From assembly GCA_014161675.1 (NCBI GenBank), contig GCA_014161675.1_4760.1: a DNA stretch of 64,000 nt; one strand, given 5' to 3'. The number at the start of each line of letters is the position of its first letter. Positions within the stretch are counted from its first letter, which is position 1. Under the pieces are notes generated by a model. The model worked only from the letters and a program-made list of their open reading frames with translations, did no database searches and had not been told where the DNA came from. Both the position numbers and the translations under genes were made by a program. Positions 1-64,000 of the stretch are shown piece after piece. This stretch comes from a phage.

Positions 1-1
1 A

Positions 2-1651
2 GATCTATTATGGATTACGCCAGTACAAGATATTACAAGCGCGGCGATCTCCGGTATCGGTCAAAGCCCTACTGGTATTGTTGAAGGTTCAATGGTATTT
101 GGTTTGGCTTTAGATGAACGTTATTTAAACTGCGTTATTCTTGGTACTATTGCCGGACAATATACAGAGAAACCACTCACTACAGAGGGTTTTTGTGACC
201 CTTCTGGTGCATATCCTCGTTATATTGGTAATGATGTTAATATTCTTGCTCGTGGCGGTATTAACCCAGAAACCGGACAAACAACAAAACCTGATAGTGT
301 CTATATTCGAGATGAAAACACTGGAGTTGCAGTAAATCCAGACGACGAGCCATTAGACCAAATTCCGGTTGATGATAATCCTGATTTTACAATAGAAAAA
401 ATGCTGCGGGGCGATGAGGGATATCGCGAGAAATGGTATCTTGATTCAGAAGGATATCCGACAATAGGCATCGGGCATTTGATCATTTATAAGAAAACCA
501 GTGATCTTGGTATTATCAATAATGAACTTTCTAAGCTGGTAGGGCGTGAAGTTACAAACGGAAGACTTACCGCCGAAGAAGTTAGTAAAGTATTTGCTGA
601 CGATATAGAAAAGACTCGTCGTGATATGCGCAAACATCCACGAATTGCACCTGTCTATAATAAATGTAATGCCTCACGTCGTATGGCATTAGAAAATATG
701 GCGTTTCAAATGGGTGTTGGTGGATTGGGTAAATTTAAGAATAGTCTTGCTGCGATGTTAGCGGAAGAATGGAAACAAGCCTATGATGGATTACGTCAAT
801 CGGTATGGGCTAACCAAACTCCAGGACGCTCCAGCCGTGTTTCTAAAATTATTTTAACTGGTAACTTAGAATCATATGGCGTAATTGCTCCAAAGAAAGA
901 GGAATCAATTTCTGATGATCCGCGAGCACGTTTAAGAAATGCCCGTATTGCGGCCTATAAGACGCAGAGAGCAGAAGAAGACCCAGAAGCACCGTTTACC
1001 CCACAAGACACACGAATCATGTTTAAAGAGCCTAAGAGTTCGTATTCTGCAAGGTATCCTTATAACCATGTGTACGAGTCAGAGAGCGGTCATATTATCG
1101 AGATTGATGATACTCCTTCTCATGAGCGATATCATCGTAAACATCCTTCTGGTACATTTGAAGAAACCAGACCGGACGGAACGAGGGTAGAAAAGATTGA
1201 AGGCGATGATTATCTGATCGTTAAACAAGGCCGGAAAGTAAACGTTAAGGGTAATTTGCAAGTTGTTGTTGAAGGTGACGCGCAAGTTTATTATATGGGT
1301 AATGTGATGCAAACCGTTGATGGTAACGTCACGGAATTTATTCGTGGTAATGTTAATCAGACCGTTGAGGGTACAGCTAATATGCATGTTGTAGGTGATG
1401 TTACCGCTCAGCTTGACGCTAATTTAACGGCTAACGTCAAGGGTAATGCTGAATTAATGATCGAGGGTAACACTACCGAAACAATTAAAGGTAACTATGA
1501 TTTAACCGTTGAGGGTAATTTTAATATGACCGTCAATGGCACGAAATCAGATCAGGTTAATGGTGACTGGTCCCGTAATTGTGGTGCAAGCGTTAAAGAT
1601 ATTGCATCTGGTACAGTTAAAATTGATGGTAGCCGTATTGATCTTGGGTGA
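2..1651 (+). CDS. 5: gp5 baseplate hub / tail lysozyme, 5'-truncated at window edge
   Basis: Frame open from nt 2 with no upstream stop; T4-lysozyme-like segment 'MLRGDEGYREKWYLDSEGYPTIGIGHLI'; C-terminal VxGxxxV beta-helix repeats (GNVMQTVDGNVTEFIRGNVNQTVEG...). Confidence 0.8.
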   Translation, partial: DLLWITPVQDITSAAISGIGQSPTGIVEGSMVFGLALDERYLNCVILGTIAGQYTEKPLTTEGFCDPSGAYPRYIGNDVNILARGGINPETGQTTKPDSVYIRDENTGVAVNPDDEPLDQIPVDDNPDFTIEKMLRGDEGYREKWYLDSEGYPTIGIGHLIIYKKTSDLGIINNELSKLVGREVTNGRLTAEEVSKVFADDIEKTRRDMRKHPRIAPVYNKCNASRRMALENMAFQMGVGGLGKFKNSLAAMLAEEWKQAYDGLRQSVWANQTPGRSSRVSKIILTGNLESYGVIAPKKEESISDDPRARLRNARIAAYKTQRAEEDPEAPFTPQDTRIMFKEPKSSYSARYPYNHVYESESGHIIEIDDTPSHERYHRKHPSGTFEETRPDGTRVEKIEGDDYLIVKQGRKVNVKGNLQVVVEGDAQVYYMGNVMQTVDGNVTEFIRGNVNQTVEGTANMHVVGDVTAQLDANLTANVKGNAELMIEGNTTETIKGNYDLTVEGNFNMTVNGTKSDQVNGDWSRNCGASVKDIASGTVKIDGSRIDLG

Positions 1652-1659
1652 GGTAACTA

Positions 1660-2226
1660 ATGGTTGAAATTCTTCCGATGAGTTCAAAATTGGAGGATAT
1701 CAGCGAGCGAGAAATCTTTGAGGTGGTGTTCTCTTATAAAGCAACGCCACCGGATGCAAATACCACATACACGATTAAAGAGTTTAAGATCAGCGAGTAT
1801 CGCCCTAATAAGGGCGTTACCGTTGAAGAAACTAAAATATCTGGTGAGTATCGGGATAGTTTTTCGCTTGGCGCGGATTCTCTTAAATATATAACGAAAG
1901 ATCGAATTAAAAAATCTGCCGGAAGTTTTGATGATTTACCAGATCCAACTACCGCAGATCTATATTATTTTAACGCTCCTACACGTCTACAGGAGGTTTA
2001 TACTTATAAAGTAACCCTAACCTATATCCAATCTGTTTCAGAGTCTTCTGGTGGTTCTGGTGAAGGAAATATTGGTGGTTCCAATAGCCGAGAGGGTGCT
2101 GGTGAAACTAATCCGCCTCCGGTAGTAACCGAGCACACAATAGAGAAAGTTTATACTCAAACCGTTTTTGGAAATTGGGATGTGTGGAGTAAACAGTTAA
2201 GAGATTATGTACATAGGGGTGTTTAA
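1660..2226 (+). CDS. gp5.1-like protein (position-based)
   Basis: ORF directly after gp5, syntenic with T4 5.1; Gly/Ser-rich segment; no motif recognised. Confidence 0.4.
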
Positions 2227-2519
2227 TGGCTGGATTATCCTACGATAAAGCTAAAACTACAGGGCACGGAAACTACCCACCTACGGTAATTAATGCAACT
2301 CAATCTAAGGTATTTGTTGAGGGTATCCCTGTATTAGTCGAAGGAGACCCAATTACACCACATACAAAAACAACAAAGCCTTATGATACACACGGGGGAA
2401 CTACGGTCGCCAGTACCCCGAAAGTATTTGTTACCGGAAAGAAAGCAATTCAAATGGCAGATCGTATTAGCTGTGGCGATACCGTCGCTATGGCATCACC
2501 GAAGGTATTCATAAAATGA
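2226..2519 (+). CDS. 5.4: gp5.4-like PAAR-type spike tip protein
   Basis: 97 aa, same length as T4 gp5.4; start overlaps upstream stop (TAATG); position between 5.1 and gp6. Confidence 0.65.
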
Positions 2520-4420
2520 CAAAGCAAAAGATTACACAAATTCCTGATATTTTTAATGCTGCTACATTCGATGAAATTAAAAGCGCATTAACAGACTGGA
2601 TGAGAAACCAGGAAGAATTTAAAGATTTTGATTTTAATGGTGCTGGTATTAACGTATTGATGGACTTGCTCGCATATAACACTCTGTATATTCAGCAATT
2701 CGCTAACGCCGCGCTATATGAATCTTTTATCAGAACGGCAATTAAGCGTAGTTCAGTTGTTCAAGCCGCGCAAGATTTAGGATATTTGCCAGCAAGTAAA
2801 ACTAGTGCATCGACTACAATTATGTTGCACGTAACACATCCTCGAAATCCGGCAAGTATTCGAATCCCACGAGGAACTAAATTTATTGCAAGTGTGGATC
2901 GCCAGACTTCTTACCCGTTTGTGACTACAGAAGACGTTGTGAGCGTTTTAGGTTCAAATGGTTTATATACGCCTATGCTTAAAGTCGCACAAGGTCGTAT
3001 TGTTCGTACAGAAATGTTATTTGATCCGAAGAAACAAATTCTGATCCGCGATCCTGATATTGACCGCGCTCAGGTTAAGTTGTGGGTAGATGGTGCTGAA
3101 TGGAAAGACTGGACGCGAGAAAGTATTGTTAATGCAACTGGCGCTAGTAATATTTTCTATATGCGTGAAACCGTAGACGGACATACTGAAATTTTCTTTG
3201 GTGAGGGTGAATCAACTTTATCTGCCGCTGGCGGTGCACTGGAAGCAAATTATATTGGTGGACTTAAGCCGTCAACTGGTGCTAATATTGTTATCGAATA
3301 TATCAGCACTAAAGGCGCGGAAGCAAACGGTTCAGTTAATTTCACATACGCGGATACATTGGCATCAATTTCTATTGTTAAAATTATTGAGAATCCGACA
3401 AATGATCGTGATTATGTCGGTGCAGATGGTGGTGGTGATCCTGAATCAATCGAACGTATCCGTGAACTTGCTCCGGTAATGCGTGAATCTCAGCGTCGTT
3501 GTGTGACTGCTTCCGACTATGAGGCTTTTGTGTCTAGCCGTTTTGGTAGTATTGTTCAGGCGGTACAATGTTTCACCGACCGAGAAAAACCGGGTTATGC
3601 TTTTGTTGCTGTTAAGCCTAAATCTGGCTTGCGCTTGACAACCGTTCAAAAAGAAGATATGCGGGATTATCTGGCAAAATATAACCTTGCCCCTATCACG
3701 CCGAGCATCATTGACCCTAACTATCTGTATATTAAACAGAATATTAAAGTTTCCTATTCAATCAACGACTTGTCAGAATCAGAGCAGTGGTTGCGCGGTG
3801 CGGTTATTGATCAGATTGATGCATATTATACCGACGAAGTGGAAATTTTTAACCAGACATTTAGTAAGTCTAAAATGCTTGCTCGTATTGACAAAGCTGA
3901 TGTATCTGTGATAGGTTCTAGTGCAGAAATCGAGATGGTGCGAGAGATCGACAACTTCTATAAAGCACCGATGGCGGGAATCAAGTTTTTAAACCAGTAT
4001 AAGAGCGGAATCAAGTCTAGTTCATTCAACTTCGAAAAGGACGACAAGCAATATCCGATCCATTATGTAAGTACAGAAATGAACAAAGAATCCGGTTTAG
4101 CTAAATTGCTGGTTGGACCTTTCCCTGTTGATTCTACAATCGCTTTACCGCACTATTCCGGCACTGATTTTGATAAAGAGGTTATTGACGGGGCGGACCT
4201 ATACTTTGAGGTTGGAGAGGTTCAGCATTATGACGACCTTATTTCATGGGATCTGGGTAAACTGAATATCAATAGCGATCGCTTTACTGGTTCATATATT
4301 GAGTTGACAGCTAAACCGATTGCTGATAACATCTTTACTAAAGACGGTTCTTTGATCGTGTTTGAAAACGATCTCCGTCCTCAGTACACAACTATTAGTC
4401 TGGAGGCAATTGCTCAATGA
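2516..4420 (+). CDS. 6: gp6 baseplate wedge protein
   Basis: 634 aa (T4 about 660); synteny 5.4-6-7-8; start overlaps upstream stop. Confidence 0.8.
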
Positions 4421-7400
4421 TTAAAGCGCCTAGTGTAACTAGCTTGACAATAGAAAAATTGTCTGCTAATCAGGCGTATATCACATGGGATGACGTAGGC
4501 GAAAACTTCTTTTATTTTGTGGAGTTAGCCGAAACCAGAACACGAGACGGGGAGATCATCCCCGTCGATGAGTTAAGCTGGGTAAACCTGGGATATACTG
4601 CCGACCAAAACTGGTTTGAGGATAAAAACCTTTTTCCAGAATATTATTACAAGTTTCGTGTAGCAGTAGCCGCAGAAGGATTTGAACAAAGTAAATGGGT
4701 TGAAACAGAAGAGTTTCAGACATTTAAAACAAACGCATATAATTTTTCTATGATGCGAGAGTTCAACCTTGCAAACGAGTTTATAAAGGAAAAATTTACA
4801 TACGATAATCGAGAGTATGTCAAGTTTAATACTGACCTGATTCAAGCATCATTAATGAAGGAAGATTTTGTCTTTAGTCCTGAATATGCAAACATGACAA
4901 ATATCTCAAACTACATTGTAGTGGATGAGAACTTTCATGAAATACAGGATCACATAGAAAAAGTTTGTACTGATATAAACCGCACTATGTTAGCGGAAAT
5001 GAACGGTGTTTTGTACCTTTTCGAACGGTTCCAGCCGATCGTGAAAGTGTCAAATGATAAAGGCCAATCATGGAAAGCATACAAGGCTTTTAATGACCGT
5101 GTAGGCAATCCGGTTTCCCGTACATGCGTTTATCAGTCTAAAACCACTACTTACGTTTTAGGATATGACCGAATCTTTTACGGACGACAAGCGAGCGATA
5201 CTCGATGGAGCGCGGACGATGTTCGATTTAGTGATGATACGATCACTTTTGCAAAGGTCGGTGACGAAAACGATTTAGGCTTTGACGTTGAGGTCTTTGG
5301 TGTATTTTCCAGATTAACAGGTGATACCACAAAATACGCCGAAGCTATGGCGTGTAGTGATGACTATTTGTGGGTTGGTGCTAAAGATGTTATTCGCAGG
5401 ATTCGTCTTAAGAATACTCCTGTTGATACCGTACAGGGTTCGCCTACGTTTGGAGAAAAAATATTCGATCCTGATGTTATCCGAGTAACAGGAAATGATA
5501 AAGCTGTCATTCAGAAAATGGATGTGATCGACGGTAAATTGCTTGTATTTGTTACGGGTGAAGTTAAACAGCGTTATCAAGATCCAACTAAACCAGAAAA
5601 CGTTGTTCCGTCAGATGATGCGGGTGTATACTTAATAGGGAGTGATGGTCTGTCTTTTCAGAGAGTATTTGGCAACACTCCGCAGGAAAGGGAATATATT
5701 CAGCATGGGTTCAGTAATATGTCAACCAATGGTGATGAGGTGTTCATAAGCCATTATAATCATCACTTCGAAAGCATTTTACCTGATCCAGAAACTGCCG
5801 AGAAATATGAATTGGGCGAAGCTGTAAAATATTCTCAGGAGCCAACTTATCTAACTGATAAGAAAATACATCAAACTACTTTCAGAGCAAGTTATGATGA
5901 TTTGCGTATTTGGGAGTTAGGACCGCAAGCGTATTATAACGAGGCTGATTATACATGGATGCGTCGAAACGGTGTCCGTGTGTGGATCACAAATGATAAT
6001 CGCCCGTTGGTTGTTTATCCAGAGGTTATCTATACTCAAGAAGTTGATACGTCTGGCATTCTTGACCAAAATAGGGTCAACCGAGAAGTTTATGATAAAG
6101 GGACCGTGACCTGTTATCTTAACAATGTTAAATTTGAAGGATTCAAACAATATGCATCCGGTGTAATGTTCCATAAAAACACAGGAGAGATCATAGGATT
6201 CTATCAATTTAATTATCGTGTTCGTGATCAGGTTGGTGTATATTGGAAACCTACAAATGTAGCATTTGTTGCTGAATTGCAAAATCAGGTTCGAGAGGTT
6301 CCCTGGGTTCCGGTTCACTACGATCGAGAGCAAGATCCAGATTTGCGGCCTTTACTGAATAAGATGACCCCTGATAGCTTTTTACTTGAGAACGAAAATT
6401 TCAGAAAATTCTCTGAATATTATCTGCAATTCTTAAGCGATGGTTCAGGAACATATTATAATAAACTAAAAAATCTGATTAAAAACAAATATCCACGCGA
6501 GAAAGATGCATATGAGTATCTTTGGTCAGAGATGAACAAACGAAACATCTATGCAGATAAAAACAAGCGAGATGCGGTAGTAAGATTCTTTGAATCCCGC
6601 AAATCAGATTTTTATTCCACTAAGGGCGTGGAGGCTTCTTATAAGTTCTTGTTTAAGTTACTTTATAATGAAGATGTGGAAATTGAGGTTGAATCACAAG
6701 CCGGACTAGAGTATGATATTGTTGTTAGTTCAACGAACATTGACGAGGATATCGTAGGTCGCACGATTTATACTCCAACCGGACGGGCTAACGTGACGTA
6801 TCTTGAAAGGGAATATGAAGGTGGTCGCCTACGCTGGCGAGTAACCATTCATAACCTGATCGGGCGGTTCGAAGAAGGTCAAGTGATCAAATCAGAGAAA
6901 ACAGCGTTTGAAGGGATGATCCTTGTTGGTGTACGTGGTAAAGAGTTGTTGAGTAGTTCAATCGACTATATCAACCGCTCACGAAGCCAATACACCATGA
7001 AGATTAAAAGTGCATTGCCAGTTTCGCGCTATGCAAATGATGTAATGCGATTCGTTCATCCTGTCGGCTTTGGGTTTATCGGTGTTACCCTGCTTACAAT
7101 GTTCATTAACAGCGGGTTAAGCATGAAGCACACCGAGACTATAATTCAATCTCTGAAAAATTATAAGTTTGACAGCGGATTGCCTAGCGTGTATCCTGAT
7201 CGGGTGGCAGACCTTGACGTTGACGGAAACATTAAGAAAGACCCGCTTACCGGAAAAGCATTATATTTGACTTCACCTTTAATTGGTGAAGAATTTCCGG
7301 TTCCTCCTGAATATGATCAGGAGAACAGCGAATTGTTCCACGGACTTAAAGCAAGCGAACGAAGATTTGCAATGAGTCCACTGTTTGACCAGTCGGCGGT

Positions 7401-7503
7401 AACATTCTCTATGTTCCGTGAACTTGTAGATAAACGGTTGAAGGATAATATAGGGAATCCACGCGATCCGAAGAATCCGACACAGAGGAAAATTAATGGC
7501 TAA
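4417..7503 (+). CDS. 7: gp7 baseplate wedge protein
   Basis: 1028 aa (T4 about 1032); synteny; translationally coupled to gp6. Confidence 0.8.
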   Translation: MIKAPSVTSLTIEKLSANQAYITWDDVGENFFYFVELAETRTRDGEIIPVDELSWVNLGYTADQNWFEDKNLFPEYYYKFRVAVAAEGFEQSKWVETEEFQTFKTNAYNFSMMREFNLANEFIKEKFTYDNREYVKFNTDLIQASLMKEDFVFSPEYANMTNISNYIVVDENFHEIQDHIEKVCTDINRTMLAEMNGVLYLFERFQPIVKVSNDKGQSWKAYKAFNDRVGNPVSRTCVYQSKTTTYVLGYDRIFYGRQASDTRWSADDVRFSDDTITFAKVGDENDLGFDVEVFGVFSRLTGDTTKYAEAMACSDDYLWVGAKDVIRRIRLKNTPVDTVQGSPTFGEKIFDPDVIRVTGNDKAVIQKMDVIDGKLLVFVTGEVKQRYQDPTKPENVVPSDDAGVYLIGSDGLSFQRVFGNTPQEREYIQHGFSNMSTNGDEVFISHYNHHFESILPDPETAEKYELGEAVKYSQEPTYLTDKKIHQTTFRASYDDLRIWELGPQAYYNEADYTWMRRNGVRVWITNDNRPLVVYPEVIYTQEVDTSGILDQNRVNREVYDKGTVTCYLNNVKFEGFKQYASGVMFHKNTGEIIGFYQFNYRVRDQVGVYWKPTNVAFVAELQNQVREVPWVPVHYDREQDPDLRPLLNKMTPDSFLLENENFRKFSEYYLQFLSDGSGTYYNKLKNLIKNKYPREKDAYEYLWSEMNKRNIYADKNKRDAVVRFFESRKSDFYSTKGVEASYKFLFKLLYNEDVEIEVESQAGLEYDIVVSSTNIDEDIVGRTIYTPTGRANVTYLEREYEGGRLRWRVTIHNLIGRFEEGQVIKSEKTAFEGMILVGVRGKELLSSSIDYINRSRSQYTMKIKSALPVSRYANDVMRFVHPVGFGFIGVTLLTMFINSGLSMKHTETIIQSLKNYKFDSGLPSVYPDRVADLDVDGNIKKDPLTGKALYLTSPLIGEEFPVPPEYDQENSELFHGLKASERRFAMSPLFDQSAVTFSMFRELVDKRLKDNIGNPRDPKNPTQRKING

Positions 7504-8491
7504 TGAAAATAGTGTGATCTATCGCTCAATCATTACTAGTAAATTCAGAACGGAAAAACTTCTGAATTTCTATAATTCTGTAGGCGATGAGGCAAATCAA
7601 ATTACAATTTATGGAACGTTTGGACGTTCGGAGCCGTGGTCAGAAAACGAAAAAGAGGTGGGCTTTGCCCCACCTTATCCGACCGATTCAACGGCTGGTG
7701 TTGTTGACATGTGGACCCATATGATGGGGGCGGTTAAGATTAACAAATCACTTCTTGATGCGGTTATCCCTCGTAAAGATTGGGGTGATACCGGACAGGA
7801 TAACCCGCGCACATTCTTTATCAATGACATTGTTGTTGTCAACTCAGCACCATATAACAGAACTGATGTTGGTAGCGGCTGGATGGTGTATCGCGTAACC
7901 GATGTTCCTGATCGCGGTTACTGCTCGATTTCAAGCATTGACGCTAAAGTAGAGTGTTTGAAGTTGGGCGGAAAGTGGACCCCCACTCATGAATCAATTG
8001 CGCCACCTGTAGGAAAGGGCGATTCTATTGATATGGGTGATGGGTATCGTTGGGAATATCTGTACACAATTCCACCTGATGCGGCGATCAACCGTTGCAC
8101 CAATGAACATATTGTTGTACCGTTCCCCGATGAACTGCGACAAGATCCGGCGCGTTGGGGTTATGACAATGTGATCACCTGGTATAATGACTATAATCTG
8201 CTTTATCGGCTGAAAGTAGTAACTTTGCGTTTTCAGGCTTATATGGACTCTGCGCAATTCCCAACTACCGCGTTAGTGGGTAATACTGGTTTCCGTCAGT
8301 TAAGCATTATCCTTAACCCATTGGAAAAGAAAGCACGCCCTAGCGATCCAGACGTTAAAGCGGTCAAAGATAAGTACCGACCGCAAGACTTAGAGCCACA
8401 CTCAGGCGAAATGATCTACATGGAAAACCGACAACCTATCGTTCGGTCATTAGATCAAACAGAACTTGTTTCTGTATTGTTTGAGTTCTAA
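7496..8491 (+). CDS. 8: gp8 baseplate wedge protein
   Basis: 331 aa (T4 about 334); synteny. Confidence 0.8.
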   Translation: MANENSVIYRSIITSKFRTEKLLNFYNSVGDEANQITIYGTFGRSEPWSENEKEVGFAPPYPTDSTAGVVDMWTHMMGAVKINKSLLDAVIPRKDWGDTGQDNPRTFFINDIVVVNSAPYNRTDVGSGWMVYRVTDVPDRGYCSISSIDAKVECLKLGGKWTPTHESIAPPVGKGDSIDMGDGYRWEYLYTIPPDAAINRCTNEHIVVPFPDELRQDPARWGYDNVITWYNDYNLLYRLKVVTLRFQAYMDSAQFPTTALVGNTGFRQLSIILNPLEKKARPSDPDVKAVKDKYRPQDLEPHSGEMIYMENRQPIVRSLDQTELVSVLFEF

Positions 8492-8502
8492 GTGTATGAT
8501 TT

Positions 8503-8531
8503 AAAAGCCAATTCGAGAGAGTTGGCTTTTT
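8503..8531 (+). terminator. Rho-independent terminator after gp8
   Basis: Hairpin AAAGCCAA-ttcgagagag-TTGGCTTT followed by T-run. Confidence 0.5.
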
Positions 8532-8543
8532 CTATTTTGGGTG

Positions 8544-8571
8544 TTGACAATCTTGTCTGATAAGGTATAAT
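8544..8571 (+). promoter_or_regulatory. sigma70-type (early-like) promoter
   Basis: TTGACA (8544-8549), 16-bp spacer, TATAAT (8566-8571); GGAGGA ribosome-binding site at 8589-8594 before ATG 8601. Confidence 0.55.
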
Positions 8572-8600
8572 GATCACATCTAAACAACGGAGGATAAATT

Positions 8601-8858
8601 ATGGCACGTCGTAAATTTACAGATAATTGTGAAGCAATTCAGGTATCCCCTTGCGGTTGGGATGTGATCGCGAACGGTGAAAAGATCGGAGAGATCATCG
8701 ATCATACTCATTCATCACTAGCCGATTACACCGATGAACTATGGGAGGGTATCAACTTCATGAATGACACTAAACGATTCAAGACTATCGACGAAGCTAT
8801 CTATTTTGTGTATAATCCAACTTTCGGTATGTGGGGTAATAGAAAATGGCACGCGTAA
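8601..8858 (+). CDS. hypothetical protein (cassette gene 1)
   Basis: 85-aa ORF with strong RBS; two Cys near N-terminus; no recognised motif. Confidence 0.5.
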   Translation: MARRKFTDNCEAIQVSPCGWDVIANGEKIGEIIDHTHSSLADYTDELWEGINFMNDTKRFKTIDEAIYFVYNPTFGMWGNRKWHA

Positions 8859-9178
8859 ATATTAAATTGCATTACACAATGAATAAAGCTAAGTTCCCAA
8901 TGCAAAAGCATTACTATGGTCTACGTGCACAAGATCCTAAACTCTATGGTACTCATTGGTTTTGTAAACATGATAACCAATGGCACACATACGAAGAAAT
9001 GCACGAGATGATGAAACAGGGTATTGAATTTAGTTATTCTAATTATGACCATCGTATAACTTGCATTCGAAAATTGAAACGATGGATTCGTAAGAATCCG
9101 CAATTTAAAAACTTTGTGTTCTTTATGTCTCATGTTTATTTGGGGCATAGCGTTACCGTCACAGCAAAGGTTAAATAA
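8846..9178 (+). CDS. hypothetical protein (cassette gene 2)
   Basis: 110-aa ORF; start overlaps upstream stop; His/Cys-rich; no recognised motif. Confidence 0.5.
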   Translation: MARVNIKLHYTMNKAKFPMQKHYYGLRAQDPKLYGTHWFCKHDNQWHTYEEMHEMMKQGIEFSYSNYDHRITCIRKLKRWIRKNPQFKNFVFFMSHVYLGHSVTVTAKVK

Positions 9179-10017
9179 TGGCACGACTTTCTAAACAAGA
9201 ACAAAAATTACACGATCGGGTGATGGAGTTGATTAATTCAGATCGCCCATTGACATATGAAGAAAAAGAATTTTGCTATAATAACTATCATGGCGATGGT
9301 CTAGGCGGTTCAGGTGCATTCTTTACCCCAGAAGGGCTTGCATGGGATTTTACCATCGATGCACATTGCACAGGAAAAGTATTAGATCTTTGTGCTGGGA
9401 TCGGTCGCTTATCTTTTTGTATGTTACATCGTTGTAAGCCAGAAAAGATCGTATGCGTCGAACTCAATCCAGAATTTGCGCGGATTGGCAAGAGACTATT
9501 ACCGGAGGCAGAATGGATCACCAGCGATGTATTCGAATTTGAGTCAAACGAAAAATTCGATGTGGTGATCAGCAATCCACCTTTCGGGAAAATCAATACA
9601 ACCGACACAAAGGATGTATTTGAGTACACTGGCGGTGAGTTTGAATTTAAGGTTATGACATTAGGCCAGAAGTTTGCCGATGTAGGTTATTTTATTGTTC
9701 CTTCTGGTTCCGCTGGTTTTGCTTATTCCGGCAGACCTTATTATGACGGGACCATGAAGTCTAATAAATATCTAAAATGGAGCAAACAAACTGGTTTGGT
9801 GACTTATGCCGGATGTGGGATCGATACATCAATCTATCGCGATGAATGGCATAGTACAAACGTTTTAACAGAAGTGGTTGAGGTTCGGTATTACGAGAAA
9901 GAAGCCGTAGAAGCGCCTAAAACACGTCCTAACGAACAAATAGAAGAAAGTAAGGAGATTACCTTACCGAAACAGGAAAGCGAGTCTGGGACGCTCTCAG
10001 ATTTGTTTGACATTTAA
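9178..10017 (+). CDS. gamma-class amino-methyltransferase (putative DNA N6-adenine MTase)
   Basis: Motif X 'GAFFTPEG', motif I 'VLDLCAGIGRL', motif IV 'VISNPPFG' in order X-I-IV; start overlaps upstream stop (TAATG). Confidence 0.6.
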   Translation: MARLSKQEQKLHDRVMELINSDRPLTYEEKEFCYNNYHGDGLGGSGAFFTPEGLAWDFTIDAHCTGKVLDLCAGIGRLSFCMLHRCKPEKIVCVELNPEFARIGKRLLPEAEWITSDVFEFESNEKFDVVISNPPFGKINTTDTKDVFEYTGGEFEFKVMTLGQKFADVGYFIVPSGSAGFAYSGRPYYDGTMKSNKYLKWSKQTGLVTYAGCGIDTSIYRDEWHSTNVLTEVVEVRYYEKEAVEAPKTRPNEQIEESKEITLPKQESESGTLSDLFDI

Positions 10018-10021
10018 TTAT

Positions 10022-10047
10022 AAGCCGTCCTTGTGGGCGGCTTTTTT
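10022..10047 (+). terminator. Rho-independent terminator after MTase cassette
   Basis: GCCGTCC-ttgt-GGGCGGC hairpin (one G-U wobble as RNA) followed by TTTTTT. Confidence 0.5.
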
Positions 10048-10057
10048 GTATGTATTT

Positions 10058-10065
10058 TATAAATA
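10058..10065 (+). promoter_or_regulatory. T4-type late promoter (TATAAATA) for gp9
   Basis: Exact TATAAATA about 28 nt before gp9 ATG; GAGGAA RBS follows. Confidence 0.45.
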
Positions 10066-10092
10066 ATACATCATAACATGAGGAATTAAACA

Positions 10093-10947
10093 ATGGCACA
10101 AGTTCCAAAGAAAAGAATAGACACAGGTACTGTCGGCAATCCATCGACTGGCGATATCTTATATGATGGCGGTAATAAAATTAACGATAACTTTGATTCA
10201 ATATATGACGCATTTGCTGATCAGAGGTTTAAAGACGTAGACCACGGCGTGGGAAGAATGGTTATTCATGCAACCGGATACTATCAGAAGCATCCACGTC
10301 AAAGCTACGCGGGTTCCGCTGTTGAGATTGGGAGTCTACACGATATCGATACAACTCAAGGCGCACTTATTGCTATTCTACCTAAAGCAAAGGTCGGCGA
10401 GGGTGTTGTATTCATAAATAGTAACGGTAGCCTTTCAACGACGACACCTCTCAATATTCGAACTCAAGCAGGTGATTCTATTAGCGGTTATTCCGGTGAT
10501 GCTACAATAACACAACCATTTTCAAAAGTCACTGTTTGGTGTACTGCCGTTGAAGGTAGTCGCGTAACATGGCGATTGGGTATCGAAAGTATGTTTACCG
10601 ATACAACAACGCCATTAGATAAAACAGTTAACGTAACTGGAGTAGCAACAAACGTTGCTATTGCCGCAAAAACAGAATACGTTTCCATCAAATTATTAAC
10701 TACCGCTAGCAATACATCCGGTTCAAAAATGCGTTCAAGTGAAACGCTACTGATGATTGATTCTAAAGCCGGAAAAGTTTATGCGACGGAATATGCAGTT
10801 TTGCAGAAGACAGAAGATGAACTATACACGGTTCGTTATTTCATCGGTTCCGGCGATAAAGTATATGCAGAGTATAAGGCTACTGGCGAAAATATTCGTT
10901 TAGCAGTTAAAGCCGTAGACACTATTAAAATCGGGGTTGCTACATGA
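10093..10947 (+). CDS. 9: gp9 baseplate wedge / long tail fiber socket protein
   Basis: 284 aa; N-terminal 'GDILYDGGNKINDNFDSIYDAF' and 'IHATGYYQKH' match remembered T4 gp9. Confidence 0.8.
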   Translation: MAQVPKKRIDTGTVGNPSTGDILYDGGNKINDNFDSIYDAFADQRFKDVDHGVGRMVIHATGYYQKHPRQSYAGSAVEIGSLHDIDTTQGALIAILPKAKVGEGVVFINSNGSLSTTTPLNIRTQAGDSISGYSGDATITQPFSKVTVWCTAVEGSRVTWRLGIESMFTDTTTPLDKTVNVTGVATNVAIAAKTEYVSIKLLTTASNTSGSKMRSSETLLMIDSKAGKVYATEYAVLQKTEDELYTVRYFIGSGDKVYAEYKATGENIRLAVKAVDTIKIGVAT

Positions 10948-12746
10948 AACAATTAATTAATATCGGTAACGTTGTTGATGACGGTACAGGTGATTATCTA
11001 AGAAAAGGCGGTCAAAAGATTAATGACAACTTTTCTGAACTTTATACTAAGCTGGGGGATGGTGATATCCCTCATGCATCCGGCGCGTGGAAAACTCACA
11101 CACAACCAGTATTAAAACCAAATTTTGGTGATGCATGGGCGATTAATACAACGAACAACGCTGTTTCTGTTGAATTGCCTAAAGGAAGCGCGAGTGATTA
11201 TAATAAAACAATTAAACTTCGTGATGTTTGGCGCTCATGGGCTGCACATAACGTAACGTTGAAGCCAGCACAAGGTGATACCATTAAGGGATCTCCAATC
11301 GACCGTGAGTTGTATAAAGATTTCATGGATGTTGAATTGGTTTATTGTGCGCCCGGACGTTGGGAATATGTCGAAAATAAACGAGTAGATACTATCACCA
11401 CTTCCGATTTAAGCACAGTCGCTAAGGAAGTTTATATTGCAACCGAAGGACAAACAGACTTCCCTAATGTGTTTGGTTCCAATACTTACAATATTCGAAA
11501 TGTTGAAGTGTATTATCGCGGTAACTTGCTTTATTATGGCAAGGATTTAACCGATGATTCTAACTATGGTTCAATCGGTGAAAACGGTGATATTGTTCCT
11601 CTGGACGGTAAAAGCATTAAATTACGCTTCCCTTGTTCGGCGGGTGATACCATTCAAATCATCACTTATATGGACGGTATCGCATCCTTCCGGTCAAGCT
11701 ATATTACTCATACAATCCGCGTTTATGAAACAGGAATGACCACTTTTGAATCCATCCCTGGTGAAGTTTGGGTCGGTGAACTTGCTAATAAGAAAGAGTT
11801 TACTAATGCTGAATTAGGCGTAAGTAAGCGAGATCTTATTAATCCAAATTCATTTGAATTGCTGATCAACGGCACACAAATGATTAAAGCGGGTGATGCG
11901 GATTTACCTTCCTTTATTTGTGAAGGTGCTGACGGTGAAACGGAAGAAACCTGCGTACTTGCTGGCGGTCAATGGGTGGAATCTGGTGAAGATTATTCAT
12001 TAATGTTTGACGAAAACAGCGTGGTGACTGGTATTAAATTATCTAAAGCACTAGATAACAGAGACACTATCACAATTCGCTGGTTTAATAATGATATCGG
12101 AACATTAATGGAATGGGACGGTGTAGGCGGTATTAAAGAAAAAGCAGATAAAATCTATCTTAATAACGAAGATGAAGTTACTCTGACAAATCGAATTGAA
12201 TATACCGATTTCCAGAATCCAAGCCAAGCAACTAAACGCCCAATGGAAGATTATACAGGTCGTGTGATGGATATATATTCCATCTTTGATATTTTCCATC
12301 CTATAGGCACAATTTATGAAAACGCGCATAACCCAGCTAACCCGGCGACATATATGGGAATTGGTACATGGGTACGTTATGCGGAAGGAGAATTTCTGGC
12401 TGGTTGGTCTTCTGACGCAAGCGATCAAAACTTCGCACTAAACAACAACGATCTTGATACACATGGTCAACCTACACACACCGCAGGTGGTAACGGTGGT
12501 GATGTTGCATACCAGATCAAGAAAAATATGATTCCTGAATTACAGAGCAACGATCGAGTTCTTGTAAAAGATGATAACGGAAATATTATTATCGGTGGTT
12601 GTCAGGTAGACCCTGATGCAGTAGGTCCAGCGTTTACCAAATATCGAGAAGATAATGTTAAGGTTAATCAGGGAAATACCGATCCATCAATGATGGGTAT
12701 TCTTCCTCCATACAGAACTGTCTATCGTTGGCTAAGGGTAGGTTAA
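10944..12746 (+). CDS. 10: gp10 baseplate wedge protein
   Basis: 600 aa; N-terminus 'MKQLINIGNVVDDGTGDYLRKGGQKINDNF' closely matches remembered T4 gp10. Confidence 0.85.
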   Translation: MKQLINIGNVVDDGTGDYLRKGGQKINDNFSELYTKLGDGDIPHASGAWKTHTQPVLKPNFGDAWAINTTNNAVSVELPKGSASDYNKTIKLRDVWRSWAAHNVTLKPAQGDTIKGSPIDRELYKDFMDVELVYCAPGRWEYVENKRVDTITTSDLSTVAKEVYIATEGQTDFPNVFGSNTYNIRNVEVYYRGNLLYYGKDLTDDSNYGSIGENGDIVPLDGKSIKLRFPCSAGDTIQIITYMDGIASFRSSYITHTIRVYETGMTTFESIPGEVWVGELANKKEFTNAELGVSKRDLINPNSFELLINGTQMIKAGDADLPSFICEGADGETEETCVLAGGQWVESGEDYSLMFDENSVVTGIKLSKALDNRDTITIRWFNNDIGTLMEWDGVGGIKEKADKIYLNNEDEVTLTNRIEYTDFQNPSQATKRPMEDYTGRVMDIYSIFDIFHPIGTIYENAHNPANPATYMGIGTWVRYAEGEFLAGWSSDASDQNFALNNNDLDTHGQPTHTAGGNGGDVAYQIKKNMIPELQSNDRVLVKDDNGNIIIGGCQVDPDAVGPAFTKYREDNVKVNQGNTDPSMMGILPPYRTVYRWLRVG

Positions 12747-12747
12747 T

Positions 12748-13392
12748 ATGATTTCTAAAACACGTTCAAAAGCTAGTGTATTTTCCAGCGATGCGGCGTT
12801 TATTTCATACGATCCAGGATCGAAAGATCCTGTTATCGGTGGTTCTCGTCCAATTGGTGGCGTTAATGTCGATCAATCAAGAAAAGGTTCCTATGTAAAC
12901 AACGTTCAATCTGCAATTGATGACCTTTATTCATTGTCAATGATCCGAATTGGTGATGTGTTGGTTACAACCGACTCAACTCCACCACAAGCCGCAGGAC
13001 AGATTGAAACTCTGTCATTTTCTGGTTCTGTTAACAATCAGCATAATCCAGACGCAAACAAAGTATTAATTGATGTTTTGGGTTATCCATTTATTGTTGA
13101 TGTTGGGTCTTCCGGCGTTTCTCTATGTGAGAAAGTAACGGAAAAATTTACCGAACTAATGAATAAAAACATTATGTTCAAAGAAGTAAAAAGAAAAGGA
13201 AGTAGCAACGACCAATTAGAAATTCATTATATCGATTCTCTTGAACACCCACCAACCGATATTAACAAGTACGGAATTACAATCACAGGAAATGTTGATT
13301 CTCCTGCTCGTGTTGGTTATGGTTCATGGTCTCGAATGGGTACAGAAGAGAAATTTGGAACTACCCTATATTATTTCAAACGTATTGCATAA
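12748..13392 (+). CDS. 11: gp11 baseplate wedge / short tail fiber attachment protein
   Basis: 214 aa; C-terminus 'TTLYYFKRIA' resembles T4 gp11; synteny. Confidence 0.8.
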   Translation: MISKTRSKASVFSSDAAFISYDPGSKDPVIGGSRPIGGVNVDQSRKGSYVNNVQSAIDDLYSLSMIRIGDVLVTTDSTPPQAAGQIETLSFSGSVNNQHNPDANKVLIDVLGYPFIVDVGSSGVSLCEKVTEKFTELMNKNIMFKEVKRKGSSNDQLEIHYIDSLEHPPTDINKYGITITGNVDSPARVGYGSWSRMGTEEKFGTTLYYFKRIA

Positions 13393-13403
13393 GGTGATGT
13401 ATA

Positions 13404-14804
13404 ATGGCAAACAATACTATTAACCATGTAAAAGACGATGCTCAATACGTCAAGTTTAACCCTGTAAATGATTGGCCTCAAAGCATTACCAACGTACAAG
13501 CGGCTTTAGCCGCTATTAATGGCTTTGCCGTAAATGGATTACCGGACGCTACGGAAGATACAGCCGGGATCGCTGCAATCGCAACTCAGGAAGAAGTAAA
13601 CGACGGCACTGTAGACAATAAGATCGTGACTCCAAAAACACTAGCTGTTAAAATGTCACGTCCAGATGCTACAAAAGAAGTAAAAGGCATTACCCGATTT
13701 GCCACGATGGAAGAATCGCTGCAAGAGAGCAACGAGAACATGGCAATCGGTCCAGACACACTAAACCATTACTTCACCACTAAAAAGGCGTCAGAGAGCG
13801 TTCAGGGGACTATTAAGATATGTTCTCTTGAGGCGGCAAAGATTGGCAGTGATGACACAATGGCAGTAACACCGAAAAAGATGCACACTGCCATTGCACA
13901 GATTGTGCCGGGATTAATTCCAGATCAAAACACAGCAACCGAAAGCGCACAGGGTTTAGTTCAGTTAGCAACTAATGCGCAGGTTTTACAAGGCCAGATT
14001 CGAGAAGGTTTTGCAATTAGCCCTTATGCATTTGCAAATGCTCGCGCCAATGAGAATCAGGCGGGTACTGTTAAGATCGCCAGCCAGTCACAGATGAATG
14101 CTGGTTCAGATGATACTGTAGTTGTTTCTGCTAAGAAGTTTGCAAGCACTAAGGCAACAACGTCTCAATACGGCATTGTTAAACTACGAGACACCGTAGG
14201 AAGTGAGGCTAACGCTGCACTATCAGCAAATGCTAAGGTTCTTCCTAGCACTGGCGGTACGGTAAGCGGAAACGTCTATAAAGGTTCAAACTCAGACGGC
14301 AACCAGTTTGTTACTAAAAATGAATTAGCGAATCACGCAATGCCAATTGGTGGTATTATCCTTTCTGGATTCAATGCCGATCGAGGTGACTTTCTGATCT
14401 GTAATGGTCGTTCACTGAATAAAAATCAATATCCGCAATTATTTTCTGCGATTGGTTATACCTTTGGTGGTTCAGGTGACAATTTTAATCTTCCTGATAT
14501 GCGCGGTTTAGTTGCTCGTGGTTGCGATCATGGAAGAAACCTTGATCCAGGTCGTCGATTTGGTTCTTATCAAGAAGACGCAATGCAGAGAATTACTGGT
14601 AAATTCCCTGTAGCTGACCGCTGGCGCGGTTGGTATGGTGGCGCATTTACTGCACAGCGCGGTCAATGGAGCACGAACTATAAAAACGGTGGTGGTGATG
14701 ATTGGGGTTCTACTGTTAACTTTGATTCAGGAAGATCCGTAAGAACGGCTAACGAGACTCGCGTCAAGAGTCTGGCATTAAACTATATCATAAGGGTGCG
14801 CTAA
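13404..14804 (+). CDS. 12: gp12 short tail fiber
   Basis: 466 aa; C-terminal 'LPDMRGLVARG' and 'LNYIIRVR' resemble T4 gp12. Confidence 0.8.
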   Translation: MANNTINHVKDDAQYVKFNPVNDWPQSITNVQAALAAINGFAVNGLPDATEDTAGIAAIATQEEVNDGTVDNKIVTPKTLAVKMSRPDATKEVKGITRFATMEESLQESNENMAIGPDTLNHYFTTKKASESVQGTIKICSLEAAKIGSDDTMAVTPKKMHTAIAQIVPGLIPDQNTATESAQGLVQLATNAQVLQGQIREGFAISPYAFANARANENQAGTVKIASQSQMNAGSDDTVVVSAKKFASTKATTSQYGIVKLRDTVGSEANAALSANAKVLPSTGGTVSGNVYKGSNSDGNQFVTKNELANHAMPIGGIILSGFNADRGDFLICNGRSLNKNQYPQLFSAIGYTFGGSGDNFNLPDMRGLVARGCDHGRNLDPGRRFGSYQEDAMQRITGKFPVADRWRGWYGGAFTAQRGQWSTNYKNGGGDDWGSTVNFDSGRSVRTANETRVKSLALNYIIRVR

Positions 14805-16573
14805 TGATTGAACAATTAAACATCCACGAGATCCCACATGTTGACGGTGTACCAAGCGAAGGACAGCACCGTATTAACTGGATCAAGAATGGCGAATGTT
14901 TAAGCGCAGCAACGACACAGACTGGCAATGACGGGACGCTTAACCGCGCCCCGGTTGCAATTCAAGAAAACGTTGCACGCGTAAACGAAAACGCAAAATC
15001 AACCGTCGCTAAAGTTAACGAGGTTGTAACGGCGGTTAACGATATTAAAACAACTTTAGGGGTAATTTCTGACGGAAGTATCATTGATGTGGTTAACCAG
15101 ACTGTCGCAAAAGTTGAATCCGTCGAAGATAACTTAGGAGAAACAGCAAGAACTCTACAAACAACGGTAGACGCTGTATCAGAACTTAACATCAAGATTG
15201 GTGATCGCCCCGCTGCCGATCCTAGCACAAGAACAATCTATGATGACATTTCTTTCATCAAACAAGAAATGGGTTCTTATCCTAACTTTAATATCAATGG
15301 TTCCCCTGATGCTGGCAGTTCCGGTTCTGGCATCAAATACCGAGTTATTCAGAATACCGCAGCATTAAATGACCACGGTCGCCGAATCATTCAGCTTGAA
15401 AACGACTGGCAAGATTCTGACGTCGGCGAGTTAACAAAACAAGTTAACAAAATGCGCAGTGAGATCGGCGACACGTCTCTTGCAACACAAGAAAATGTGT
15501 ATGTTCGTCTCCGCACCAACGCAAGAAACATTGCTAACTTATCAAACGAAGTTCTAGAAGTCAAGAAAGCAATTTTGTTTGATTCAATCCCTGATATCGG
15601 GACTAAAGTCACTACGCTGGGAACTAATTATGAACGTCTAAACAATGATGTTAATGGTGTAGATTCCGGTATTCGTCCTCGTCTTCTGGCTGTCGAGAAT
15701 AAGATCGGAACGCCTCAATCGGCTGGAAGCATTGACTATCGATTAACCAACACAGAGCGAGAATTTTTAGATCTTAAACAGGTTGTTGGTGTAAGCGGTG
15801 CTGACGGTTTGCGCGGTGAAGTTGTTCGACTTTCCAATGAGATTGGCACTGACAGCGATCGACATACTCTAGCCGGACGTATTAAAGTTGTAGAAAACAC
15901 TCAGGGTCGGTTAGAAGCAAGCGTACAGGACATGGAACAGATTGTAGGTGATCGCGAATCAGGTTTGACCGCTGGCGTTATTAAACTATCAAGTGATATC
16001 TATGGCGATGATGGTTCAGAAGATCCATTTACTCAGAAAGGCGTGATTAAAATCGTCAAAGAGCTACAAACATCTAACGGAAACAAAGTAGATGATGTAC
16101 CTGATGACGGTTTCCATTATCTGCGTAAGCGCGGAGAATGGGTGCAAGTTGCATATGCTGCTGGAGCATTTAAAAATACCGCAGATATTACGGTTGAGCT
16201 GGACGAACAGGATGTTTATAAACCGATTCCGCTTAACGACATGGCGGAAGAAGTTAATGCGCGTCAAATGGTGAAAAGTGAATCTGTTATTACCGTTCAG
16301 GACAAAGGTTTATTCCGTTGTGTATTCCGTTGTGATGTACAAGCTCAACATAATGCAACATTCATTGTTGCGATTTTCAAAAATGGACAGATGGTACATG
16401 AAGCGAAAAATGGTCATTACGGAACAGACGAATTGATCAGCTATTCTACCAGTGCTTTCCTAAATATTGAAACGGGAGATCAGATTAACATCCGTATTAA
16501 GGGTGTATCTGCCGAAGCAGTAGCACAGCCAGTACAAATTAAAGAGTTCCTCTTTGGGATTTCTCCGGTATAA
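14804..16573 (+). CDS. wac: fibritin (wac) with C-terminal extension beyond the foldon
   Basis: N-terminus 'HEIPHVDGVPSEGQHRINWIKNGE' matches T4 wac; foldon-like 'DGFHYLRKRGEWVQV' at about 16105-16150; about 140 further residues follow. Confidence 0.8.
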   Translation: MIEQLNIHEIPHVDGVPSEGQHRINWIKNGECLSAATTQTGNDGTLNRAPVAIQENVARVNENAKSTVAKVNEVVTAVNDIKTTLGVISDGSIIDVVNQTVAKVESVEDNLGETARTLQTTVDAVSELNIKIGDRPAADPSTRTIYDDISFIKQEMGSYPNFNINGSPDAGSSGSGIKYRVIQNTAALNDHGRRIIQLENDWQDSDVGELTKQVNKMRSEIGDTSLATQENVYVRLRTNARNIANLSNEVLEVKKAILFDSIPDIGTKVTTLGTNYERLNNDVNGVDSGIRPRLLAVENKIGTPQSAGSIDYRLTNTEREFLDLKQVVGVSGADGLRGEVVRLSNEIGTDSDRHTLAGRIKVVENTQGRLEASVQDMEQIVGDRESGLTAGVIKLSSDIYGDDGSEDPFTQKGVIKIVKELQTSNGNKVDDVPDDGFHYLRKRGEWVQVAYAAGAFKNTADITVELDEQDVYKPIPLNDMAEEVNARQMVKSESVITVQDKGLFRCVFRCDVQAQHNATFIVAIFKNGQMVHEAKNGHYGTDELISYSTSAFLNIETGDQINIRIKGVSAEAVAQPVQIKEFLFGISPV

Positions 16574-16582
16574 GAAATTAAA

Positions 16583-16602
16583 GGGGCGTTAAGCCCCTTT
16601 TT
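16583..16602 (+). terminator. Rho-independent terminator after wac
   Basis: GGGGC-gttaa-GCCCC hairpin plus TTTTT. Confidence 0.55.
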
Positions 16603-16619
16603 CGTTTATAGGTGATATT

Positions 16620-17552
16620 ATGTCAGGATATGTAACCAATAACCCAAGAGAATTAAAAGACGCTATTCTGCGTCGTTTAGGCGCACCAGTAATTAACGTA
16701 GAAGTAACAGAAGACCAGATTTACGATTGTATTCAGAGAGCATTAGAACTCTATGGGGAATATCATTTCGATGGTGTGAATAAAGGATATAAAGTATTTC
16801 GTGTTAGTGCCGAGCAAGCGCAACACGGGGTATTTGATTTAAGCGATTCTGGAGTATTCGCAGTAACTAAAATAATTCGAACAAACGTAGGTAGCGCGGC
16901 TACGATGGATGGTACTGCCGTTTATCCGTGGTTTACTGACTTTCTGTTGGGTTTAGCTGGTGTAAATGGCGGTTTAGGATCTGGCTGTAGTAAATTTTAT
17001 GGTCCAAATGCAATGGGTGGTGATCTAGGATATTTCGAACAGCTTATGAGCTATCGAGCCACTATGCAAAATATGCTCAATCCGCTGCCAGATTATTGGT
17101 ATAACAGCGCAAACGGACAACTTAAGATAACAGGAAACTTCCGAGAAGGTGATCTCATTGTTGTTGAATTATATGTTAAAAGCTATGTAGACGTTCCTGA
17201 TATGATCGGCGCGGTTGCTGGTTATGCTCATGCTGGAGGATGTTCTACCGCTGGAGGGATTAGCGCCGTTTATGATAATCCAACTGCTGGTTTAAGCGGG
17301 ATTGTTGCTGGCATGGGACCGATCAGTGAGAACAAGCAGGGCGCATATAATAACCGTTGGGTTAAAGACATGGCAACCGCTTTCACTAAGGAGGTGTGGG
17401 GGTCTATCATGGCTAAACATCAAGGTCTGCAATTACCCGGCGGTGTCACTGTTGATGGTATCCGAATCATTGAAGAAGCACGCGCCGACATTGAGAAATT
17501 GCGACAAGAACTAGAATTATTAGATCCTCCGTTCGGCATCCTCATGATTTGA
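16620..17552 (+). CDS. 13: gp13 neck protein
   Basis: 310 aa (T4 309); synteny wac-13-14-15. Confidence 0.8.
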
Positions 17553-17588
17553 TTTATTGGGGGAGTATTCCCCCATTTGGAGTAACAT

Positions 17589-18329
17589 ATGTTTAACAAC
17601 ACTCTTTTTGCTCGCCTTGAATCGCAAAAGGATTATGAGAATACACGACAAACAGAGATTCTTAATCCTTATGTGAACTTTCACAAATATACAAATACTC
17701 AGACGTTAGCCGACGTTATGGTCGCCGAAGCTATTCAGATGCGAGGTGTAGAATTATATTACATCCCTCGTGAATTTGTCAAACCAGATATGATCTTTGG
17801 TGAGGATGTTCAAAGCAAATTTACTAAAGCATGGAAATTTGCGGCGTATATTAACTCATTTGATGGGTATGAAGGAGCGGGTAATTTCTTCTCTAGTTTC
17901 GGGTATCAAGCTAATGATGAATTAACTTTTACGGTTAACCCCAACCTATTCAAACATCAAGTAGATGATCAAGAGCCAAAATCAGGTGACTTAATTTATA
18001 TTCCGATGAGTAATGATTTATTTGAAATTAATTACGTTGAGCCATATCAGCCGTTTTTTCAGGCTGGCAAAAATGCCATGCGTAAAATTATTGCAGAGAA
18101 ATTCGTGTATAGCGGTGAGGAATTGCGACCAGAATTACAACGCAATGAGGGAATTAATGTTGATGAGTTTGCGGATCTGGATCTTGCACCGATCACTAAT
18201 CTGGACGGGTTAACAGATATCAACCTAGATCAGTACAAAGAAGATAAGCAATTCAGAAGCGAAGGACAAGATTTTATTGATCCGTTTGATCCTATTAATG
18301 GCAAGGGTTCACCTTTCGCCGATTTTTGA
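17589..18329 (+). CDS. 14: gp14 neck protein
   Basis: 246 aa; synteny. Confidence 0.75.
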
Positions 18330-19189
18330 TAAATACTCATAAACAAGGGGGTCAAATGTTCGGTTGGCACTATAATTCGTCAATTAGACGGTATATTGTA
18401 TTGCTGGGTAATTTATTCTCCGGTGTACAAATTAAAAGGGTGCGTAGCGACGGTGAGCGTTTTATTAAAGTTCCTATCACCTACGCAAAGAAAGAAAAAT
18501 TCATGATGAGTCTGGACAAATATAACAATATCTCAAGTGAGGAAGACGTAGCAAAGGTAGAAACTATTTTACCGCGTATGTGTCTTTCTTTGATTGATAT
18601 GACATACGCCCAGAACTTTAAAACAAATATTGCAAATAAGACAGTACCAAAATATACGGCTGATGGAATCAGGAGCGTAACACAATATAATCCTGTACCA
18701 TATAAGTTTACTTTCGAGTTAGGGATTTATACGCGTAACGAAGATGATATGTTTCAGATAATTGAACAGATTCTTCCTTACTTCCAGCCTCATTTTAACT
18801 GTAAGATTAAAGAACTACACGGTAATGATGTATGGATTGATCGAGATATTCAGGTCACAATTAGTTCTATTACTCCAGATGAACAGGTAGGAGAAGATAA
18901 GTTTTCTCGTCGTCGTCTTGAGTGGACCATTATGTTCGAATTTATCGGGTTTATATATCCTCCAGCTACCGACGTTAAGGGGGAAATTAGAACGATTTAT
19001 CTTGATTTTCATGCCAATTCTCGTGAATTGAATCCTAGCGGTAATTTTGAATCCGTGGATCACGAGGTCGTTAAACGTGACGTCGAGCAAGATGATTGGG
19101 ACGGAACTATCAAAGAATCATATTCTAGTGATATTCCAATACCAGTTGCACCGACCCCACCGGGTCCACGTATTGTAAGAGAATTTTAA
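18326..19189 (+). CDS. 15: gp15 tail sheath stabiliser / tail terminator
   Basis: 287 aa; synteny; start overlaps gp14 stop. Confidence 0.75.
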
Positions 19190-19202
19190 GAGGTAATTTA
19201 TT

Positions 19203-22802
<3,600 letters not shown>

Positions 22803-22836
22803 ATACGATAATGCATAAAAAGATGAGGAAATTCTA

Positions 22837-24840
22837 ATGACTCTATTATCACCGGGTTTCGAAACGAAAGAAACTACTCTCTCCACTACCATTGTGCAAT
22901 CTGCGACTGGTCGCGCGGCACTGGTGGGTAAATTCCAATGGGGTCCAGCTTTCCAAATTGTTCAAGTAACTAATGAAGTTGAATTAGTTAATAAATTTGG
23001 TCAGCCGGATAATAACACCGCAGACTATTTCATTAGCGGGGCTAACTTCCTCCAGTACGGTAATGATCTGCGTGTTGTTCGCGTATTGAATAAAGAAAAA
23101 GCGAAAAACGCAACTGCCCTAGCTGGTAACATCGAGTTTGAAATCACAAACGAAGGTTCAAACTATGAAGTAGGTGATACCATCAAGATTAAACATAACC
23201 GTCAAGATATTGAAACGGCTGGTAAAGTAACTAAAGTTGATGGTGATGGTAAAGTTAAGGGCGTATTTATCCCAACTGGTAAAATTATCGCTCACGCTAA
23301 AGCAATCGGTGTATATCCAGAACTTGATGGCGGTTGGACGGCAGAGTTCACTTCTTCGTCAGGTAACGGTAGTGCGGCGCTGTCAGTGACTAAAATTGTT
23401 ACTGATTCCGGTCTTCTGTTAACGGATCTGGAAACTTCCCGCGCCAATATCACAAATCAAACTTTCTTGACTAAACTCCAGAAGTATGATATGCCAGCGG
23501 TAAGTGCAATCTATGCTGGTGAGATCGGCAACTCTCTGGAAGTTGAAATTCTGGCACGTAGCGCGTTCAGTGGCGCGGTAGCACCTGAATTAACCATGTA
23601 TCCGTTCGGCGGAACTCGTGCCGCAGCACGCAACCTGATTCCATATGCACCGCAGAATGATAATCAATATGCATTTATTGTTCGTCGCGATGGTGTTGTG
23701 GTAGAATCCTATGTACTGTCTACTCTGAAAGGGGATAAAGACGTATACGGCAATTCTATCTACATGGACGACTTCTTTGCTCGTGGTTCTAGCCAGTACA
23801 TCTATGCAACCGCTCAAGGATGGGTAGATGGTTTCAGTGGTATTATCTCTCTTGCTGGTGGTGTTTCTGCTAACGAAGCAACGACTGCTGGTGTTGGTGC
23901 TGATCCGTTCATCGGTGCGATGATGCAAGGTTGGGATCTGTTTGCTGAACGAGAATCTATTCACGTAAACCTGTTGATCGCTGGTGCATGTGCTGGCGAA
24001 GGCGATGCGTTCTCTACCGTACAGAAACATGCTGTTTCCATCGGTGATGAGCGTCAGGATTGCTTAGTAATGGTTTCTCCGCCGCGTAGCACTGTTGTTA
24101 ATATTCCGGTGACTACCGCAATTGATAACCTGATTGCATGGCGCGAAGGTTCAGGAAACTATAATGAAAACAACATGAACATTAATACCACTTACGCTGT
24201 TATTGATGGTAACTACAAATATCAGTATGACAAATACAACGACGTAAACCGTTGGGTTCCGTTGGCTGCTGATATTGCTGGTCTGTGCGCTCGTACTGAT
24301 GCTGTATCCCAGCCGTGGATGAGTCCGGCAGGTTATAACCGTGGTCAGATCATGAACGTGGTTAAACTGGCAATTGAGCCTCGCAAAGCGCACCGCGATC
24401 GTCTGTATCAGGCCGCAATTAACCCGGTGATCGGTGCTGGTGGTGAAGGGTTTATCTTGATGGGTGATAAAACCGCTACGACTGTTCCTAGCCCGTTTGA
24501 CCGCATTAACGTTCGTCGTCTGTTTAACATGCTGAAAAAGAATATCGGCGATTCAAGCAAATACAAACTGTTTGAAAACAATGATAACTTTACTCGCGCT
24601 TCCTTCCGTATGGAGGTTTCGCAATATCTCAGCACGATTCGCTCTCTGGGTGGAATTTATGACTTCCGAGTACAATGCGACACCACGAATAACACGCCGG
24701 ATGTAATTGATCGTAACGAATTTGTTGCTAGTATGTTCATCAAACCAGCAAAATCGATCAACTATATCATGCTCAATTTCACTGCTGTTGCAACTGGTTC
24801 TGATTTTGACGAAATTATCGGTCCAGCTAACCAGGCATAA
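22837..24840 (+). CDS. 18: gp18 tail sheath protein
   Basis: 667 aa (T4 659); synteny; N-terminus resembles T4 gp18. Confidence 0.9.
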   Translation: MTLLSPGFETKETTLSTTIVQSATGRAALVGKFQWGPAFQIVQVTNEVELVNKFGQPDNNTADYFISGANFLQYGNDLRVVRVLNKEKAKNATALAGNIEFEITNEGSNYEVGDTIKIKHNRQDIETAGKVTKVDGDGKVKGVFIPTGKIIAHAKAIGVYPELDGGWTAEFTSSSGNGSAALSVTKIVTDSGLLLTDLETSRANITNQTFLTKLQKYDMPAVSAIYAGEIGNSLEVEILARSAFSGAVAPELTMYPFGGTRAAARNLIPYAPQNDNQYAFIVRRDGVVVESYVLSTLKGDKDVYGNSIYMDDFFARGSSQYIYATAQGWVDGFSGIISLAGGVSANEATTAGVGADPFIGAMMQGWDLFAERESIHVNLLIAGACAGEGDAFSTVQKHAVSIGDERQDCLVMVSPPRSTVVNIPVTTAIDNLIAWREGSGNYNENNMNINTTYAVIDGNYKYQYDKYNDVNRWVPLAADIAGLCARTDAVSQPWMSPAGYNRGQIMNVVKLAIEPRKAHRDRLYQAAINPVIGAGGEGFILMGDKTATTVPSPFDRINVRRLFNMLKKNIGDSSKYKLFENNDNFTRASFRMEVSQYLSTIRSLGGIYDFRVQCDTTNNTPDVIDRNEFVASMFIKPAKSINYIMLNFTAVATGSDFDEIIGPANQA

Positions 24841-24913
24841 TCAGTAAATTAGCATAGATTAAAAGTTAAATCAAGCGGGGAGAAAATCCCCGCTCTATTA
24901 AGGAATATCAATT

Positions 24914-25408
24914 ATGGCACTCGATTTGAATGATATTACACGCGGTTTCGAGTCTGGCGATTTTGCTCGTCCTAACCTGTTTGAAGTTGAGATCCCGTAT
25001 CTGGGGCAAAACTTTAAGCTGATGTGTAAGGCTGCGACTGTCCCGGCTGCTACCGTAGAAAAAATTGCTATAGGCTATCAAAACCGTAAAATTAACATCG
25101 CTGGCGACCGTGTATACGACGACTGGACCATCACTGTATTCAACGATGACGCACACAAGATCCGTGATGCTATCGTTGCATGGAGCGATCAGACACACGG
25201 CACTGGTTCGGCGATCACGGGTGCAACTCCTGCACAATATAAGAAACAAGCTATTGTTCGTCAACTTAACCGTAACACCGAATCAACTAGCGAAAAAACA
25301 TTGTACGGTATTTTCCCGACCAACGTTGGTGAAGTAACCCTCGATTGGGAACAAAACAACGAAGTTGAAACGTTTGAAGTTACTTTTGCTATCGATTGGG
25401 TAGAATAA
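24914..25408 (+). CDS. 19: gp19 tail tube protein
   Basis: 164 aa (T4 163); C-terminus 'ETFEVTFAIDWVE'. Confidence 0.85.
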   Translation: MALDLNDITRGFESGDFARPNLFEVEIPYLGQNFKLMCKAATVPAATVEKIAIGYQNRKINIAGDRVYDDWTITVFNDDAHKIRDAIVAWSDQTHGTGSAITGATPAQYKKQAIVRQLNRNTESTSEKTLYGIFPTNVGEVTLDWEQNNEVETFEVTFAIDWVE

Positions 25409-25466
25409 ATATATTATCATGCGGGGAGAAGTTCCCCGCCTAATTTCTCCCAATTCGAGGTGAATA

Positions 25467-27032
25467 ATGTTTAGTAGATTAAAAATGCTTGCGCGTTGGG
25501 CTGATTTTGACAACGACAAATACGAAGAACAAATTAAAGATAAAGCAGAGTCTATCGCCGCACCTAAAAACAATGATGGTGCTACGGAAGTAGAAATTAA
25601 CGATAATTCACCTGCTAGCTCGTGGAACTCTCTTACCCAGCAATTTTACAGCACCGACCAGAAAATCAGCACAACTAAGCAATTAGTTAACACATATCGC
25701 GGTTTGATGAATAACCATGAAGTCGAAAACGCTGTACAAAATATCGTTAACGATGCGATTGTATTTGAAGAAGGTCATGAAGTTGTTTCATTAAATCTTG
25801 AGGCGACTGGCTTTAGTGAATCTGTAAAAGAGCGCATTCATGAAGAATTTAAAGATCTTTTAAACACTATCCAGTTTGATAAGCGTGGTCAGGATATGTT
25901 CCGTCGCTGGTATGTCGATTCTCGTATTTTCTTCCATAAAATCATCGGCAAAAATCCAAAAGATGGTATCGTAGAATTACGCCAGCTTGACCCACGAAAT
26001 CTTGAATATGTTCGCGAGATCATTACAGAAGACACACCGGAAGGTAAAATTTATAAAGCAACGAAAGAATATTTCATTTACACTGTAGGCAATAGCTCTT
26101 ATTGCGCGGGTGGTCAAGTATTCTCTCCCAATAGTCGCGTTAAAATCCCGCGTAGTGCTATTACATACGCTCACAGCGGCTTGATGGATTGCGATGATAA
26201 ATATATCATTGGTTATTTGCATCGGGCTGTTAAGCCAGCAAACCAGCTTAAATTGTTGGAAGACGCAATGGTCGTTTATCGTATCACGCGTGCACCGGAA
26301 CGCCGAGTGTTCTTTATTGATACCGGAAACATGAACAACCGCAAGGCTGCACAGCACATGAACTCAGTGGCACAGTCTTTTAAAAACCGCGTTGTTTATG
26401 ATGCATCGACTGGTAAACTTAAAAACCAGCAAGCAAATCTATCAATGACAGAGGACTACTGGTTACAGCGTCGAGATGGTAAAGCAATCACCGACGTTAC
26501 TACTTTACCCGGTGCATCCGGTATGAGTGATATCGATGATATTCGCTACTTTAACCGTAAATTGTATGAAGCGTTGCGTGTACCATTGTCACGCAGTAAT
26601 CTCTCCGATGCTAATATGGTGATCGGTGGTGACGGTTCAGAAATTACTCGCGATGAGTTGGAATTTTCGAAATTCATTAGAACTCTGCAATCACAGTTTT
26701 CGGAAGTATTGCGCGATCCTCTGAAATATAATCTGATTCTCAAAAATGTAATTACGGAAGACGATTGGGATCGTGAAATAAATAATATCAAGGTGGTTTT
26801 CCATCGGGACTCTTATTATACAGAAGTTAAAGACGCGGAAATTTTAGAACGTCGAATCGGTCTAATCGAACGTATTACACCTTACATTGGTAAATATTTC
26901 TCTAACCAGACAGTGATGCGTGACATTCTGAAATATACCGATGACCAGATGGACACCGAGAAGAAACAGATCGAAGAAGAAGCGAACGATCCGCGCTTTA
27001 AACAAACTCCCGATGAAATAGAGGATTTTTAA
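25467..27032 (+). CDS. 20: gp20 portal vertex protein
   Basis: 521 aa (T4 524); synteny. Confidence 0.85.
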   Translation: MFSRLKMLARWADFDNDKYEEQIKDKAESIAAPKNNDGATEVEINDNSPASSWNSLTQQFYSTDQKISTTKQLVNTYRGLMNNHEVENAVQNIVNDAIVFEEGHEVVSLNLEATGFSESVKERIHEEFKDLLNTIQFDKRGQDMFRRWYVDSRIFFHKIIGKNPKDGIVELRQLDPRNLEYVREIITEDTPEGKIYKATKEYFIYTVGNSSYCAGGQVFSPNSRVKIPRSAITYAHSGLMDCDDKYIIGYLHRAVKPANQLKLLEDAMVVYRITRAPERRVFFIDTGNMNNRKAAQHMNSVAQSFKNRVVYDASTGKLKNQQANLSMTEDYWLQRRDGKAITDVTTLPGASGMSDIDDIRYFNRKLYEALRVPLSRSNLSDANMVIGGDGSEITRDELEFSKFIRTLQSQFSEVLRDPLKYNLILKNVITEDDWDREINNIKVVFHRDSYYTEVKDAEILERRIGLIERITPYIGKYFSNQTVMRDILKYTDDQMDTEKKQIEEEANDPRFKQTPDEIEDF

Positions 27033-27272
27033 ATGAAACAATTTATCGAAGCAATTAAAACTCGCGATCTAACGCTGATCGAAAAAGAATTTGATAAGAT
27101 CATGGAGGCTAAAAAAGCCCAGATCATCGAATCCCAGCGTGTCGAAATCGCATCCAGTATCATGATCGAAGGTGAAGAAGAAAAAGACCGCGATGATGAA
27201 GATATGGAAGATGAGGACGACGAAGACGAAGAACACAAAGACGATAAAAAAGACAAAGAAGACGACGAATAA
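27033..27272 (+). CDS. 67: gp67 prohead core protein
   Basis: 79 aa with highly acidic C-terminus; position between portal and gp68. Confidence 0.6.
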   Translation: MKQFIEAIKTRDLTLIEKEFDKIMEAKKAQIIESQRVEIASSIMIEGEEEKDRDDEDMEDEDDEDEEHKDDKKDKEDDE

Positions 27273-27284
27273 TAGGAAGCCAAC

Positions 27285-27692
27285 ATGATTAAAGATTTTA
27301 CTCCTAAAGCTGACTTAGAAACTTTTCTGCCGGAAGCACAGGAAAAATTGGACATGTTGGCTATGTTTGAGTCAGAAGAACTATTGAAAATCGTTGAAGG
27401 TATCTCCGAGGATGAGCCGGAACTGGCGGTAGCAATGCTGTCTATCATCGACGGAATTACTGTAAATGAAGCAATGGTTAAACATGTAAACGCACGCGGG
27501 GAAGTTGCACGTAAGAAAGATCGCAAAACCCGTGAGCGCAATGCTTACATGACTACTGGCCTAAGCAAAGCTAAACGCCGTCAAATTGCCCGTCGTGCTG
27601 CAAAAACCAAACGTGCAAATCCATCTATCGAACGTCATGCGGAACGTAAGCGCAAAAAAGCAATGCGTAAACGTAAGGCGTTAGGATTATAA
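27285..27692 (+). CDS. 68: gp68 prohead core protein
   Basis: 135 aa with basic C-terminus; synteny. Confidence 0.6.
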   Translation: MIKDFTPKADLETFLPEAQEKLDMLAMFESEELLKIVEGISEDEPELAVAMLSIIDGITVNEAMVKHVNARGEVARKKDRKTRERNAYMTTGLSKAKRRQIARRAAKTKRANPSIERHAERKRKKAMRKRKALGL

Positions 27693-27703
27693 CAGGAAAC
27701 AAC

Positions 27704-28399
27704 ATGGAAAAGAACGAATTACTGATCGAACAATGGGGCGTTCCTTGTGCTCGCGGTAGTTCGTCATTGCTTGAATCATTTGATGATAAGGCTACAGGAA
27801 ATCTCTATATTCAAGGGATTTTCCTGCAAGCCGAAACAGTAAACCGCAATAAACGCTGGTATCCTCGCAGTGTTCTAGAAAATGCGGTTACTAAATACAT
27901 ACATGAACAAGTTGAGACACATCAAGCTCTAGGCGAACTTAATCACCCAGCAAGAGCAATGCCAGATCCATCTAATGCTTGCATCATAATTGAAAAATTA
28001 TGGTGGGAAGGTAATAACGTGATGGGTAAAGCCCGTGTTATTGAAGGGGATAAAGGCGCAGGTGATAAACTTGCTGCACTGATTCGCGCTGGCTGGATTC
28101 CTGGCGTTTCCTCCCGTGGGTTGGGTCGGTTGAAAGACTCTGGTCGCGGATACAATATTGTACAGGAAGGTTTTGTGTTGACGGTTGGTGTTGATGTTGT
28201 ATGGGGTCCGAGCGCACCAGATGCGTGGGTAACTCCTGTGGTTGAGTCAACGGATAGCGATTCTAGCGCGTCAGACGCACCAGAAAGCGATAAAACCGAA
28301 AAAGTGACTAACCCTACAGCCTCACAACAAAACATCGTAGAATCGAATAATAGCGCGTTTATGGCGCTCGCAGAAGCGTTATCTAAACGCTATAAATAA
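27704..28399 (+). CDS. 21: gp21 prohead core protease
   Basis: 231 aa (T4 212); synteny 68-21-22-23. Confidence 0.8.
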   Translation: MEKNELLIEQWGVPCARGSSSLLESFDDKATGNLYIQGIFLQAETVNRNKRWYPRSVLENAVTKYIHEQVETHQALGELNHPARAMPDPSNACIIIEKLWWEGNNVMGKARVIEGDKGAGDKLAALIRAGWIPGVSSRGLGRLKDSGRGYNIVQEGFVLTVGVDVVWGPSAPDAWVTPVVESTDSDSSASDAPESDKTEKVTNPTASQQNIVESNNSAFMALAEALSKRYK

Positions 28400-28430
28400 T
28401 AACGTCGTTATCAACAAGAAGGTTATAACC

Positions 28431-29225
28431 ATGCTTAAAGAAATGCTGCTCGAAGAAGCAAAACAGATCACCGTAGACGTTGCTCTCGATGACCTGTTTG
28501 AATCCGTCGAACTGTCGCCGGAAGTAAAAGAAAATTTTGGTACTATCTACGCTCAGGCGGTAAAAGCTAATGCTGTTGCTCTGGCAGAAAGCCACATTGA
28601 AAAAATCGCCGCTAAAGCCGATGAACTGGTAGAATCAAAGGTCGAAGAAGCACGCACCGAGATTGAAACCAAACTGTACGAAGATGCAGATAAATTCCTG
28701 AATCACTTAGGCGCTAAATGGCTGGCAGAAAATAAAGAAGCCGTCACCCGTAATATTAAAGCGGATCTGTGCGAATCCCTGATTGGTTCTCTGAAAGATG
28801 TTTTCGTTACTCACAATGTTGTAGTACCGGAAGAATCTGTAGACGTTGTTGCTGAACTTGACGAAGCACTCAAAGAAGAAAAAGAAAAAACCTCTGAACT
28901 CTTTGATGCCAAACTGCAACTTGAAAGCGAAATTCGTGGCATGAAGCGCGAACAAGCGATCAATGAAAGCACTCGTGATCTTTCCGATACTCAGAAAGAA
29001 AAAGTAACCGCGCTGATTGAAGGTCTGGAATATAGCGAAACTTTCGATAAGAAATTAACTGCAATTGTCGAAATGGTTGCTAAGAAAGAAGACAAACCAG
29101 CGAAGATTGAAGAATCACTAAATACTGATGCCGACAAGCTGAATGTTATTGCAGAAGCTGTCGAAGAATCAGAGAAAAAAGCAACTGTAGATTCCGGCGT
29201 ATCTCGCTACCTGAATTTCATCTAA
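28431..29225 (+). CDS. 22: gp22 prohead core scaffold protein
   Basis: 264 aa, acidic and helical; synteny. Confidence 0.7.
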   Translation: MLKEMLLEEAKQITVDVALDDLFESVELSPEVKENFGTIYAQAVKANAVALAESHIEKIAAKADELVESKVEEARTEIETKLYEDADKFLNHLGAKWLAENKEAVTRNIKADLCESLIGSLKDVFVTHNVVVPEESVDVVAELDEALKEEKEKTSELFDAKLQLESEIRGMKREQAINESTRDLSDTQKEKVTALIEGLEYSETFDKKLTAIVEMVAKKEDKPAKIEESLNTDADKLNVIAEAVEESEKKATVDSGVSRYLNFI

Positions 29226-29242
29226 TGCAATTCAAATCTACT

Positions 29243-29250
29243 AATAAATA
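29243..29250 (+). promoter_or_regulatory. Possible late promoter variant (AATAAATA) for gp23
   Basis: 'ctAATAAATActtt' about 35 nt before gp23 ATG; one mismatch to TATAAATA. Confidence 0.3.
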
Positions 29251-29283
29251 CTTTAGGTTAACAACAAACAAGGTTTAAAGAAC

Positions 29284-30870
29284 ATGAAAACTACCAAAGA
29301 ACTGATGGAAAAATGGTCCCCGCTGCTGGAGAACGAAAAACTGCCGGAAATCGCAACTGCGTCTAAGCAGAAACTGGTTGCTAAAATTCTGGAATCTCAG
29401 GAAGCGGATTTTGCTGTAGACCCGATCTATAAGGATGAAAAAGTTGTTGAAGCATTCGGTGGCTTTATCGCAGAAGCCGAAGTTGCTGGCGACCACGGTT
29501 ATGACGCATCTCAGATCGCGGCTGGTCAGACCACTGGTGCAATCACTAACGTAGGTCCGGCTGTTATCGGTATGGTTCGCCGTGCTATTCCTAACCTGAT
29601 CGCATTTGATATTTGTGGCGTTCAGCCGATGAGCACTCCGACTAGCCAGATCTTTGCAATCCGTTCTGTATACGGTGGCGATCCGCTGAAATCCGGTGCT
29701 CGCGAAGCATTCCATCCGATGTATGCACCTGATGCGTTCCATAGCTCTCTTGCTGCTAAAGAGGCAACTGTAGGTTCACCAACTGGTACTGCATTCGCTA
29801 AACTAACTCTCAATAATCAGATTGAAGCAGGTGATATTGTACACCACACCTTCGCAGAAACTGGTATTGCATATCTGCAAAACGTTACCTCAGATGCAGT
29901 AACCCCAGCCAAAGCTGGCAGCGAGTCAGAAGATGAAGTTGTCATGAAGCTGATGGAAGAAGGTAAACTGGCTGAAATCGCTTTCGGTATGGCTACTTCC
30001 ATTGCCGAAATTCAGGAAGGCTTTAACGGTTCCAGCAATAACCCGTGGGCTGAAATGTCAATGCGTATTGACAAACAGGTTGTTGAAGCGAAATCTCGCC
30101 AACTGAAAGCTCGTTATTCTATCGAAGTTGCGCAGGATCTGCGTGCTGTACACGGTATGGATGCTGACGCCGAACTGAATGCTATCCTGGCTAACGAAGT
30201 TCTGCTTGAAATCAACCGCGAAATCGTTGATGTGATCAACTTTACCGCTCAGGTTGGTAAGACTGGTATGACTCAGACCGTTGGTTCTAAAGCTGGTGTA
30301 TTTGACCTGCAAGACCCGATCGATACTCGCGGTGCTCGTTGGGCTGGTGAATCCTTCAAATCTCTGATCTACCAGATCGACAAAGAAGCTGCTGAAATCG
30401 CTCGTCAGACTGGTCGCGGTGCTGGTAACTTTGTTATCGCTTCCCGTAACGTTGTAAACATTCTGGCTTCTGCTGATCAGGGTATCAGTCTTGCTATGCA
30501 GGGTGCTGCAAAAGGTCTGAATACCGACACCACTAAAGCTGTTTTCGCTGGTGTTCTGGCTGGTAAGTACAAAGTATTCATCGACCAGTATGCTCGTCAG
30601 GACTACTTCACCGTAGGTTACAAAGGCGACAACGAAATGGATGCTGGTATCTACTATGCTCCGTATGTTGCTCTGACTCCGCTGCGTGCAACTGATCCGC
30701 AGTCTTTCCACCCGGTTCTGGGCTTCAAGACTCGCTACGGCATCGGTATTAACCCGTTTGCAGACAGCAAATCCCAGGCACCGTCCGCTCGCATCACCTC
30801 CGGTATGTTGAGCAAAGACAGCGTAGGTAAAAACGCATACTTCCGTCGTGTATGGGTTAAAGGTTGCTAA
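29284..30870 (+). CDS. 23: gp23 major capsid protein
   Basis: 528 aa; long collinear matches to T4 gp23 ('MVRRAIPNLIAFDICGVQPM', 'IDKQVVEAKSRQLKA', 'GIYYAPYVALTPLR', 'KNAYFRRVWVKG'). Confidence 0.95.
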   Translation: MKTTKELMEKWSPLLENEKLPEIATASKQKLVAKILESQEADFAVDPIYKDEKVVEAFGGFIAEAEVAGDHGYDASQIAAGQTTGAITNVGPAVIGMVRRAIPNLIAFDICGVQPMSTPTSQIFAIRSVYGGDPLKSGAREAFHPMYAPDAFHSSLAAKEATVGSPTGTAFAKLTLNNQIEAGDIVHHTFAETGIAYLQNVTSDAVTPAKAGSESEDEVVMKLMEEGKLAEIAFGMATSIAEIQEGFNGSSNNPWAEMSMRIDKQVVEAKSRQLKARYSIEVAQDLRAVHGMDADAELNAILANEVLLEINREIVDVINFTAQVGKTGMTQTVGSKAGVFDLQDPIDTRGARWAGESFKSLIYQIDKEAAEIARQTGRGAGNFVIASRNVVNILASADQGISLAMQGAAKGLNTDTTKAVFAGVLAGKYKVFIDQYARQDYFTVGYKGDNEMDAGIYYAPYVALTPLRATDPQSFHPVLGFKTRYGIGINPFADSKSQAPSARITSGMLSKDSVGKNAYFRRVWVKGC

Positions 30871-30952
30871 TATAAGCCATTCCTGAAAACTCCTGTCGGG
30901 TGCAATGCCCGACTTATCATAAACCTTATGACAGTGTAAAGTGTTAATTCCA

Positions 30953-30983
30953 AAGGGAAGACTCGAAAGGGTCTTCCCTTTTT
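30953..30983 (+). terminator. Strong Rho-independent terminator after gp23
   Basis: 10-bp stem AAGGGAAGAC/GTCTTCCCTT with 8-nt loop, then TTT; a weaker hairpin precedes it at about 30895-30913. Confidence 0.6.
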
Positions 30984-30999
30984 GCGTATTATAACCCGT

Positions 31000-31007
31000 T
31001 ATAAATA
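31000..31007 (+). promoter_or_regulatory. T4-type late promoter motif (TATAAATA)
   Basis: Exact TATAAATA just after the gp23 terminator; target unclear. Confidence 0.35.
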
Positions 31008-31369
31008 AGGTTGCAAGCCTATATTCTATTGGGAGCGAAAATAGATACACACAACAAAGACAGGAAGATGCAGAACATCGGTGGGTTGCGATCCTAAATC
31101 CGGTGGCTATGATATGTGATTGATTTTGATGCTGGATTTATTAAAACACAACAAACAATTCCACCAATTTTCGTAGTAACTGCATGGCAAAGGGACCAAT
31201 GAATGAAATGAGCGTTCATGTTGATATTGGGTCGGATCTATTTGATAGATATACAAGATCTGGTGTATGCCGACCTTGTTATGACATTCCATTGTGACGC
31301 TAGCGGTAATTTTTGGTTTTGGTACGCTGTTCCCCGAATTAACCCAAAATTCTCCATAAGGAGGAATGC

Positions 31370-31522
31370 ATGAGTAAGAAAGAAAACAGCTATGTTATGA
31401 CTCGTAAGGAATACAACGAATTGATGTTAGCATTAGCTTATGCAATTATTCGTTCTGATCATGCAATTAATCTGGTAAACAAAGTTAACCGTAGCGTTGA
31501 TAATGTTTCTAGGAAGAAGTAA
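31370..31522 (+). CDS. small hypothetical protein (50 aa)
   Basis: AAGGAGG at 31358-31364, 5-nt spacer, ATG 31370; below the ORF-track length cutoff. Confidence 0.4.
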   Translation: MSKKENSYVMTRKEYNELMLALAYAIIRSDHAINLVNKVNRSVDNVSRKK

Positions 31523-31561
31523 GTTTATTTTTGGAATCCTTTGGATTCCTTTTTCTTTTTG

Positions 31562-31569
31562 TATAAATA
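31562..31569 (+). promoter_or_regulatory. T4-type late promoter (TATAAATA) for gp24
   Basis: Exact TATAAATA about 38 nt before the gp24 ATG at 31607. Confidence 0.5.
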
Positions 31570-31606
31570 TGATATATCCATTAAGGCAAATACAGGATTC
31601 ATAAAC

Positions 31607-32848
31607 ATGACTCATATTTTTACTGAACTGTTGCGGGAATCTACTTCCTCAGTAGCTAACCAGACAGCGCGACCGCAACTATTATCATTAACTCGCGCGG
31701 TAAACAACCTGATTTTCTCTGATCTGGTAGCAATCCAGCCAACGGATCAACCAGTATCTGCATTGTACGGCCTACGTTATCTTAATCGTGATGGTCAGAT
31801 GACTTTCCGAACTGCTGCGACCTACGGTGGCGCGGCTGGTGATCGCACAGAGATTGAAGAGTTTTCAAAAGAAAAATCTTATGACGAAGGCGCACTGTTC
31901 AAATCAGACGATGTTGTATACGAAGTTGTGACCGCTGGTACAGTCGGTGAAGATGCCGAAACTCCAGAAGCTGCAATCTTTAAAGGCGTAATGACAAACA
32001 AAATTCGTTTCTATAGCGATTGTGCATCGGTAGAATACTTTGAAGATAAAAACACCGAAATTTCGTCTACCTCTATGCAGTTTGACAAGTGGCAAGTTAA
32101 TGTAGGTTCTCGTAAACTGAAAACCTCGTTCACGACCGAATTGATGCAGGATCTTGAGGCAAGCCAAATCAACTCTGAAAACTCTGTAATTGATCTTCTG
32201 GCTACTGTTGCTTCCGAAGAGATCAACAAAGATATTATTCAGAAGTTGATCACTGTATCATCTCGCTATAAAATTAAAGGGATCACCCCTGATGGCGTAC
32301 TTTCTCTCGTTAGCGTTCAGGATGCACCAACACAAGCGCGTGAACTTTACCGCTATGCTTGCGAAATGAGCAATCAAATGTTGCGGACTTCCTCCTTTGC
32401 TGGTACATACGTTTTGGCGTCTTCTCGCGTGGTTGGCCTCCTGCAATCTACCGGATGGATGGAAGAAACCGACAATGCTCTAAGCGAAGGTCGTCTACGT
32501 TGCGGTCTGGAAGTGTACGCAGACACGACGACACCTTTCGATTATATGCTCGTTGGTTGTAAGCACATGATCGGTGATATGGAGAGTGTAGGTTCTCTGT
32601 TCTACTCCCCATATACAGAAGCCGACGGCGCTGGCGCGTATAAGAGCGTAATTGACCCTAATAGCTTCCAGCATCATGTAGCTATTATGAATCGTTATTC
32701 ACTATCTGTCAACCCATACACATCAAAAGTTGATCAGGAAGAACACCAGGTCATCAAGGGTGACGATTGGGGTAAAATGGCTGGACGTTCAGAAATGTCC
32801 TACATTTTAGGAATCGAACTGCCACCGCTTGAGATTGACAACGCTTAA
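31607..32848 (+). CDS. 24: gp24 head vertex protein
   Basis: N-terminus 'MTHIFTELLRESTSS...' aligns with T4 gp24; ORF-track start 31541 is TTG, ATG 31607 preferred. Confidence 0.85.
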   Translation: MTHIFTELLRESTSSVANQTARPQLLSLTRAVNNLIFSDLVAIQPTDQPVSALYGLRYLNRDGQMTFRTAATYGGAAGDRTEIEEFSKEKSYDEGALFKSDDVVYEVVTAGTVGEDAETPEAAIFKGVMTNKIRFYSDCASVEYFEDKNTEISSTSMQFDKWQVNVGSRKLKTSFTTELMQDLEASQINSENSVIDLLATVASEEINKDIIQKLITVSSRYKIKGITPDGVLSLVSVQDAPTQARELYRYACEMSNQMLRTSSFAGTYVLASSRVVGLLQSTGWMEETDNALSEGRLRCGLEVYADTTTPFDYMLVGCKHMIGDMESVGSLFYSPYTEADGAGAYKSVIDPNSFQHHVAIMNRYSLSVNPYTSKVDQEEHQVIKGDDWGKMAGRSEMSYILGIELPPLEIDNA

Positions 32849-33436
32849 CTAAATATCTAACCAAGACAAGTCAGATCCGCCCAAGATTTTTTCGACGGCG
32901 GATCTATTTTCTTGATGATATAAGTTAAAACATGGTATCCCATGTCTACGGGCAACATAAACAGCAATTCGAGTTCCTCCCGAAACGATTCCATTAACTT
33001 CTTTCGCCCAAAATAACACACAATCTACAGGATCATCAAGTGTCTCACCTAAAACTTGAGCAACATTTCTAGAAAACAGATTTTGCATGTATAACGGTAT
33101 AGAACGAGGATTATCATAAACTTGTTCTAATTCATCCATCGCCAGATTTTTTTGTTCTAAGGTTTGCCATGCAATCACATCATGACCGTTATGCTTGTGG
33201 TCATAAAACTTCCAATTTGGAATGAAAATTTTTCTATAATCTGGATCGTAATATTTCATGAAAGCATTGTCCATACCGTAAGCCCCTCCAGAATGCGCTA
33301 CAACGCGATTTTCTGACAATACCCTCCCAATGGTACTAGCCATTATCAAAATGTCGCTAGGCGCTTTTCTAGAGCCTATTAAAGCACATCTACGAAGTGG
33401 TTTTACTCCAAATAGATCTTGTAACTGGTCAAACAT
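32849..33436 (-). CDS. Rossmann-like protein, possible SLOG/DprA(Smf)-like fold
   Basis: 'CALIGSRKAP...VVAHSGGAYGMDNAF' and 'SGGTRIAVYVARRHGIP' resemble DprA/SLOG motifs; GGAGGA RBS. Confidence 0.35.
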   Translation of the reverse strand: MFDQLQDLFGVKPLRRCALIGSRKAPSDILIMASTIGRVLSENRVVAHSGGAYGMDNAFMKYYDPDYRKIFIPNWKFYDHKHNGHDVIAWQTLEQKNLAMDELEQVYDNPRSIPLYMQNLFSRNVAQVLGETLDDPVDCVLFWAKEVNGIVSGGTRIAVYVARRHGIPCFNLYHQENRSAVEKILGGSDLSWLDI

Positions 33437-33588
33437 AATATTTCCTCCATAGAAAGCAATATCATACTACAAGTTAATAACAAATACAAGTATCCGCGTA
33501 GCGGAAGCGAGCACAGCGAGCAATAAAACACTTCCAGTAATTGATTAATAAATGTTCGAAACAAATTTTTATTATTCTATAAGATAAG

Positions 33589-33614
33589 TCTTCGTTTTGA
33601 TCATAATTTAATCA
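33589..33614. repeat. Direct repeat copy 1 (26 bp)
   Basis: tcttcgttttgatcataatttaatca; identical copy at 33738-33763. Confidence 0.7.
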
Positions 33615-33737
33615 TACATGTAAAAACTACACAAAAGGATATCGCTTCGCGAACTCCTACGGAGTATAACATTTGTGTTACAATATGTAGTGATTAATAA
33701 TTAACCAAAGATACATTTTCTATGTTCTAAAGATCTT

Positions 33738-33763
33738 TCTTCGTTTTGATCATAATTTAATCA
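33738..33763. repeat. Direct repeat copy 2 (26 bp)
   Basis: Identical to 33589-33614; flanking 'aagat' and 'acatgtaaa' also shared. Confidence 0.7.
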
Positions 33764-33818
33764 AACAGTATTAATATTGTGCACATGTAAACTAAAATTA
33801 TGTCAATAATAGATACAA

Positions 33819-33843
33819 AAAAGCCGCCCCGAAGGACGGCTAA
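33819..33843 (-). terminator. Rho-independent terminator (minus strand)
   Basis: On the minus strand GCCGTCC-ttcg-GGGCGGC plus T-run; on the plus strand the stem has a C-A mismatch. Confidence 0.45.
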
Positions 33844-33849
33844 TGTTAA

Positions 33850-34287
33850 TTATTTGTTGATAACGATCTGATTTCGGCGAATGGTAACATTACTCTTAGA
33901 GATGATCAGATCATCCGGCACTACGTTAGTTTTGTATGGTTGGAAGCGAACAAGCATCTGATTGCGTTTAGACCCTTCCTTAATCTTGATTTCCATCTGG
34001 ATATTGTTGCCTACGTGAGCAACCGCAATTTCACCTTTATTCTCATAGACCCACTTGCTGGTAACGTCTCCAGCAAAAGCCTTAATAACTTGCAATGCTT
34101 CGTCGTATGCGGTAGAGCTGTGAACTTTCAGAAGGCCAGCCGTAGCAAGACGGGAGCAGGTGATCGCCGGAGATTGCCAAACATCAACATTAATTTGCTC
34201 AATCAGAGTAACACCGCCCTGATCAACTGCTTTGAATGCTTCGAACATTGCCTTTTTCATTGCTACGTGGTTTTTACGGAATTTCAT
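33850..34287 (-). CDS. hypothetical protein
   Basis: 145-aa ORF with GAGGTGA RBS; no motif recognised. Confidence 0.5.
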   Translation of the reverse strand: MKFRKNHVAMKKAMFEAFKAVDQGGVTLIEQINVDVWQSPAITCSRLATAGLLKVHSSTAYDEALQVIKAFAGDVTSKWVYENKGEIAVAHVGNNIQMEIKIKEGSKRNQMLVRFQPYKTNVVPDDLIISKSNVTIRRNQIVINK

Positions 34288-34333
34288 AATTATTCACCTC
34301 TATTGATTAGTTATTCAGAATATTAATTACAAA

Positions 34334-34609
34334 TCAGGACATTGCCCGTTTGAATGCGTCCATTATAACAGTGTTATTTGGCATGTCAACACGTTTTTGA
34401 ACTTTATTTTTAAATTTTTTGTTGATGTGGTGTTTACGATAAACAACCTTTTCACGATTGGCGTAAGACTCTCGTGCATCTTTTACCATCAACCATGCCT
34501 TAGCCGCATCTTGTCCGCTGATCCCGCCAATCTTCTTAGCAATATCAACAAAATTAAGACCGTGGTCTTCGCGTAGCATGTAAACCATTAACGCTGTTTT
34601 CTTGTCCAT
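34334..34609 (-). CDS. hypothetical protein, possible helix-turn-helix
   Basis: 91 aa; 'LNFVDIAKKIGGISGQDAAKAW' is HTH-like; basic C-terminus. Confidence 0.4.
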   Translation of the reverse strand: MDKKTALMVYMLREDHGLNFVDIAKKIGGISGQDAAKAWLMVKDARESYANREKVVYRKHHINKKFKNKVQKRVDMPNNTVIMDAFKRAMS

Positions 34610-34806
34610 TACTTCGCCTCATTGACGATTAACAGGATAGTGATCAGTACCGGAAACTGGATCATGACAGTACCAAAAAACCGGATAAACGCATTTTCTG
34701 ACTTCCACACATGACATGCGACTAGCTGATAGACCATTGTTGCAACCAAAGCCAGAAAATACATCTCGATTGGTGCTTCTTTGATCAATCGTACAATCTC
34801 ATTCAT
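34609..34806 (-). CDS. small membrane protein
   Basis: 65 aa with two hydrophobic stretches; GAGGTGA RBS. Confidence 0.45.
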   Translation of the reverse strand: MNEIVRLIKEAPIEMYFLALVATMVYQLVACHVWKSENAFIRFFGTVMIQFPVLITILLIVNEAK

Positions 34807-34960
34807 ACTTCACCTCATACATTCATAAACACAACAACGAATAGGACAGTAACAGTTATTAAAGCCATTTTCAACCCCATATTCATAATATTTTCCTCAT
34901 AAGGTAACGCCCTGTTGATGTGTGCCATTATAAGCCACTAAATCACACTGTCAAGCACTA

Positions 34961-34990
34961 AAAACAAAAAAGCCACCCCGAAGGATGGCT
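34961..34990 (-). terminator. Rho-independent terminator after hoc (minus strand)
   Basis: Minus strand GCCATCC-ttcg-GGGTGGC plus U-run. Confidence 0.45.
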
Positions 34991-35001
34991 GATAGATTTC
35001 A

Positions 35002-36216
35002 TTAAGCAGGATGCGTTTCACGAATGCGTAGAACTCGATCTAACGTCTCTCGGTCCAGTTTATGTAACTCTTTGGACTGATACATGAAACCATTGCGAGA
35101 TTCCATGCAAGTGCAATCACTATATTTTTCTTCCGCTGCCGCGATTGTCTCCAGATCTTTGGCGTACTTGCTGGTTGAATAAACTTCTCGGTTACGCCAC
35201 TCTAACCCAGCCTCATTGAATTTAACAATCTCGTCAAATACCCACCATCCAATGTAGATAAATGAAGTTTTGCGCCACGGGATCGGGTGTACGTAACGAA
35301 ACATTTTAACAACTTCCATTGAACATTTTCTACTTGTACTTGTTGCAACTTCTACTGTTTCATCTTCGATCTGTTGATATAGTTTAGCAACACACCAGAA
35401 TTTGGCTGTGTCATCGTAAGTAGCACTCTCTTTGAACAGATGACCGTCTGGAGTGATAGAAAATCCTTCCAGTGCTTCGCCAACCTCACTACCGATCAGA
35501 GTCGGTGACGGTTGCCCTTCGCGCTGCAAATACCAGTTATGTTTGATCGTCAATTCAGGCATACCGCTAGAATCGCCTACAATGTTCTCTGACACAACAT
35601 AATTAAGTAAGATCTCATTACCTAGTGCCACGGTCTTTGATTCCACCACATCCTGATCTACGTTCATTGTTGCCAGCATGATTTTAGTCGATGCGCTAGC
35701 GGCTGAATCTTCCGACTCACCCCACACTTTTACAGTATACACGCCGTTTTTATCTGCTGTAAATTCTTGGATCGTAATATCCTTTTTTGTGTCTATAACG
35801 TCATCGCCCTTACTCCAACTATAATGTAGTTCATAGTTGTCTGATGGAGTCTTCCCACCCGAAAATTTTACTGTTGCATGTAATTCTACGTTTGTTTGTG
35901 ATGATACGTAGAAATGCTGCGGTTCGGTGATATTTACGATTAATTCAGCTTCTTCCATGAGGAAAACTTCAGATTCTACTGATGTCATCGTATCGGTATC
36001 CTGTACCGTTACTTTATAGCTACCCGCATTTTCACTTGTTGCGTCTGCTACAGTTAGCGTAGCTGTGCTATTTTCATGCGGTTGGTCGTCTTTTGTCCAT
36101 GTATATGTCAAATTGCTGGGTAATGGTTCGTCACCCGCTACAGTCGCCGTTAAGGTGAAACCATCTCCAGCAAGAAAACATCTTTTGTCAGATTTAATTG
36201 ATACTGTGAAAGTCAT
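35002..36216 (-). CDS. hoc: Hoc highly immunogenic outer capsid protein
   Basis: 'MTFTVSI' start; Ig-like repeats ('LTYTWTKDDQ', 'YSWSKGDD'); C-terminal 'YVHPIPWRKTSFIYIGWWVFDEI' and 'ESRNGF' match T4 Hoc. Confidence 0.8.
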   Translation of the reverse strand: MTFTVSIKSDKRCFLAGDGFTLTATVAGDEPLPSNLTYTWTKDDQPHENSTATLTVADATSENAGSYKVTVQDTDTMTSVESEVFLMEEAELIVNITEPQHFYVSSQTNVELHATVKFSGGKTPSDNYELHYSWSKGDDVIDTKKDITIQEFTADKNGVYTVKVWGESEDSAASASTKIMLATMNVDQDVVESKTVALGNEILLNYVVSENIVGDSSGMPELTIKHNWYLQREGQPSPTLIGSEVGEALEGFSITPDGHLFKESATYDDTAKFWCVAKLYQQIEDETVEVATSTSRKCSMEVVKMFRYVHPIPWRKTSFIYIGWWVFDEIVKFNEAGLEWRNREVYSTSKYAKDLETIAAAEEKYSDCTCMESRNGFMYQSKELHKLDRETLDRVLRIRETHPA

Positions 36217-36385
36217 ATAAAGCCACTCCCATAGAAAATCCGAATTTAATTAATTGAAATAGTTGATTGCCATCAACCAGATAACCATTGCGAGATTCCA
36301 ATACATGAGTATTAGAATAGTGATGCAACGAGGCCGAAATAGTATCGATCTCGTCTGGGTATTTGTTCTGTTTGATGTAATACAT
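36194..36385 (-). CDS. small ORF resembling the Hoc C-terminal tail (possible fragment)
   Basis: 63 aa; 'KYPDEID...ESRNGYLVDGNQ' parallels T4 Hoc 'DYPEVDVQESRNGYIIHK'; overlaps hoc start by 23 nt. Confidence 0.3.
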   Translation of the reverse strand: MYYIKQNKYPDEIDTISASLHHYSNTHVLESRNGYLVDGNQLFQLIKFGFSMGVALYDFHSIN

Positions 36386-36481
36386 TGATTTTGTTAGACA
36401 TGTAGTATCCTCTTTTTAATTGCATAACGGAACTACAATTAAAATTATAACAAATATTTCACAACTTTTATCACCCAAAAA

Positions 36482-37207
36482 TTACTTGAGTGTGTGGAAT
36501 TGGCTGTGTTTAGTCTCTCGCACCTTGACAGACCCATCGCGTTTGATATAATAGATCAGTGACTTGAGGGTGTCGTGTACATACGCGTGCGGGAAACGCT
36601 CTGGATACTTCTTCCAATCTGGAGTATTAACGATCCAGTCGAAAATCCACCACGGGCAGGAGTAGTAACCACGACCGCCACCGATCAAGCAAATGGTCGG
36701 ACGGAAGCCAGTAAGATCGCAAAATGAATCAGTGTCATGTGCTGGGGAACGATGCTCTGCTTCGTTAGAGAAAATGTTGGCTACCGGAGATTCCACTTTA
36801 ACTTCCGGTGCTTCTTCAACATCTGACTTAACTTCTTCGACCACTGGTTCAACTGCCGGAGATTCTTCTTTTGTTTCTTCAATGACGATCTCAGGTTCTT
36901 TCATTGCTTCAACCAGAGACGGATCAACTTCGTCGAATACCACTTTATCATCTGCGGTGTCTGCTGCCAGAATAAGATCGTTAATACTGGTTCCTTCTGC
37001 CGGAGTTTCTTCTTCCATTTCGGAAGCCAGTTTAGTTAATTCTGTTTCTACGAACTCGATCATGTTCTCTAGCGAGAGCGTCTTTTTGACCTTTATATCA
37101 AATTGTTTTGCGTAGTCCGCTAATTCTGTTTTAGCGGCTTTCTGTGATTCTTTGTCGTCGGACGCCGCAATAGCGCGGAGTTCTTCGAAATATTCTTTAT
37201 CAAACAT
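36482..37207 (-). CDS. inh: Inh-like protein with Hoc-type C-terminal domain
   Basis: Acidic middle region; C-terminal 'CPWWIFDWIVNTPDWKKYPE' parallels Hoc 'GWWVFDEI'; sits at the T4 inh position next to hoc. Confidence 0.45.
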   Translation of the reverse strand: MFDKEYFEELRAIAASDDKESQKAAKTELADYAKQFDIKVKKTLSLENMIEFVETELTKLASEMEEETPAEGTSINDLILAADTADDKVVFDEVDPSLVEAMKEPEIVIEETKEESPAVEPVVEEVKSDVEEAPEVKVESPVANIFSNEAEHRSPAHDTDSFCDLTGFRPTICLIGGGRGYYSCPWWIFDWIVNTPDWKKYPERFPHAYVHDTLKSLIYYIKRDGSVKVRETKHSQFHTLK

Positions 37208-37234
37208 GTTATTCTCCTGATTGGGGGGTGTTTG

Positions 37235-37242
37235 TATAAATA
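37235..37242 (+). promoter_or_regulatory. T4-type late promoter (TATAAATA) for uvsW
   Basis: Exact TATAAATA about 37 nt before uvsW ATG 37279. Confidence 0.5.
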
Positions 37243-37278
37243 TTTGTATACTGTATTTATTGAGTGAGGCTATTCGCT

Positions 37279-38781
37279 ATGCAAGATATTAAAATTCACT
37301 TTCTGAACTACTCCCATGTTCAAATTGAATGTAGCGATTCAATTTTATTAGAAATGCGAGATTATTTTAGTTTTGAAGTCGAGGGAGCGCGGTTTCAAAA
37401 AAGATTTAAGTATGGTGGATGGGATGGGCGTATTCGTCTTTTAGATTACAACGGAAAGCTGCCAATCGGCCTAACTAAAACCGTGGGAATCTTCGCTAAA
37501 AATATGGGCTATAGCGTATGGGTAGATCCTCGCTTATTCGAAAAAGAACAAGTTACAGAAGAAGAAATTACAAAATGGTGTAATGACTTAGAATTATATT
37601 CCGGTGCTAACAGGATCACCCCGCATTGGTATCAATCAAAGGCCGTCTTTGAAGGTATTCATCATAAACGCCGTATGTTAGTTTTGCCTACGTCCGCTGG
37701 TAAATCTGCGATTGCTTGTATGTTGTCTCGTTGGTACTTAGAGAACTACGAAGGGAAAGTGTTGATCATCGTTCCTACCACGTCGCTAGTGCTGCAAATG
37801 CGTGATGACTTTGTTGATTATCGCCAGTTTCCTTATGAAGCAATTCATACTATCATGAGCGGTACTAGTAAACACGTAGGTGATCGCCTGATCGTTGTTA
37901 GTACGTGGCAATCTGCATGTAAACAACCTCGTGAGTGGTTCCAACAATTCGGGATGGTTATTGTTGACGAATGTCATAAAGCCACTGCTAAAAACCTGCT
38001 AAACATCGTTACTGATATGGATCATTGCCAATTTAAGATCGGCATGACTGGTTCCCCTCGTGACGGGAAAGCTAACATGATGCAGTATGTCGGGCTTTTC
38101 GGTGATATTTCTAAGATCGTGAGTATTGACCGCCTGATGGAAGAAGGCCAGGTGACAAAACTGAAAATTAACTGTCTTTTCCTTCGTTATACCGATGAGG
38201 AATGTAGCGCGGTTAAGGGGCGAGAATATGCGGAAGAGATCAAGTATATTACGTCTAACCCACGACGAAATAAGTTTGCTTGTAATTTGGCGCTAAAACT
38301 CGCTAAGAAGGGCGAAAACGTATTCCTGATGTTCCGCAATACTAAGCACGGAAAACTTATGTATGACGCGTTACAGAAGGTACACGACAAGGTTTATTAT
38401 ATTGACGGTGGAGTTAAGACAGAAGAACGTGATGAATTTAAGAAAATGGCGGAGGGTGACACCGGGATCATTTGTGTTGCGTCTTATGGTGTGTTCTCTA
38501 CTGGTGTTTCAATTAAGAATTTGCACCATGTTATTTTCGGTCATCCAGTGAAGGAATCAACTATCGTTCGTCAGAGTATCGGTCGTGCATTGCGCAAACA
38601 TGGTTCTAAGGATATTGCAACGGTCTGGGATCTTATAGATCATCTGGCGGTGAAGACAAAGAGCAAGAATGCTAAGAAACAGTTTAGTCACCTTAATTAT
38701 GCTCTTAAACATGCCCTTGAAAGAATAAAAATTTACAACACCGACCGATTTGAATATGTCACGAAAACCATCGAGATTTAA
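37279..38781 (+). CDS. uvsW: UvsW DNA/RNA helicase
   Basis: Collinear with T4 UvsW ('WDGRIRLLDYN', 'LPTSAGKS', 'IIVPTT', 'DECH', 'TIGRALRKHGSKDIATVWDLID'); ORF-track start 37264 is GTG. Confidence 0.85.
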   Translation: MQDIKIHFLNYSHVQIECSDSILLEMRDYFSFEVEGARFQKRFKYGGWDGRIRLLDYNGKLPIGLTKTVGIFAKNMGYSVWVDPRLFEKEQVTEEEITKWCNDLELYSGANRITPHWYQSKAVFEGIHHKRRMLVLPTSAGKSAIACMLSRWYLENYEGKVLIIVPTTSLVLQMRDDFVDYRQFPYEAIHTIMSGTSKHVGDRLIVVSTWQSACKQPREWFQQFGMVIVDECHKATAKNLLNIVTDMDHCQFKIGMTGSPRDGKANMMQYVGLFGDISKIVSIDRLMEEGQVTKLKINCLFLRYTDEECSAVKGREYAEEIKYITSNPRRNKFACNLALKLAKKGENVFLMFRNTKHGKLMYDALQKVHDKVYYIDGGVKTEERDEFKKMAEGDTGIICVASYGVFSTGVSIKNLHHVIFGHPVKESTIVRQSIGRALRKHGSKDIATVWDLIDHLAVKTKSKNAKKQFSHLNYALKHALERIKIYNTDRFEYVTKTIEI

Positions 38782-38810
38782 TAAATAGGGGCTTTAATGC
38801 CCCTTTATTC
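38782..38810 (+). terminator. Hairpin after uvsW
   Basis: AGGGGC-tttaat-GCCCCT followed by TTTATT. Confidence 0.4.
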
Positions 38811-38824
38811 TACGGAGATTAAAA

Positions 38825-39061
38825 ATGATTAGCTTTAAACGTTTTTTGGTTGAGGCCGCTATTGACGGTTTCATGCGTAAGATTTATTCTTGTAATACTA
38901 TCGAGGGATTAAATGAACTTGAGGCATATTATGAGAAGCGCAAGAAAGAAACAGAATTGAAACCTGCTGATGATATTTCGATCCGTGATGCCATCGCTGG
39001 ACGCCGTAAGCAACTGGAAGCGGACAACGAGCCGGAAGAGGAGCCGGAAGAGGATTTTTAA
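38825..39061 (+). CDS. uvsW.1: UvsW.1-like small protein
   Basis: 78 aa directly after uvsW (T4 uvsW.1 similar size); acidic C-terminus. Confidence 0.5.
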   Translation: MISFKRFLVEAAIDGFMRKIYSCNTIEGLNELEAYYEKRKKETELKPADDISIRDAIAGRRKQLEADNEPEEEPEEDF

Positions 39062-39068
39062 GATATAA

Positions 39069-39092
39069 AAAAGCCCCATCATTGATGGGGCA
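39069..39092. terminator. Bidirectional terminator hairpin
   Basis: AAAAAGCCCCATCA-ttga-TGGGGCAAAA between convergent uvsW.1 and the uvsY cluster. Confidence 0.5.
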
Positions 39093-39124
39093 AAATAAAC
39101 CAATTAAAATCGGTTATCAACAAA

Positions 39125-39301
39125 TTACATTAACAGCATTGTTTGCTCTACGAGTTGTTCTTGTTCTTCGCCGTTCGCATCTTCACTAATCGAACGTTCT
39201 GTTACTAGCTGTAAGCAGTAGCCAGTGTGAACAACGCCGTTTTCTGTCTGGACGGATAACGCATCCTCGACAGGTTGTTTACAACAAATACAGATTTTCA
39301 T
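39125..39301 (-). CDS. small Cys-containing protein (58 aa)
   Basis: AGGAGG RBS then ATG at 39301; 'MKICICCKQ...'; below the ORF-track cutoff; downstream of uvsY. Confidence 0.35.
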   Translation of the reverse strand: MKICICCKQPVEDALSVQTENGVVHTGYCLQLVTERSISEDANGEEQEQLVEQTMLLM

Positions 39302-39322
39302 AAAAATTCCTCCTGCATGTAT

Positions 39323-39730
39323 TTAGCGACCAGATTCCAGCATACGCAATTCTATAGCATTCTTGATCGCAAAGCCACGAGATTTAACGATATCAAGTGC
39401 GCGACCAGCAAAATCCATTACCATCTGGTAATATGCAATTTTCGTATCAAGCGGTAAGATCTCGTCGTCTGCTGCCATGACAACTTTCAATTCTGATTTC
39501 TCATATTCAGCACGACACCAGTCATCACTACGGTTAGTGTAAAAATCAAGACGATTTTTCATAGCCTTTTTCTTTTTAGCCTCAAGAGCAATCGTCTCTC
39601 TTTTCGCCTCGCTGTAAATCCTTAACCACTTTGAGTATACTACCGGATTATTCAGCGCCTCCCATTGCAACTTAGTCGCATCGATCTTCATGTCAGCTTC
39701 TAATTGTTCTTTCAAATCGTTTAGGTCCAT
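39323..39730 (-). CDS. uvsY: UvsY recombination mediator
   Basis: 135 aa; 'YSKWL', 'YEKSELK', 'IVKSRGFAIKNAIELR' match T4 UvsY. Confidence 0.8.
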   Translation of the reverse strand: MDLNDLKEQLEADMKIDATKLQWEALNNPVVYSKWLRIYSEAKRETIALEAKKKKAMKNRLDFYTNRSDDWCRAEYEKSELKVVMAADDEILPLDTKIAYYQMVMDFAGRALDIVKSRGFAIKNAIELRMLESGR

Positions 39731-39777
39731 AATATCCCCTTATTCACACTAAGACCTATATCATATCACACACAAAA

Positions 39778-40164
39778 TCACTTTGCAAGTCTTATGCGTA
39801 GTTGTTCAAGATCATCTGGGTTATCTATTACTGAAAAGTAGATTGATACTATGATTGAGTTATCGTCGTACTGCGGAGTTACTTCTACTGTCAGGTTTCG
39901 GACCCGTGGTTCATAGTTTCGGATCGCCTCATTGATGTTTTTTGATAAGGTATCCACCGTCAGTGGGTTCATGTTCTCAAACAAAGATTTATTGAGATCG
40001 CATCCAAACAGTGGATCAAATGGACGAGATCCCTTGCGAGTAGTCACGATCAGTAGAATAGAATCCTTAACCGCTTTAATCCCTATGTTCTTTTTAACGT
40101 CGTTATTCCACGATCTGGATATATTGAGATCCAAATCAGTATACATCTGATTAATAGTTGCCAT
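39778..40164 (-). CDS. 25: gp25 baseplate wedge protein
   Basis: 'TTRKGSRPFDPLFGCDL', 'IRNYEPR', 'FSVIDNPDDLEQ' match T4 gp25; ATG at 40164 preferred over TTG at 40176. Confidence 0.8.
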   Translation of the reverse strand: MATINQMYTDLDLNISRSWNNDVKKNIGIKAVKDSILLIVTTRKGSRPFDPLFGCDLNKSLFENMNPLTVDTLSKNINEAIRNYEPRVRNLTVEVTPQYDDNSIIVSIYFSVIDNPDDLEQLRIRLAK

Positions 40165-40172
40165 GTTATACC

Positions 40173-40802
40173 TCAAAGAATTTTAAGGAAACTGGATAGA
40201 CCTGATAATGAATATACACCAGATTCCCCGCATTCGCACTTGATCGGTACTGCCAGCGTGATTTGATTTCTTGTTAGCTCGTCGATCACTTCTTCCACTT
40301 TATCCGTGGTAAGCATATCCAGCACGCGGTCAAAGTCCTGTGCGTTCAGGTCGTCTATATTGAATTGCTGATCGCCGATCACGATATATTCGATACATGC
40401 AATTACCATCTGCATAATATCAACATCTTCTGTAAACTTAGGTTGACGAAACTTGATTTTTACTTGTCCTAAGTCTAGAATATATGGTTCAACTTCTGGT
40501 ATCTGTGTGCGTGAAACATCAAGAGAGTATACTTTCTCTTTATTGCATACACCACACACCCAAGTAGCATCAATTTTCATCTTATTGAGGCTGTGACACC
40601 ATAAGAGAAGAAAAATATATTCTGCTTCGCATTTCTCTAGCTCTAATGCATTGATCCCCGTACATTCATGTATGATCTCTATAACAACCTCTGACAGCTT
40701 GCCAGTCTCTTTTGCTGCTACCAGTTTTTGAAATTCGCCGAAGGTGAAAGCACGGGCGTGTATCAACTTTTCGCCTAATTGGATCTTGAAAAAGTATTGC
40801 AT
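40173..40802 (-). CDS. 26: gp26 baseplate hub protein
   Basis: 209 aa (T4 208); 'MQYFF' start; synteny. Confidence 0.7.
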   Translation of the reverse strand: MQYFFKIQLGEKLIHARAFTFGEFQKLVAAKETGKLSEVVIEIIHECTGINALELEKCEAEYIFLLLWCHSLNKMKIDATWVCGVCNKEKVYSLDVSRTQIPEVEPYILDLGQVKIKFRQPKFTEDVDIMQMVIACIEYIVIGDQQFNIDDLNAQDFDRVLDMLTTDKVEEVIDELTRNQITLAVPIKCECGESGVYSLSGLSSFLKIL

Positions 40803-40872
40803 AATAAAACACCCTTTATAAACACATAGAATTATTTAGTATTTTATAAATACCCGAAAGGGGGATTATACC

Positions 40873-41643
40873 ATGAATATTATCCGAATAAAACTACCGG
40901 AAGGTGTGCAGAGATTTAAACCATTCACGGTAAAAGATTATAGAGATTTCCTTCTGGTGTCAACTGAAATTAAGATGAATCCAGAAGAAGAACAAACGAT
41001 TCTTGATGAGCTATTAGAAGAAATATATCCAGACGTAGATCCGGCATTTCGTGAATATATTTTCCTGAATGTCTTTACTAGTTCAATTGGTAAAACTAAG
41101 ATACCGCTTTGTTTTACTTGCCCGACTTGCAACAAAGAAAGAAGAATGTTGCTTAACTTACAGGTTGAAGCACTAAAACCAATCGTTCTAGAGGCCGCAG
41201 GGCTTAAAATAACTTTCCGGTATGTTAAACCATCAACCGACTATGCAAAAACGTTTCTGGATGCGATAGAGCGTGTATCTGATGGTATTAATGACTATCT
41301 ATGGACTGAATTGCCGGAAGAAGTTAGAGAACAGGTTATCGATTCAATCTCATTTTCTGAATTTGAAGAAGTTGTTAAGCAGATGCACACAATCAAGATC
41401 GAACAAAAGATATCTTGTTGTGAGAGTCATGACCTGAAATACATAGGTCTTCTTCCATTATTCAAATTGTTGTTGAATCCAGATGAGTTATTCATCTTTT
41501 ATCGAATAAACCATCTATTGGCAAAATCAAATTATTCTATCAGTGATCTTATGGACATGTTACCCGTCGAGAGAAACATTGCACTGACACTGGTCGAGAA
41601 AGACGTAAAAGAGGCAAACAATGCAAAGAACGGGGTTTCCTAA
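40873..41643 (+). CDS. 51: gp51 baseplate hub assembly protein
   Basis: 256 aa (T4 249); synteny 26-51-27. Confidence 0.65.
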   Translation: MNIIRIKLPEGVQRFKPFTVKDYRDFLLVSTEIKMNPEEEQTILDELLEEIYPDVDPAFREYIFLNVFTSSIGKTKIPLCFTCPTCNKERRMLLNLQVEALKPIVLEAAGLKITFRYVKPSTDYAKTFLDAIERVSDGINDYLWTELPEEVREQVIDSISFSEFEEVVKQMHTIKIEQKISCCESHDLKYIGLLPLFKLLLNPDELFIFYRINHLLAKSNYSISDLMDMLPVERNIALTLVEKDVKEANNAKNGVS

Positions 41644-42730
41644 TGTCTCAATAAAACTTTATCAGGATTATGAGGCATTTCTAAATCATCGCTTTATAGA
41701 ATTGGGTGCTACCTTTGTTACAATGACTCTGCGTGATTCGATTCGTGGGGTGAACGAAGGATTGTTGCAATTCTATGATAATAAGGCGATGCATACAAAA
41801 TTAAACGGGAGAGAGATCATTCAGATTTCGCTATCCACTGCTAATACAGATGAAGTGTTTAACCGAATCTATGGGATCTCTCATAGTAATGTAACAATTG
41901 ACCAAAAATCCGACAACATTTTAACATTCCAGTTAAAGAGCTATCACGAATCATTAAACCTTAAATTTTCTCGCTCATTGACAAATAACGCGGTTAATAA
42001 CGTAACTAGCATGATTGATGCCATCTATAAGGAAGTTCCTTTATGGAAACCTACTATAAAGGGTGATAACGTTGTTATTCCTCGTTGTCCGTGGGTTAGT
42101 ACCATAAATGACTATATGGATTTTGTGAGGGCATACGGGCAAAGCGTAGAAACCGAGTCTTTCGTGTATTGCTGGGAAGATTTTGATGGTATAACGATCG
42201 CTGGACACGATACAATATTAAAAAATGAGCCAATACCAGCTATAATCTGTGAGCCTAGACTCATGGGGCAGTTTATTGATATGTCGCCTAATCTGATGGT
42301 TTTTAATTTCGAGTGGCAGACTAAGAGCAATGCTAAAGTTAAAAATTCATTTAGCAATGTGACATACACAACTATTGATTTTGTTACTAAGCAGTATAAT
42401 AAAATTATTGTTGGTAATGGGGATAACATTGCACACTTTGCTCATGGTGGCGCTTATGGCGATTTAACTTATAAGAATGCGTTTTTGGAAGGTTCTAAAC
42501 TTGCCACAATAGAACAATATGATTCATATGCTACCGCCGTGTGTCACGGTAATTTTTCGTTGCGCCCCGGTATGGTTATTCGATTCTTTGATGAGAAGCA
42601 ACAAGCACGCAATGATTTTATTGTTGACGAAGTTGTGCATGAAATTAGCCGAGAGCAATCATTAACTCACCTGTATATGATCGGTAACAGCGAAGAATTG
42701 CAGGAAGTCAAATTTGAAGGTAAGATATAA
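41621..42730 (+). CDS. 27: gp27 baseplate hub protein
   Basis: 369 aa (T4 391); synteny. Confidence 0.7.
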   Translation: MQRTGFPNVSIKLYQDYEAFLNHRFIELGATFVTMTLRDSIRGVNEGLLQFYDNKAMHTKLNGREIIQISLSTANTDEVFNRIYGISHSNVTIDQKSDNILTFQLKSYHESLNLKFSRSLTNNAVNNVTSMIDAIYKEVPLWKPTIKGDNVVIPRCPWVSTINDYMDFVRAYGQSVETESFVYCWEDFDGITIAGHDTILKNEPIPAIICEPRLMGQFIDMSPNLMVFNFEWQTKSNAKVKNSFSNVTYTTIDFVTKQYNKIIVGNGDNIAHFAHGGAYGDLTYKNAFLEGSKLATIEQYDSYATAVCHGNFSLRPGMVIRFFDEKQQARNDFIVDEVVHEISREQSLTHLYMIGNSEELQEVKFEGKI

Positions 42731-43248
42731 TGACAGAAACTAAACCTATGTTAAAATTTGTTGTTCCTGTAAAAAAATTAGAGATAAACGGGAAACATAT
42801 CAAGATCCCAAAAATGGGGATTAAGCAACATCGATTATTAAAAGATGTTCGTAGCTGTGATGAAACATTAAAGATTCTTCTTGATTCAATCTGTCCTGGG
42901 TTAAACGCTGCCGAGTCTGAATTGGTTATGCTTAACCTTTGTGCGTTTAATGGTAAGTGTCTGGAAGAAAAAGATGGTCTTAAGCTGTCTGATGTGTATA
43001 TTTGTACAGAGACTGAATTTACTTTAAATGGTAAAGTCTTTAAATTTAAAAATCCAATGTATACTTCTGACCCCATTATCGATGACGCTGATTTCTTGAG
43101 TCATCATTATCACGATCCTAGTGTAGACTTCCATGATTTCCCAGCTTTTATTATGGATTGGGCTACAGGATTAAGAAAAACTATTGCACTGGATACACCG
43201 GAAGGTACTATCTATGGTGGAATTAACATATTGGATCGCCTATCATGA
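42730..43248 (+). CDS. 28: gp28 baseplate hub distal subunit
   Basis: 172 aa (T4 177); synteny. Confidence 0.65.
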   Translation: MTETKPMLKFVVPVKKLEINGKHIKIPKMGIKQHRLLKDVRSCDETLKILLDSICPGLNAAESELVMLNLCAFNGKCLEEKDGLKLSDVYICTETEFTLNGKVFKFKNPMYTSDPIIDDADFLSHHYHDPSVDFHDFPAFIMDWATGLRKTIALDTPEGTIYGGINILDRLS

Positions 43249-44978
43249 ATGACGCATTAACATCATTTCGCGGGATGCGCAAGGAAGCGGAAGAAACCCC
43301 GATTGATAAACTTAACAAATTAGATAAACTTGATTCTATTGATAATTTGCAAGCCGCTACCGAATTGGTGGCGGAGACAGTAGAACAAAAATCTAATGAA
43401 GTTGTTGGTGCGGTAGAGGATAACACCGCAGCCAATGAATTGACGGCAGAAAATACACAATCTACCGCTGGCAATACCCAAAAAACTTATGAAGAATTGC
43501 AAAAACTCAATAATTTCTCTTCTCAGATGAATGAGAAATTACGTGGTTTTGGTGTTATGATGGAACGTAGATTTGGTGTTGTCAGTAAAATGGCTAGCGG
43601 TATTGGTGCGATTGAAGAAGCACTGAAAAAACCGGAACAACCGCAAACAATGCCATCACCTCAGCCAGTTTTGCCTACTGTACCGGAACAGCCTAATAAT
43701 GACAACTATCAAGGTCTTCCAAAGAAAAAACCAGATGTTGAGGAACGGAAGAAAAAGAACGCCGCAGATAAGCGCAATGCGGATTCTATGGAAAATCTTC
43801 TTAAAGTTGTTCGTGGAGGATTTAAAGAAACCATAGGTATCTCTAATAAGGTCTTAGGGATGTTATTTAAGATCACCTTGACCGCTATGGCAGAAGCCGC
43901 AAAATGGGGCGCTATTTTGATGGGTATTGTTTTTGCCATTGATACCCTTATGATTCATTTCAGATATTGGAGTGATTTATTCGAAACAAAATTTGATGAA
44001 TTTATGGATAAGGCCGGAGAATGGGCTGGACCAATTAGCGATATCTTAACCACGATTCGTCAAGTTCGAGATTATTGGTCTAAAGGCGAATATGGAGAAT
44101 TAATTAAATCTCTTGTTATGGGTATTGGTGATGCATTCTATAAAACCTTTATCCAACTTGATCGAATTATCACTACTGGTATTGCTAAAATTCTTCGCAT
44201 GATCCCCGGTATGGGTGATTATGCCGATAAGTTAGAATACGGTGCTTTAAAGTCTGCTGTTGCTAAAGGCTATAAGCCAAATGAAAGAGAACTCGAATTA
44301 ATGGATAAGGTCGAGTCTGAACACGAAGAAGACAAATATGGAGAGCGCACAGGATGGACAGGAAAAGCCCGTGATATTGGCGAAGCTATTGGGGATTCTA
44401 TTAAGGATAAAGTTAACGAAGGTCTTGTTAGTCTGGGCTGGAGAGATCAAAAGGATGTTGACGCAGAGAAACGACAAGAAGAATTAAAACGCGGGGAATA
44501 CAAGTCTGTTTCTGCTGAACAACGATCTGCTAGTCGTAAACTTAAAATTAAAAGCGAGGGAGCGATCAATAATATTAATGAAGTTATGGAGAATTTGAGC
44601 GGTGACTATGACAAAGAAAGAATGGAAGAGTTGAAAAAGGATATTGATGTTTACCGTGAGCAAGTTCAAGATCCTACATTAGTTGAAAGTGATCGTTCTC
44701 AGTTAGAGCGTCTTATTGAAAAATTTGATGAGATGTATGCTGATAAAACTAAGGGTGTGGTTCCAACCAAACCTGTTCCTGCAACTGAAACGGAAACAGC
44801 AAAACAAGCGGAACGTACTGAACAAATGCAGAAACAAGCTGCAATCCAGCAACAAACGACAAATCAGACCTCAAACGTAAATAATACACAAATTGTAACA
44901 AACAATAGAACTATTAAACAGGGTGCACCAACAACTAGAATTGATGCCCCCGGTACAATTAATATGGGGAACTTTTAA
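43245..44978 (+). CDS. 29: gp29 tail length tape measure / baseplate hub protein
   Basis: 577 aa (T4 590); helical and charged; synteny. Confidence 0.7.
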   Translation: MNDALTSFRGMRKEAEETPIDKLNKLDKLDSIDNLQAATELVAETVEQKSNEVVGAVEDNTAANELTAENTQSTAGNTQKTYEELQKLNNFSSQMNEKLRGFGVMMERRFGVVSKMASGIGAIEEALKKPEQPQTMPSPQPVLPTVPEQPNNDNYQGLPKKKPDVEERKKKNAADKRNADSMENLLKVVRGGFKETIGISNKVLGMLFKITLTAMAEAAKWGAILMGIVFAIDTLMIHFRYWSDLFETKFDEFMDKAGEWAGPISDILTTIRQVRDYWSKGEYGELIKSLVMGIGDAFYKTFIQLDRIITTGIAKILRMIPGMGDYADKLEYGALKSAVAKGYKPNERELELMDKVESEHEEDKYGERTGWTGKARDIGEAIGDSIKDKVNEGLVSLGWRDQKDVDAEKRQEELKRGEYKSVSAEQRSASRKLKIKSEGAINNINEVMENLSGDYDKERMEELKKDIDVYREQVQDPTLVESDRSQLERLIEKFDEMYADKTKGVVPTKPVPATETETAKQAERTEQMQKQAAIQQQTTNQTSNVNNTQIVTNNRTIKQGAPTTRIDAPGTINMGNF

Positions 44979-46036
44979 TGAAAATTAGTGTTATCAATGA
45001 TGCCGTTGATAGCTTTAAAGCGGGGGTTAAAACCTCCGCTGGTTTTACCTCAAAAAATAAAGGGAAAACATTAACCGCTCAATTCCCCGCTGAACGTGCT
45101 AGCGGTAATGATGCTAGCGGTTATTATATCAACGACTTATATAATAATGGTCTGTTATTCACTGCATACGATTATACATCTCGTACTACTGGATCGTTGC
45201 GTGATTTCAGGAAAAAGAAAAATGTTGCTAGCGGTTTTGGCGGTAGCGTTAATATCGCTGGTTTTGATTTAAATTTGGGTGGGAGAAATGCTGCATTTGA
45301 CCGAGAGGCAATTGCTAATATTCTTCTTCCTCGTAGTCAATCTGACGTTGACGCTGCCAGCCATAAGTTTAATGATGTTGGTGAATCTGTTATTTCTCGC
45401 GGCGGTGGTACTTTAGGCGGTGCTCTTTCTAATATGGCATCTACTGCCGTTTTTGGTGGTATCGAAAGTATTACTGGTGGATACCTTGCCGATCACGGTG
45501 AACAGATTTATAATACTGCGCGAAGCATGTATGCGGGTGCTGACGCACGAACGAAAAACTACGTATGGCATCTAACCCCACGTAGTATTGAAGACCTTCG
45601 CAATATTCTGATCATATACGAAACGTTTTTAGAATTGTCTTATGGTTCTAGTGGTATTTCCAGCACCGCAAAAGAATTAAAAGCGGAAGTTGATGCGTGG
45701 TATAAAAATACACTATTGAGAAAATCCACTCCAGAGGAAGCGAAGAGAAATGATACTCTGTTTGAAGGGATCACCGATTTTCTATCAAACGTAATTACTG
45801 TATCTAACCCGACAATATGGATGATCTCTAACTTCGGCAAGCGTACATCGTTTGAAGGGCGTAGCGATGCATTTGGTCCCGCTCAGATCTCAAGTGTGCG
45901 TCTGGACAAGTCGCCTGATGGTAAGTTTAATGGCCTTGCTATTTCTCCTAACTTGCCGAGTACCTTTGTTCTGGAAGTAACATTTAGAGAGATCTTGACA
46001 CTTTCCCGTGGTACTATATTTGGGAGTGCGGCATAA
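44978..46036 (+). CDS. 48: gp48 baseplate-tail tube junction protein
   Basis: 352 aa (T4 364); synteny. Confidence 0.7.
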   Translation: MKISVINDAVDSFKAGVKTSAGFTSKNKGKTLTAQFPAERASGNDASGYYINDLYNNGLLFTAYDYTSRTTGSLRDFRKKKNVASGFGGSVNIAGFDLNLGGRNAAFDREAIANILLPRSQSDVDAASHKFNDVGESVISRGGGTLGGALSNMASTAVFGGIESITGGYLADHGEQIYNTARSMYAGADARTKNYVWHLTPRSIEDLRNILIIYETFLELSYGSSGISSTAKELKAEVDAWYKNTLLRKSTPEEAKRNDTLFEGITDFLSNVITVSNPTIWMISNFGKRTSFEGRSDAFGPAQISSVRLDKSPDGKFNGLAISPNLPSTFVLEVTFREILTLSRGTIFGSAA

Positions 46037-46968
46037 TGTTTGATTTAAATGACTTTAACGAACAAGCCGCTAACCTTGACTTTCAGCGATCTAACTTATT
46101 CAGCGTGGCATTTGCCACCACTCCAAGTAATAAGACACAAGCGATCCTAGAAAGTATGGGTGGTGCGGTATATGATATTATACCAAATGCATTAAATGAC
46201 TATTTCGGGATTACTCGTGGTGATTATACTGACGCATTAACAAATCTTGCTGTACAGGGTGTTAGGCGTGCTGTTGATTCATCTGGTGTCAAAAAGTATC
46301 TTTTAGGTGCAATGTCATCCCGCGTAGTTCAATCTCTTCTGGGGCAATTTGATGTTGGTACGTATGCTCTTGACTGGTTCAATATGGCATATAAGACAAG
46401 CGGTCTTCTGGTGTATGCTGTTAAGGTTCCAGAAAACAGATTGAATTATGAAATGGACCGTAACCACAATGCGCCAAACATTCGAATTACCGGACGTGAT
46501 TTTGATCCGCTTGTATTGAGCTTTAGAATGGACTCTAGCGCATCAAACTATAGAGCAATGCAGGATTGGGTTAACTCAGTAGAAGACCCCGTTACAGGGC
46601 TTCGTGCGCTTCCTGTTGACGTTGAAGCAGATATTCAGGTCAACTTACATAACCGAATGGGAGTTCCTCACACGATCATGATGTTTAATGGTTGTGTTCC
46701 TGTTGGTGTGAGTGCACCGGAATTAAACTATGAAAACAACAACGAAATCACAACATTCGATGTTACTTTCGCATATCGTTCTATGCAAACTGGTGCTGTA
46801 GGAGAGCAAGCCGCGCGAGAATGGATTGAGGATAAGGCAATAAACGCAATAACAAACACTTTCGGCAATAATTTACTTGATAGTGGGTTATCTGCTGCTG
46901 GTAATGCTTTATCGCGTCTAAATGGCGTTGGTGGGCGTGTGGTGAATACTGTCACTAACTGGTTCTGA
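46036..46968 (+). CDS. 54: gp54 baseplate tail-tube initiator
   Basis: 310 aa; C-terminal 'EITTFDVTFAYRS' resembles the tail-tube-like end of gp19. Confidence 0.75.
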   Translation: MFDLNDFNEQAANLDFQRSNLFSVAFATTPSNKTQAILESMGGAVYDIIPNALNDYFGITRGDYTDALTNLAVQGVRRAVDSSGVKKYLLGAMSSRVVQSLLGQFDVGTYALDWFNMAYKTSGLLVYAVKVPENRLNYEMDRNHNAPNIRITGRDFDPLVLSFRMDSSASNYRAMQDWVNSVEDPVTGLRALPVDVEADIQVNLHNRMGVPHTIMMFNGCVPVGVSAPELNYENNNEITTFDVTFAYRSMQTGAVGEQAAREWIEDKAINAITNTFGNNLLDSGLSAAGNALSRLNGVGGRVVNTVTNWF

Positions 46969-46977
46969 TAAGCGAAA

Positions 46978-47001
46978 GGCGGGGATTATCCCCGCCTTTT
47001 T
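46978..47001. terminator. Terminator hairpin after gp54 (also ends the minus-strand lipoprotein gene)
   Basis: GGCGGGG-attat-CCCCGCC followed by TTTTT. Confidence 0.55.
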
Positions 47002-47485
47002 ATTTTGCTAAATCATTGCAATATTTTAGTGCCTTAGTTTGAAATTCTGCGCTGTTAAGTTCTTCATAACGGTCATAATCACCGTTTAATGCTGCCTTTC
47101 TTGCTTCTTGCTCTATCTGCATGTCAGACATGATAATACAGCGATCCCGTGCTTTCATCTTCTCAAGTTGTATAGACTCTTCTTTCTGCTTGCGCAATTC
47201 TTCTTGACGCTTCTTTTCTTCTTGTGCTTTCTCTTCCCGCGCTTCTTTGATTGCATCCTTGAACATCTGCGTTTGTGGTTCTAAACCAACTTTAACGCGA
47301 TCCACGTCTCGACGTTCCATTTTAGAAATAAAGCACGATTCGATCTGATCATCACTTGCATATGCTGCTTTACATTCACGAAGCAAGAAAACCGGATCTG
47401 ATTTAGCATTCATCATAGCTTCCATGTTGGCACAACCAGTAAGCATGAATGCAGCCGCAAGACCAATCAGTTTAATCATTTTCAT
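47000..47485 (-). CDS. predicted lipoprotein
   Basis: Signal peptide with lipobox 'LTGC'; charged helical region; last gene of the alt operon. Confidence 0.55.
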   Translation of the reverse strand: MKMIKLIGLAAAFMLTGCANMEAMMNAKSDPVFLLRECKAAYASDDQIESCFISKMERRDVDRVKVGLEPQTQMFKDAIKEAREEKAQEEKKRQEELRKQKEESIQLEKMKARDRCIIMSDMQIEQEARKAALNGDYDRYEELNSAEFQTKALKYCNDLAK

Positions 47486-48306
47486 TTAGTCACCTCACCG
47501 AAAATTGTAAATTGTCTACGATTCTCATCACCGAAAGATTCTACTACGTCGTTTACCTTGACGCAAGTCCCGCGCGGTAAAATTACTTCACATTCGCAAG
47601 GATTCCATGCAATTGACCCAACAACAAAACCTTTATGATCTTTTACGTCAATTACCCATGATACATTACAAGAATGTTGCATCTTTCCGGTCATTGATTC
47701 ATATCGATTCTCACAATAAAGGCTAGTGCTGTTTGATAACCATCCTCCAAAGATGATCGGTGTCATGCTGGTAGATACAAAGTTTTTAAAGGTAAACTCC
47801 TTATCTTCAATGATACGCTCTATTGTCTGAATGTCAAGATGTTGACCGCGATAAAGAGTACCGTTTAACTTTTCGGTTTTATCCATGACGCAATCCATCA
47901 AATCGACAATCTCTGATATCTCATCGGTCATGTCTTCTTCCCCTAAGAGAGCACCATTTACCCATTCGTATTGCTCAGACACATAATCACAGATTGCATT
48001 ATATTCTGCTGGGGTTATGTTGTTATGTTTGTAATGTTTGAATACATTATCTCCAAAGTCTTCGGAGTGTACTTCATACATCACATTAATGATTTTCTTG
48101 ACAAATCCATAATCTTGTGTCTCACGCTCAAGGAAGCGGATAACCTTCACATAATCATCAAAGTTAATCTGATCGCTGATCATCTCAGTGATCATGTAAC
48201 CATTAATACCCTCAATGTCATATGTTTCGATGTAATTATCCATACGTTCCATCATTGATTCGCGTGATTCTTCCGAAAGACGAAAATCCTGTAATTTCTT
48301 GAACAT
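47482..48306 (-). CDS. ADP-ribosyltransferase, Alt-like paralog (R-S-E class)
   Basis: 'LYRGQ', 'FVSTS', 'CECEVILPRG' (R, STS, ExE motifs); shares 'IFGGW' with Alt; GGGAGG RBS. Confidence 0.7.
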   Translation of the reverse strand: MFKKLQDFRLSEESRESMMERMDNYIETYDIEGINGYMITEMISDQINFDDYVKVIRFLERETQDYGFVKKIINVMYEVHSEDFGDNVFKHYKHNNITPAEYNAICDYVSEQYEWVNGALLGEEDMTDEISEIVDLMDCVMDKTEKLNGTLYRGQHLDIQTIERIIEDKEFTFKNFVSTSMTPIIFGGWLSNSTSLYCENRYESMTGKMQHSCNVSWVIDVKDHKGFVVGSIAWNPCECEVILPRGTCVKVNDVVESFGDENRRQFTIFGEVTK

Positions 48307-48330
48307 TTTAAACCTCCCATATAACAGAAA

Positions 48331-48362
48331 ACGGGGGCTAGTATAAAACTAGTCCCCGTTTG
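48331..48362 (-). terminator. Hairpin between alt and alt-like gene
   Basis: 14-bp stem AAACGGGGGCTAGT/ACTAGTCCCCGTTT; U-rich tract follows on the minus strand. Confidence 0.45.
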
Positions 48363-48385
48363 AGTCAACCATTATTTCTTAAAAA

Positions 48386-50437
48386 TTACATTTTAAATTT
48401 ATCTGGCATTGCGTCTACAGATACCAGATCAGCGATAAGCTGACGTAGAGTTGCCTTATCTGCTTTCTTACGTTCGGTTTTAGCTTCGCTAATGAAGCTG
48501 GAGAAAGACAGGTCAGAAGCAGGTTTAATAACACCTTCACGGATGAATGCATCACCGTCCGCGATCATCTCGCCAGATTCTTGTAATGCTGCCAGTTCAT
48601 TTTTGTTCATAATATGTGCCTCAATGTAATAAGTTTCTTGTGAATCCGTCGATGCCGTAGCACGAGTTACCGTATCAAAGGATAACACAACACCGCGAGG
48701 AAGTAAAATCTCGCATTCTTTGTAAGCAAATGCTTTGTTACCTACTGGCAATACAGGGATGTTTTCCGCGCCAGCAATGGAGAAAGCAACATTAGCGCCA
48801 CCTTCACCGCGAGAGCCAGCCATAGAGTCAACACCAGCAACGGCACTAGCCACGTTTGCATTCCAGCCGCCAAAAATGTTAGGTGCAAGGGAAGTGCTCA
48901 CATAGTTTTTAAAGTAAAACGCTTTTTGCTTACGTGCAGTTTCCCACATTTGCGACCGGAAGTCCATACCACGATACAGAATAGTACCCGGATCAAGTTT
49001 AACGCCATAGTTGGAGAAGGCATTATCCAGTGCATCGCACATCTTGACCAATTCTTCTGGATCTGCGATGCCTTCAAACTCTTCCAGCTTACGGTCGGTT
49101 AGGAAGTTGTTCATATTGATGTATGCTGCATCGGCATATTCGCTCAACACAAAACCTTCCGCGCCTGGCAGATCAAGATCAATATCTGCCATCATTTCAC
49201 CCATGTTGCTAGCAATTGCTTCAAACATACCGGAGGCAACATTACGTAGGGCATCGGTTTTAATCTGGGTGATATGACTACGCAGCATTTCAGCTTTTAC
49301 ATCTGCTGGCATAGACTGGTCTACTCGATCCATTGCCAGGGCGGTGATCTTGTTTTCGAATACTTCCTCGCTCATGATTTCTTTTAAGCGTTTGACCGAG
49401 GCTGCGATAACTTCCGCAGACAATGGATCATATTGATCCTGAACTTTTACCAGTTCGCTTACTGCGTATTTTGCATCGGCTTCGCTTTCAAAAATAGTAC
49501 GCATGAAACCATAGCGAGTGATAATATCACTTGTCCAGTCATTCAGAGAACGAGCGGTTGAACGTTCTAAGGCTTGACGGTCAATCAGAGTATTAAACTG
49601 TTTCTTAGGTTCTGCTTCGGTGATATCTTCTTCCGGTTTAAGATTAATTTTTTCTGGATGATTCACATAGTCGCTGTTATAGGTCGCTTGAGTTTTCAGC
49701 ATTTCTTCTTTAGTCAAACGAGATTTAGCCGCTACGCGTTGTTCTGCTTCCGCGTTTCGTTCTTCTTCTGACACAAGACTAGCCGCATATGCCTCATCTT
49801 TAGTCAGAGATTCACCAGTAGCCTTAGATACCCAGCGATCACCTAAATCACTTTCTACTTTAGTGAACAAGGATTCATCAAGTTTAATCCCTTTAATCTT
49901 ATCAATCGCCATCCCGCGACGCTTGACAACAACTAAAGCGATCTTTTTGCTGGTCATTACTTCCTGCTGGAATACTTCAAACTTCGGTGTACGACGCACC
50001 AAACGCTCTATAACGCGCTTAACCAGTTCGGTCTTACCTTTCATGCGGGATACGTTAAAACGGAACATAACAGCGTCTAATTGCGCTTTACGGGCTGTTT
50101 CCATAACCACATCAAAAGCACTTGACATAACTGCAATCGGGTTATCGCCTAGACCATTTTTAAGCTGTACAATACGACCGCTTTTGTTCATTTCGCACAG
50201 TACAACATGTGCGGTCTTGTCACCCATACGAATGATTTTAGGTGTTTTGTTGGTGAAGTTACAAAGACGGACAATCACATCTTTATCGCGTGTCTGTACT
50301 GCAAAAAGCTGTTTAGGATTCTGCTTAGGCTTTAAGCACTGTACCGGAGCAATCCTGCCAAAGTTTTCTTCCTCTTCCGTCAACAGCCATTTCTCGAAAG
50401 ATTCAATCATTAGATCGTCGATTTCTAAGTTAAACAT
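48386..50437 (-). CDS. alt: Alt ADP-ribosyltransferase
   Basis: 683 aa (T4 Alt 682); 'ILYRGM', 'YVSTS', 'ECEILLPRG'. Confidence 0.8.
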   Translation of the reverse strand: MFNLEIDDLMIESFEKWLLTEEEENFGRIAPVQCLKPKQNPKQLFAVQTRDKDVIVRLCNFTNKTPKIIRMGDKTAHVVLCEMNKSGRIVQLKNGLGDNPIAVMSSAFDVVMETARKAQLDAVMFRFNVSRMKGKTELVKRVIERLVRRTPKFEVFQQEVMTSKKIALVVVKRRGMAIDKIKGIKLDESLFTKVESDLGDRWVSKATGESLTKDEAYAASLVSEEERNAEAEQRVAAKSRLTKEEMLKTQATYNSDYVNHPEKINLKPEEDITEAEPKKQFNTLIDRQALERSTARSLNDWTSDIITRYGFMRTIFESEADAKYAVSELVKVQDQYDPLSAEVIAASVKRLKEIMSEEVFENKITALAMDRVDQSMPADVKAEMLRSHITQIKTDALRNVASGMFEAIASNMGEMMADIDLDLPGAEGFVLSEYADAAYINMNNFLTDRKLEEFEGIADPEELVKMCDALDNAFSNYGVKLDPGTILYRGMDFRSQMWETARKQKAFYFKNYVSTSLAPNIFGGWNANVASAVAGVDSMAGSRGEGGANVAFSIAGAENIPVLPVGNKAFAYKECEILLPRGVVLSFDTVTRATASTDSQETYYIEAHIMNKNELAALQESGEMIADGDAFIREGVIKPASDLSFSSFISEAKTERKKADKATLRQLIADLVSVDAMPDKFKM

Positions 50438-50483
50438 TTTATATCCTCTAGTTGATAACCTATAAACCTATATTTATGAAAAA

Positions 50484-50498
50484 GGGGCTTAACGCCCC
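50484..50498 (-). terminator. Terminator hairpin (minus strand)
   Basis: GGGGC-ttaac-GCCCC; U-run on the minus strand; downstream of ORF 50508-50720. Confidence 0.45.
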
Positions 50499-50507
50499 CC
50501 CCATTTA

Positions 50508-50720
50508 TTATAATGCACCATCGAGCAATTGCTCTAAGGTGTATCCTGAATAGTCTTTTTCAATCAGGGTATATTTTCCTACTCGTTTAATCCAGCCACG
50601 CATTTCAACGTATTCTGCGTAGTTGATGGTGCGCGTTGTTCCATCTTCCAGTAATGCAGTACCGATTTCGTTAATGCGGTCATAAGTTACGTCGGTAATG
50701 ATGATTTCGATGTTAGCCAT
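50508..50720 (-). CDS. hypothetical early protein
   Basis: 70 aa behind promoter/leader unit 1. Confidence 0.5.
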   Translation of the reverse strand: MANIEIIITDVTYDRINEIGTALLEDGTTRTINYAEYVEMRGWIKRVGKYTLIEKDYSGYTLEQLLDGAL

Positions 50721-50756
50721 TTGATACTCCTTAGTAGTTCGTTTCGGTATGGGTGT

Positions 50757-50785
50757 ATTATGATATACACCATCTGTTATGTCAA
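50757..50785 (-). promoter_or_regulatory. Early sigma70-type promoter unit 1
   Basis: Minus strand TTGACA, 17 bp, CATAAT; inverted repeat GGTGTAT/ATACACC spans the -10. Confidence 0.5.
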
Positions 50786-50791
50786 CAACTT

Positions 50792-50971
50792 TTAGAACAT
50801 TTTTGAAATTAATTCTGCTTTGATTTCGCAGAGAACATCTAAAGATTTCTCGTCACCCGCTTTTGCTGCTTCTGCTTGCATTTTTGAAATGGCTTCAATG
50901 TCAGTGCAATTATAAGCCGCTTGAACTTTAGCGATTGCGATGATTGCCGATTCGATGGTTAAGTGTTTCAT
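50792..50971 (-). CDS. small hypothetical early protein (59 aa)
   Basis: Hand-translated 'MKHLTIESAIIAIAKVQAAY...'; behind promoter unit 2; below the ORF-track cutoff. Confidence 0.45.
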   Translation of the reverse strand: MKHLTIESAIIAIAKVQAAYNCTDIEAISKMQAEAAKAGDEKSLDVLCEIKAELISKMF

Positions 50972-51003
50972 GTTTGATTCTCCTTTCGTTTCGGTATGTG
51001 TGT

Positions 51004-51032
51004 AGTATAGGGGATCACCGATCCCCTGTCAA
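51004..51032 (-). promoter_or_regulatory. Early promoter unit 2 with palindromic spacer
   Basis: TTGACA, spacer GGGGATCGGTGATCCCC (17-bp palindrome, two GATC), TATACT. Confidence 0.55.
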
Positions 51033-51040
51033 CAACTTTT

Positions 51041-51559
51041 TTAGTTATTTTTTAATTGCTCATCTTGCAATAGGGCAATCACATGCTGGCGATGTTCTTC
51101 CGATTGAGGCACACCGAAAAAGTTTGTTTTGTAGAAATACTCTAATCGGTCTTCTCGTGTGCTCTCTTCCATCATGATCGCGGGTAGTCCGAGATTTCGG
51201 AAACGTCGCTTTTCTGCTGGCGTAAAATCACTGTAATACAACATAGAATCATCATTACCAGCAATGCTAAACTCATCCTTCATAAAGGAGAATATTGCGT
51301 TTAAACGCTGTTTACCGTCCACGATTTCGATCTCATAGCGAGAGCCATCATCAATCTTAGCCATTGCGATAGCACCAACCGGAAAATCATTAATCAGGTT
51401 TTCGATAAACATACGTTTGTTTTCTGTGTCCCATACTAAAGGACGCTGATAATCTGGGTTCATGTTGATATAGCCATCTTCTAACCACGCCTCATAAACA
51501 GAGATTACAAAGTTTTTAGTATTGGTATAGTAACGGCGTTTAGGTGTTAAACGGTTCAT
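51041..51559 (-). CDS. DUF262 / ParB-like (GmrSD N-domain-like) protein
   Basis: 'YQRPLVWDTENK...IVDGKQRLNAIFSFM' resembles the DUF262 DGQQR region; ATG 51559 with AGGAGA RBS preferred over TTG 51595. Confidence 0.5.
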   Translation of the reverse strand: MNRLTPKRRYYTNTKNFVISVYEAWLEDGYINMNPDYQRPLVWDTENKRMFIENLINDFPVGAIAMAKIDDGSRYEIEIVDGKQRLNAIFSFMKDEFSIAGNDDSMLYYSDFTPAEKRRFRNLGLPAIMMEESTREDRLEYFYKTNFFGVPQSEEHRQHVIALLQDEQLKNN

Positions 51560-51560
51560 G

Positions 51561-51893
51561 TTATAGTCTCCTGAATGGATCATCACGTAAATCAATATCT
51601 TTTAAGAACTCATCCCATGAATGGCGGATATTGTTCTTAATTCTCCAGATAAGAGCAGGGATTGAACGCTCTCCCATCTGGAAGTATGGATCATATGATC
51701 CGTATGCCCAATATGCTACTACAATTCCACAATCAGCGCAATAGTATTCTATTTCACTTGCTGGCGACCAAAGTCCATCAATATGATCGGTGATCTTGCT
51801 TTCGATGTTATGGCTATGACAATCAGGGCAACGGATGCAATGACCTTGTTTATCGTAATTTGACGTTAGCGAATACTTAAACAATCTCATCAT
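51561..51893 (-). CDS. zinc-ribbon protein
   Basis: 110 aa with 'CIRCPDC' and 'CADC' Cys pairs. Confidence 0.5.
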   Translation of the reverse strand: MMRLFKYSLTSNYDKQGHCIRCPDCHSHNIESKITDHIDGLWSPASEIEYYCADCGIVVAYWAYGSYDPYFQMGERSIPALIWRIKNNIRHSWDEFLKDIDLRDDPFRRL

Positions 51894-52606
51894 AGATCCT
51901 TATTTGCTTCAAATACTGCCTTTGCGAATCCTCGCGGGGTAAGTGACCTGATAGTCTTTGTTTTCGTTCCTTTCCCGCCTAGCTTAGAATGCTGTTTACT
52001 GTACCCTTTATTAATCTGCAACGGTTTCTTTTCTGGCATTATAAAGCCTTGTCCGGTCCATAAGCAAGTCTTTTTCGGGTACATATCACGGGCGGCGATA
52101 TACTCAGGAAAAGTAGGATGTTTATCATCTTCCGGCAAATAACCGCCATATTCCCACGGGTGGAACATGTAATCAGGCTTACGCCACATGCTAGAGATAA
52201 CGCTTACAGGATTCTCTATCATGTAGGGAACTCCTAGCCATTCACCCAAATAAGCGGTTATTTTAGCTGCCCTTACATCATGAACTTGAATCAATGGTCC
52301 TTGTTCTCGTTTCTTTCGTTCAAAGTGTGCAGCGCCACTAACAGCTAAATTGGTGCACGGTGGGAATGCAAAGATAATATCCGGTTTCCCCCATTCAAGG
52401 TCCATTGCTCTTTCCAGCCAATTCAAATCAATCCAGGTGTTTACATAGGTAATGTTTGGATGTTCAAATCTGGTATTATACTTTTTGTATGTGCCGTGGT
52501 CGCCATCATCAGCATTAAAGCAGATCACCTTATGACCTGCTTTAGCCCATTCTAGCCCCATTATCCCCGATCCGTCAAAGTTACAGAATATTAATTTTTG
52601 TTTCAT
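51890..52606 (-). CDS. compact C5-cytosine methyltransferase-like protein
   Basis: Motif I 'LIFCNFDGSGIMG', motif IV 'FAFPPCTNLAVSG', motif VI 'MIENPVSV', motif X-like 'IRSLTPRGFAKAV'; only 238 aa. Confidence 0.55.
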   Translation of the reverse strand: MKQKLIFCNFDGSGIMGLEWAKAGHKVICFNADDGDHGTYKKYNTRFEHPNITYVNTWIDLNWLERAMDLEWGKPDIIFAFPPCTNLAVSGAAHFERKKREQGPLIQVHDVRAAKITAYLGEWLGVPYMIENPVSVISSMWRKPDYMFHPWEYGGYLPEDDKHPTFPEYIAARDMYPKKTCLWTGQGFIMPEKKPLQINKGYSKQHSKLGGKGTKTKTIRSLTPRGFAKAVFEANKDL

Positions 52607-52848
52607 ATACGCCCCTTTAATCCAACACAGATTTTAGAAGGTTCTTTGCCGTGCCACATTAAGTAAAGTCCGTTAATGCGGCCTTGTTTTGTATATGATT
52701 CTTTTCTGATCTTCTTATAGTGTCGTGTTTCCTCAACTGATTGTTTAGAATACCAATCATAAAGGAAGAGGCACAAAGGCCAACCATTAGCGGCCTTAAT
52801 GCAGTTATTAAGAAATTCCTTATTGCGTTTAATTAATTTTCTTTTCAC
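52603..52848 (-). CDS. hypothetical protein
   Basis: 81-aa ORF in operon; start overlaps upstream stop. Confidence 0.45.
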   Translation of the reverse strand: MKRKLIKRNKEFLNNCIKAANGWPLCLFLYDWYSKQSVEETRHYKKIRKESYTKQGRINGLYLMWHGKEPSKICVGLKGRI

Positions 52849-53096
52849 GCTGCCCCCATTGGTTTGATAGTAACAGAATCTAAAAGACCTTTGTTAGCCA
52901 GTTCGCGGCAAGTTTTCAGATCCGCAACTTCCCAGCCAGCCGCAATCAGGTTATCAATCAGGCTGTTAGCAACTTCTTCGCTCATGAAAGAGCACTGTTT
53001 GCCGATGGTGTAGCGTACACGCTGTAATTTCAGTTTACGGAAGCCTTTAACGTTCAGGTCTTTAGCGATTTTCTTTGCGGTTTCGATGTTAGCCAT
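52845..53096 (-). CDS. hypothetical protein
   Basis: 83-aa ORF, first gene behind promoter unit 3. Confidence 0.5.
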   Translation of the reverse strand: MANIETAKKIAKDLNVKGFRKLKLQRVRYTIGKQCSFMSEEVANSLIDNLIAAGWEVADLKTCRELANKGLLDSVTIKPMGAA

Positions 53097-53136
53097 TGTT
53101 TGATTCTCCTAAGTGGTATCTCGTCTTGATGGTTGT

Positions 53137-53165
53137 ATTGTAGGGGAGTTATCCTCCCCTGTCAA
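53137..53165 (-). promoter_or_regulatory. Early promoter unit 3 with palindromic spacer
   Basis: TTGACA, spacer GGGGAGGATAACTCCCC (17-bp palindrome), TACAAT. Confidence 0.55.
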
Positions 53166-53179
53166 CACTTTTTATAAAA

Positions 53180-53347
53180 TTATTTGTTAATTTCTGGTGC
53201 GTTGCTAGGATAGTAACCTTCTTTAACTCCGAGGTATTTCGCAACCATCCCTACAATCTTCTGTGCTACTACAATGTCAAATTTCAGATAATCTTCGCCG
53301 TGGGTTTCAATGATATATGCTTCACATGCTGCTTTAGTCTCGAACAT
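53180..53347 (-). CDS. small early protein (55 aa), paralog of 56438-56605
   Basis: 'MFETKAACEAYIIETHGEDYLKFDIVVAQKIVGMVAKYLGVKEGYYPSNAPEINK'; below the ORF-track cutoff. Confidence 0.55.
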   Translation of the reverse strand: MFETKAACEAYIIETHGEDYLKFDIVVAQKIVGMVAKYLGVKEGYYPSNAPEINK

Positions 53348-53380
53348 TTTGATTCTCCTATTTCGTTTCGGTATGTGTGT

Positions 53381-53409
53381 ATTATAGGGGATCTCCTGAT
53401 CCCCGTCAA
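53381..53409 (-). promoter_or_regulatory. Early promoter unit 4
   Basis: TTGACG, palindromic spacer GGGGATCAGGAGATCCC, TATAAT. Confidence 0.5.
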
Positions 53410-53423
53410 CAACTTTTTTAAAA

Positions 53424-53705
53424 TTATTCGTGATTAGTTTCGATGTTGTGCATTTTGCACCAGTTCAGCCAATCACCCAGATCCTGATAGCTAATGCTTT
53501 TATCTGCTGCCATCGTTTTTGTCTTGATACCCATATGTGCGTTATGAGTAAGCATTTTTACAGTGAACTCAATTTTATCACCTTTAGCTTTAACATCAAC
53601 CAGTTTGGTCCACTGGCTACCAGCGCCGCGAATGTTCATACCAACGATGTTTCCGATGTATGCTTCTTTGTTTTTCAGGATTTCGGTTGCTTTGATGAAT
53701 TTCAT
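53424..53705 (-). CDS. hypothetical early protein
   Basis: 93-aa ORF behind promoter unit 5. Confidence 0.5.
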   Translation of the reverse strand: MKFIKATEILKNKEAYIGNIVGMNIRGAGSQWTKLVDVKAKGDKIEFTVKMLTHNAHMGIKTKTMAADKSISYQDLGDWLNWCKMHNIETNHE

Positions 53706-53738
53706 TTTTGATTCTCCAGTTCGTTTCGGTATGTGTGT

Positions 53739-53768
53739 ATTATGCTATGTTCTTACTTTGGTGTCAAC
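53739..53768 (-). promoter_or_regulatory. Early promoter unit 5
   Basis: TTGACA, about 18 bp, CATAAT, conserved leader ACACACATACCGAAACGAACTGGAGAATC. Confidence 0.5.
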
Positions 53769-53775
53769 AACTTTT

Positions 53776-54045
53776 TTAGATATTTTCAGAAATAAATTTT
53801 AAAACTTGACGTAAATGTTTCTCATCTTTGATGGTAGCCGGAAGTTCTTCTTTTACTTCCTGTGCAAGATAGATATTTCCGTTCCAAGTGAAAGATCCGT
53901 CTTCGTTTACGCGATAGCTGAACATCCACTCGCAATCATTTTCGATTTCATATACACACAGAAGGGTGTAATCGTTAAAGCTATTGATTTCAAGGTCGAA
54001 GCCGTGACGTTTTGCAAAGTTGGTAGTGGTTTTAGTCAGTGTCAT
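53776..54045 (-). CDS. hypothetical early protein
   Basis: 89-aa ORF behind promoter unit 6. Confidence 0.5.
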   Translation of the reverse strand: MTLTKTTTNFAKRHGFDLEINSFNDYTLLCVYEIENDCEWMFSYRVNEDGSFTWNGNIYLAQEVKEELPATIKDEKHLRQVLKFISENI

Positions 54046-54085
54046 TGTTTGATTCTCCTAAGTGGTATCTCGTTTCGATGTGTGT

Positions 54086-54114
54086 ATTATGCTATAGGCC
54101 GGATCTGGTGTCAA
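54086..54114 (-). promoter_or_regulatory. Early promoter unit 6
   Basis: TTGACA, 17 bp, CATAAT. Confidence 0.5.
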
Positions 54115-54170
54115 CAACTTTTTTAAAAATTTGGGCAATAAAAAGCCGACACTAAGGTCGGCTAATAAAA

Positions 54171-54479
54171 TCATTTAGACAAATAATCATTCTGTGCAAT
54201 CCGGTCAGCATGTTCCGGCGTTACGTCAATCGCAATCACTTTAACGCGTGCTTTCTTGCGACCTGGGTTTTCTCGTAACCAGTGCTCATGACCGTGAACA
54301 TTTTTATACTGCGATGCTTCTTCGAAGGTACGGATCGGACCTGGGTAATCAGCGTAAAGGATCTCTAGATCTTCGGTGATGTAAAAATATACATCGTAAT
54401 TGCTGTTCTCTAGCTTAAGCAGAGACTTTCGGAACATTGGGAGATTTTCGCGGGTAAATTCAAAGATATTATCTTTCAT
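54171..54479 (-). CDS. HxHW-family small protein (paralog 1)
   Basis: 'FYITEDLEI...HGHEHWL...VIAIDV'; GAGGATAA RBS. Confidence 0.55.
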   Translation of the reverse strand: MKDNIFEFTRENLPMFRKSLLKLENSNYDVYFYITEDLEILYADYPGPIRTFEEASQYKNVHGHEHWLRENPGRKKARVKVIAIDVTPEHADRIAQNDYLSK

Positions 54480-54507
54480 AGTATTATCCTCAATAGTTGG
54501 ATGAAAA

Positions 54508-54524
54508 GGGGGCTTAACGCCCCC
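54508..54524 (-). terminator. Terminator hairpin (minus strand)
   Basis: GGGGGC-ttaac-GCCCCC; same core as hairpins at 16583 and 50484. Confidence 0.4.
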
Positions 54525-54529
54525 ATATA

Positions 54530-54817
54530 TTAAAACAGCCCTTCCTGTACACCGTAGTAGAGTTCGTCACTGATAATTTCATTAATGCGACGGTGTGCAT
54601 ATTCCTGATTTGCGAAGTTGTCAGCAAGTTCTACTTTAGTTTCGCCGTCATGAGTCCATTTAGTGATAACTTTACCATCTGCAAATTTGAAGTTGAACTC
54701 TTTAGCTACTGCATCGCGTACCAGACGTGCGAACTTGTTGTTACGGATTGCATTGTCTGTTTCGTTTGCAGCGTGAGCAAATTTGTTAACTTTCAGAGTG
54801 ATAGTAATGTATGCCAT
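54530..54817 (-). CDS. hypothetical early protein
   Basis: 95-aa ORF behind promoter unit 7. Confidence 0.5.
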   Translation of the reverse strand: MAYITITLKVNKFAHAANETDNAIRNNKFARLVRDAVAKEFNFKFADGKVITKWTHDGETKVELADNFANQEYAHRRINEIISDELYYGVQEGLF

Positions 54818-54863
54818 AATTTGATTCTCCTAGTTAGAAAGTGTATATCGTTTCGATGGGGAT

Positions 54864-54892
54864 ATTATGCTATATCCCCGATCCGGTGTCAA
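54864..54892 (-). promoter_or_regulatory. Early promoter unit 7
   Basis: TTGACA, 17 bp, CATAAT; inverted repeat GGGGATAT/ATATCCCC spans the -10. Confidence 0.5.
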
Positions 54893-54898
54893 CACTTT

Positions 54899-55192
54899 TT
54901 ATAAAATAATTTTTTGATATTTTTCTATGATGTTCGTGTAAGTCACATCAACCGCTAGCACCGTTGCTTCGAATCCACCGTTTAGCCAATGGCTATGATC
55001 ATGATCGTGAAAGAAACCTAGACCAGTACGAAGACCTTCTTTATATTCTGCGCGTACATTCAGTTTGTCGTCGATAAACAGATAAAACCATGAATTTTTA
55101 CTAGGATTGATGATACAACCTTTCAGATTAGGGAGAATATCACGACTAAGAATAAACTTATCACCTACTTTGAACATAATATTAGTCCTCAC
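54899..55192 (-). CDS. HxHW-family small protein (paralog 2)
   Basis: 'FYLFIDDKLNV...HDHDHSHWL...VLAVDV'. Confidence 0.55.
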   Translation of the reverse strand: MRTNIMFKVGDKFILSRDILPNLKGCIINPSKNSWFYLFIDDKLNVRAEYKEGLRTGLGFFHDHDHSHWLNGGFEATVLAVDVTYTNIIEKYQKIIL

Positions 55193-55502
55193 TTATAAGG
55201 TCAAACCAATTGTTTTTCGCATAATGCTTAATGCGTGCTTGATCTGCTTCCGCTGGTGATAGATTCCATGCAACCACTACAACTTCTGACGCATCGTCAT
55301 CCGTTTCTGATACCCAATGATTGTGATTCATACAGTTATTTGCTATCGAGTGAGCAAATGATTTCATCACTGGAGACGTATAATCATAGTAACGGATTTT
55401 CAGATTTTCATCAACGTACAAATAGATCGTATAAGGTTTATATTCAGTAACCAGTAACAGACAGTTACGCAATTCTGGGAAAATATTTTTAGTTAATTTC
55501 AT
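55182..55502 (-). CDS. HxHW-family small protein (paralog 3)
   Basis: 'YLYVDENLKI...NHNHWV...VVVVAWNL'. Confidence 0.5.
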   Translation of the reverse strand: MKLTKNIFPELRNCLLLVTEYKPYTIYLYVDENLKIRYYDYTSPVMKSFAHSIANNCMNHNHWVSETDDDASEVVVVAWNLSPAEADQARIKHYAKNNWFDLISED

Positions 55503-55716
55503 ATTCTAGTTCTCCGTAATACACGGTAATCCATTTTTCTTCATACTTTGTATCTTTCCAACACACAATCCCGTTTACTGTGCAATCTTTGGAATTGACG
55601 AATGATTCATATTGTTCTGCATCTTCCATCATTGCATGAGCGGTCTTTTCATCGAATATATCGCAGATCGCTTTATATGCTCGATAATCTTTAAATTTGC
55701 TCATAATTAAGACCAC
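55489..55716 (-). CDS. small early protein, tandem duplicate A
   Basis: 'MSKFKDYRAYKAI...MMEDAEQ...GIVCWKDTKYEEKWI' paralogous to the adjacent ORF. Confidence 0.5.
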   Translation of the reverse strand: MVLIMSKFKDYRAYKAICDIFDEKTAHAMMEDAEQYESFVNSKDCTVNGIVCWKDTKYEEKWITVYYGELEYEIN

Positions 55717-55922
55717 TCAAGAGTTTTTGAAAACACATCTATCCATTGTTGAGTATATGCGGTTTCTTTCCATGATACAATACCAGTCGAATAATGGTTT
55801 TTGTTTCCAGAAAAGGACGGGCATTTTGAGGCATCTTCCATCATCTTTTCGGCGAACTCTGGTGCGTATACTCGCAGGATCTGTTGATATGCTTTGTATT
55901 CTTTAAATTTGCTCATAATCAT
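55707..55922 (-). CDS. small early protein, tandem duplicate B
   Basis: 'MSKFKEYKAYQQI...MMEDASK...GIVSWKETAYTQQWI'. Confidence 0.5.
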   Translation of the reverse strand: MIMSKFKEYKAYQQILRVYAPEFAEKMMEDASKCPSFSGNKNHYSTGIVSWKETAYTQQWIDVFSKTLEWS

Positions 55923-56181
55923 TCACTACCTTATCAGCTTCTTTTGTTGTTTTTACATCAACTGCGATAACTCGTAAAGGTTCGTCATGGTTCCACCAGT
56001 GGTCATGAATATCAGCTTGTGATTTATCACCAAAGGAATCACGAATATCATTTTTACATTTATAGCTAATGTGACCTTCATAGTCAACATAAAGGTAATT
56101 ATCGAAAATCGGCGTTTTTAAGATCATACCGAAAAATCTTTCTTTGTGTGTCTTATCCAGCGTTGCAGTAATTCGCATCAT
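55903..56181 (-). CDS. HxHW-family small protein (paralog 4)
   Basis: 'YLYVDYEGHI...HDHWW...VIAVDV'. Confidence 0.55.
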   Translation of the reverse strand: MMRITATLDKTHKERFFGMILKTPIFDNYLYVDYEGHISYKCKNDIRDSFGDKSQADIHDHWWNHDEPLRVIAVDVKTTKEADKVVNDYEQI

Positions 56182-56193
56182 AATATATTCCTC

Positions 56194-56373
56194 TTAGAAA
56201 GGGATGGTCATTTCTTGAGCTTGTACGTTCTCGTTAGGATTAAACTTCATCCAGCCGATATTGTCTACCAGCATATGCACATTTTTATCATATCCTACGT
56301 GGGTAGTCAATACTGTATGTGCTTTACCTTCAATGATGAGTTCCATGTACTTCTGAACTTCGATAGCTTTCAT
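56194..56373 (-). CDS. small hypothetical early protein (59 aa)
   Basis: Hand-translated 'MKAIEVQKYMELIIEGKAHTVL...'; behind promoter unit 8. Confidence 0.4.
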   Translation of the reverse strand: MKAIEVQKYMELIIEGKAHTVLTTHVGYDKNVHMLVDNIGWMKFNPNENVQAQEMTIPF

Positions 56374-56405
56374 TTTGATTCTCCGTTTGTTGTCTTGATG
56401 GGAGT

Positions 56406-56434
56406 ATCTTACTACTCCCTTTAATCATTGTCAA
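56406..56434 (-). promoter_or_regulatory. Early promoter unit 8
   Basis: TTGACA, 17-bp spacer with GGAGTA/TACTCC inverted repeat, TAAGAT. Confidence 0.45.
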
Positions 56435-56437
56435 CTA

Positions 56438-56605
56438 TTATTTGTTAATTTCTGGTGCGTTGCTCGGATAGTAACCTTCTTTAACACCCAGATATTTTGC
56501 GACCATTCCGGTGATCTTCTGTGCTACTACGATATCGAATTTCAGGTAATCTTCACCGTGGTTTGCTACAATGTATGCTTCGCATTCTGCTTTAGTCTGG
56601 AACAT
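56438..56605 (-). CDS. small early protein (55 aa), paralog of 53180-53347
   Basis: Internal ATG at 56605 gives 'MFQTKAECEAYIVANHGEDYLKFDIVVAQK...', near-identical to the 53180-53347 product. Confidence 0.55.
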   Translation of the reverse strand: MFQTKAECEAYIVANHGEDYLKFDIVVAQKITGMVAKYLGVKEGYYPSNAPEINK

Positions 56606-56638
56606 TTTTATTCTCCCATATCTCGTTGGTATGTGTGC

Positions 56639-56668
56639 ATTATAGGGGATCACCGATCCCCTGTCAAC
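56639..56668 (-). promoter_or_regulatory. Early promoter unit 9 with palindromic spacer
   Basis: TTGACA, GGGGATCGGTGATCCCC, TATAAT; spacer identical to units 2 and 10. Confidence 0.55.
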
Positions 56669-56672
56669 AACT

Positions 56673-56966
56673 TTATAATGCTTTATATGCGTATTTCATA
56701 AATTTGTCTGCCACTTCATTGGCATGTTCAGATTCTACGCCTGATTCGAGAACAATAGCTAGGTCGGTTTCGTCATTCCCGCCGTACCAATGATTTGATG
56801 TTCGATTTTTTTCAATTGGAAATTGGTCACTTTTATCTGTGCGACAAAATACATCTAAATGCTCGTCGATGTAAAAGATCCAATCTTCATAAAGAATAAC
56901 GGTATTAGCCAGATTTTTATTGCCTTCAACGAAAGGTTCGGCTACAAACAAATTAGTATGTTCCAT
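56673..56966 (-). CDS. HxHW-family small protein (paralog 5, divergent)
   Basis: 'IFYIDEHLDV...SNHWY...LAIVLESG'. Confidence 0.45.
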   Translation of the reverse strand: MEHTNLFVAEPFVEGNKNLANTVILYEDWIFYIDEHLDVFCRTDKSDQFPIEKNRTSNHWYGGNDETDLAIVLESGVESEHANEVADKFMKYAYKAL

Positions 56967-57023
56967 AGTATTTTCCTCAATTTGTGGGAGAGTATTGCCC
57001 CTCCCGATGTCTGTTATATTACA

Positions 57024-57344
57024 TTACACAAAATGGCGTTTCAATGCTTCTTTTGCGGTTCCGCTAAGACTTTCGATCTCGCCTGGCATAACATCAACTG
57101 CCAGAACTTCTACAACATCCTCTGACCCCAACCAGTGAGTATGACCTTTGTAGAACTTGATAACCAGACTACCTTCCTCATCCCATTTAACGCTATCGCT
57201 AGCCCACCACACATCACCGTCGATAAAGTTGATGTAAAGCACACTACGCCACATTGAATTAATTACTTTCAATACTGCGCCTTTCATATCTTCCACGGTG
57301 TGGTCTTCCATTTTGAAGACCTCGCCTACCTGAACTTTTGCCAT
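57024..57344 (-). CDS. HxHW-family small protein (paralog 6)
   Basis: 'LYINFIDGDV...GHTHWL...VLAVDV'. Confidence 0.55.
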   Translation of the reverse strand: MAKVQVGEVFKMEDHTVEDMKGAVLKVINSMWRSVLYINFIDGDVWWASDSVKWDEEGSLVIKFYKGHTHWLGSEDVVEVLAVDVMPGEIESLSGTAKEALKRHFV

Positions 57345-57361
57345 TTAGTCACCTCTCTTTA

Positions 57362-57541
57362 TTACATAACAATCACGCCAGCCGTTGAAAGTTGATGTTT
57401 CAACTGAGCATTTTCTGCTACTGTCAAATCAATGATTTCTTGTGACGCTGCAATCATATAGCCATTGGTGATATTGTTTTGCATCAGTTCAATGGTTTCT
57501 TCGTTGTAGCGGATTTTAGCGATGATTTCGTTGAAGTTCAT
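57362..57541 (-). CDS. small hypothetical early protein (59 aa)
   Basis: Hand-translated 'MNFNEIIAKIRYNEETIELMQNNITNGY...'; behind promoter unit 10. Confidence 0.4.
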   Translation of the reverse strand: MNFNEIIAKIRYNEETIELMQNNITNGYMIAASQEIIDLTVAENAQLKHQLSTAGVIVM

Positions 57542-57575
57542 GTTTGATTCTCCTAGTTCGTTTCGGTATGTGTGT

Positions 57576-57604
57576 AGTATAGGGGATCACCGATCCCCTG
57601 TCAA
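57576..57604 (-). promoter_or_regulatory. Early promoter unit 10 with palindromic spacer
   Basis: TTGACA, GGGGATCGGTGATCCCC, TATACT; conserved leader to AGGAGAATCAAACATG. Confidence 0.55.
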
Positions 57605-57616
57605 CAACTTTTTGAA

Positions 57617-58093
57617 TTATTTTTCTTGATGCTCGCGATCGTACTTTTCGAAATAAAATTCTACTGGCTGGTCGTGGATTGACAGCAAGCCAAAGCGTTT
57701 AGCCGCTCGCAATCCCATATTGCGCTGAATGTACTTCTGGAAGTTCTCGCGTATACACTTACGCCAGGATTCTAAGCCCATGCAGCTTTTATAAAGATTG
57801 CATTGCACACACGCCGGATTCATGTTATCAAGTATATCATGCTCCGGTTTATGCATTCCTACAACCTTATACTTCCACGATCCATCATCATTACGGGCAA
57901 TTCGTCCATTTTCATCATAGACTACCTTTGAGCGTCGCAATACTGGTTTGATGTGGTCTGCGTGCCAGCGATCCCCTAGTTCCTCGCCACAATAGGCACA
58001 ACGTCCACCATATTTCATTTTCAGGATCTGGCGTTGATCTTTCTTTGACAATTTTTTAGGTTTAGGGGCTTTCGCCCCTTCATTATCACACAT
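57617..58093 (-). CDS. HNH endonuclease (putative free-standing homing endonuclease)
   Basis: 'CAYCGEEL...HADHIKP...N...CVQCN' HNH/zinc motif; start overlaps ligase stop. Confidence 0.65.
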   Translation of the reverse strand: MCDNEGAKAPKPKKLSKKDQRQILKMKYGGRCAYCGEELGDRWHADHIKPVLRRSKVVYDENGRIARNDDGSWKYKVVGMHKPEHDILDNMNPACVQCNLYKSCMGLESWRKCIRENFQKYIQRNMGLRAAKRFGLLSIHDQPVEFYFEKYDREHQEK

Positions 58094-59582
58094 CGAATAC
58101 CTCTTTTACTGTATTTGCAGTGGTCTTGTCGTAGCGAATACGTTTGATGATTGGGAGAAATAAAGAGAACTCCGGTTCATCTTCTTTACGTGATTTGCTG
58201 CGGATATACCCGTTGCATGTCATCTCAATGACTTTGCCAACCAGGTTATGACGGTCAGCCCATAACATTTCTCGGTCGAGTTCATTTCGACGAACGAACG
58301 GAATTACACGTTCAGTACCATCATCACCTTTTTCGGTTGTAGTGTCGGTTAATCCCGATCCGGTGTTAGTCATCATTCGTCCGCACGCACTACGGACAGT
58401 AAAACCGCCTACCTTATTGGGGTCTTTACTATGCGGATATACGTCAACAATTTCCGCGTCGAAGTCAATCACTTCTTTAAATTTAACCTGATCTTTACTA
58501 CGGCGATCTTCAAATACACCATGTAAATTTTTAAGGATAATACCTTCTAAGCCCATGTTGACATAACGATGATATACTTCGCGAGCTTCATCGATATTGT
58601 TAACTACAGTATTTTCGATTATCTGAACACGAGGATCGTTAAGTTCTTCAACAATCTGTTTTAGTTCTTCGAATCGATCTTTATATTGCTTCGTTGCTTT
58701 CTCGTTTCCATAATACACATCACGGTCGATAACATCCCAGACAGTGTAAACAATACATTGGGCTTCTTCTTTTGGAATAGTTCCTTTAAGTGATTTGTTG
58801 AGGATACCATTTCCGGTCTGACGATCTGCAACAACGGATTCTTTCACTGCTTCCGCTACTGGCGTTAATGGCATTTCCTCTTCTTCAAATATCCATGACA
58901 GAGTACCATCATAAACGCTCTCAACGAAGTTCTGCGCTGGTGTTTGCGAAAGGGTAGGCATATATACCAATTCGCCATCTAGAACAATTCCACGGCCTCG
59001 TAGACGCTCTAAAACCGCAAACAAATCATCAAGCCCTTGATAGGTATTACCTGAGCGGGTATAGATTGCTAATGTTTCCCCGTCAATATCAGCCATACCA
59101 CGAGCGCCATCGCTTTTAAGTTGTGCATACGCCGGATACTTGATATTAGCAATAGTCTTATCAGAACATGACGATGCAAGGTGGCACGGCTGCTGGGGGA
59201 TCAGTTTCTTCCATACCTTGTTTGCAGTGGTAGCTGAACAGCCGCATTCCAGATCACGATTCAGGACCATCATTGCAACTTTAGCATCATCCTCTGACAA
59301 GCAAGTCAGAGTATCGGTAACTAGCTGTAATGCTGCATTACCAGTTACTTGACGCGTGGCAAGTTTATTTTTAAAGACCTGTAATGCACCGGATAAAGAT
59401 AATACAGACGAATAGCGAGATGGTTTATCGTATTTCTTTACGCCAAACGTAACCTGTTTGCAATATGCCAGATAAAAGCATTCTTTCAGCGTTTCATTGC
59501 TCGCGGATTCTTTCAGAATCTTTTCTTTCAGCGATGTTTTGTCTGTTGCTGCAAGCTGATTAATGATATTAAGAATTGACAT
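58086..59582 (-). CDS. 30: ATP-dependent DNA ligase gp30
   Basis: 'AQLKSDGAR' (KxDG adenylation motif), 'LDGELVY', 'EGIILKN', 'VKFKEVIDFD' collinear with T4 ligase; ATG 59582 preferred over GTG 59588. Confidence 0.85.
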   Translation of the reverse strand: MSILNIINQLAATDKTSLKEKILKESASNETLKECFYLAYCKQVTFGVKKYDKPSRYSSVLSLSGALQVFKNKLATRQVTGNAALQLVTDTLTCLSEDDAKVAMMVLNRDLECGCSATTANKVWKKLIPQQPCHLASSCSDKTIANIKYPAYAQLKSDGARGMADIDGETLAIYTRSGNTYQGLDDLFAVLERLRGRGIVLDGELVYMPTLSQTPAQNFVESVYDGTLSWIFEEEEMPLTPVAEAVKESVVADRQTGNGILNKSLKGTIPKEEAQCIVYTVWDVIDRDVYYGNEKATKQYKDRFEELKQIVEELNDPRVQIIENTVVNNIDEAREVYHRYVNMGLEGIILKNLHGVFEDRRSKDQVKFKEVIDFDAEIVDVYPHSKDPNKVGGFTVRSACGRMMTNTGSGLTDTTTEKGDDGTERVIPFVRRNELDREMLWADRHNLVGKVIEMTCNGYIRSKSRKEDEPEFSLFLPIIKRIRYDKTTANTVKEVFDV

Positions 59583-60048
59583 TTTCACCTCGTTTTGTTA
59601 AACGTTCACGAATATCATTGAGGATACTACAAAATTCCGATTCAGTCAATATAGTCTTTAACGGATCAGTTCCACCTATGCTATGACGTAATTTCTTATT
59701 TCCGGTAGAGAGTAATGCTTTACAAAATTCTGGGTTATTCCGTGCCATCGTAACAAATGCCAGATGTACCAGTCTGTAATAATGCTCACTCATTCGATGA
59801 ATCGGGCGACCCTGAAAATATAACATGTGATTCTCAATCTTTTCAGTTCTTCCGGTTCTTTTTGCTTTGCCACCGTGCATCAAAAAGATTTCTCTTTGTC
59901 TCTGAGGGTTCTTAAATCTTAGCCCCTGTAAAAATCCTTCTGTGCTGTTAATATCGCAACCAAATAGACGGAATGGTCTTTTATTGAAATTACTCAATTC
60001 ACCCGATGGATAAGGTCCACCCGCATAGATATCAATTTCAGAAGTCAT
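59569..60048 (-). CDS. NADAR (YbiA/DUF1768)-like protein
   Basis: 'IYAGGPYPSGELSNFNKRPF...INSTEGFLQGLRF' parallels YbiA 'INFYS..DYGDFSNF...TSEHYFQAQKF'. Confidence 0.55.
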   Translation of the reverse strand: MTSEIDIYAGGPYPSGELSNFNKRPFRLFGCDINSTEGFLQGLRFKNPQRQREIFLMHGGKAKRTGRTEKIENHMLYFQGRPIHRMSEHYYRLVHLAFVTMARNNPEFCKALLSTGNKKLRHSIGGTDPLKTILTESEFCSILNDIRERLTKRGENVNS

Positions 60049-60250
60049 TGAAACTAATCTCGCTAATCAGAGAGAACGGATCATAATCGTCATTAGGAAT
60101 ATCGATAGTAATCGAATGAGGGTTTACCCATACACCAAACTGGTCTTCTTCGGTGAATACTTCGGTATGGATTTCGTGGATGTTTACATTCATAGTTTTC
60201 ATAATAAAATTTCCTTAATAATCAATAACTTACAAAATCATATAGCCAAA

Positions 60251-60276
60251 ATATAGGCGGGATTATTACCCGCCGT
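60251..60276 (-). terminator. Terminator hairpin after gp31 (minus strand)
   Basis: GGCGGG-taataat-CCCGCC; U-rich tract follows on the minus strand. Confidence 0.45.
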
Positions 60277-60285
60277 TTAAAATCA

Positions 60286-60609
60286 TTAACCGTAAACTAC
60301 CACAATATTCTGTTTGTGCGTTACAGTCCATTTCAGGTCGATCTCTTCTTCCTTCTTAACGCCGTTAATAACGTCTGGATGAGGAACTTTATTCATCTTG
60401 CCATGTGGCAGTAAAACAGTTTTACCCAGCAATTCTTTATCTACCGTTTCACCGATATCAATAATCTTACCTACCAGCGGAATCTCGCCCATAGTGCGCT
60501 TTTGCTCAATAATGATCCCCATAGAGCTTTTTACTTCTGTCCCTGCGCTTTCTGCTTTAGCTTCAATGATCACATAGTCACCAAGTGCTTTAGGAGTTTT
60601 AACGGTCAT
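60286..60609 (-). CDS. 31: gp31 co-chaperonin (GroES-like)
   Basis: 107 aa; 'GDYVIIEAKAESAG' and 'NKVPHPDV' resemble T4 gp31; position between ligase and cd. Confidence 0.65.
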   Translation of the reverse strand: MTVKTPKALGDYVIIEAKAESAGTEVKSSMGIIIEQKRTMGEIPLVGKIIDIGETVDKELLGKTVLLPHGKMNKVPHPDVINGVKKEEEIDLKWTVTHKQNIVVVYG

Positions 60610-60650
60610 AATTTTATTACCTCTTCAAATCAATACAGTTTAATGATGAA

Positions 60651-60965
60651 TTATTTATAAATTTCGACGATCTGCGCTGGAGTCAGCCCGTCTACATTAA
60701 TCAGACTATCAAGCCCAAAACTACGGAAACCTTCAACTGCAATTTCATATACTGGCAAAGATGTTTCTGATTCTTTACGCGGTTTTTCAACATTAGGAAC
60801 TAACCACTTTTCGTATGTTTCAAACGGCATCAGTGCCGGATCTCGCGTGGCGATCATCTCGCGGACAGTACCATCTTTCTTAGTAAACTGCAAAGAGTGA
60901 GTACCGACCGAAAACATTTTCTTGAGTGCTTCACGAAGTGCGATATTATCAATTTGTTCGGTCAT
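60651..60965 (-). CDS. hypothetical protein
   Basis: 104 aa from ATG 60965 (ORF-track start 60971 is TTG); no motif recognised. Confidence 0.45.
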   Translation of the reverse strand: MTEQIDNIALREALKKMFSVGTHSLQFTKKDGTVREMIATRDPALMPFETYEKWLVPNVEKPRKESETSLPVYEIAVEGFRSFGLDSLINVDGLTPAQIVEIYK

Positions 60966-61464
60966 TATCAATACCCTTCAAATCAGTCAATAATGCTTTT
61001 GGAATACGCGTGATCGTAATATCTGCATTATTCAGAATATCAGCCCAATCACGCCCACCATTTCGATCATATGTGTCGCAATAGTATAGATGTTTAATTC
61101 CACTGTTTGCAATTGCTTTAGCGCAATCTGGACACGGTGAAGCAGTGCACCACATACTAGCGCCTTCAATCGATACACCGCTACGGGCAGCAAACAAAAT
61201 AGCATTTAATTCAGCGTGGATCTCGTTTTTCTGTGACCATGCACTATGTTCTGGTCGTTTTTCTGGGATCATTTTACCGTCATCATCCAGCCAACCGTTT
61301 TTATGTGCATGACAGCTACAATTTACTTGCCCTGCTGGAGTTCCGTTAAATCCAGTAGAAATGATTCGCCCGTCTTTTTCGATCAGTGCGCCTACCTTCC
61401 ACGAAACACATTTAGAGTTCTTTGCGATCAGATAGGCGATCTGCATGTAAGTTTGTGACAACAT
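60949..61464 (-). CDS. cd: dCMP deaminase
   Basis: Zinc-binding 'HAELNAI' and 'SPCPDCAKAI' (HxE / PCxxC). Confidence 0.8.
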   Translation of the reverse strand: MLSQTYMQIAYLIAKNSKCVSWKVGALIEKDGRIISTGFNGTPAGQVNCSCHAHKNGWLDDDGKMIPEKRPEHSAWSQKNEIHAELNAILFAARSGVSIEGASMWCTASPCPDCAKAIANSGIKHLYYCDTYDRNGGRDWADILNNADITITRIPKALLTDLKGIDNDRTN

Positions 61465-61485
61465 AATATAATCCTCACATATTAA

Positions 61486-61689
61486 TTAACCGTATACGCG
61501 AAAGTATTCTACTGATCCGTCGCTATACTGTTTTACATTGAATGTATTCACACCATGATCATTGCTCATAATGACATACACACTGCGACGCTCATCACTA
61601 AACGGGTTAACTGGTGCTGGTTCAATTTCAACATTAAAACCACGTTTAGCAAGTGCTTCGCCTAATTGCTTGAGTTTATCGGTAAACAT
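61486..61689 (-). CDS. hypothetical protein
   Basis: 67-aa ORF; start overlaps pseT stop. Confidence 0.45.
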   Translation of the reverse strand: MFTDKLKQLGEALAKRGFNVEIEPAPVNPFSDERRSVYVIMSNDHGVNTFNVKQYSDGSVEYFRVYG

Positions 61690-62567
61690 TAAAAGTCTCC
61701 GTAGTTAACCTGAAAACATTCTACACCAATTGATCGGTACATGTCAACCACTTGATCACGGTCATCTACTGCCAACACAACATGATAACGCGGTGCAATT
61801 TCAGAGAAGAAGATCTCTTTCTTCACTTCATGATCAGGACGACGGTCATTAGTTTCACGTTGAAAGTGATCACTAGGTTCAATACCCTGTTCACGCAACC
61901 ATTGCAGAGTATCTTCTTCGCAAACATCCTCACGCCCTGAGCATGTAATGATACGATAACCATTATCACGATACAGTTTAAGCATTTCTATAACTTGCGG
62001 ACGTGGTTTATCTTCTTTGACCTTTGTCCAGTCAAACGGATGACGACCGCCCTTATCCGCTAATGTTCCATCAATATCAAAGATCACTGCCTTCGGCAGC
62101 ATGGTATTCGGTTTGTATACTTCTTGACCCATATATTCCTGCATCAGATAAAATTGGTTACGCAAATGAGAAAGTGGAATTGCTTTCTCGCCGCGATAGA
62201 AATTACGTTTCTTTAGTGTCTCAAATGATTCATTGAACACTTGTTCAGTATACACCGCGTTAAATTCTTTTGCAAGTTCTTTGTAGAATACACGATGTTT
62301 TTCTTTCAGGTTGGTATCAGAGATAATGATACTCAATCCGCGTGATAGAGTCTCACGAGCAATCATTCTCTGAATAGACTCCACCAGCTTTTCTTTTTCC
62401 TTAGTATACTTGTATTTCAAATGTGAGTCAACACCAAACAACATAAGACGAAGATCATCACGATTCACATTACGATAATTACTAAACCGTTTACATGTTT
62501 CCATAGCCCATGTAGTTTTACCGGACCCAGAACAACCAACGGTTAAAATCACTTCACATTTCGGCAT
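61689..62567 (-). CDS. pseT: polynucleotide 5'-kinase / 3'-phosphatase
   Basis: P-loop 'GCSGSGKTTWA', 'ISDTNL', HAD motif 'VIFDIDGTLA', C-terminal 'IGVECFQVNYGDF' collinear with T4 Pnk; ATG 62567 with AAGGAGA RBS preferred. Confidence 0.85.
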   Translation of the reverse strand: MPKCEVILTVGCSGSGKTTWAMETCKRFSNYRNVNRDDLRLMLFGVDSHLKYKYTKEKEKLVESIQRMIARETLSRGLSIIISDTNLKEKHRVFYKELAKEFNAVYTEQVFNESFETLKKRNFYRGEKAIPLSHLRNQFYLMQEYMGQEVYKPNTMLPKAVIFDIDGTLADKGGRHPFDWTKVKEDKPRPQVIEMLKLYRDNGYRIITCSGREDVCEEDTLQWLREQGIEPSDHFQRETNDRRPDHEVKKEIFFSEIAPRYHVVLAVDDRDQVVDMYRSIGVECFQVNYGDF

Positions 62568-63019
62568 TATTTCTCCTTCGGTTTGCACCGTTCCTCATTA
62601 AGTTCTTTGCGATAATAACACATGATCAACTTACTTTCAAGTGTATATCTCTTAATATCAGCCAACCAGACTCTAAATTTTTGGGAGTCCTCCCACGACA
62701 TAGAAACTCTAGGTTTACCGTCTATTGTATCCACTTTCAGGTCAATGTCAACTTTTTCTATTGGTGCTGGTAGTGGTGGATGTAATTTCGGTTCCTGTGA
62801 ATAATGGTCCATTGTACACGAAGAAAGCGCAAATACAATAGGCACAGCGAAGACATGGATTATGGCGGTCTGAAAATTCTTATGTTCTTTCTTAAACATC
62901 CAGTGTATCACGAAAATTGAAAACACCATCAGGATAATAATGCTTGCACCTATCCCCAGATAATCAACCAGATTAAAATTGCTTATCTGCTCTTGCGTAG
63001 GCAATATTTCTATGCTCAT
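62567..63019 (-). CDS. membrane protein
   Basis: 150 aa with two hydrophobic segments. Confidence 0.45.
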   Translation of the reverse strand: MSIEILPTQEQISNFNLVDYLGIGASIIILMVFSIFVIHWMFKKEHKNFQTAIIHVFAVPIVFALSSCTMDHYSQEPKLHPPLPAPIEKVDIDLKVDTIDGKPRVSMSWEDSQKFRVWLADIKRYTLESKLIMCYYRKELNEERCKPKEK

Positions 63020-63339
63020 TTAGTAGCCTCCTTTAATTCTTCGGTAAACTCCTTAAATGAGTCATTAAGCTGTTTCTCTACCAACTTGGGTTTTTGTGTT
63101 ACTACATAGCCTCGTGTAGCGTCTTTCATTGCTTTGTTTTGTTCTTCTGCAAACTTAGTTCTTATTCCGTACATCTCCTTTTGTAGTGAGTCTACGACCT
63201 TCATCTTTTCATCTGTCTTTTTCTTATATTCTGTAAATTCCCGATTCAGTCGATCTACCTCCTTTTTATTTTCCCACCACATATTGCCACCTATCCCCAA
63301 CAACACAGATATGATAACAATGTATATCAGCTTTGACAT
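63016..63339 (-). CDS. small membrane-anchored coiled-coil protein
   Basis: Start at 'MSKLIYIVIIS' (GGGGG RBS); hairpin GCGGGG-ctagt-CCCCGC at about 63348-63372 lies upstream. Confidence 0.4.
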   Translation of the reverse strand: MSKLIYIVIISVLLGIGGNMWWENKKEVDRLNREFTEYKKKTDEKMKVVDSLQKEMYGIRTKFAEEQNKAMKDATRGYVVTQKPKLVEKQLNDSFKEFTEELKEATK

Positions 63340-63383
63340 ATTACCCCCAACGACAAAAGGCGGGGAACTAGCCCCGCTTATTA

Positions 63384-64000
63384 TTACCAATCAATCTTAT
63401 CAGCCGGAATTAGTTTCTTATAATTCCGTAGATAGTAAGTTTTCATTGAAGCCAGAATACGGTCATAATCAAGACCATCAAATGCAATCATCAGACACAT
63501 GAAAATATATGCTTGTGCATCACCATGTTTACGTGATTCGATAGTCGCATTGGATGCATATGTCTTTCTGTCTTCTCCCGCGTGTGCGTTATAAAATTCT
63601 GTTGCTGTCGTGAAGGCATTGCGAAGAATAGACCTGAATGCTTCCTCGAATAGCTCGATTCGTTCCAGTGCTTCCGGTTCGCCTTCATATGCAGCACGCA
63701 AATCATCGGTTTCACTTTCTACGACATAGTAGATCAGGTTATTAGGAAACATCGATGTGTTTTTAATGTTATGCACACCAATATACCATTCACTCTTCAC
63801 CTTGAACATTTGACCGTCTTTAGTGCGTGCAACAATTCCTTCGATACCTTCTGCGGTCCGAACTTCATCAAGAATATTGCTAAAACGCGCTGAATCAACC
63901 TGTAACGCATTTACCAGATGAGGACGTAGGATTGCGTCCGCAAATAGCATTTGATGCGGTACGTACTCTCCTGTGACGTTATGGCGTACATTCAGAAGTG
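63384..64000 (-). CDS. rnlA: RNA ligase 1, C-terminal part, truncated at window edge
   Basis: 'EGIVARTKDGQMFKVKSEWY', 'GEDRKTYA', 'YLRNYKKLIP' match T4 Rnl1 C-terminal region; N-terminus lies beyond nt 64000. Confidence 0.65.
   Translation of the reverse strand, partial: LLNVRHNVTGEYVPHQMLFADAILRPHLVNALQVDSARFSNILDEVRTAEGIEGIVARTKDGQMFKVKSEWYIGVHNIKNTSMFPNNLIYYVVESETDDLRAAYEGEPEALERIELFEEAFRSILRNAFTTATEFYNAHAGEDRKTYASNATIESRKHGDAQAYIFMCLMIAFDGLDYDRILASMKTYYLRNYKKLIPADKIDW

Follow-up and report, generated by a model that had tools for sequence, protein, structure and literature searches.

The alt-gene 30 region of a phage closely related to RB49 and phi1 contains ten repeated promoter-leader units on the minus strand of the analyzed DNA (the window, 64,000 nucleotides in full). 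These are very probably the promoter-early stem-loops (PeSLs) of RB49 and phi1, and their location the hyperplastic region of a Krischvirus genome. Such repeats are already known, having been published as the PeSL cassettes of RB49/phi1-type (Krischvirus) T4-like phages. The region shares 95-97% identity with Krischvirus genomes and is collinear with ORF185-ORF212 of phi1, where the unit family is spread genome-wide. The annotation of GEC-3S places promoters at the orthologous sites.

PeSLs were defined by Arbiol, Comeau, Kutateladze, Adamia and Krisch (Genome Biol Evol 2:140, 2010; PMC2839356), who demonstrated promoter activity, terminator/attenuator activity, and PeSL-PeSL recombination. 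They counted 52 PeSLs in phi1 and 51 in RB49, used the ORF185-212 region of phi1 for PeSL193/192, PeSL206/205, and PeSL211/210, and described the stem-loop motif as frequent rather than universal (PMC2839356). Comeau et al. (2014) extended PeSLs to T4/PST and KVP40/nt-1. These papers do not discuss a RegB-like Shine-Dalgarno (SD) sequence, GATC sites, or a flip in hairpin orientation.

Detection and organization of the units

Exactly ten units of about 85 bp lie within 50719-57622 (minus strand). They are named here by the starts of their -35 elements, at 57604, 56667, 56434, 54892, 54114, 53767, 53409, 53165, 51032, and 50785. A search with AAAAGTTGTTGACA at up to two mismatches returned 11 matches against 1.2 expected, a count reached in none of 100 shuffles. 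A profile derived from an alignment of the ten units (A1; mean column identity 70%) recovered these ten from the whole 64-kb window (E 6e-22 to 4e-11), with no other match at E<=10. The initial annotation was right to describe ten minus-strand repeats built on one plan.

In each unit, an A-tract precedes TTGAC(A/G), a 17-bp spacer separates this from a -10 hexamer, and the C/A-rich leader that comes next is followed by GGAG(A/T)AU(C/A)AA-ATG. Of the 12 hexamer positions, 10-12 agree with the consensus, and the spacer measures 17 bp in all ten units; of the 17-18 bp reported earlier, only the lower value stands. In the units checked, the preceding gene has its stop codon 3-12 nt 5' of TTGACA inside A/T-rich sequence, for example TAAAGTTGTTGACA at U56667 and TAATAGTTGACA at U56434. 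The leaders form two subtypes, ACACACATACCGAAACGAA... and ATC(G/A)A(A/G)ACGAGATACCACTT..., and GGAG lies 6-9 nt 5' of the ATG in 10/10 units. The first ORF after each unit encodes 55-95 aa, and the ORFs of 106 aa come second in operons, which narrows the original range of 55-106 aa per unit. The downstream ORFs belong to PHROG families of unknown function. The reading of the units as sigma70-type early promoter, leader, and ribosome-binding-site repeats preceding small early ORFs is borne out, with GEC-3S annotating the same promoters. On the basis of published orthologue activity, we infer that the ten units function as early promoters; in a lacZ fusion, one clone of wild-type PeSL206/205 reached about 13,000 Miller units (PMC2839356).

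Eight of the ten units have perfect stems of 7-8 bp, located in the spacer in five and across the -10 element in three. Three units share the spacer hairpin GGGGATCGGTGATCCCC. In U57604 (57540..57622), it occupies 57598-57582, between the -35 (57604-57599) and the -10 TATACT (57581-57576), and the SD GGAGAATCAAA (57553-57543) and ATG (57541) lead into the 59-aa ORF that the unit is predicted to drive (57362-57541). U56667 (56606..56685), the orthologue of phi1 PeSL206/205, has a TATAAT ending at 56639, the SD GGAGAATAAAA (56616-56606), and a 55-aa ORF (56438-56605), while U51032 (50970..51049) has a TATACT ending at 51004 and a 59-aa ORF (50792-50971). The remaining spacer hairpins are GGGGATCAGGAGATCCCC in U53409 (53348..53428; -35 TTGACG, TATAAT ending at 53381, 55-aa ORF 53180-53347) and GGGGAGGATAACTCCCC in U53165 (53097..53184; TACAAT ending at 53137), which precedes an 83-aa ORF (52845-53096) and an operon extending as far as 51041.

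Inverted repeats lie across the -10 in U56434 (56374..56453; GGGAGTA/TACTCCC, TAAGAT ending at 56406, 59-aa ORF 56194-56373), U54892 (54819..54909; GGGGATAT/ATATCCCC, CATAAT ending at 54864, 95-aa ORF 54530-54817), and U50785 (50719..50804; GGTGTAT/ATACACC, CATAAT ending at 50757, SD GGAGTATCAA, 70-aa ORF 50508-50720). This distribution, including the identity of GGGGATCGGTGATCCCC in three of five spacer palindromes, agrees fully with the original description. No hairpin is present in U54114 (54046..54132; CATAAT ending at 54086, 89-aa ORF 53776-54045) or U53767 (53705..53786; CATAAT ending at 53739, 93-aa ORF 53424-53705), nor does any genome have one at these two sites (eight genomes in the case of U53767).

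A further PeSL-like promoter lies outside the range initially annotated, at 48340..48368 (minus strand; TTGACT, 17-bp spacer, TATACT). It has a hairpin ACGGGG.../...CCCCCGT across its -10, followed by a T-run, and is located upstream of a second Alt-like gene. The ten-unit profile gives no match to it.

Conservation of hairpin structure

Stems of at least 7 bp were expected in 0.03 units from shuffles (shuffle maximum 2), compared with the eight observed. The hairpins are GC-rich and of the GN-loop-CN type. Among genomes of about 95% identity, orthologous sites carry variants such as GGGGATC/GATCCCC and GGGGAG/CTCCCC. A single site can have up to four different hairpins, every one paired and compensatory changes included; at the U54892 site, five relatives have the compensated stem GGGTGTAT/ATACACCC in place of GGGGATAT/ATATCCCC. 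The hairpin also moves between the spacer and the -10 at orthologous sites with pairing always kept. As sequence and position vary while pairing is retained, the pattern points to selection on structure and not on a binding sequence.

This variation bears on two proposals made for the palindromes initially, that they are operators for a dimeric regulator or methylation-sensitive elements, and neither is upheld. In four units, perfect 7-bp half-sites around a 3-nt center lie between the -35 and -10, an ideal position for a repressor. Arbiol et al. did speculate that GGGG...CCCC is the target of a DNA-binding protein, but for recombination, not regulation (PMC2839356). It is nevertheless improbable that a dimeric DNA-binding regulator of phage or host switches the early promoters off or on through these elements. 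There are at least six half-site sequences (GGGGATC, GGGGAG, GGGGATAT, GGGTGTAT, GGGAGTA, GGTGTAT), sometimes at the same orthologous site; the element shifts by 8-10 bp relative to the hexamers between its two positions; the loop is 3-6 nt long; the element is missing from two units; and no candidate regulator was identified. The conserved half-site at a fixed position that an operator would show is not seen here, and the variants interchange at orthologous sites. Complementarity alone is preserved, which indicates a single-strand structure. Control of promoter activity by the Dam methylation state of paired GATC sites is highly improbable, even though four units have two such sites in the spacer and phi1 encodes its own Dam. 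With 395 sites in the 64 kb and an observed/expected ratio of 1.10, the motif is common across the genome, and its enrichment in the units is less than twofold (10 in 890 bp). It is found in six of the ten units and absent from four, and several hairpin types are without it. At orthologous units, hairpins with GATC are replaced by hairpins that lack it (GGGGAGGTTAAACTCCCC in ELT4 and PHB13, for instance), and the combined action of phage and host Dam would give uniformly methylated sites. These data do not support a Dam-sensitive promoter.

The hairpins also differ from intrinsic terminators, which combine a hairpin with a U-tract. Only 1-3 U are found among the 10 nt 3' of the unit stems, and the sequence that follows is UAUA(A/C)U or AUCGAAAC. 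A terminator scan of the region called none of the unit hairpins and two canonical terminators, both on the minus strand: AGCCGAC...GTCGGCT then TTTTT (54144..54163), just upstream of U54114, and GGGGGCGTTAAGCCCCC then TTTT (54508..54524), after the 95-aa ORF. A terminator role for the unit hairpins therefore draws on one published reporter construct. In such an assay, the PeSL211/210 stem-loop and the rrnB T1 terminator lowered lacZ expression to a similar extent (PMC2839356).

Units as joints for cassette recombination

Comparison with seven relatives revealed six cassette-sized indels, four of which have their junctions inside units, sequences that make up only about 11% of the region. Base-by-base comparison showed that the junction units are chimeras, joining one parent's left arm to the other's leader. 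U57604 is itself chimeric, combining the two phi1 units on either side of ORF210, and marks a cassette deletion junction. In JK32 and Brandy, a single chimeric unit has U53409 as left parent and U53165 as right parent, and a two-ORF insertion of about 410 bp is flanked by copies of U54114; the terminator at 54144..54163 was duplicated along with U54114 at the JK32 insertion. U51032 is the left parent of a chimera in PHB13 and JK32, where the ORF186-homologue cassette is lost. Within the window, a module of a unit and its 55-aa ORF is duplicated in cis. The two other indels (ORF207, ORF189.1) do not use units, so the units are preferred joints and not the sole ones. The initial interpretation was sound for the promoter and leader but missed a key published property of these elements, their role as recombination joints in cassette shuffling. 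The similarity of the units could also be kept passively by recombination and not by selection on the leader.

The hairpin may take part in this process directly. It is possible, although rather unlikely, that it works mainly as DNA (an extruded hairpin or cruciform) and not primarily as an RNA terminator, starting cassette mobilization through a stalled replication fork or a structure-specific enzyme, for instance gp49 endonuclease VII, which phi1 encodes. At three orthologous sites, the 17-bp hairpin is found in both orientations (loop GGT or its reverse complement ACC), a mark of template switching on a folded DNA strand. The crossover of one RB49 mini-circle maps inside the loop (PMC2839356), and the missing U-tracts would suit a DNA element. 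The crossovers detected here, however, lie between hairpin and leader and none in the hairpin. One deletion involved no unit, only a plain 17-bp SD repeat, the hairpin-less U54114 takes part in an insertion, at 7-8 bp the stems are short for extruding a cruciform, and short homology suffices for T4-type recombination. Exchange between units appears to be homology-driven, as the crossover intervals sit in shared sequence.

A RegB-like site in the Shine-Dalgarno region

Cleavage of the unit leaders by RegB, an idea absent from the PeSL papers, is plausible from the sequence of the SD region. This matches the T4 RegB/S1 11-mer GGAGRAYARAA at 10-11 of 11 positions. U56667 is an 11/11 match to the T4 optimum (GGAGAAUAAAA), eight units score 10/11, having C at position 8, where the bias toward A is strong, and one unit has GGAGUAUCAA. 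With A or C allowed at that position (GGAGRAYMRAA), all nine matches in the 64 kb are inside units, against 0.58 expected, and nine of ten further copies of the pattern in phi1 follow a unit promoter. The product of phi1p094 matches Pfam REGB_T4 (E 1e-48). As the regB gene lies outside the window, its presence in this genome is presumed from the 95-97% identical relatives. The RegB of RB49 is active in vivo and divergent in sequence (PMC3014915).

There is an even chance that GGAGAAUCAAA instead serves simply as a strong ribosome-binding site, with an A-rich enhancer bound by S1, and is not cut by RegB. C is disfavored at position 8 of T4 substrates and almost excluded from the A-rich part of cleaved ones; both position 8 and position 10 are C in the gene 1 RNA, which is cut poorly. 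S1 generally targets GGA with an A-rich or ACA motif, a combination found in translational enhancers. Against this stand the near-complete 11-mer match, full in U56667, the confinement of the pattern to units in the window and largely to unit promoters in phi1, and the activity of a RegB in RB49 that has itself diverged.

Proposed model and comparison with known systems

As shown for the orthologues, host sigma70 RNA polymerase would use the near-consensus -35, 17-bp spacer, -10, and upstream A-tract immediately after infection, starting transcription about 7 nt past the -10, in ACACACA. Strong translation of the first small ORFan would then be supported by the leader, which is C/A-rich, poor in G, and unstructured, together with the GGAGAAUCAAA Shine-Dalgarno sequence, and the resemblance of the latter to a RegB/S1 cleavage site may provide each cassette with a built-in early shut-off. 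Because each hairpin precedes the start site of its own unit, it is transcribed solely in read-through RNA from the preceding unit. There it may act as an attenuator or 3'-end structure that insulates cassettes, as a reporter assay showed for one RB49 stem-loop. Comparative genomics further shows that the approximately 85 bp of shared sequence allows phage recombination to cross over between units, by which cassettes of a unit and its ORF are deleted, inserted, or duplicated.

The units resemble T4 early promoters in being strong host-sigma70 promoters with an A-rich upstream element and small nonessential early genes. They differ in their -35, which is TTGACA compared with GTTTAC in T4, and RB49 lacks the MotA/middle-promoter system. 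Like T4 RegB/S1 substrates (GGAGRAYARAA), they have a GGAG SD followed by an A-rich heptamer, but with C in place of A at position 8, and cleavage of their leaders is putative. As in integrons, small ORFs move in discrete cassettes whose bordering sequence is conserved and able to form hairpins; like the morons of lambdoid phages, they carry their own promoter and terminator. Circular cassette intermediates have been reported for PeSLs, a further likeness to integron gene cassettes and morons, and mini-circles of ORF192 and ORF210 were detected (PMC2839356). In contrast to integrons, the PeSL system has no dedicated integrase or attC-type site-specific recombination, and every cassette has its own promoter.

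The closest correspondence is with the PeSLs themselves. The units of the window have the same AT-rich tract with an upstream stop codon, sigma70-consensus promoter, and SD and ATG at the 3' end. They share the GN-loop-CN stem-loop between the -35 and -10 or over the -10. They likewise lie upstream of ORFans in the hyperplastic region, with indel junctions and chimeric units. Nothing essential is different, and this phage has its own cassette content, without homologues of ORF210 and ORF207.

Ten promoter-leader units and their relation to PeSLs

The minus strand between 50500 and 57900 carries ten intergenic promoter-leader units built to the repeated plan described in the initial annotation, which was borne out by sequence reading, a promoter scan and a profile search. 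All ten were recovered in the promoter scan, with 10-12 of 12 consensus matches and a 17 bp spacer; their -35 boxes start at 57604, 56667, 56434, 54892, 54114, 53767, 53409, 53165, 51032 and 50785 (-), and each unit is named by this coordinate (e.g. U57604). When aligned from the A-tract to the ATG, the units show a mean column identity of 70%, with invariant blocks at GTTGAC, the A and T of the -10 box, CAT in the leader, and GGAG.AT.AAA. The sequence AAAAGTTGTTGACA occurs 11 times in the window with up to two mismatches, against 1.2 expected. An nhmmer profile of the alignment retrieved these ten units only from the 64 kb (E 6e-22 to 4e-11), with no additional unit at E<=10. Perfect 7-8-bp hairpins are present in eight units, lying in the spacer in five of these and across the -10 box in the other three, against 0.03 predicted from shuffled sequences; U54114 and U53767 contain none. 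Some details of the original description require revision: spacers of 18 bp were not seen in any unit, the first ORFs range from the proposed 55 aa to 95 rather than 106 aa, and the conserved leader exists as two subtypes instead of one. A further PeSL-like (promoter-early stem-loop) promoter, missed by the ten-unit profile, is located at 48340-48368 (-) upstream of a second Alt-like gene. It combines TTGACT, a 17-bp spacer and TATACT with a hairpin across the -10 box followed by a real T-run, and is conserved in relatives.

Flanked by alt and gene 30 (DNA ligase), the region is 95-97% identical to the genomes of Krischvirus relatives of RB49 (ELT4, ELT3, JEP8, GEC-3S, phi1) and is collinear with ORF185-ORF212 of phi1. 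In the GEC-3S record, the promoter, -35 and -10 are already annotated at orthologous sites. Such elements were named PeSLs and described in RB49 and phi1 by Arbiol et al. 2010 (PMC2839356) as an AT-rich tract with the stop codon of the upstream gene, sigma70-consensus boxes, a stem-loop, then a Shine-Dalgarno (SD) sequence and ATG. The stem-loop, frequently polyG followed by polyC, is mostly placed between the -35 box and the -10 box, or over the latter; the count was 52 PeSLs for phi1 and 51 for RB49, most of them preceding ORFans of hyperplastic regions (PMC2839356). U56667 is the orthologue of PeSL206/205, of which one wild-type clone yielded ~13,000 Miller units and most other clones acquired point mutations in the -35 or -10 box (PMC2839356). 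U57604 is at the ORF210 locus. A literature search found no Krischvirus transcriptomics.

Conservation and orientation of the hairpins

Hairpins were compared by orthologous position across eight genomes. Four alternative spacer hairpins are found in the unit preceding the MNFNEI ORF, namely GGGGATC-GGT-GATCCCC, GGGGATC-ACC-GATCCCC, GGGGATC-GGGA-GATCCCC and GGGGAG-GTTAAA-CTCCCC. In the unit preceding MAYITI, three genomes carry GGGGATAT/ATATCCCC and the other five GGGTGTAT/ATACACCC, a difference of two compensated pairs. Neither of the two hairpin-less units shows a hairpin in any genome carrying it, and one has a canonical terminator directly upstream. Pairing is therefore conserved across orthologues while sequence, loop and position are not, which is evidence against a sequence-specific operator. 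On this basis, we rejected the proposal that the palindromes are operators of a dimeric regulator. The alternative proposal of methylation-sensitive elements was likewise dismissed, even though phi1 encodes Dam: GATC is common genome-wide (395 sites, observed/expected 1.10), is found in six of ten units and is lost in orthologous variants, so methylation sensitivity is not a property of the family. The initial interpretation is supported in part: the promoter units stand, and RegB cleavage is plausible (see below). In the window as a whole, GGCC is strongly depleted (29 observed against 76 expected, observed/expected 0.38), in contrast to GATC; this suggests avoidance of a GGCC-specific restriction system.

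A role as canonical terminators was also rejected, as the hairpins have no U-tract and were not called by a scan that found two canonical terminators nearby. For the same reasons, the published terminator label needs caution. The PeSL211/210 stem-loop lowered lacZ expression to an extent similar to rrnB T1 (PMC2839356), and on the strength of this reporter assay we retain a probable attenuator or insulator function. The hairpins are located upstream of their own start sites; hence action as RNA would be possible only in read-through from an upstream unit, with any other action being at the DNA level.

At three orthologous unit positions in the eight genomes, the 17-bp spacer hairpin occurs as either GGGGATC-GGT-GATCCCC or its exact reverse complement, GGGGATC-ACC-GATCCCC. 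The copies in the window are at 57582-57598, 56645-56661 and 51010-51026 (-), with orthologues in relatives at L001:7687, L006:10187, L005:11332, L007:10580 and L002:10693. Judged from these sequences, the GGT/ACC difference is an inversion of the whole hairpin. Such an inversion would be the expected outcome if the template were switched on a DNA strand that had folded, and the product then spread by recombination between units. It is not mentioned in the PeSL papers. The hairpin promoter was found in only two contigs of IMG/VR, which was not useful for wider covariation analysis.

Gain and loss of cassettes at the units

Comparison of window positions 50300-58300 with seven relatives by blastn revealed six cassette-sized indels, four of which have junctions inside units. 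The ORF210 cassette is absent from the window, where 57526-57630, at U57604, aligns with each of the two flanking units in phi1, GEC-3S, JEP8 and ELT4. The ORF186-homologue cassette (50792-50971) is absent from PHB13 and JK32 with its junction at U51032/U50785, the ORF191-homologue cassette (53180-53347) is absent from JK32 and Brandy with its junction at U53409/U53165, and a ~410-bp two-ORF insertion in JK32 and Brandy is flanked by copies of the terminator and U54114. Units make up ~11% of the region, and a rough binomial estimate gives P ~0.002 for at least four of six junctions falling in them by chance. The junction units are chimeric, taking their upstream flank and hairpin from one parent and their leader from the other; crossovers therefore fall between hairpin and leader, the same zone mapped by Arbiol et al. 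(PMC2839356). In that study, PeSL-PeSL recombination produced indels and mini-circles of ORF192 and ORF210 (PMC2839356). In addition, a unit with its 55-aa ORF is duplicated within the window (53180-53430 and 56438-56688 (-), 86% identical). These cassettes are homologues of phi1 ORF191 and ORF205, and their homology extends from the A-tract of the unit to the stop codon. In all, units form the joints of three deletions of cassettes, one insertion and one duplication in cis.

The two remaining indels have junctions elsewhere. ORF189.1 (homologue at 52603-52848) is absent from JK32 through a deletion without a unit (L004 4839-4854). All seven relatives have ORF207 (192 bp), which the window lacks; the junction is a ~17-bp repeat with SD and ATG, ATTGAGGA(A/T)AATACTATG; short non-PeSL repeats therefore also mediate cassette loss. 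Copies of this second translation-initiation repeat are found at 56964-56981 and 54477-54494 (-), each with a GC-rich hairpin just before it. In PHB13, an additional ORF of 345 bp, with a unit of its own, separates the ORF210 homologue from the HNH gene (L003 9838-10601).

Cargo genes

The cargo ORFs belong to PHROG families without known function, and Pfam and PHROGs searches of them returned nothing functional beyond HNH, GmrSD_N, zinc ribbon and DNA methyltransferase. Six small ORFs of 92-106 aa (57024-57344, 56673-56966, 55903-56181, 55182-55502, 54899-55177 and 54171-54479 (-)) make up a family of weakly similar paralogues (16-26% identity) with an invariant H-W and a (V/I)xA(V/I)DV-like motif in common, and have no Pfam match. 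The operon behind U53165 (51041-52606 (-)) encodes a DNA methyltransferase (phrog_757, no Pfam match), a zinc-ribbon protein and a GmrSD_N/DUF262-domain protein (Pfam E 4e-20). For the early region of a phage, the nuclease-like domain of the latter is unusual; it may be linked to anti-restriction or modification. An Rfam search of 48-60 kb found no known RNA family, the sole match being snoU54 at chance level (E 0.4).

Possible RegB targets and comparison with known PeSLs

In T4, targets of the endoribonuclease RegB with S1 follow the 11-mer GGAGRAYARAA, of which GGAGAAUAAAA is the optimal form (PMC1702504). The SD is GGAGAAUCAAA in eight of ten units, GGAGAAUAAAA in U56667 and GGAGUAUCAA in U50785. 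With the pattern relaxed to GGAGRAYMRAA, allowing A or C at position 8, nine matches occur in the window against 0.58 expected, all within units. In the 62 kb of phi1 outside this region, nine of ten copies directly follow a unit promoter. Of 14 internal genes in the region of the ten units, only two use GGAG. Neither regB nor dam was found in the window, both probably being located elsewhere in the genome; phi1 RegB matches Pfam REGB_T4 (E 1e-48), and the RegB of RB49 is divergent yet cleaves in vivo (PMC3014915). However, position 8 is strongly A-biased, and C is almost missing from the A-rich tract in T4 substrates. The SD motif also serves generically as a translational enhancer that binds S1. 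Cleavage by RegB at the unit SDs is plausible, with the chances about evenly balanced. RegB is not mentioned in the PeSL papers.

We propose, with considerable doubt, that the PeSL might be a complete self-limiting early-expression module, extending beyond promoter and insulator through a putative RegB/S1 site at the GGAGAAUCAAA SD, and that its hairpin might extrude in DNA in vivo. Such extrusion would fit the exact inversion of the hairpin, with GGT and ACC as alternative loops, at three orthologous sites. If the proposal is true, capture behind a PeSL would by itself bring any ORFan under RegB-dependent early shut-off, and hairpin extrusion would tie the stem-loop to the initiation of recombination between cassettes.

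The element itself is already known: the locus in the window is the PeSL type example rather than a new kind of element. PeSLs are among the few documented ways for T4-type phages to swap accessory genes while keeping regulation intact, and the window provides a further clean example. As modest increments over the literature, a RegB/S1-like 11-mer is strictly coupled to the units, and orthologous sites carry the hairpin in either orientation; these two points would refine how PeSL cassettes are switched off and recombine.

Follow-up and report, generated by a model that had tools for sequence, protein, structure and literature searches.

The window, a 64,000-nucleotide stretch of DNA, belongs to the genome of a Krischvirus, an RB49-like coliphage, and is ~98% identical to RB49. 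We describe here a five-gene early cassette on its minus strand, read from one promoter/stem-loop element (PeSL) in the order g83, g81, MT238, Zn110, and the DUF262 gene (Table 1), an arrangement in keeping with the five serial genes behind a promoter listed in an initial annotation of this DNA. Read from the sequence, the start and stop codons of the five genes overlap or abut throughout, which would couple their translation: the GTG start of g81 overlaps the g83 stop codon, ATGA overlaps occur at the starts of both MT238 (g81/MT238) and Zn110 (MT238/Zn110), and the DUF262 gene follows 1 nt past the Zn110 stop codon. The ATG at 51559 (172 aa) is most likely the start of the latter gene, with an AGGAG 8 nt upstream and the same start in the RB49 annotation; use of the alternative TTG at 51595, giving 184 aa, is less likely. 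No significant Rfam match was obtained for the region.

Table 1. Features of the five-gene cassette and its flanking elements, in order of transcription (window coordinates).
Feature	Position	Strand	Description or basis
Upstream PeSL	53118..53185	-	Promoter scan, repeat family, sequence read
g83, 83 aa, RB49p190 ortholog	52845..53096	-	ORF and phrog_14908
g81, 81 aa, RB49p189.1 ortholog	52603..52848	-	ORF and phrog_7065
MT238, 238 aa, RB49p189 ortholog	51890..52606	-	Compact Dcm-like DNA C5-cytosine methyltransferase (predicted)
Zn110, 110 aa, RB49p188 ortholog	51561..51893	-	Four-Cys zinc ribbon
DUF262 protein, 172 aa, RB49p187 ortholog	51041..51559	-	GmrSD_N, ParB/Srx fold
Downstream PeSL	50985..51052	-	Promoter scan, repeat family, sequence read

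The two flanking elements display the hallmarks of PeSLs, namely a sigma70-like promoter, a GGGG...CCCC stem-loop, a Shine-Dalgarno sequence, and repetition between early ORFs. In the upstream element, the promoter scan located a -35 hexamer (TTGACA, 53165-53160) and a -10 hexamer (TACAAT, 53142-53137) matching the consensus at 11 of 12 positions, with a 17-nt spacer that holds the stem-loop GGGGAGGATAACTCCCC (GGGGAGG...CCTCCCC). This element, one of an 8-copy repeat family, also supplies an AGGAG ribosome-binding site ahead of g83. The downstream PeSL (TTGACA-17-TATACT, with the stem-loop GGGGATCGGTGATCCCC) marks the end of the cassette and provides the promoter for the following gene, g59, and the last codons of the DUF262 gene are encoded in its 5′ flank. 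The same element is tandemly duplicated (79 bp) in the phage SAP relative to the Krischvirus TB34. PeSLs of RB49 and phi1 have been shown experimentally to act as promoters, terminators, and recombination sites, and the PeSL between ORF190 and ORF191 of RB49 is a documented recombination site (PMC2839356).

Gene content in the cassette is fixed among Krischviruses, apart from two cases. The first concerns g81 (phrog_7065, 5e-38), which is cleanly deleted in phage JK32, where the methylase gene starts from the GTG of g81; g81 is therefore dispensable, and it is also under the weakest constraint in the cassette, with 5 synonymous and 9 nonsynonymous changes relative to L005. The second is a small insertion in the phage kaaroe, which places an additional ORF between the Zn110 and DUF262 genes. 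The promoter-proximal g83 (phrog_14908, 5e-59) was restricted to Krischvirus among the loci examined, and PADLOC matched it weakly (E=2.6e-5) to the C-terminal portion of DRT UG35.

MT238 is a very divergent C5-methyltransferase fold, poor in target-recognition domain (TRD). Motifs I, IV (PPC), and VI (ENP), all of which had been read in the 238-aa protein earlier, are present. Motif I, F10-D-G12-S13-G14, follows the strand at residues 5-9 and constitutes an FxGxG SAM-binding loop, which is invariant in an alignment of the close family (A1), more variable in a wide alignment (A4), and placed in register by the Pfam and HaeIII/DNMT2 alignments. Motif IV, F81-P82-P83-C84, aligns with P80-C81 of HhaI, and motif VI, E131-N132-P133, lies at the end of the strand at residues 128-133; C84, E131, and P133 are invariant in a family alignment of 74 sequences that are 30-53% identical to MT238. 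Motifs VI to IX were assigned from the topology and from the K42 paper discussed below (E128 for motif VI), without significant alignment, since hhalign against M.HhaI reached only motif IV. While the strand that probably corresponds to motif VIII carries K178-K179-T180, neither a motif VIII (QxRxR) nor a GN[A/S]V motif X was recognized in MT238 by sequence reading, hhalign, or hmmsearch. The 'R.LTPRGF' stretch once proposed as motif X-like (R220-SLTP-R225, after which the protein ends 13 residues later) instead resembles motif IX (RxLTxRE). The earlier impression that a large TRD has no room also holds: ~35 residues separate W183 from R220, where a TRD would sit, and the TRD of HhaI measures ~100 aa.

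Against Pfam PF00145, MT238 scored below the gathering threshold (14.4 bits, cut-off 22) and over residues 10-100 only. Searches of PDB-chain sequences with MT238 alone or with the A1 and A4 family profiles yielded no significant relative, the sole methylase matches being N-terminal ones to DNMT2 and HaeIII (E 0.5-0.8). Comparison of the family profiles with M.HhaI by hhalign (sequence verified against 10mh_A) aligned motifs I-IV or motif IV alone, without significance; the HhaI profile used was too shallow, its top 120 homologs being 71-80% identical to HhaI, plus the 100% query cluster. The structure model of MT238 is of high confidence, and its fold is nearest to solved C5-methyltransferases, with DNMT3B and DNMT3A as the best structural matches; DNMT3 is the shortest-TRD enzyme among the canonical members. 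Substitutions in MT238 among Krischviruses are mostly synonymous, indicating purifying selection.

On its sequence, MT238 belongs to a widespread family of compact, putative phage DNA cytosine methylases (phrog_757, 2e-90), represented in 1,522 of 50,697 phage records (~3%) and usually annotated already as DNA methylase. To our knowledge, these are among the most compact C5-methylase-like proteins known, barely recognizable by sequence. Across ~1,500 phage genomes the family occupies at least five different gene contexts, with Dam, N6_N4 methylases, NinG, RusA, helicases, and polymerases as neighbors, and one member forms a fusion with a D12 N6-adenine DNA methylase. The methylase gene is also the only cassette gene with nucleotide-level relatives in other phage groups. 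MT238 shares 55% identity across its full length (E=1e-91) with the "Dcm-like" protein bas06_0055 of the phage KarlJaspers, and the C82/E128/K175/K176 residues of the latter align with C84/E131/K178/K179 in MT238. The K42 ortholog of the KarlJaspers protein, a trigger of the retron Ec86, produced 5mC on Ec86 msDNA as measured by LC-MS, and the modification was abolished in a C82A/E128A/K175A/K176A mutant (preprint). That enzyme was active when expressed alone (host dcm+), with a target motif that was assumed, not mapped (same preprint). In the BASEL collection, no simple link was seen between such methylase genes and resistance to restriction (PMC8594841). The variable loop of MT238 (~residues 190-208) differs from that of the K42/KarlJaspers Dcm, and the specificity of K42 is therefore not transferable to MT238. 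As for the compact methylase of the initial annotation, the C5-methyltransferase fold is borne out, while 5mC formation is supported in this 55%-identical relative and extends to MT238 itself by homology.

A separate observation concerns cofactor use. E. coli makes Cx-SAM, and this, along with the PPC motif and the conserved Arg220, prompted a CmoX-like reading of MT238. As the main reading, a CmoX-like carboxymethyltransferase was rejected on the basis of the 5mC made by the K42 ortholog, the lack of CmoA/CmoY, and the unmodified DNA of TB34. No position in MT238 could be matched to N304 of HhaI. A broader alternative is that MT238 does not act as a DNA methylase here, but has an RNA target (Dnmt2-type), transfers a carboxymethyl group from Cx-SAM, or is inert. 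The subthreshold Pfam score, the unidentified motifs VIII and X, the Cx-SAM made by E. coli, and the lack of bulk modification in RB49 or TB34 DNA would suit this alternative. We regard it as very doubtful, however, given the 5mC made on DNA by the K42 ortholog (preprint), the fusion or proximity of family members to DNA adenine methylases, the invariant catalytic Cys and Glu under purifying selection, and the fact that CmoA/CmoY genes do not accompany the MT238 gene.

Relatives of this phage had been presumed to use modified cytosine, but the Krischviruses are reported with unmodified cytosine. The 5mC-sensitive enzymes HpaII and NheI both cleave DNA of RB49 (PMC4041780), and no modified nucleosides were detected in TB34 virion DNA by HPLC/MS (PMC13390438); packaged DNA therefore has sparse methylation or none. 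The motif that was assumed for the Dcm of K42, CCWGG, shows a 2-3 fold depletion in the window, which counts against its reliable protection, as depletion would be unnecessary if CCWGG were protected. The cassettes of SAP and TB34 show 0 differences in 2,180 nt, and the cassette was thus rejected as the cause of modified cytosine in SAP versus none in TB34.

The fourth gene product, Zn110, carries the two CxxC knuckles that had earlier earned it the description of a zinc-ribbon protein (C22xxC25...C52xxC55), and these do not vary between the proteins of Krischvirus, JenP1, and FelixO1; Zn110 also has a conserved WAYGSYxP motif. While its match to Pfam Zn_Ribbon_TF was below threshold (E=5.6e-4, 19.8 bits, cut-off 29), Zn110 matched phrog_2993 at 5e-34, and 293 phage records contain homologs, those of JenP1 and FelixO1 among them. 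No methylase or DUF262 gene was seen beside the Zn110 homologs in the other phages examined. Two candidate roles were rejected, that of an HNH nuclease (no HNH match) and that of a trans-acting TRD (no Zn110 beside the methylase elsewhere), and a 109-aa ORF upstream in the phage Lw1, tested as a possible Zn110 homolog, proved not to be homologous.

The DUF262 protein matches Pfam GmrSD_N (E=5e-20) and contains the motifs YQRPLVW, DGKQR, and NFFGVPQSEEH, DGKQR being invariant among the homologs; the DUF262 'DGKQR' region reported initially is thus confirmed. It has the N-terminal nucleotide-binding fold of ParB (ParB/Srx), although the AF2 model is only moderate because the word-indexed homolog search gave just 7 proteins. 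The 'GmrSD-like' nuclease reading, in contrast, fell: Pfam detected no DUF1524/HNH nuclease domain in the DUF262 protein (172 aa) or in the other four cassette proteins, and the PADLOC and PHROG profiles are matched by their N-terminal halves only. The DUF262 protein is, therefore, a bare ParB/Srx domain and not a GmrSD or type IV restriction enzyme. Its gene is under purifying selection.

GmrSD, BrxU, and SspE all carry DUF262 as their N-terminal regulatory domain, and in the phage protein the motifs of this domain persist without the nuclease. One could picture a modification and countermeasure pair in which the DUF262 protein serves as a decoy or dominant-negative that poisons host type IV enzymes of the GmrSD family (BrxU, SspE-like), which would otherwise attack phage DNA bearing 5mC made by MT238. 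Consistent with this, BrxU cleaves 5mC DNA and fails to restrict TB34 (PMC13390438), and the DUF262 gene is maintained by selection. However, unmodified DNA is a simpler reason for the resistance of TB34, the near-identical phage SAP is BrxU-sensitive with an identical cassette, and the DUF262 homologs of RB43-like/Slopekvirus phages (Lw1, vB_KpnM_M1), inspected for an adjacent C5-methylase, have no recognizable methylase neighbor. We consider the decoy highly unlikely.

Most of the short DUF262 homologs seen belong to T4-like genera, Pseudotevenvirus and Slopekvirus among them, and in RB43-like/Slopekvirus phages the DUF262 gene overlaps a downstream ORF of 304-319 aa. This distribution could suggest inter-phage exclusion, whereby the DUF262 protein and a nuclease partner, for which the overlapping ORF is a candidate, would attack the hmC or glucosyl-hmC DNA of co-infecting T-even phages while sparing the phage's own unmodified DNA. 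The prospect appears remote: no DUF1524/HNH domain is present in the DUF262 protein or its cassette neighbors, the 304-319-aa ORF contains no Pfam domain and has no counterpart in the window cassette, and the scheme leaves no part for the methylase.

Whether the methylase, Zn110, and DUF262 genes form a functional module was assessed from their distributions, which are separate for the three families. Searches with tblastn, phmmer, and a DUF262 HMM found no Zn110, DUF262, g81, or g83 within 5 kb at any of the 79 non-Krischvirus methylase loci, and among 149 neighbor clusters, matching 58 families, neither GmrSD_N nor ParBc was among the 25 families listed. Conserved co-occurrence of DUF262 with the methylase was thus absent, both at the 79 loci and in Lw1 and vB_KpnM_M1. 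The trio is retained in all 57 Krischvirus records and was seen there only; these genomes are near-identical (a near-clonal genus), so that co-retention carries little weight. The module for DNA modification, anti-restriction, or exclusion advanced in the initial annotation is therefore unsupported: Zn110 and DUF262 neighbors are missing at the 79 loci, the distributions are separate, and the trio was seen in a single near-clonal genus. A lineage-specific functional link in Krischvirus is possible, since the trio is co-retained and translationally coupled in all 57 records.

The specific form such a link could take is a three-part module, in which the TRD-poor methylase would need the DUF262 protein, perhaps with Zn110 as an adapter, for dsDNA engagement or site choice. 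Partnership between ParB-fold proteins and phage DNA-modifying enzymes is a documented theme: ParB-fold proteins without a DNA-binding domain activate their cognate phage DNA-modifying enzymes on dsDNA (PMC13229309), as with ParB176 and the phage thymine dioxygenase 5mYOX176, and ParBc genes accompany the C5-methyltransferase-like CmoX genes of phages in 1,660 of 5,615 contigs (PMC12783734). The ParB-N-like fold of the DUF262 protein, the near absence of a TRD in MT238, and the coupling and co-retention of the genes in 57 of 57 Krischvirus records would fit this precedent. Several findings stand against it, namely the 79 other methylase loci devoid of a DUF262 or Zn110 neighbor, the absence of GmrSD_N and ParBc among the 25 listed of 58 neighbor families, the activity of the K42 ortholog expressed alone (preprint), the ORF inserted between Zn110 and DUF262 in kaaroe, and the similarity of the Krischvirus genomes, too great for co-retention to count. 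On balance, we judge the three-part module unlikely, and we hold it equally unlikely that the nuclease-less DUF262 protein (possibly together with Zn110) is the cognate partner of MT238, be it a dsDNA activator or targeting factor or a decoy that shields 5mC DNA.

We favor, as the probable explanation, a PeSL-bounded cassette in a hyperplastic region of RB49-like genomes, carrying an orphan compact Dcm-like methylase alongside Zn110 and DUF262 as separately distributed and presumably independent accessories. Under this explanation, the host sigma70 RNA polymerase would start at the PeSL promoter right after infection and transcribe all five accessory genes. By analogy with the C5-methyltransferase family, Cys84 of MT238 would attack C6 of a flipped cytosine, Glu131 would activate the ring, and a methyl group would move from SAM to C5, with the short variable loop perhaps substituting for a classical TRD. 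The likeliest activity of MT238 is methylation of a short motif that occurs sparsely in the replicating phage DNA. This could weaken the action of some restriction enzymes of the host, but might also set off methylation-sensing defenses such as retron Ec86. Zn110 and DUF262 probably joined the cassette by PeSL-mediated or illegitimate shuffling, the DUF262 protein probably being a nuclease-free switch of the ParB/Srx type that binds NTP.

As a methylase, MT238 is unremarkable, being a member of an already annotated family carried by ~3% of sequenced phages, of which one tested member triggers Ec86. RB49-type phages grow on E. coli B, a carrier of retron Ec86, and whether MT238 is a trigger or an escaper of this retron is directly testable in that strain. 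We know of no role assigned so far to stand-alone phage DUF262 domains, and a partner or decoy role, if true, would be the first. If the DUF262 protein were indeed a partner of the methylase, the ParB-activator principle would extend to cytosine methylation, and site finding by a methylase almost without a recognition domain would be explained.

Compared with known systems, MT238 shares with the canonical C5-methyltransferases (PF00145: M.HhaI, E. coli Dcm, and DNMT3A/3B) the class I SAM-methyltransferase fold, motifs I, IV, and VI (ENx), and the motif IX-like RSLTPR, but is 90-230 residues shorter and has no recognizable QxRxR or GN. It is closer to the K42/KarlJaspers (Bas06, Hanrivervirus) Dcm, likewise an orphan enzyme among early/replication genes and of similar size (236 versus 238 aa), whereas KarlJaspers is a 51-kb siphovirus of another phage family whose methylase neighbors include neither Zn110 nor DUF262. 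The DUF262 protein resembles GmrSD, BrxU, and SspE in its N-terminal ParB/Srx domain with the QR...W, DGxQR, and N..G...E motifs, and differs in its length of 172 aa, in lacking a DUF1524/HNH domain, and in having no separate GmrD-like gene in the cassette. As a small ParB/Srx protein with no obvious DNA-binding domain, encoded beside a base-modifying enzyme, it recalls ParB176 and the ParBc partners; unlike the ParBc (PF02195) partners of phage methylases and CmoX, it belongs to the DUF262 branch, and its co-occurrence with a methylase is confined to one genus. The cassette as a whole resembles the PeSL and ORFan cassettes of RB49 and phi1 (Arbiol et al. 2010, PMC2839356), with the same type of element in the same genome region and, on either side, a GGGG...CCCC stem-loop combined with a strong early promoter, although those cassettes hold one ORFan and the window cassette holds five genes.

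The region of the window around the cassette (50900-53300) shares 98–99% identity with the Krischvirus group (RB49-type coliphages), including the RB49, kaaroe, TB34, SAP and GEC-3S phages, with at least 80% of it covered by 57 records. All five cassette genes lie on the minus strand, and their RB49 orthologs are, in order, RB49p190, p189.1, p189, p188 and p187. The p189 gene is annotated as 'DNA methyltransferase' in RB49 and as 'Dcm' or 'C-5 cytosine DNA methylase' in other records, p187 is a 'DUF262 domain protein' in one record, and a TFIIB zinc-ribbon match of RB49ORF188c was already listed in a 2006 survey (PMC1524935). Just downstream of the cassette region lies a 683-aa Alt-like ADP-ribosyltransferase gene (Pfam ADPrib_exo_Tox, 2.4e-9; RB49p184 ortholog).

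Coordinates of the cassette, neighbouring elements and compared loci
Feature	Sequence	Positions	Strand	Remark
g83	window	52845-53096	minus	83 aa
g81	window	52603-52848	minus	81 aa
MT238	window	51890-52606	minus	methyltransferase-like, 238 aa
Zn110	window	51561-51893	minus	four-Cys zinc ribbon, 110 aa
DUF262 gene	window	51041-51559	minus	
Promoter	window	53165-53137	minus	upstream of g83
PeSL	window	50738-50805	minus	ahead of small ORF
PeSL	window	50985-51052	minus	ahead of small ORF; downstream boundary
PeSL	window	53118-53185	minus	ahead of small ORF; upstream boundary
PeSL	window	53362-53429	minus	ahead of small ORF
PeSL	window	53720-53787	minus	ahead of small ORF
PeSL	window	54067-54134	minus	ahead of small ORF
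PeSL	window	54843-54906	minus	ahead of small ORF
PeSL	window	56620-56687	minus	ahead of small ORF
PeSL	window	57557-57624	minus	ahead of small ORF
Direct repeat	window	53179-53416, 56437-56674		
Alt-like gene	window	48386-50437		
g81 deletion	JK32 (L090)	2394-2445		window 52603-52848
59-aa ORF	kaaroe (L002)	2159-2338		
PeSL duplication	SAP (L003) vs TB34 (L004)	~1600-1720		window ~50985-51060
304-319-aa ORF	Lw1 (L085)	5504-6463		
304-319-aa ORF	vB_KpnM_M1 (L086)	5504-6418		

A near-consensus promoter (TTGACA-17-TACAAT), whose spacer holds a G-rich stem-loop, is followed by an AGGAG and g83. The GTG start of g81 overlaps the g83 stop, MT238 and Zn110 both begin at an ATGA overlap, and the DUF262 ATG (51559), with a good AGGAG, sits 1 base past the Zn110 stop; the latter product was taken to be the probable 172-aa form, not a 184-aa TTG form. 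This promoter is one of eight copies of a repeat found in this part of the window, and the next copy directly follows the DUF262 stop. These repeats are promoter-early stem-loop (PeSL) cassettes as in the RB49 and phi1 phages, where experiments have shown promoter and terminator activity for them and where modular shuffling in hyperplastic regions concentrates on them (PMC2839356). The ORF190-ORF191 PeSL, equivalent to the upstream boundary here, is among the published crossover sites, and the dense PeSL series is the known architecture of the RB49 hyperplastic region (PMC2839356). Given this layout of promoter, PeSL repeats and coupled genes, the initial annotation had correctly read a 'promoter unit' with 'five genes in series'. 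We also noted a 238-nt direct repeat (84% identity) spanning the small early gene g55 and its PeSL, which looks like a paralogous cassette.

MT238 falls in phrog_757, 'DNA methyltransferase' (PHROGs, 2e-90); the Pfam C5-methylase model matched only residues 10-100, under threshold (E=0.027), and an NCBIfam search gave no match. Its family comprises 7,310 clusters at 90% identity in a word-indexed search and, at 50% identity and E ≤1e-3, 1,964 clusters, and it is present in 1,522 of 50,697 phage records. Nearly all members are stand-alone proteins of 205–265 aa; two rare fusions (P0260 and P0268) were observed, one with a C-terminal D12-class N6-adenine DNA methylase (563 aa) and the other with an HNH_2 endonuclease domain (348 aa). 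As first annotated, MT238 carries motifs I, IV and VI and has no room for a large target-recognition domain (TRD), with only ~35 residues between the last core strand and RSLTPR. The RSLTPR element is likewise present; it had been called motif X-like and is probably motif IX instead, fitting the consensus RxLTxRE, while QxRxR (motif VIII) and the GN of motif X were not found in MT238. Among 74 members 30–53% identical to MT238, C84, E131, P133, P150, Y176, W183 and P191 are invariant, and F81, P82, N132, K178, T180, R220, S221, P224 and G226 nearly so. Substitutions among Krischviruses indicate purifying selection on the gene (synonymous:nonsynonymous 14:2, 13:3, 19:3), and sequence-profile comparison of MT238 and its family to solved C5-methylases returned no significant match.

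Experimental support comes from a preprint on the K42 phage, a KarlJaspers-like Hanrivervirus, in which mutants escaping the retron Ec86 all disrupt a 711-bp 'dcm' gene (10.1101/2023.08.16.553469). Expression of K42 Dcm, modelled by those authors on DNMT3A, was toxic only with the retron present and 5mC was detected on msDNA by LC-MS; the effect was lost in a C82A/E128A/K175A/K176A mutant, and its CCWGG target was an assumption based on E. coli Dcm, not a mapped motif (10.1101/2023.08.16.553469). MT238 is 55% identical over its full length (E=1e-91) to KarlJaspers bas06_0055 (236 aa, 711 bp), whose catalytic C82, E128, K175 and K176 align with C84, E131, K178 and K179. On this sequence evidence, MT238 is placed in a compact phage 'Dcm-like' family with preprint support as DNA C5-methylases, and the methylase assignment is right. 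Residues ~190-208, the stretch most divergent between the two proteins, are likely the recognition loop of MT238, and specificity is therefore not transferable. Retron Ec86, triggered by the K42 homolog, occurs naturally in E. coli BL21(DE3) (10.1101/2023.08.16.553469). RB49 stocks have been propagated on E. coli B (PMC4041780), from which we infer that either msDNA is not methylated by MT238 or Krischviruses evade the retron.

The methyl-sensitive HpaII and NheI cut RB49 DNA (PMC4041780), and HPLC/MS of TB34 virion DNA found no modified nucleosides; as DH5alpha was the host of the lysates, the assay evidently misses sparse host Dam/Dcm marks too (PMC13390438). Dense methylation of phage DNA, whether all-C, CpG or of another kind, is therefore excluded, and a rare motif is still compatible. 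In the window CCWGG is depleted 2-3 fold (24 sites vs 52.9 ± 6.7 in shuffles; 0.3 of Markov expectation), which argues against its reliable protection. Avoidance extends to GGCC (0.38 of Markov expectation), CCNGG (0.36) and, to an extreme degree, six-base palindromes, 27 of 64 being wholly missing from the 64-kb window (EcoRI, HindIII, BamHI, PstI, KpnI, SalI, XhoI, NcoI, PvuII and SmaI sites included) against only 2% of non-palindromic hexamers; GATC, GANTC, GCTAGC and TCTAGA are not avoided. This phage, with its unmodified DNA, appears to depend chiefly on avoiding restriction sites, narrowing the role left to the methylase.

The DUF262 protein matches Pfam GmrSD_N (5e-20), its gene is under purifying selection, and it keeps the YQRxxVW, DGKQR and NFxGVPQSEEH motifs invariant in its short homologs. 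Against longer profiles from PHROG and PADLOC (NsnA, PD-T4-2_A) its match is confined to their N-terminal halves. The nearest folds to its moderate-confidence model (pLDDT 71) are the ParB N-domain, PadC, SspE, KorB, DndI and BrxU. Since the DUF1524/HNH part is absent from both this protein and the rest of the cassette, the predicted structure is that of a ParB/Srx-fold domain alone, not a GmrSD enzyme; the DUF262 domain with its DGKQR region was rightly recognized, and its likening to GmrSD-type nucleases was not borne out. We also noted that g83 weakly matches positions 722-785 of DRT UG35, a defence reverse transcriptase, in PADLOC (E=2.6e-5), which may reflect a small domain common to both or a chance similarity.

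The five proteins were compared (tblastn and phmmer) across 80 viral loci with MT238 relatives, 79 of them outside Krischvirus. Zn110, DUF262, g81 and g83 were found within 5 kb of the methylase in 0 of these 79, as was any DUF262 HMM match, and distant nucleotide-level relatives in other phage groups share only the methylase part. The methylase gene instead occupies at least five unrelated contexts, including the lambdoid nin region (two Dam-family genes, methylase, NinG, RusA, Q), a place next to an SNF2 helicase, in T1-like phages one next to a DUF3987 helicase-like gene and, in large myoviruses, one adjoining both a DnaB-like helicase and a polymerase. Homologs of Zn110 (293 records, Felixounavirus and Nonagvirus among them) are surrounded by small early genes, and neither a methylase nor a DUF262 gene lies close by. 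For short homologs of the DUF262 protein there are 325 records, mainly RB43-like, Slopekvirus and other T4-like phages of that kind; in the first two groups a 304-319-aa ORF directly follows with a 4-nt overlap, and the two genes may form a conserved unit. This ORF (Lw1, vB_KpnM_M1) has no Pfam domain, is not a recognisable methylase and lacks a counterpart in the Krischvirus cassette. Among Krischviruses, whose genomes are 95–99% identical, the MT238-Zn110-DUF262 trio is always present; in kaaroe, Zn110 and DUF262 are separated by an additional 59-aa ORF. The Shigella phage JK32, which also lacks g59 and g55, has a precise deletion of g81, whose GTG now starts the methylase, apparently through recombination of the similar starts GTGAAA..AAATTAAT and ATGAAA..AAATTAAT. 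These comparisons favour three independently distributed accessory genes in one PeSL cassette; the functional module initially proposed is not supported.

A partnership between MT238 and the DUF262 protein would follow, by analogy, a known ParB-with-modifier pattern, into which a TRD-poor methylase adjoining a ParB-fold protein fits: ParBc genes occur in many of 5,615 CmoX contigs (1,660 ParBc sequences; PMC12783734), and a phage thymine dioxygenase needs a ParB homolog without a DNA-binding domain to act on dsDNA (PMC13229309). However, expression of K42 Dcm by itself is enough for activity, and the gene pairing is not conserved, making such a partnership improbable. It is also conceivable that the DUF262 protein is a decoy against GmrSD-type nucleases, a reading weakened because the SAP and TB34 cassettes are identical (0 differences in 2,180 nt) yet BrxU sensitivity differs. 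The two phages are reported to be 99.96% identical yet to differ in hmC and glucosyl-hmC DNA (PMC13390438). Directly after the DUF262 stop, SAP carries a 79-bp tandem PeSL duplication absent in TB34, and a further indel is located upstream, with respect to transcription, ~2.4 kb from the DUF262 start.

What remains of interest is the specificity of so minimal a methylase, how it may interact with retron Ec86 when the host is E. coli B, and what stand-alone DUF262 domains do. Taken as a whole, the original sequence observation is confirmed, with the methylase now tied to an experimentally supported family and the cassette itself a mobile regulatory unit of known type.

Follow-up and report, generated by a model that had tools for sequence, protein, structure and literature searches.

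An old paralogous pair of PeSL cassettes encoding a 55-amino-acid protein in the hyperplastic region of a Krischvirus phage

Introduction

Two genes for nearly the same 55-amino-acid protein lie about 3.2 kb apart in the phage DNA analysed here (the window, 64,000 nucleotides), which raises the question of when and how a single small gene came to occupy two sites. In the initial annotation, this arrangement was attributed to a recent segmental duplication, probably mediated by repeated promoter units. The window represents a Krischvirus, i.e. an RB49/Phi1-like T4-type coliphage, with 93-97.6% nucleotide identity to 59 Krischvirus genomes, and the gene order around the pair follows Phi1 ORF185-213 gene for gene. 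This region, flanked by alt and HNH/DNA ligase, is hyperplastic and built of PeSL cassettes, which consist of a sigma70 early promoter, a G/C stem-loop and a small ORF (Arbiol et al. 2010, PMC2839356). With the exception of one methyltransferase, its 22 ORFs are designated hypothetical in Phi1, RB49 and JSE; no Pfam domains were found among the region ORFs and no Rfam families or tRNA in 50-58.5 kb. The evidence presented below makes it probable that the region is made up of 'PeSL + small ORF' cassettes in an array and that the 55-aa genes represent one such cassette, duplicated a single time prior to the divergence of the sampled Krischvirus genomes.

Results

Two intact copies of a 55-aa early gene

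The two genes are located as follows:
53180..53347, minus strand, copy A, 55-aa early gene, corresponding to Phi1/RB49 ORF191; PHROG 8009, E=7e-38
56438..56605, minus strand, copy B, 55-aa early gene, corresponding to Phi1/RB49 ORF205; PHROG 8009

Both match the PHROG 8009 profile over their full length (E about 1e-38), and the copy A protein is identical in Phi1, JSE and many Krischvirus genomes. The longest ORF of copy B starts at GTG 56653 and extends into its promoter, with the ATG at 56605 being homologous to the copy A start. As first noted, the two proteins differ at few positions, namely 6 of 55 residues (49/55 identical, 89%), and in-window blastp aligns them over 55/55 residues with E=7e-35. 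They are near-identical only as proteins, since the nucleotide repeat comprises 238 nt at just 84% identity with a spacing of 3258 nt and the coding sequences are 84.8% identical. The similarity specific to A and B runs from the ATG to the stop codon and ends 1 nt past it, hence residing in the coding sequence and not being confined to promoter or leader. Thus, the cassettes ORF191 and ORF205 are true paralogues, in the same orientation, both intact and both selected as proteins.

Each copy is preceded by its own PeSL

Four PeSLs adjoin the two copies:
53348..53423, minus strand, copy A PeSL: AT-rich region with the ORF193 stop codon, -35, stem-loop, -10 and SD GGAGAA
56606..56672, minus strand, copy B PeSL: -35 TTGACA at 56667, GGGGATCGGTGATCCCC, -10 TATAAT at 56644-56639 and SD; orthologue of Phi1 PeSL206/205
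53097..53179, minus strand, ORF190 PeSL, directly downstream of copy A; stem-loop of -19.4 kcal/mol, z=-4.9
56374..56437, minus strand, degenerate ORF204 PeSL, directly downstream of copy B; TTGACA-17-TAAGAT with a stem GGGAGTA..TACTCCC over the -10; fold of -12.2 kcal/mol, z=-3.5

The assignment of a separate promoter to each copy is borne out by TTGACG-17-TATAAT at 53409-53381 for copy A (11/12; -35 at 53409, -10 at 53386-53381) and TTGACA-17-TATAAT at 56667-56639 for copy B (12/12). Between -35 and -10 lie the stem-loops GGGGATCGGTGATCCCC in B and GGGGATCAGGAGATCCCC in A, both of -14.1 kcal/mol with z of -1.8 and -2.3, that of copy A having the form GGGGATC..GATCCCC in the promoter spacer. 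The order of elements can be read directly in the sequences, e.g. ...CACGAATAATTTTAAAAAAGTTGTTGAC...AGGAGAATCAAAATG, with near-consensus sigma70 hexamers, a 17-nt spacer and a polyG...polyC stem-loop within or next to the promoter, all located in the hyperplastic region upstream of small function-unassigned ORFs. Altogether, ten minus-strand PeSL units with a promoter match of 10-12/12 are present between 50786 and 57605, including, besides those of A and B, eight units in 50.7-57.7 kb (10-11/12, all on the minus strand), and their stem-loops range from -12 to -19 kcal/mol. Promoter-like sites overall number 29, which is not above shuffled sequences (25.1 +/- 5.5), and the sites that stand out are solely those of the minus strand with a 10-12/12 match.

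The strength of such elements has been documented in Phi1, where the PeSL206/205 promoter yielded about 13,000 Miller units of lacZ and PeSL211/210 exhibited terminator activity (PMC2839356). The A and B promoters share 77% identity, whereas each reaches 86% with other promoter units of the region; they match each other only as generic PeSLs.

Cassettes are lost and converted by exchange between PeSLs and between copies

Comparison with related genomes, proposed initially as a check for copy-number variation, showed cassette losses, and crossovers between A and B were mapped using 101 informative sites. Brandy, JK32 and UPWr_E1 are without copy A and contain one chimeric PeSL between ORF193 and ORF190, which is of P191 type through the -10 and of P190 type in the leader, identifying the ORF190 PeSL as the right-hand recombination partner in the loss of the copy A cassette. 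In Cognac and FL04, a 3.2-kb interval with 12 genes has been lost independently via two different crossovers between the cassettes, leaving the order ORF206, a single hybrid copy and ORF190. In Cognac, the hybrid copy shows B-type sites at -102 to -14 and A-type sites from -3 onwards, placing the crossover between -14 and -3; in FL04, B-type sites reach to -50 and A-type sites begin at -21, with the crossover inside the PeSL. The 3.2-kb interval is demonstrably dispensable, because these two phages lack it. In addition, a run of six A-type sites (+51 to +75) is present in copy B of Brandy, though copy A is absent from this phage, which demonstrates gene conversion. These results support PeSLs as sites of homologous exchange that remove cassettes.

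The duplication is old and confined to one ORF

Two neighbours of copy A are relevant to its origin:
53424-53705, minus strand, ORF193, with its own PeSL
53776-54045, minus strand, ORF194, with its own PeSL

Homologues of the 55-aa gene outside Krischvirus adjoin the terminase genes on the opposite strand in the siphoviruses swi2 and Sasha; in enterobacterial chromosomes, they lie next to terS at the end of a prophage, as in GCA_023349675.1 on contig ABGECA010000002.1 at about 280-297 kb. At this prophage end, the homologue of copy A adjoins homologues of ORF193 and ORF194, identified by tblastn of the window proteins (58% identity, E=1.7e-34, and 40% identity, E=4e-21, respectively). The prophage copy likewise has a promoter, TTGACA-17-TAATAT, with a GGGG..CCCC stem, and it shares the GGAGAATCAAA-ATG leader of the phage. 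In the ghrA/ycdX flank of the prophage, identity to E. coli amounts to 76-85%. The possibility that the prophage trio 191'-193'-194' is a circularly permuted version of 194-193-191 in the phage, which a mini-circle would produce, was considered and rejected, as the cyclic orders differ.

Such mobility would fit a history in which diverged alleles of a mobile gene were captured separately at different PeSLs to give A and B, copy A for instance together with ORF193/194. A mini-circle with ORFs 191-194, 'band H', is indeed known from RB49 (PMC2839356), and a metagenomic homologue, P0003, is nearer to A (83%) than to B (78%). However, A and B resemble each other (89% aa, 84.8% nt) more than either resembles any outside homologue (at most 83% aa and 76% nt), and each has its own derived residues relative to outgroups, as expected after one duplication. 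Separate capture is therefore considered unlikely, with the qualification that the sister relationship of A and B could be partly an artefact of gene conversion.

A recent duplication in this genome, in which a block of several genes was copied shortly ago, might be suggested by the 89% protein identity and the similar promoter units before both copies, yet it is highly improbable when synonymous divergence and synteny are considered. The copies occupy matching loci in RB49, JSE, Phi1 and most of the 59 related genomes, and A and B sort into distinct orthologous sets across all genomes examined, with 0-5 nucleotide differences within A, 1-9 within B and 17-27 between A and B. The dS between A and B is 0.93-1.05, i.e. 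near saturation, versus 0-0.17 among orthologues (RB49, JSE and the window), and this value may underestimate the true age of the pair because gene conversion has been demonstrated. Hence the duplication is older than the divergence of the sampled Krischvirus genomes. With dN of 0.05 and dN/dS of 0.05-0.06, both copies are kept under strong purifying selection. Neither can the event be called segmental, since a single ORF, with a generic PeSL, is common to both sites and the flanking genes are unrelated: a repeat search and all-against-all blastp detected no similarity between genes flanking A and those flanking B, and the repeat search found no other long repeat in 50-58.5 kb. That the likeness reflects only promoter or leader similarity, or chance between short ORFs, can be practically dismissed, for although promoter repeats of about 65 nt abound in the region, the whole coding sequence is similar up to its stop codon, the promoters (77%) are less alike than the coding sequences (85%), and dN/dS indicates selection on both as proteins.

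Further paralogous families in the same region

An adjacent pair of genes and a dispersed family are also present:
55489..55704, minus strand, tandem paralogue 1, Phi1 ORF201, 71 aa; PHROG 8471
55707..55916, minus strand, tandem paralogue 2, Phi1 ORF202, 69 aa; PHROG 8471
54171-54479, 54899-55177 and 55182-55502, minus strand, HxHW members, Phi1 ORF197, 199 and 200
55903-56181, 56673-56966 and 57024-57344, minus strand, HxHW members, Phi1 ORF203, 206 and 208

ORF201 and ORF202 had been regarded as adjacent, overlapping paralogues, of which the paralogy stands (43-44% aa identity over 68-69 aligned residues, E=7e-18; full-length PHROG 8471 profile matches, E about 1e-36) and the overlap does not. 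Overlap arises just with the longest ORFs (GTG 55716 and ATG 55922); using the homologous MSKFK ATGs at 55704 and 55916, as in the Phi1 annotation, there is a 2-nt gap between the end of ORF202 at 55707 and the start of ORF201 at 55704. The two genes go back to an older tandem duplication within the ORF204-199 operon, and no PeSL separates them. Among Krischvirus, ORF201 occurs as two allele classes (at least 95% and about 62% aa identity), and it is absent from JSE.

The six dispersed members of the HxHW family (54171..57344) share an invariant H-W (HxHW) motif. Their relationship is based on alignments, two pairs significant by blastp, PHROG cross-hits and a profile search that retrieves all subfamilies.

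Properties of the 55-aa protein

The 55-aa protein gave no Pfam hit, and PHROG 8009 is itself a family of unknown function. A word-indexed search returned 5 matches, two of which are fusions or truncations, HMMER against 1.84 billion representatives retrieved only three real clusters, and a scan of one genome per species gave no matches to the family. In the AF2 model (pLDDT 80.9), two helices form a hairpin and GYYPSNAPEINK is a disordered tail; Foldseek against the PDB found no match to this model (best E=4.7). We infer that the 55-aa proteins are small early host-directed binding proteins.

Discussion

An old single-cassette duplication thus remains the favoured explanation of the pair, and its likeliest copying route would be homologous recombination at PeSLs, either by excision of a mini-circle followed by re-insertion or by unequal exchange between concatemeric genomes. 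Concerning the proposed mediation by promoter units, PeSLs do recombine, as evident from the chimeric PeSL and the two deletions; their part in the original copying, which may well have used them, is argued from the parallel with the losses seen here and with the mini-circles in the literature, because that event left no diagnostic junction and neither PeSL has the other as its closest relative. Subsequently, each copy would be transcribed from its own strong early promoter, and the pair now acts as a direct repeat of roughly 240 bp that allows occasional short gene conversion and occasional deletion of the 3.2 kb, while clean loss of copy A can also occur by recombination of its two flanking PeSLs.

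The kind of genome plasticity seen at these loci is already known, and the present case is an ordinary example of it. PeSL shuffling in RB49/Phi1 (PMC2839356; Comeau et al. 2014, PMC4122927) concerns the same genus, hyperplastic region and loci, the copy B promoter being the orthologue of the tested PeSL206/205 and copy A being ORF191 of the 191-194 mini-circle. The anatomy is likewise the same (AT-rich region with upstream stop, -35, GGGG..CCCC stem, -10, SD, ATG), and, as in the published mini-circles, crossovers occur between the -10 and the ATG. However, the papers cover insertion, deletion and replacement of ORFans, and the text of the 2010 paper (PMC2839356) has no mention of ORF191/205 or ORF201/202 paralogy or of duplication as an outcome. 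Additions to this picture appear to be the role of the copies as substrate for deletion and conversion, the chimeric PeSL of Brandy, JK32 and UPWr_E1, and the neighbourhood common with the prophage.

Resemblance to morons (Hendrix et al. 2000, via PMC2839356) lies in a small, non-essential, horizontally mobile gene with its own promoter and terminator, and the swi2/Sasha homologue, next to the terminase genes and in opposite orientation, is like a classical moron; in Krischvirus, however, the regulatory unit itself is the recombination site, and the cassettes form long co-oriented arrays, not solitary insertions. In T4, exchange at short direct repeats similarly removes several small non-essential ORFs (Mosig et al. 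1998; Singer et al. 1982, via PMC2839356), phage recombination needing only about 50 bp of homology; at the present locus, a diverged paralogue together with its promoter (about 240 bp, 84%) serves as the repeat, and not a GGGC-type motif. Integron gene cassettes, an analogy drawn by Arbiol et al., share the arrays of small promoter-served cassettes and the possibility of circles, but at these loci there is no integrase and no attC, each cassette has a promoter, and recombination is homologous, not site-specific.

A more speculative reading, to which we assign a low probability, is that ORF191/205, ORF193 and ORF194 constitute a functionally linked mobile module that lytic T4-like phages exchange with temperate prophages of enterobacteria via PeSL-like cassettes, with two 55-aa copies kept for distinct targets. 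If true, the copies would be, for example, small host-takeover or anti-defence binders and not a neutral leftover.

The relevance of these findings beyond phage comparative genomics is little. For annotation, they are of value in labelling ORF191/205, ORF201/202 and the six 'HxHW' ORFs as paralogous families, and strong purifying selection on two copies makes the 55-aa early protein a reasonable candidate for functional screening. Within that field, the locus provides a clean sequence-level case of PeSL cassettes being gained and lost through homologous exchange, in which a retained paralogue pair furnishes a built-in substrate for deletion and gene conversion in a T4-type hyperplastic region.

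Organization of the small-ORF region

Window positions 53000-57000 have 59 matching phage records, which are 93-97.6% identical in nucleotides and all belong to Krischvirus (RB49/Phi1/JSE-type T4-like coliphages), with JEP8 as the best match (97.6%). In this region, 22 small ORFs are arrayed on the minus strand from about 50.5 to 57.6 kb, whose gene-for-gene counterpart is ORF185-ORF209 of Phi1. The array contains two copies of a 55-aa early gene and a tandem pair, numbered after Phi1/RB49.

48386-50437: alt, one flank of the array
53180-53347, minus strand: copy A of the 55-aa gene (ORF191)
55489-55704, minus strand: ORF201
55707-55916, minus strand: ORF202
56438-56605, minus strand: copy B of the 55-aa gene (ORF205)
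57617 onward: HNH endonuclease and gp30 DNA ligase, the other flank
-35 hexamers of promoter units, minus strand: 50785, 51032, 53165, 53409, 53767, 54114, 54892, 56434, 56667, 57604

The alt-like ADP-ribosyltransferase gene adjoins a shorter paralogue (47482-48306; 37% amino acid identity over 109 residues, E=4e-15), in agreement with the RB49 annotation "similar to C-terminal part of T4 Alt".

The ten promoter units score 10-12 out of 12 and have the same layout, comprising an AT-rich tract, (A)AGTTGTTGACA, 17 nt, TAnAAT, a leader, GGAGAATCAAA and ATG, with a GGGG...CCCC hairpin (folding energy -12 to -19 kcal/mol) within the spacer of several units. These repeated units are the already published PeSLs (promoter-early stem-loops), defined in the same hyperplastic region of Phi1 and RB49 (Arbiol et al. 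2010, PMC2839356). All structural features of the PeSL cassette are present in the window, and its functional features have been reported for these very loci: PeSL206/205, the orthologue of the copy B promoter, yielded ~13,000 Miller units, and an RB49 mini-circle with ORFs 191-194, copy A included, was sequenced (PMC2839356). Phi1 ORF210, the ORFan behind the published mini-circle experiments, and ORF207 are missing from the window (57542-57616 and 56967-57023 vs Phi1 7787-8257 and 7004-7268), and a lone PeSL (-35 at 57604) separates HNH from ORF209 at the place of PeSL-ORF210-PeSL in Phi1, a further cassette presence/absence difference. Also, a 24-nt sequence (ATGAAAA[A/G]GGGGCTTAACGCCCCC, plus strand) is present at 50476-50499 and 54501-54524 with 96% identity, one site right after ORF185 and the other right after ORF198. 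Read on the minus strand, it gives a G/C hairpin and then a run of T, resembling an intrinsic terminator, and seems to be a repeated terminator module separate from PeSLs.

Age and maintenance of the 55-aa gene duplication

The near-identity of the two small proteins, reported in the initial annotation, is confirmed, as they differ at 6 of 55 positions (E=7e-35, blastp within the window). The underlying DNA repeat spans 238 nt with 84% identity at a spacing of 3258 nt (CDS identity 84.8%), stops 1 base past the stop codon and is followed by a different PeSL in each copy, that of ORF190 after copy A and that of ORF204 after copy B. The promoter units of A and B are 77% alike vs 86% identity of each to the PeSLs of ORF186 and ORF209; hence their likeness is generic and the specific paralogy resides in the CDS. 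Alignment thus places the specific similarity in coding sequence rather than in promoter and leader only.

The inference of a recent segmental duplication was not borne out. Among copies from the window, Phi1, RB49, JSE, Cognac, FL04, Brandy, JK32 and MIZ5, differences amount to 0-5 nt within the A set, 1-9 within the B set and 17-27 between A and B. Since A vs B within one genome gives dS of 0.93-1.05 (dN 0.047-0.055, dN/dS 0.05-0.06, Nei-Gojobori) vs 0-0.17 for orthologues between species in the same set, the duplication took place before the sampled genus diverged. Each copy is maintained as a protein, and purifying selection, not youth, lies behind their protein near-identity.

Losses and exchanges among relatives

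The 55-aa family was found by tblastn at 123 places in 71 phage records, 12 of which are non-Krischvirus with one place each; the counts imply two copies in ~52 of 59 Krischvirus genomes and one in ~7. Inspected single-copy genomes exhibit three configurations. In Cognac and FL04, the order is ORF206, one copy, ORF190, with the whole 3.2-kb ORF204-ORF193 interval gone. Of the cassettes scored at 101 sites distinguishing A and B, that of Cognac proved B-type between -102 and -14 and, starting at -3, A-type except for a B-type patch covering +114 and +120, and that of FL04 was B-type up to -50 and A-type starting at -21. The deletions are two independent homologous exchanges between paralogous cassettes. 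In Brandy, JK32 and UPWr_E1, copy A is cleanly gone, and ORF190 directly follows ORF193 behind a single, chimeric PeSL, which is P191-type (ORF191 PeSL) through the -10 and 'ACACACAT' and P190-type (ORF190 PeSL) in the remainder, with the leader 'CAAGACGAGATAC...AGGAGAATCAAACAATGGCTA'. Such a product would be expected if a circle of PeSL plus ORF191 was excised by crossover between the -10 and the Shine-Dalgarno sequence, a position likewise used in published mini-circles. Brandy copy B is A-type at six consecutive sites, +51 to +75, a tract converted from a copy A that its ancestor must have had, and because of this tract the absence of copy A in these three genomes is a loss rather than an ancestral state. 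MIZ5 has a larger deletion, with ORF191 through ORF186 missing.

Because of these configurations, with hybrid copies and a chimeric PeSL, the proposal that promoter units mediated duplication holds insofar as PeSLs and paralogues are demonstrably recombination substrates; PeSLs may reasonably be supposed to have served in the original copying of the 55-aa gene as well.

The ORF201/ORF202 tandem pair

The tandem genes, initially annotated as overlapping paralogs, are paralogous (43-44% amino acid identity, E=7e-18) but do not overlap: from their homologous ATGs, also taken in the Phi1 annotation, both begin with ATTATGAGCAAATTTAAAGA and are separated by a 2-nt gap, the apparent overlap arising because longest ORFs were taken. 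True 14-nt overlaps occur in ORF203/202 and in ORF201/200. Since the interval from 56434 to 54892 is without any PeSL, ORF204-199 looks like a single operon. This duplication is older than that of A and B. JSE has only ORF202, and ORF201 is also absent from KMB43. ORF201 alleles among Krischvirus are at least 95% identical in amino acids in 22 records and ~62% in 32, including RB49 (2581-2799), with adjacent ORF202 constant at 91-98%; the variation looks like local replacement within the operon, at a junction without a PeSL.

Homologues outside Krischvirus

The family (PHROG 8009) is very small: when 1.84 billion representatives were searched exhaustively with HMMER, only three genuine clusters emerged. 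In the AF2 model (pLDDT 80.9), two helices (residues 5-16 and 18-39) form a hairpin, and after it comes a GYYPSN tail that is conserved, yet disordered; no PDB match to the model was found. The family is horizontally mobile: siphovirus homologues such as that of swi2 (~45 kb) are 70-72% identical and adjoin terL but are encoded on the other strand, those of Sasha-like phages (~40%) lie between terS and terL, and those at a prophage end (59-83%) lie next to terS (phrog_57, E=1e-18), the prophage sitting by ycdX/ghrA in an enterobacterium other than E. coli. At this prophage end, in three enterobacterial assemblies with terS nearby and the insertion adjoining truncated ycdX and ghrA, homologues of copy A, ORF193 (58% amino acid identity, E=1.7e-34) and ORF194 (40%, E=4e-21) stand side by side (L012-L014 4001-4857 and L011 3723-4165, the prophage sequences, vs window 53180-54045). 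Circular permutation of the phage order was rejected for this trio, as the gene order differs. The promoter of the prophage gene resembles a PeSL, with TTGACA-17-TAATAT, a GGGG..CCCC stem past the -10 and a GGAGAATCAAAGATG leader. As a best guess, the 55-aa proteins may be small early-expressed binders aimed at a host or defence component.

Relation to the described system

Overall, the duplicated genes were correctly observed, their interpretation was partly wrong and the system is already described. Each pair (ORF191/205 and ORF201/202) already falls within a single PHROG family, and a search of the Arbiol et al. 2010 text returned no mention of their paralogy or of duplication as an outcome. 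The additions made here are modest, comprising a relative date for the duplication, two independent inter-paralogue deletions and a chimeric PeSL from copy A loss, together with the Brandy copy B conversion tract and a gene neighbourhood common to phage and prophage.

Follow-up and report, generated by a model that had tools for sequence, protein, structure and literature searches.

Six diverged paralogs of a small HxHW protein family in the PeSL-rich variable region of a Krischvirus genome

Between gene 30 (DNA ligase) and alt, the variable region of a Krischvirus (RB49-like, T4-type phage) genome carries six small ORFs, here termed p1 to p6. The first-pass annotation of the window (the whole stretch of 64,000 nucleotides analysed here) had read them as tandem paralogs of a family that it did not recognise, mostly placed behind promoters of their own and expanded as in host-takeover or anti-defence loci. 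This raises the question of whether the six genes are indeed related and, if so, how they are expressed, how old the copies are, and what they might do for the phage. All six ORFs lie on the minus strand where the annotation had placed them (Table 1), and each codes for ∼100 residues (92–106 aa). The p2 frame (54899–55192) stands as well, but its start most likely is the ATG at 55177 (92 aa) and not the GTG at 55192, because the orthologs and the RB49 annotation both have 92 aa, because the alignment to PHROG 17255 begins at residue 6, and because a GAGGA Shine–Dalgarno sequence lies 9 nt upstream of the ATG. All six genes have Shine–Dalgarno sites, and several of their starts overlap the stop of the gene before.

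Pairwise identity among the six proteins is 20–32%, and yet they are true paralogs. When profile HMMs were trained on five copies, the sixth was the best match outside the training set in a search of the window's 582 six-frame ORFs (E = 5.7e-14 for p1, 5.3e-8 for p2, 1.1e-11 for p3, 8e-6 for p4, 2.6e-4 for p5, and 1.5e-6 for p6), with the next-best non-family ORF at E ≥ 0.08; no seventh member was found among these ORFs. The proteins match five PHROGs, all listed there as "unknown function"; cross-hits link p1, p2, p3, and p4 directly and p6 weakly (E = 0.009), and p5 matches its own PHROG only. The motifs that had suggested the relationship fared unequally. HxHW is the sole near-invariant one: the pattern H.HW occurs five times in the 51,052 residues of the six-frame ORFs, each time inside the family, compared with a mean of 0.44 and a maximum of 3 after shuffling. 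In this genome p5 has SNHW, whereas most of its orthologs have HNHW. The second histidine and the tryptophan are invariant in a set of 36 family sequences, and 34 of these also have the first histidine. The other two motifs are degenerate, that of the C-terminus ([VI][LI]A[VI]DV) being present in four of the six copies and the strict strand motif ([FY][LI]x[IVF]D[ED]xL) in two.

AlphaFold2 models of p6 (pLDDT 90.7, pTM 0.84) and p1 (pLDDT 83.8, pTM 0.78), both confident and obtained independently, have the same order of core elements, which is best explained by one compact α/β domain common to all members: β1, a short helix, β2–β4, a variable segment, the HxHW turn, β5, and a C-terminal helix. 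The family matches no known fold or family, in agreement with the first-pass annotation. Scans of the six proteins against Pfam, NCBIfam, and PADLOC (which covers defence systems only, not anti-defence proteins) returned no match beyond sub-threshold noise (PROCT, TTL, ATPase epsilon family), as did a Pfam scan of 33 members. A profile search of PDB sequences gave a best E of 0.62 (an AAA ATPase fragment), and Foldseek against BFVD retrieved family members alone at E ≤ 5e-3, followed by two uncharacterised phage proteins, of pYD6-A (E = 0.025) and Henu7 (E = 0.12). A papain-like assignment was considered and not accepted, nor was a KOW/Spt5-like one, under which name one source lists the p2 ortholog P0072; there was no match to KOW in Pfam and none to an SH3-like barrel fold. 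Literature searches found no functional study of these ORFs.

The conserved turn invites two readings. The HxH pair could coordinate Zn, Ni, or Fe, perhaps together with conserved D/N residues on β3/β5 or across a dimer interface, in which case the proteins would be metal-dependent enzymes or factors that sequester or deliver metal. However, D and N alternate at both of the polar positions by which such a site might be completed, and this is mildly against a classical metal site, and the full ligand motif and fold of neither the cupins (G-x5-HxH-x3,4-E) nor the metallo-β-lactamases (HxHxDH) was found; we consider metal binding unlikely. Alternatively, oligomers might sequester defence signalling nucleotides, as the small phage α/β proteins Tad2/AcrIIA7 (DUF2829) do, with the histidine and tryptophan stacking on the ligand. 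Among the weak structural neighbours of the p1 and p6 models, DUF2829 proteins recurred most often; the Pfam DUF2829 profile gave no match. This assignment was not accepted, and a small-molecule sponge appears very unlikely.

Transcription of the locus is organised by PeSL cassettes, of which eight lie on the minus strand between 53116 and 57616; five of the eight are inside the array or at its borders. Each combines a near-consensus sigma-70 promoter (10–12 of 12 positions) with a GC hairpin (GGGGATC..GATCCCC) in the spacer, and a shared UTR and Shine–Dalgarno sequence precede the lead ORFs. The same cassettes (near-consensus sigma-70 promoter, G(n)-loop-C(n) hairpin, and Shine–Dalgarno sequence) are known from the modules of RB49 and phi1, that is, from the same genome type and the same hyperplastic region (PMC2839356, PMC4122927), and the one that opens module II is the equivalent of RB49 PeSL206/205, which was assayed as a very strong promoter (PMC2839356). 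Every near-consensus promoter (11–12 of 12 matches) directly precedes a different small ORF outside the family. The family genes are the second to sixth genes of three PeSL-driven units and none of the six follows a PeSL directly, so the notion that they mostly sit behind promoters of their own did not hold: none has a strong one, and p5 alone has a weak promoter-like site (57044–57016; 9 of 12 positions). This differs from the arrangement described by Arbiol et al (2010), in which an ORFan stands directly behind its own PeSL.

Table 1. Features of the array and its surroundings (positions in the window).
Feature	Position	Strand	Remarks
PeSL cassette	57543..57616	-	before orf59a, p6, p5; TTGACA - GGGGATC..GATCCCC hairpin - TATACT - UTR - AGGAGAATCAAAC-ATG
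orf59a	57362..57541	-	unrelated small ORF; first gene of module I
p6	57024..57344	-	106 aa; HTHW; second gene of module I; Shine–Dalgarno GAGAGGTG upstream
Hairpin	56986..57005	-	between p6 and p5; -13.3 kcal/mol
p5	56673..56966	-	97 aa; SNHW; third gene of module I
PeSL cassette	56606..56679	-	between p5 and orf55; 12/12 promoter match; start of module II
orf55	56438..56605	-	unrelated PeSL-led small ORF; module II
Weaker PeSL-like promoter	56385..56434	-	TTGACA-17-TAAGAT, hairpin over -10; before orf59b, then p4
orf59b	56194..56373	-	unrelated PeSL-led small ORF; module II
p4	55903..56181	-	92 aa; HDHW; module II
orf71	55707..55922	-	between p4 and p3
orf75	55489..55704	-	between p4 and p3
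p3	55182..55502	-	106 aa; HNHW; start overlaps orf75 end
p2	54899..55177	-	92 aa; HSHW; corrected ATG start
PeSL cassette	54843..54906	-	after p2, before orf95, then p1 (module III)
orf95	54530..54817	-	unrelated PeSL-led small ORF; first gene of module III
Hairpin with U-run	54508..54524	-	terminator-like GC hairpin between orf95 and p1; -14.4 kcal/mol
p1	54171..54479	-	102 aa; HEHW; module III
Hairpin with U-run	54144..54163	-	terminator-like; directly after p1
PeSL cassette	54065..54128	-	after p1; downstream array boundary

The promoter type and the published PeSL assays suggest that the six genes are expressed early. No late promoter (TATAAATA) was found in the array, and a search of the literature for transcript data on the six genes returned none. 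In RB49 itself, no motA and no middle promoters were found, and the novel ORFs of that phage group with its early genes (PMC1524935). Ahead of p1, the leader ATTGAGGATAATACT-ATG comes after the hairpin with U-run, and the same leader (ATTGAGGAAAATACT-ATG) follows the hairpin between p6 and p5; these two hairpins could limit early expression of p1 and p5.

The array is flanked by 30.3, ligase, and an HNH gene on one side and by a GmrSD_N-domain gene and alt on the other, and it lies in an accessory region among early-type transcription units. Its turnover, with loss of modules, replacement of alleles, and frameshifted copies, is of the kind typical of accessory genes. As for the small ORFs interspersed, orf71 and orf75 are themselves tandem paralogs (44% amino acid identity), orf55 has a second copy at 53180–53347 (89% identical), and orf95 has no match in Pfam. 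A fixed, toxin/antitoxin-like pairing of family members with these neighbours was discarded, because the lead ORFs orf59a, orf59b, and orf95 are mutually unrelated, and the only adjacency that recurs, namely an orf71/75 homolog that immediately precedes a member of the p1/p3 class in a distant contig (L011), fails in another (L013). The proximity of ligase, methyltransferase, and alt would also suit phage-internal regulators of transcription, translation, or replication, or nucleic-acid mimics that block nucleases, the more so as several copies are acidic (net charge about −11 for p5 and −7 for p6) and some orthologs have D/E-rich tails. However, with a neutral p2 and a net charge of only −2 for p1, acidity does not characterise the family; neither a nucleic-acid-binding domain nor a basic surface signature is present, KOW and other RNA-binding Pfam families gave no match, and natural isolates can do without whole modules. 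Such a role has little probability.

How old the copies are can be judged from relatives. An exhaustive profile search found the family in Krischvirus-like members only, and IMG/VR, searched with single distant members, yielded nothing. Between two (L013) and six copies are present per relative, with five domains in four ORFs in one case (L003). Most Krischvirus genomes retain the six classes in this order, and the classes are recognisable in more distant phages, whose members sort into p5 (the most widespread class), p2, p6, p4, and p1/p3 classes. As same-class copies in distant phages are only 28–48% identical, the duplications are old, and the classes predate the splits between these lineages. 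Thus, a recent expansion in the style of an arms race, as the first-pass annotation had it, was not borne out. Paralog expansions of viral host-interaction genes are known as "gene accordions" from poxviruses, which likewise have tandem copies of small accessory genes in a variable region; those are recent and near-identical, whereas the copies of the array are old, under purifying selection, and assigned to classes shared with distant relatives, which rules out a recent accordion-like amplification. The dN/dS ratios of the family range from 0.09 (p4 compared with L004) to 0.22. That the copies are neutral passengers of little benefit to the phage, spread by PeSL-mediated duplication and by mini-circle shuffling, a mechanism already published, is highly improbable given these ratios, a motif invariant in members ∼20% identical, and the order of classes kept in most Krischvirus genomes and recognisable in distant phages, even though no other part of the genome is as recombinogenic as the one that houses these genes, and losses and frameshifts occur naturally.

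Comparison of genomes shows that relatives lose or exchange modules at PeSLs. Phage phiS lacks orf59a, p6, and p5, and a single chimeric PeSL remains at the junction: its 5′ flank derives from the cassette between HNH and orf59a, the left arm of the deletion, and it runs into orf55. Indels in RB49 and phi1 are likewise bounded by PeSLs. In JSE, p1 is frameshifted and p5 is truncated at the N-terminus; in kvi, p1 is truncated. In JSE, KMB43, and L004, the p3 slot is occupied by different alleles of the family, and replacement alleles in the p3/p2 slots are 29–54% identical amid a background of 95–100% identity; only one side of this swap ends at a PeSL, namely the one after p2. Alleles of p1 and p5 are 70–92% identical compared with 97–100% for their flanks. 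Within classes, all internal indels but one, and most substitutions, fall just N-terminal to HxHW.

The reading that we favour joins these observations as follows. Old duplications gave rise to six copies of a small, soluble, acidic-to-neutral, and lineage-restricted protein, which were kept as separate classes. PeSL promoters of the host sigma-70 type would drive their early expression as downstream genes of three small polycistronic modules between ligase and alt, and recombination between PeSLs adds, removes, and swaps these modules. Each paralog would be a dispensable early host-interference protein with a target of its own, either a host protein or a component of a defence system. The invariant HxHW turn would serve all of them as anchor or functional site, and specificity would reside in the hypervariable loop beside it. 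The early timing and the target binding are what we infer, and the reading as a whole has, in our estimation, about an even chance of being right; HxHW might also be purely structural. The family is a reasonable, albeit unproven, candidate for host interference. Small early proteins of this kind, for host interference or anti-defence, are familiar from T4 (Arn, IPI*, Dmd, Stp, Alc, and AsiA), and they resemble the family in size and in early expression from strong promoters; like it, they lie in variable regions, are dispensable in laboratory hosts, and are specific to their lineages. No similarity in sequence or fold was detected, however. To our knowledge, none of them forms a six-member paralog array. 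A bolder version, that the locus is an anti-defence or host-takeover island built on one new fold, in which each of the six classes neutralises a different immunity or housekeeping target through the common HxHW site and a class-specific loop, with host range tuned by swapping PeSL cassettes, is conceivable but less probable than not by a good measure. Classes that are old, stable, and subject to purifying selection would be as compatible with a housekeeping-like role in the phage as with an arms race.

PeSL cassettes and the variable region were known before; what is new is the recognition of the six ORFs as one family. Their RB49 orthologs (ORFs 197, 199, 200, 203, 206, and 208) were treated as unrelated orphans (Arbiol et al, 2010; Comeau et al, 2014), and a six-member family is not reported in PMC2839356 or PMC4122927, in which the word "paralog" is absent and the single instance of "duplicat-" refers to duplicate cultures. 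RB49-like phages are common on Escherichia coli and Shigella and are used in therapy cocktails, yet orphans make up more than half of their genes. Five PHROGs listed separately as "unknown" now form a single family. Its motif is invariant, its model is confident, and it matches no fold; its transcription units and natural presence/absence variants are defined. Six anonymous ORFs have thus become a tractable target, with natural knock-outs in phiS, JSE, and kvi and allele swaps in JSE and KMB43. If the family does not serve anti-defence or host takeover, it would be one more orphan family, unremarkable, in a variable region already known; if it does, that field would gain a new fold together with a case of sub-functionalisation among paralogs.

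All six ORFs named in the first-pass annotation (p1–p6) are present on the minus strand, in a window sharing 94–97% identity with the RB49-like members of Krischvirus, a T4-type genus of the Straboviridae, and are transcribed in the order p6, p5, p4, p3, p2, p1. Their upstream neighbors are gene 30.3, gene 30 (DNA ligase) and the gene of an HNH endonuclease. A methyltransferase-like gene follows downstream, along with a GmrSD_N-domain gene and two genes for Alt-type ADP-ribosyltransferases; the site is the variable "hyperplastic" region from gene 30 to alt. The start of p2, previously placed at GTG 55192, should be ATG 55177, because the orthologs and the RB49 annotation have 92 aa, the PHROG alignment begins at residue 6, and GAGGA is found 9 nt in front of this ATG.

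As pairwise identity is only 20–32%, homology was checked by leave-one-out, searching an HMM of five copies against all 582 six-frame stop-to-stop ORFs (at least 40 aa) of the window. In every run the left-out copy was the top non-training match (E = 5.7e-14, 5.3e-8, 1.1e-11, 8e-6, 2.6e-4 and 1.5e-6 for p1 to p6), with the runner-up at E of at least 0.08. The six ORFs thus form one paralog family, as had been proposed, and HMM search of the six-frame ORFs found no seventh copy in the window. PHROGs distributes them over five families of unknown function (9345, 17255, 15972, 15965 and 16486); weak cross-matches directly link p1–p4 and connect p6 to the family of p2 (E = 0.009), and p5 matches only its own. 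All five occurrences of H.HW in 51,052 six-frame ORF residues (mean expected by shuffling, 0.44) are within the family; p5 has SNHW in the window and HNHW in most orthologs. All 36 family sequences compared have the second His and the Trp, and 34 have the first His. Of the three shared motifs put forward earlier, HxHW stands, near-invariant, whereas the other two are degenerate (4/6 and 2/6 copies). Good conservation is also seen for Y-I-D (beta3), V-x-A-x-x-V (beta5) and a single Ala of the final helix.

When 5.8 billion proteins were searched with a word-indexed profile method, 85 matched, all of them orthologs of one of p1–p6 with at least 54% identity. Only 22 of 1.84 billion cluster representatives reached E ≤ 1e-3 in an exhaustive HMMER profile search, ∼19 of them genuine and about 70–130 aa long, except for one two-domain fusion of 203 aa; a broadened profile search added no match carrying a name or domain. 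Among cultured phages, the family was found only in Krischvirus (57 records). In the distant relative L013, the ligase shares 72% identity with that of the window, and the PeSL sequence (promoter-early stem-loop; see below) and ligase-alt region are the same, but the family has only two members there, both of the p5 class. Another, the 2.1-kb contig L003, carries five family domains in four adjacent ORFs; one ORF (820–1434) encodes the 203-aa P0087, in which two domains are naturally fused head to tail, a hint that family domains may act as dimers or higher-order oligomers. In a neighbor-joining tree without bootstrap, and hence only suggestively, distant members sort into p5, p2, p6, p4 and p1/p3 classes, so the duplications are old and the classes maintained, while single modules are gained, lost and exchanged.

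The intergenic repeats consist, on the minus strand, of an AT-rich stretch, TTGAC(A/G), a 17-nt spacer with a GGGGATC..GATCCCC hairpin, TATAAT/TATACT, a conserved UTR and AGGAGAATCAAA-ATG. They are the PeSL cassettes known from RB49 and phi1; PeSL206/205 of RB49, counterpart of 56606–56679, was a very strong promoter in an assay, and the stem-loop of a PeSL had strong terminator activity (PMC2839356). Most of the family genes had been credited with promoters of their own, which is wrong: none of the six directly follows a PeSL, and they lie within three modules. In module II, stops and starts overlap or nearly abut. The leaders of p1 and p5 are nearly identical (ATTGAGGAWAATACT-ATG), each following a stable GC hairpin, an arrangement that may be a second, promoter-less kind of repeated cassette. 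All six genes have Shine-Dalgarno sites. Given the PeSL promoters, the lack of T4-type late promoters (TATAAATA) within the array, and the literature on RB49, in which motA and middle promoters were not found and novel ORFs were placed in early units (PMC1524935), early expression is a well-founded inference.

Positions and composition of the array and neighboring features (orf names denote small non-family ORFs; RB49 orthologs are each annotated "hypothetical protein")
Feature	Position	Strand	Remark
p6	57024–57344	minus	RB49p208
p5	56673–56966	minus	RB49p206
p4	55903–56181	minus	RB49p203
p3	55182–55502	minus	RB49p200
p2	54899–55177	minus	RB49p199
p1	54171–54479	minus	RB49p197
Module I		minus	PeSL, orf59a, p6, weak promoter-like site + hairpin, p5
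Module II		minus	PeSL, orf55, PeSL-like promoter, orf59b, p4, orf71, orf75, p3, p2
Module III		minus	PeSL, orf95, hairpin with U-run, p1, terminator
p1 leader	54480–54500	minus	
p5 leader	56967–56985	minus	
238-nt segment	53179–53416; 56437–56674	minus	two copies
orf71 + orf75	55489–55922	minus	tandem paralogs
GmrSD_N-domain gene	51041–51559	minus	172 aa
Alt paralog; Alt	47482–48306; 48386–50437	minus	274 aa; 683 aa; adjacent
HNH endonuclease gene	57617–58093	minus	8-nt overlap with ligase gene 3′ end

Six copies in the same order occur in RB49, SFHK24 and Brandy. Phage phiS has four, with the orf59a-p6-p5 module absent and a chimeric PeSL at the junction. In JSE, KMB43 and a 169-kb metagenomic contig, the p3/p2 slot holds other family alleles (29–54% identical) in a 95–100% identical background. 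p1 is frameshifted in JSE and truncated in kvi, and p5 of JSE is N-terminally truncated. Alleles of p1 and p5 diverge by 8–30% (neighboring sequence, 0–3%), and because dS is elevated along with dN, this points to import. On an 848-bp ENA contig, the 71-aa P0083 joins the orf59b N-terminus (MKAIEVQKY) to the last 62 residues of p6, genes that are non-adjacent and in opposite order in the window, implying that it probably arose by recombination.

The family consists of soluble proteins with an acidic to neutral pI (4.5–6.9). Within classes, most substitutions and, with one exception, every internal indel fall directly N-terminal to HxHW; the exception is one residue in p1, immediately behind the motif. 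HxHW would thus be a fixed anchor beside a hypervariable loop. Combined with early expression, the dispensable nature of the genes, allele replacement and a distribution limited to a narrow lineage, this arrangement fits best with proteins that would bind host targets. Metal binding by the HxH pair is possible, but further conserved ligands are absent, the candidate positions having D in some members and N in others. A Tad2-like sponge role would have as its sole basis sub-threshold fold similarity of the predicted p1 and p6 structures: both have AcrIIA7, ModTad2 (AcrIIA7 and Tad2 being one family, DUF2829), the Tas1 immunity protein, Cif and other papain-like enzymes as recurring weak neighbors, and p6 alone also SH3-like barrels, yet none was significant for either model and no family protein matched the DUF2829 profile. 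The family has no conserved Cys. One p2 ortholog carries the source name "KOW2-KOW3 of Spt5", which is unsupported, as no family protein matched a KOW profile. That the genes are neutral passengers is contradicted by purifying selection (dN/dS 0.09–0.22 for p6, p5, p4 and p1) and by a motif invariant across members ∼20% identical.

The region holds a second duplicated module, the 238-nt segment (84% nucleotide identity), comprising a 55-aa ORF (89% amino acid identity between copies) and its PeSL. orf71 and orf75 share 44% amino acid identity and the N-terminus MSKFK-Y-AY. A homolog lies directly upstream of a p1/p3-class member in distant contig L011 (59–328), as orf75 precedes p3 in the window, and another, in L013 (9403–9657), adjoins no family member; a functional link with p1/p3-class genes is possible. 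The GmrSD_N-domain protein matches GmrSD restriction endonucleases in their N-terminal (DUF262-type) domain only (PF03235, E = 4e-20), is unexpected in a phage, and might serve as a decoy or in exclusion. The Alt duplication has been reported as RB49ORF183c (PMC1524935). The HNH endonuclease is kept at the same position in L013, with 86% amino acid identity versus 72% for the ligase.

Earlier publications describe the gene 30-alt region with its PeSL cassettes and plasticity; that six of its "ORFans" make up one HxHW family without a detectable fold relative was not found in the searchable literature. The family is new but of a familiar type, small early accessory genes of a T4-type hyperplastic region; it merits an expression and deletion screen but is not surprising in itself.
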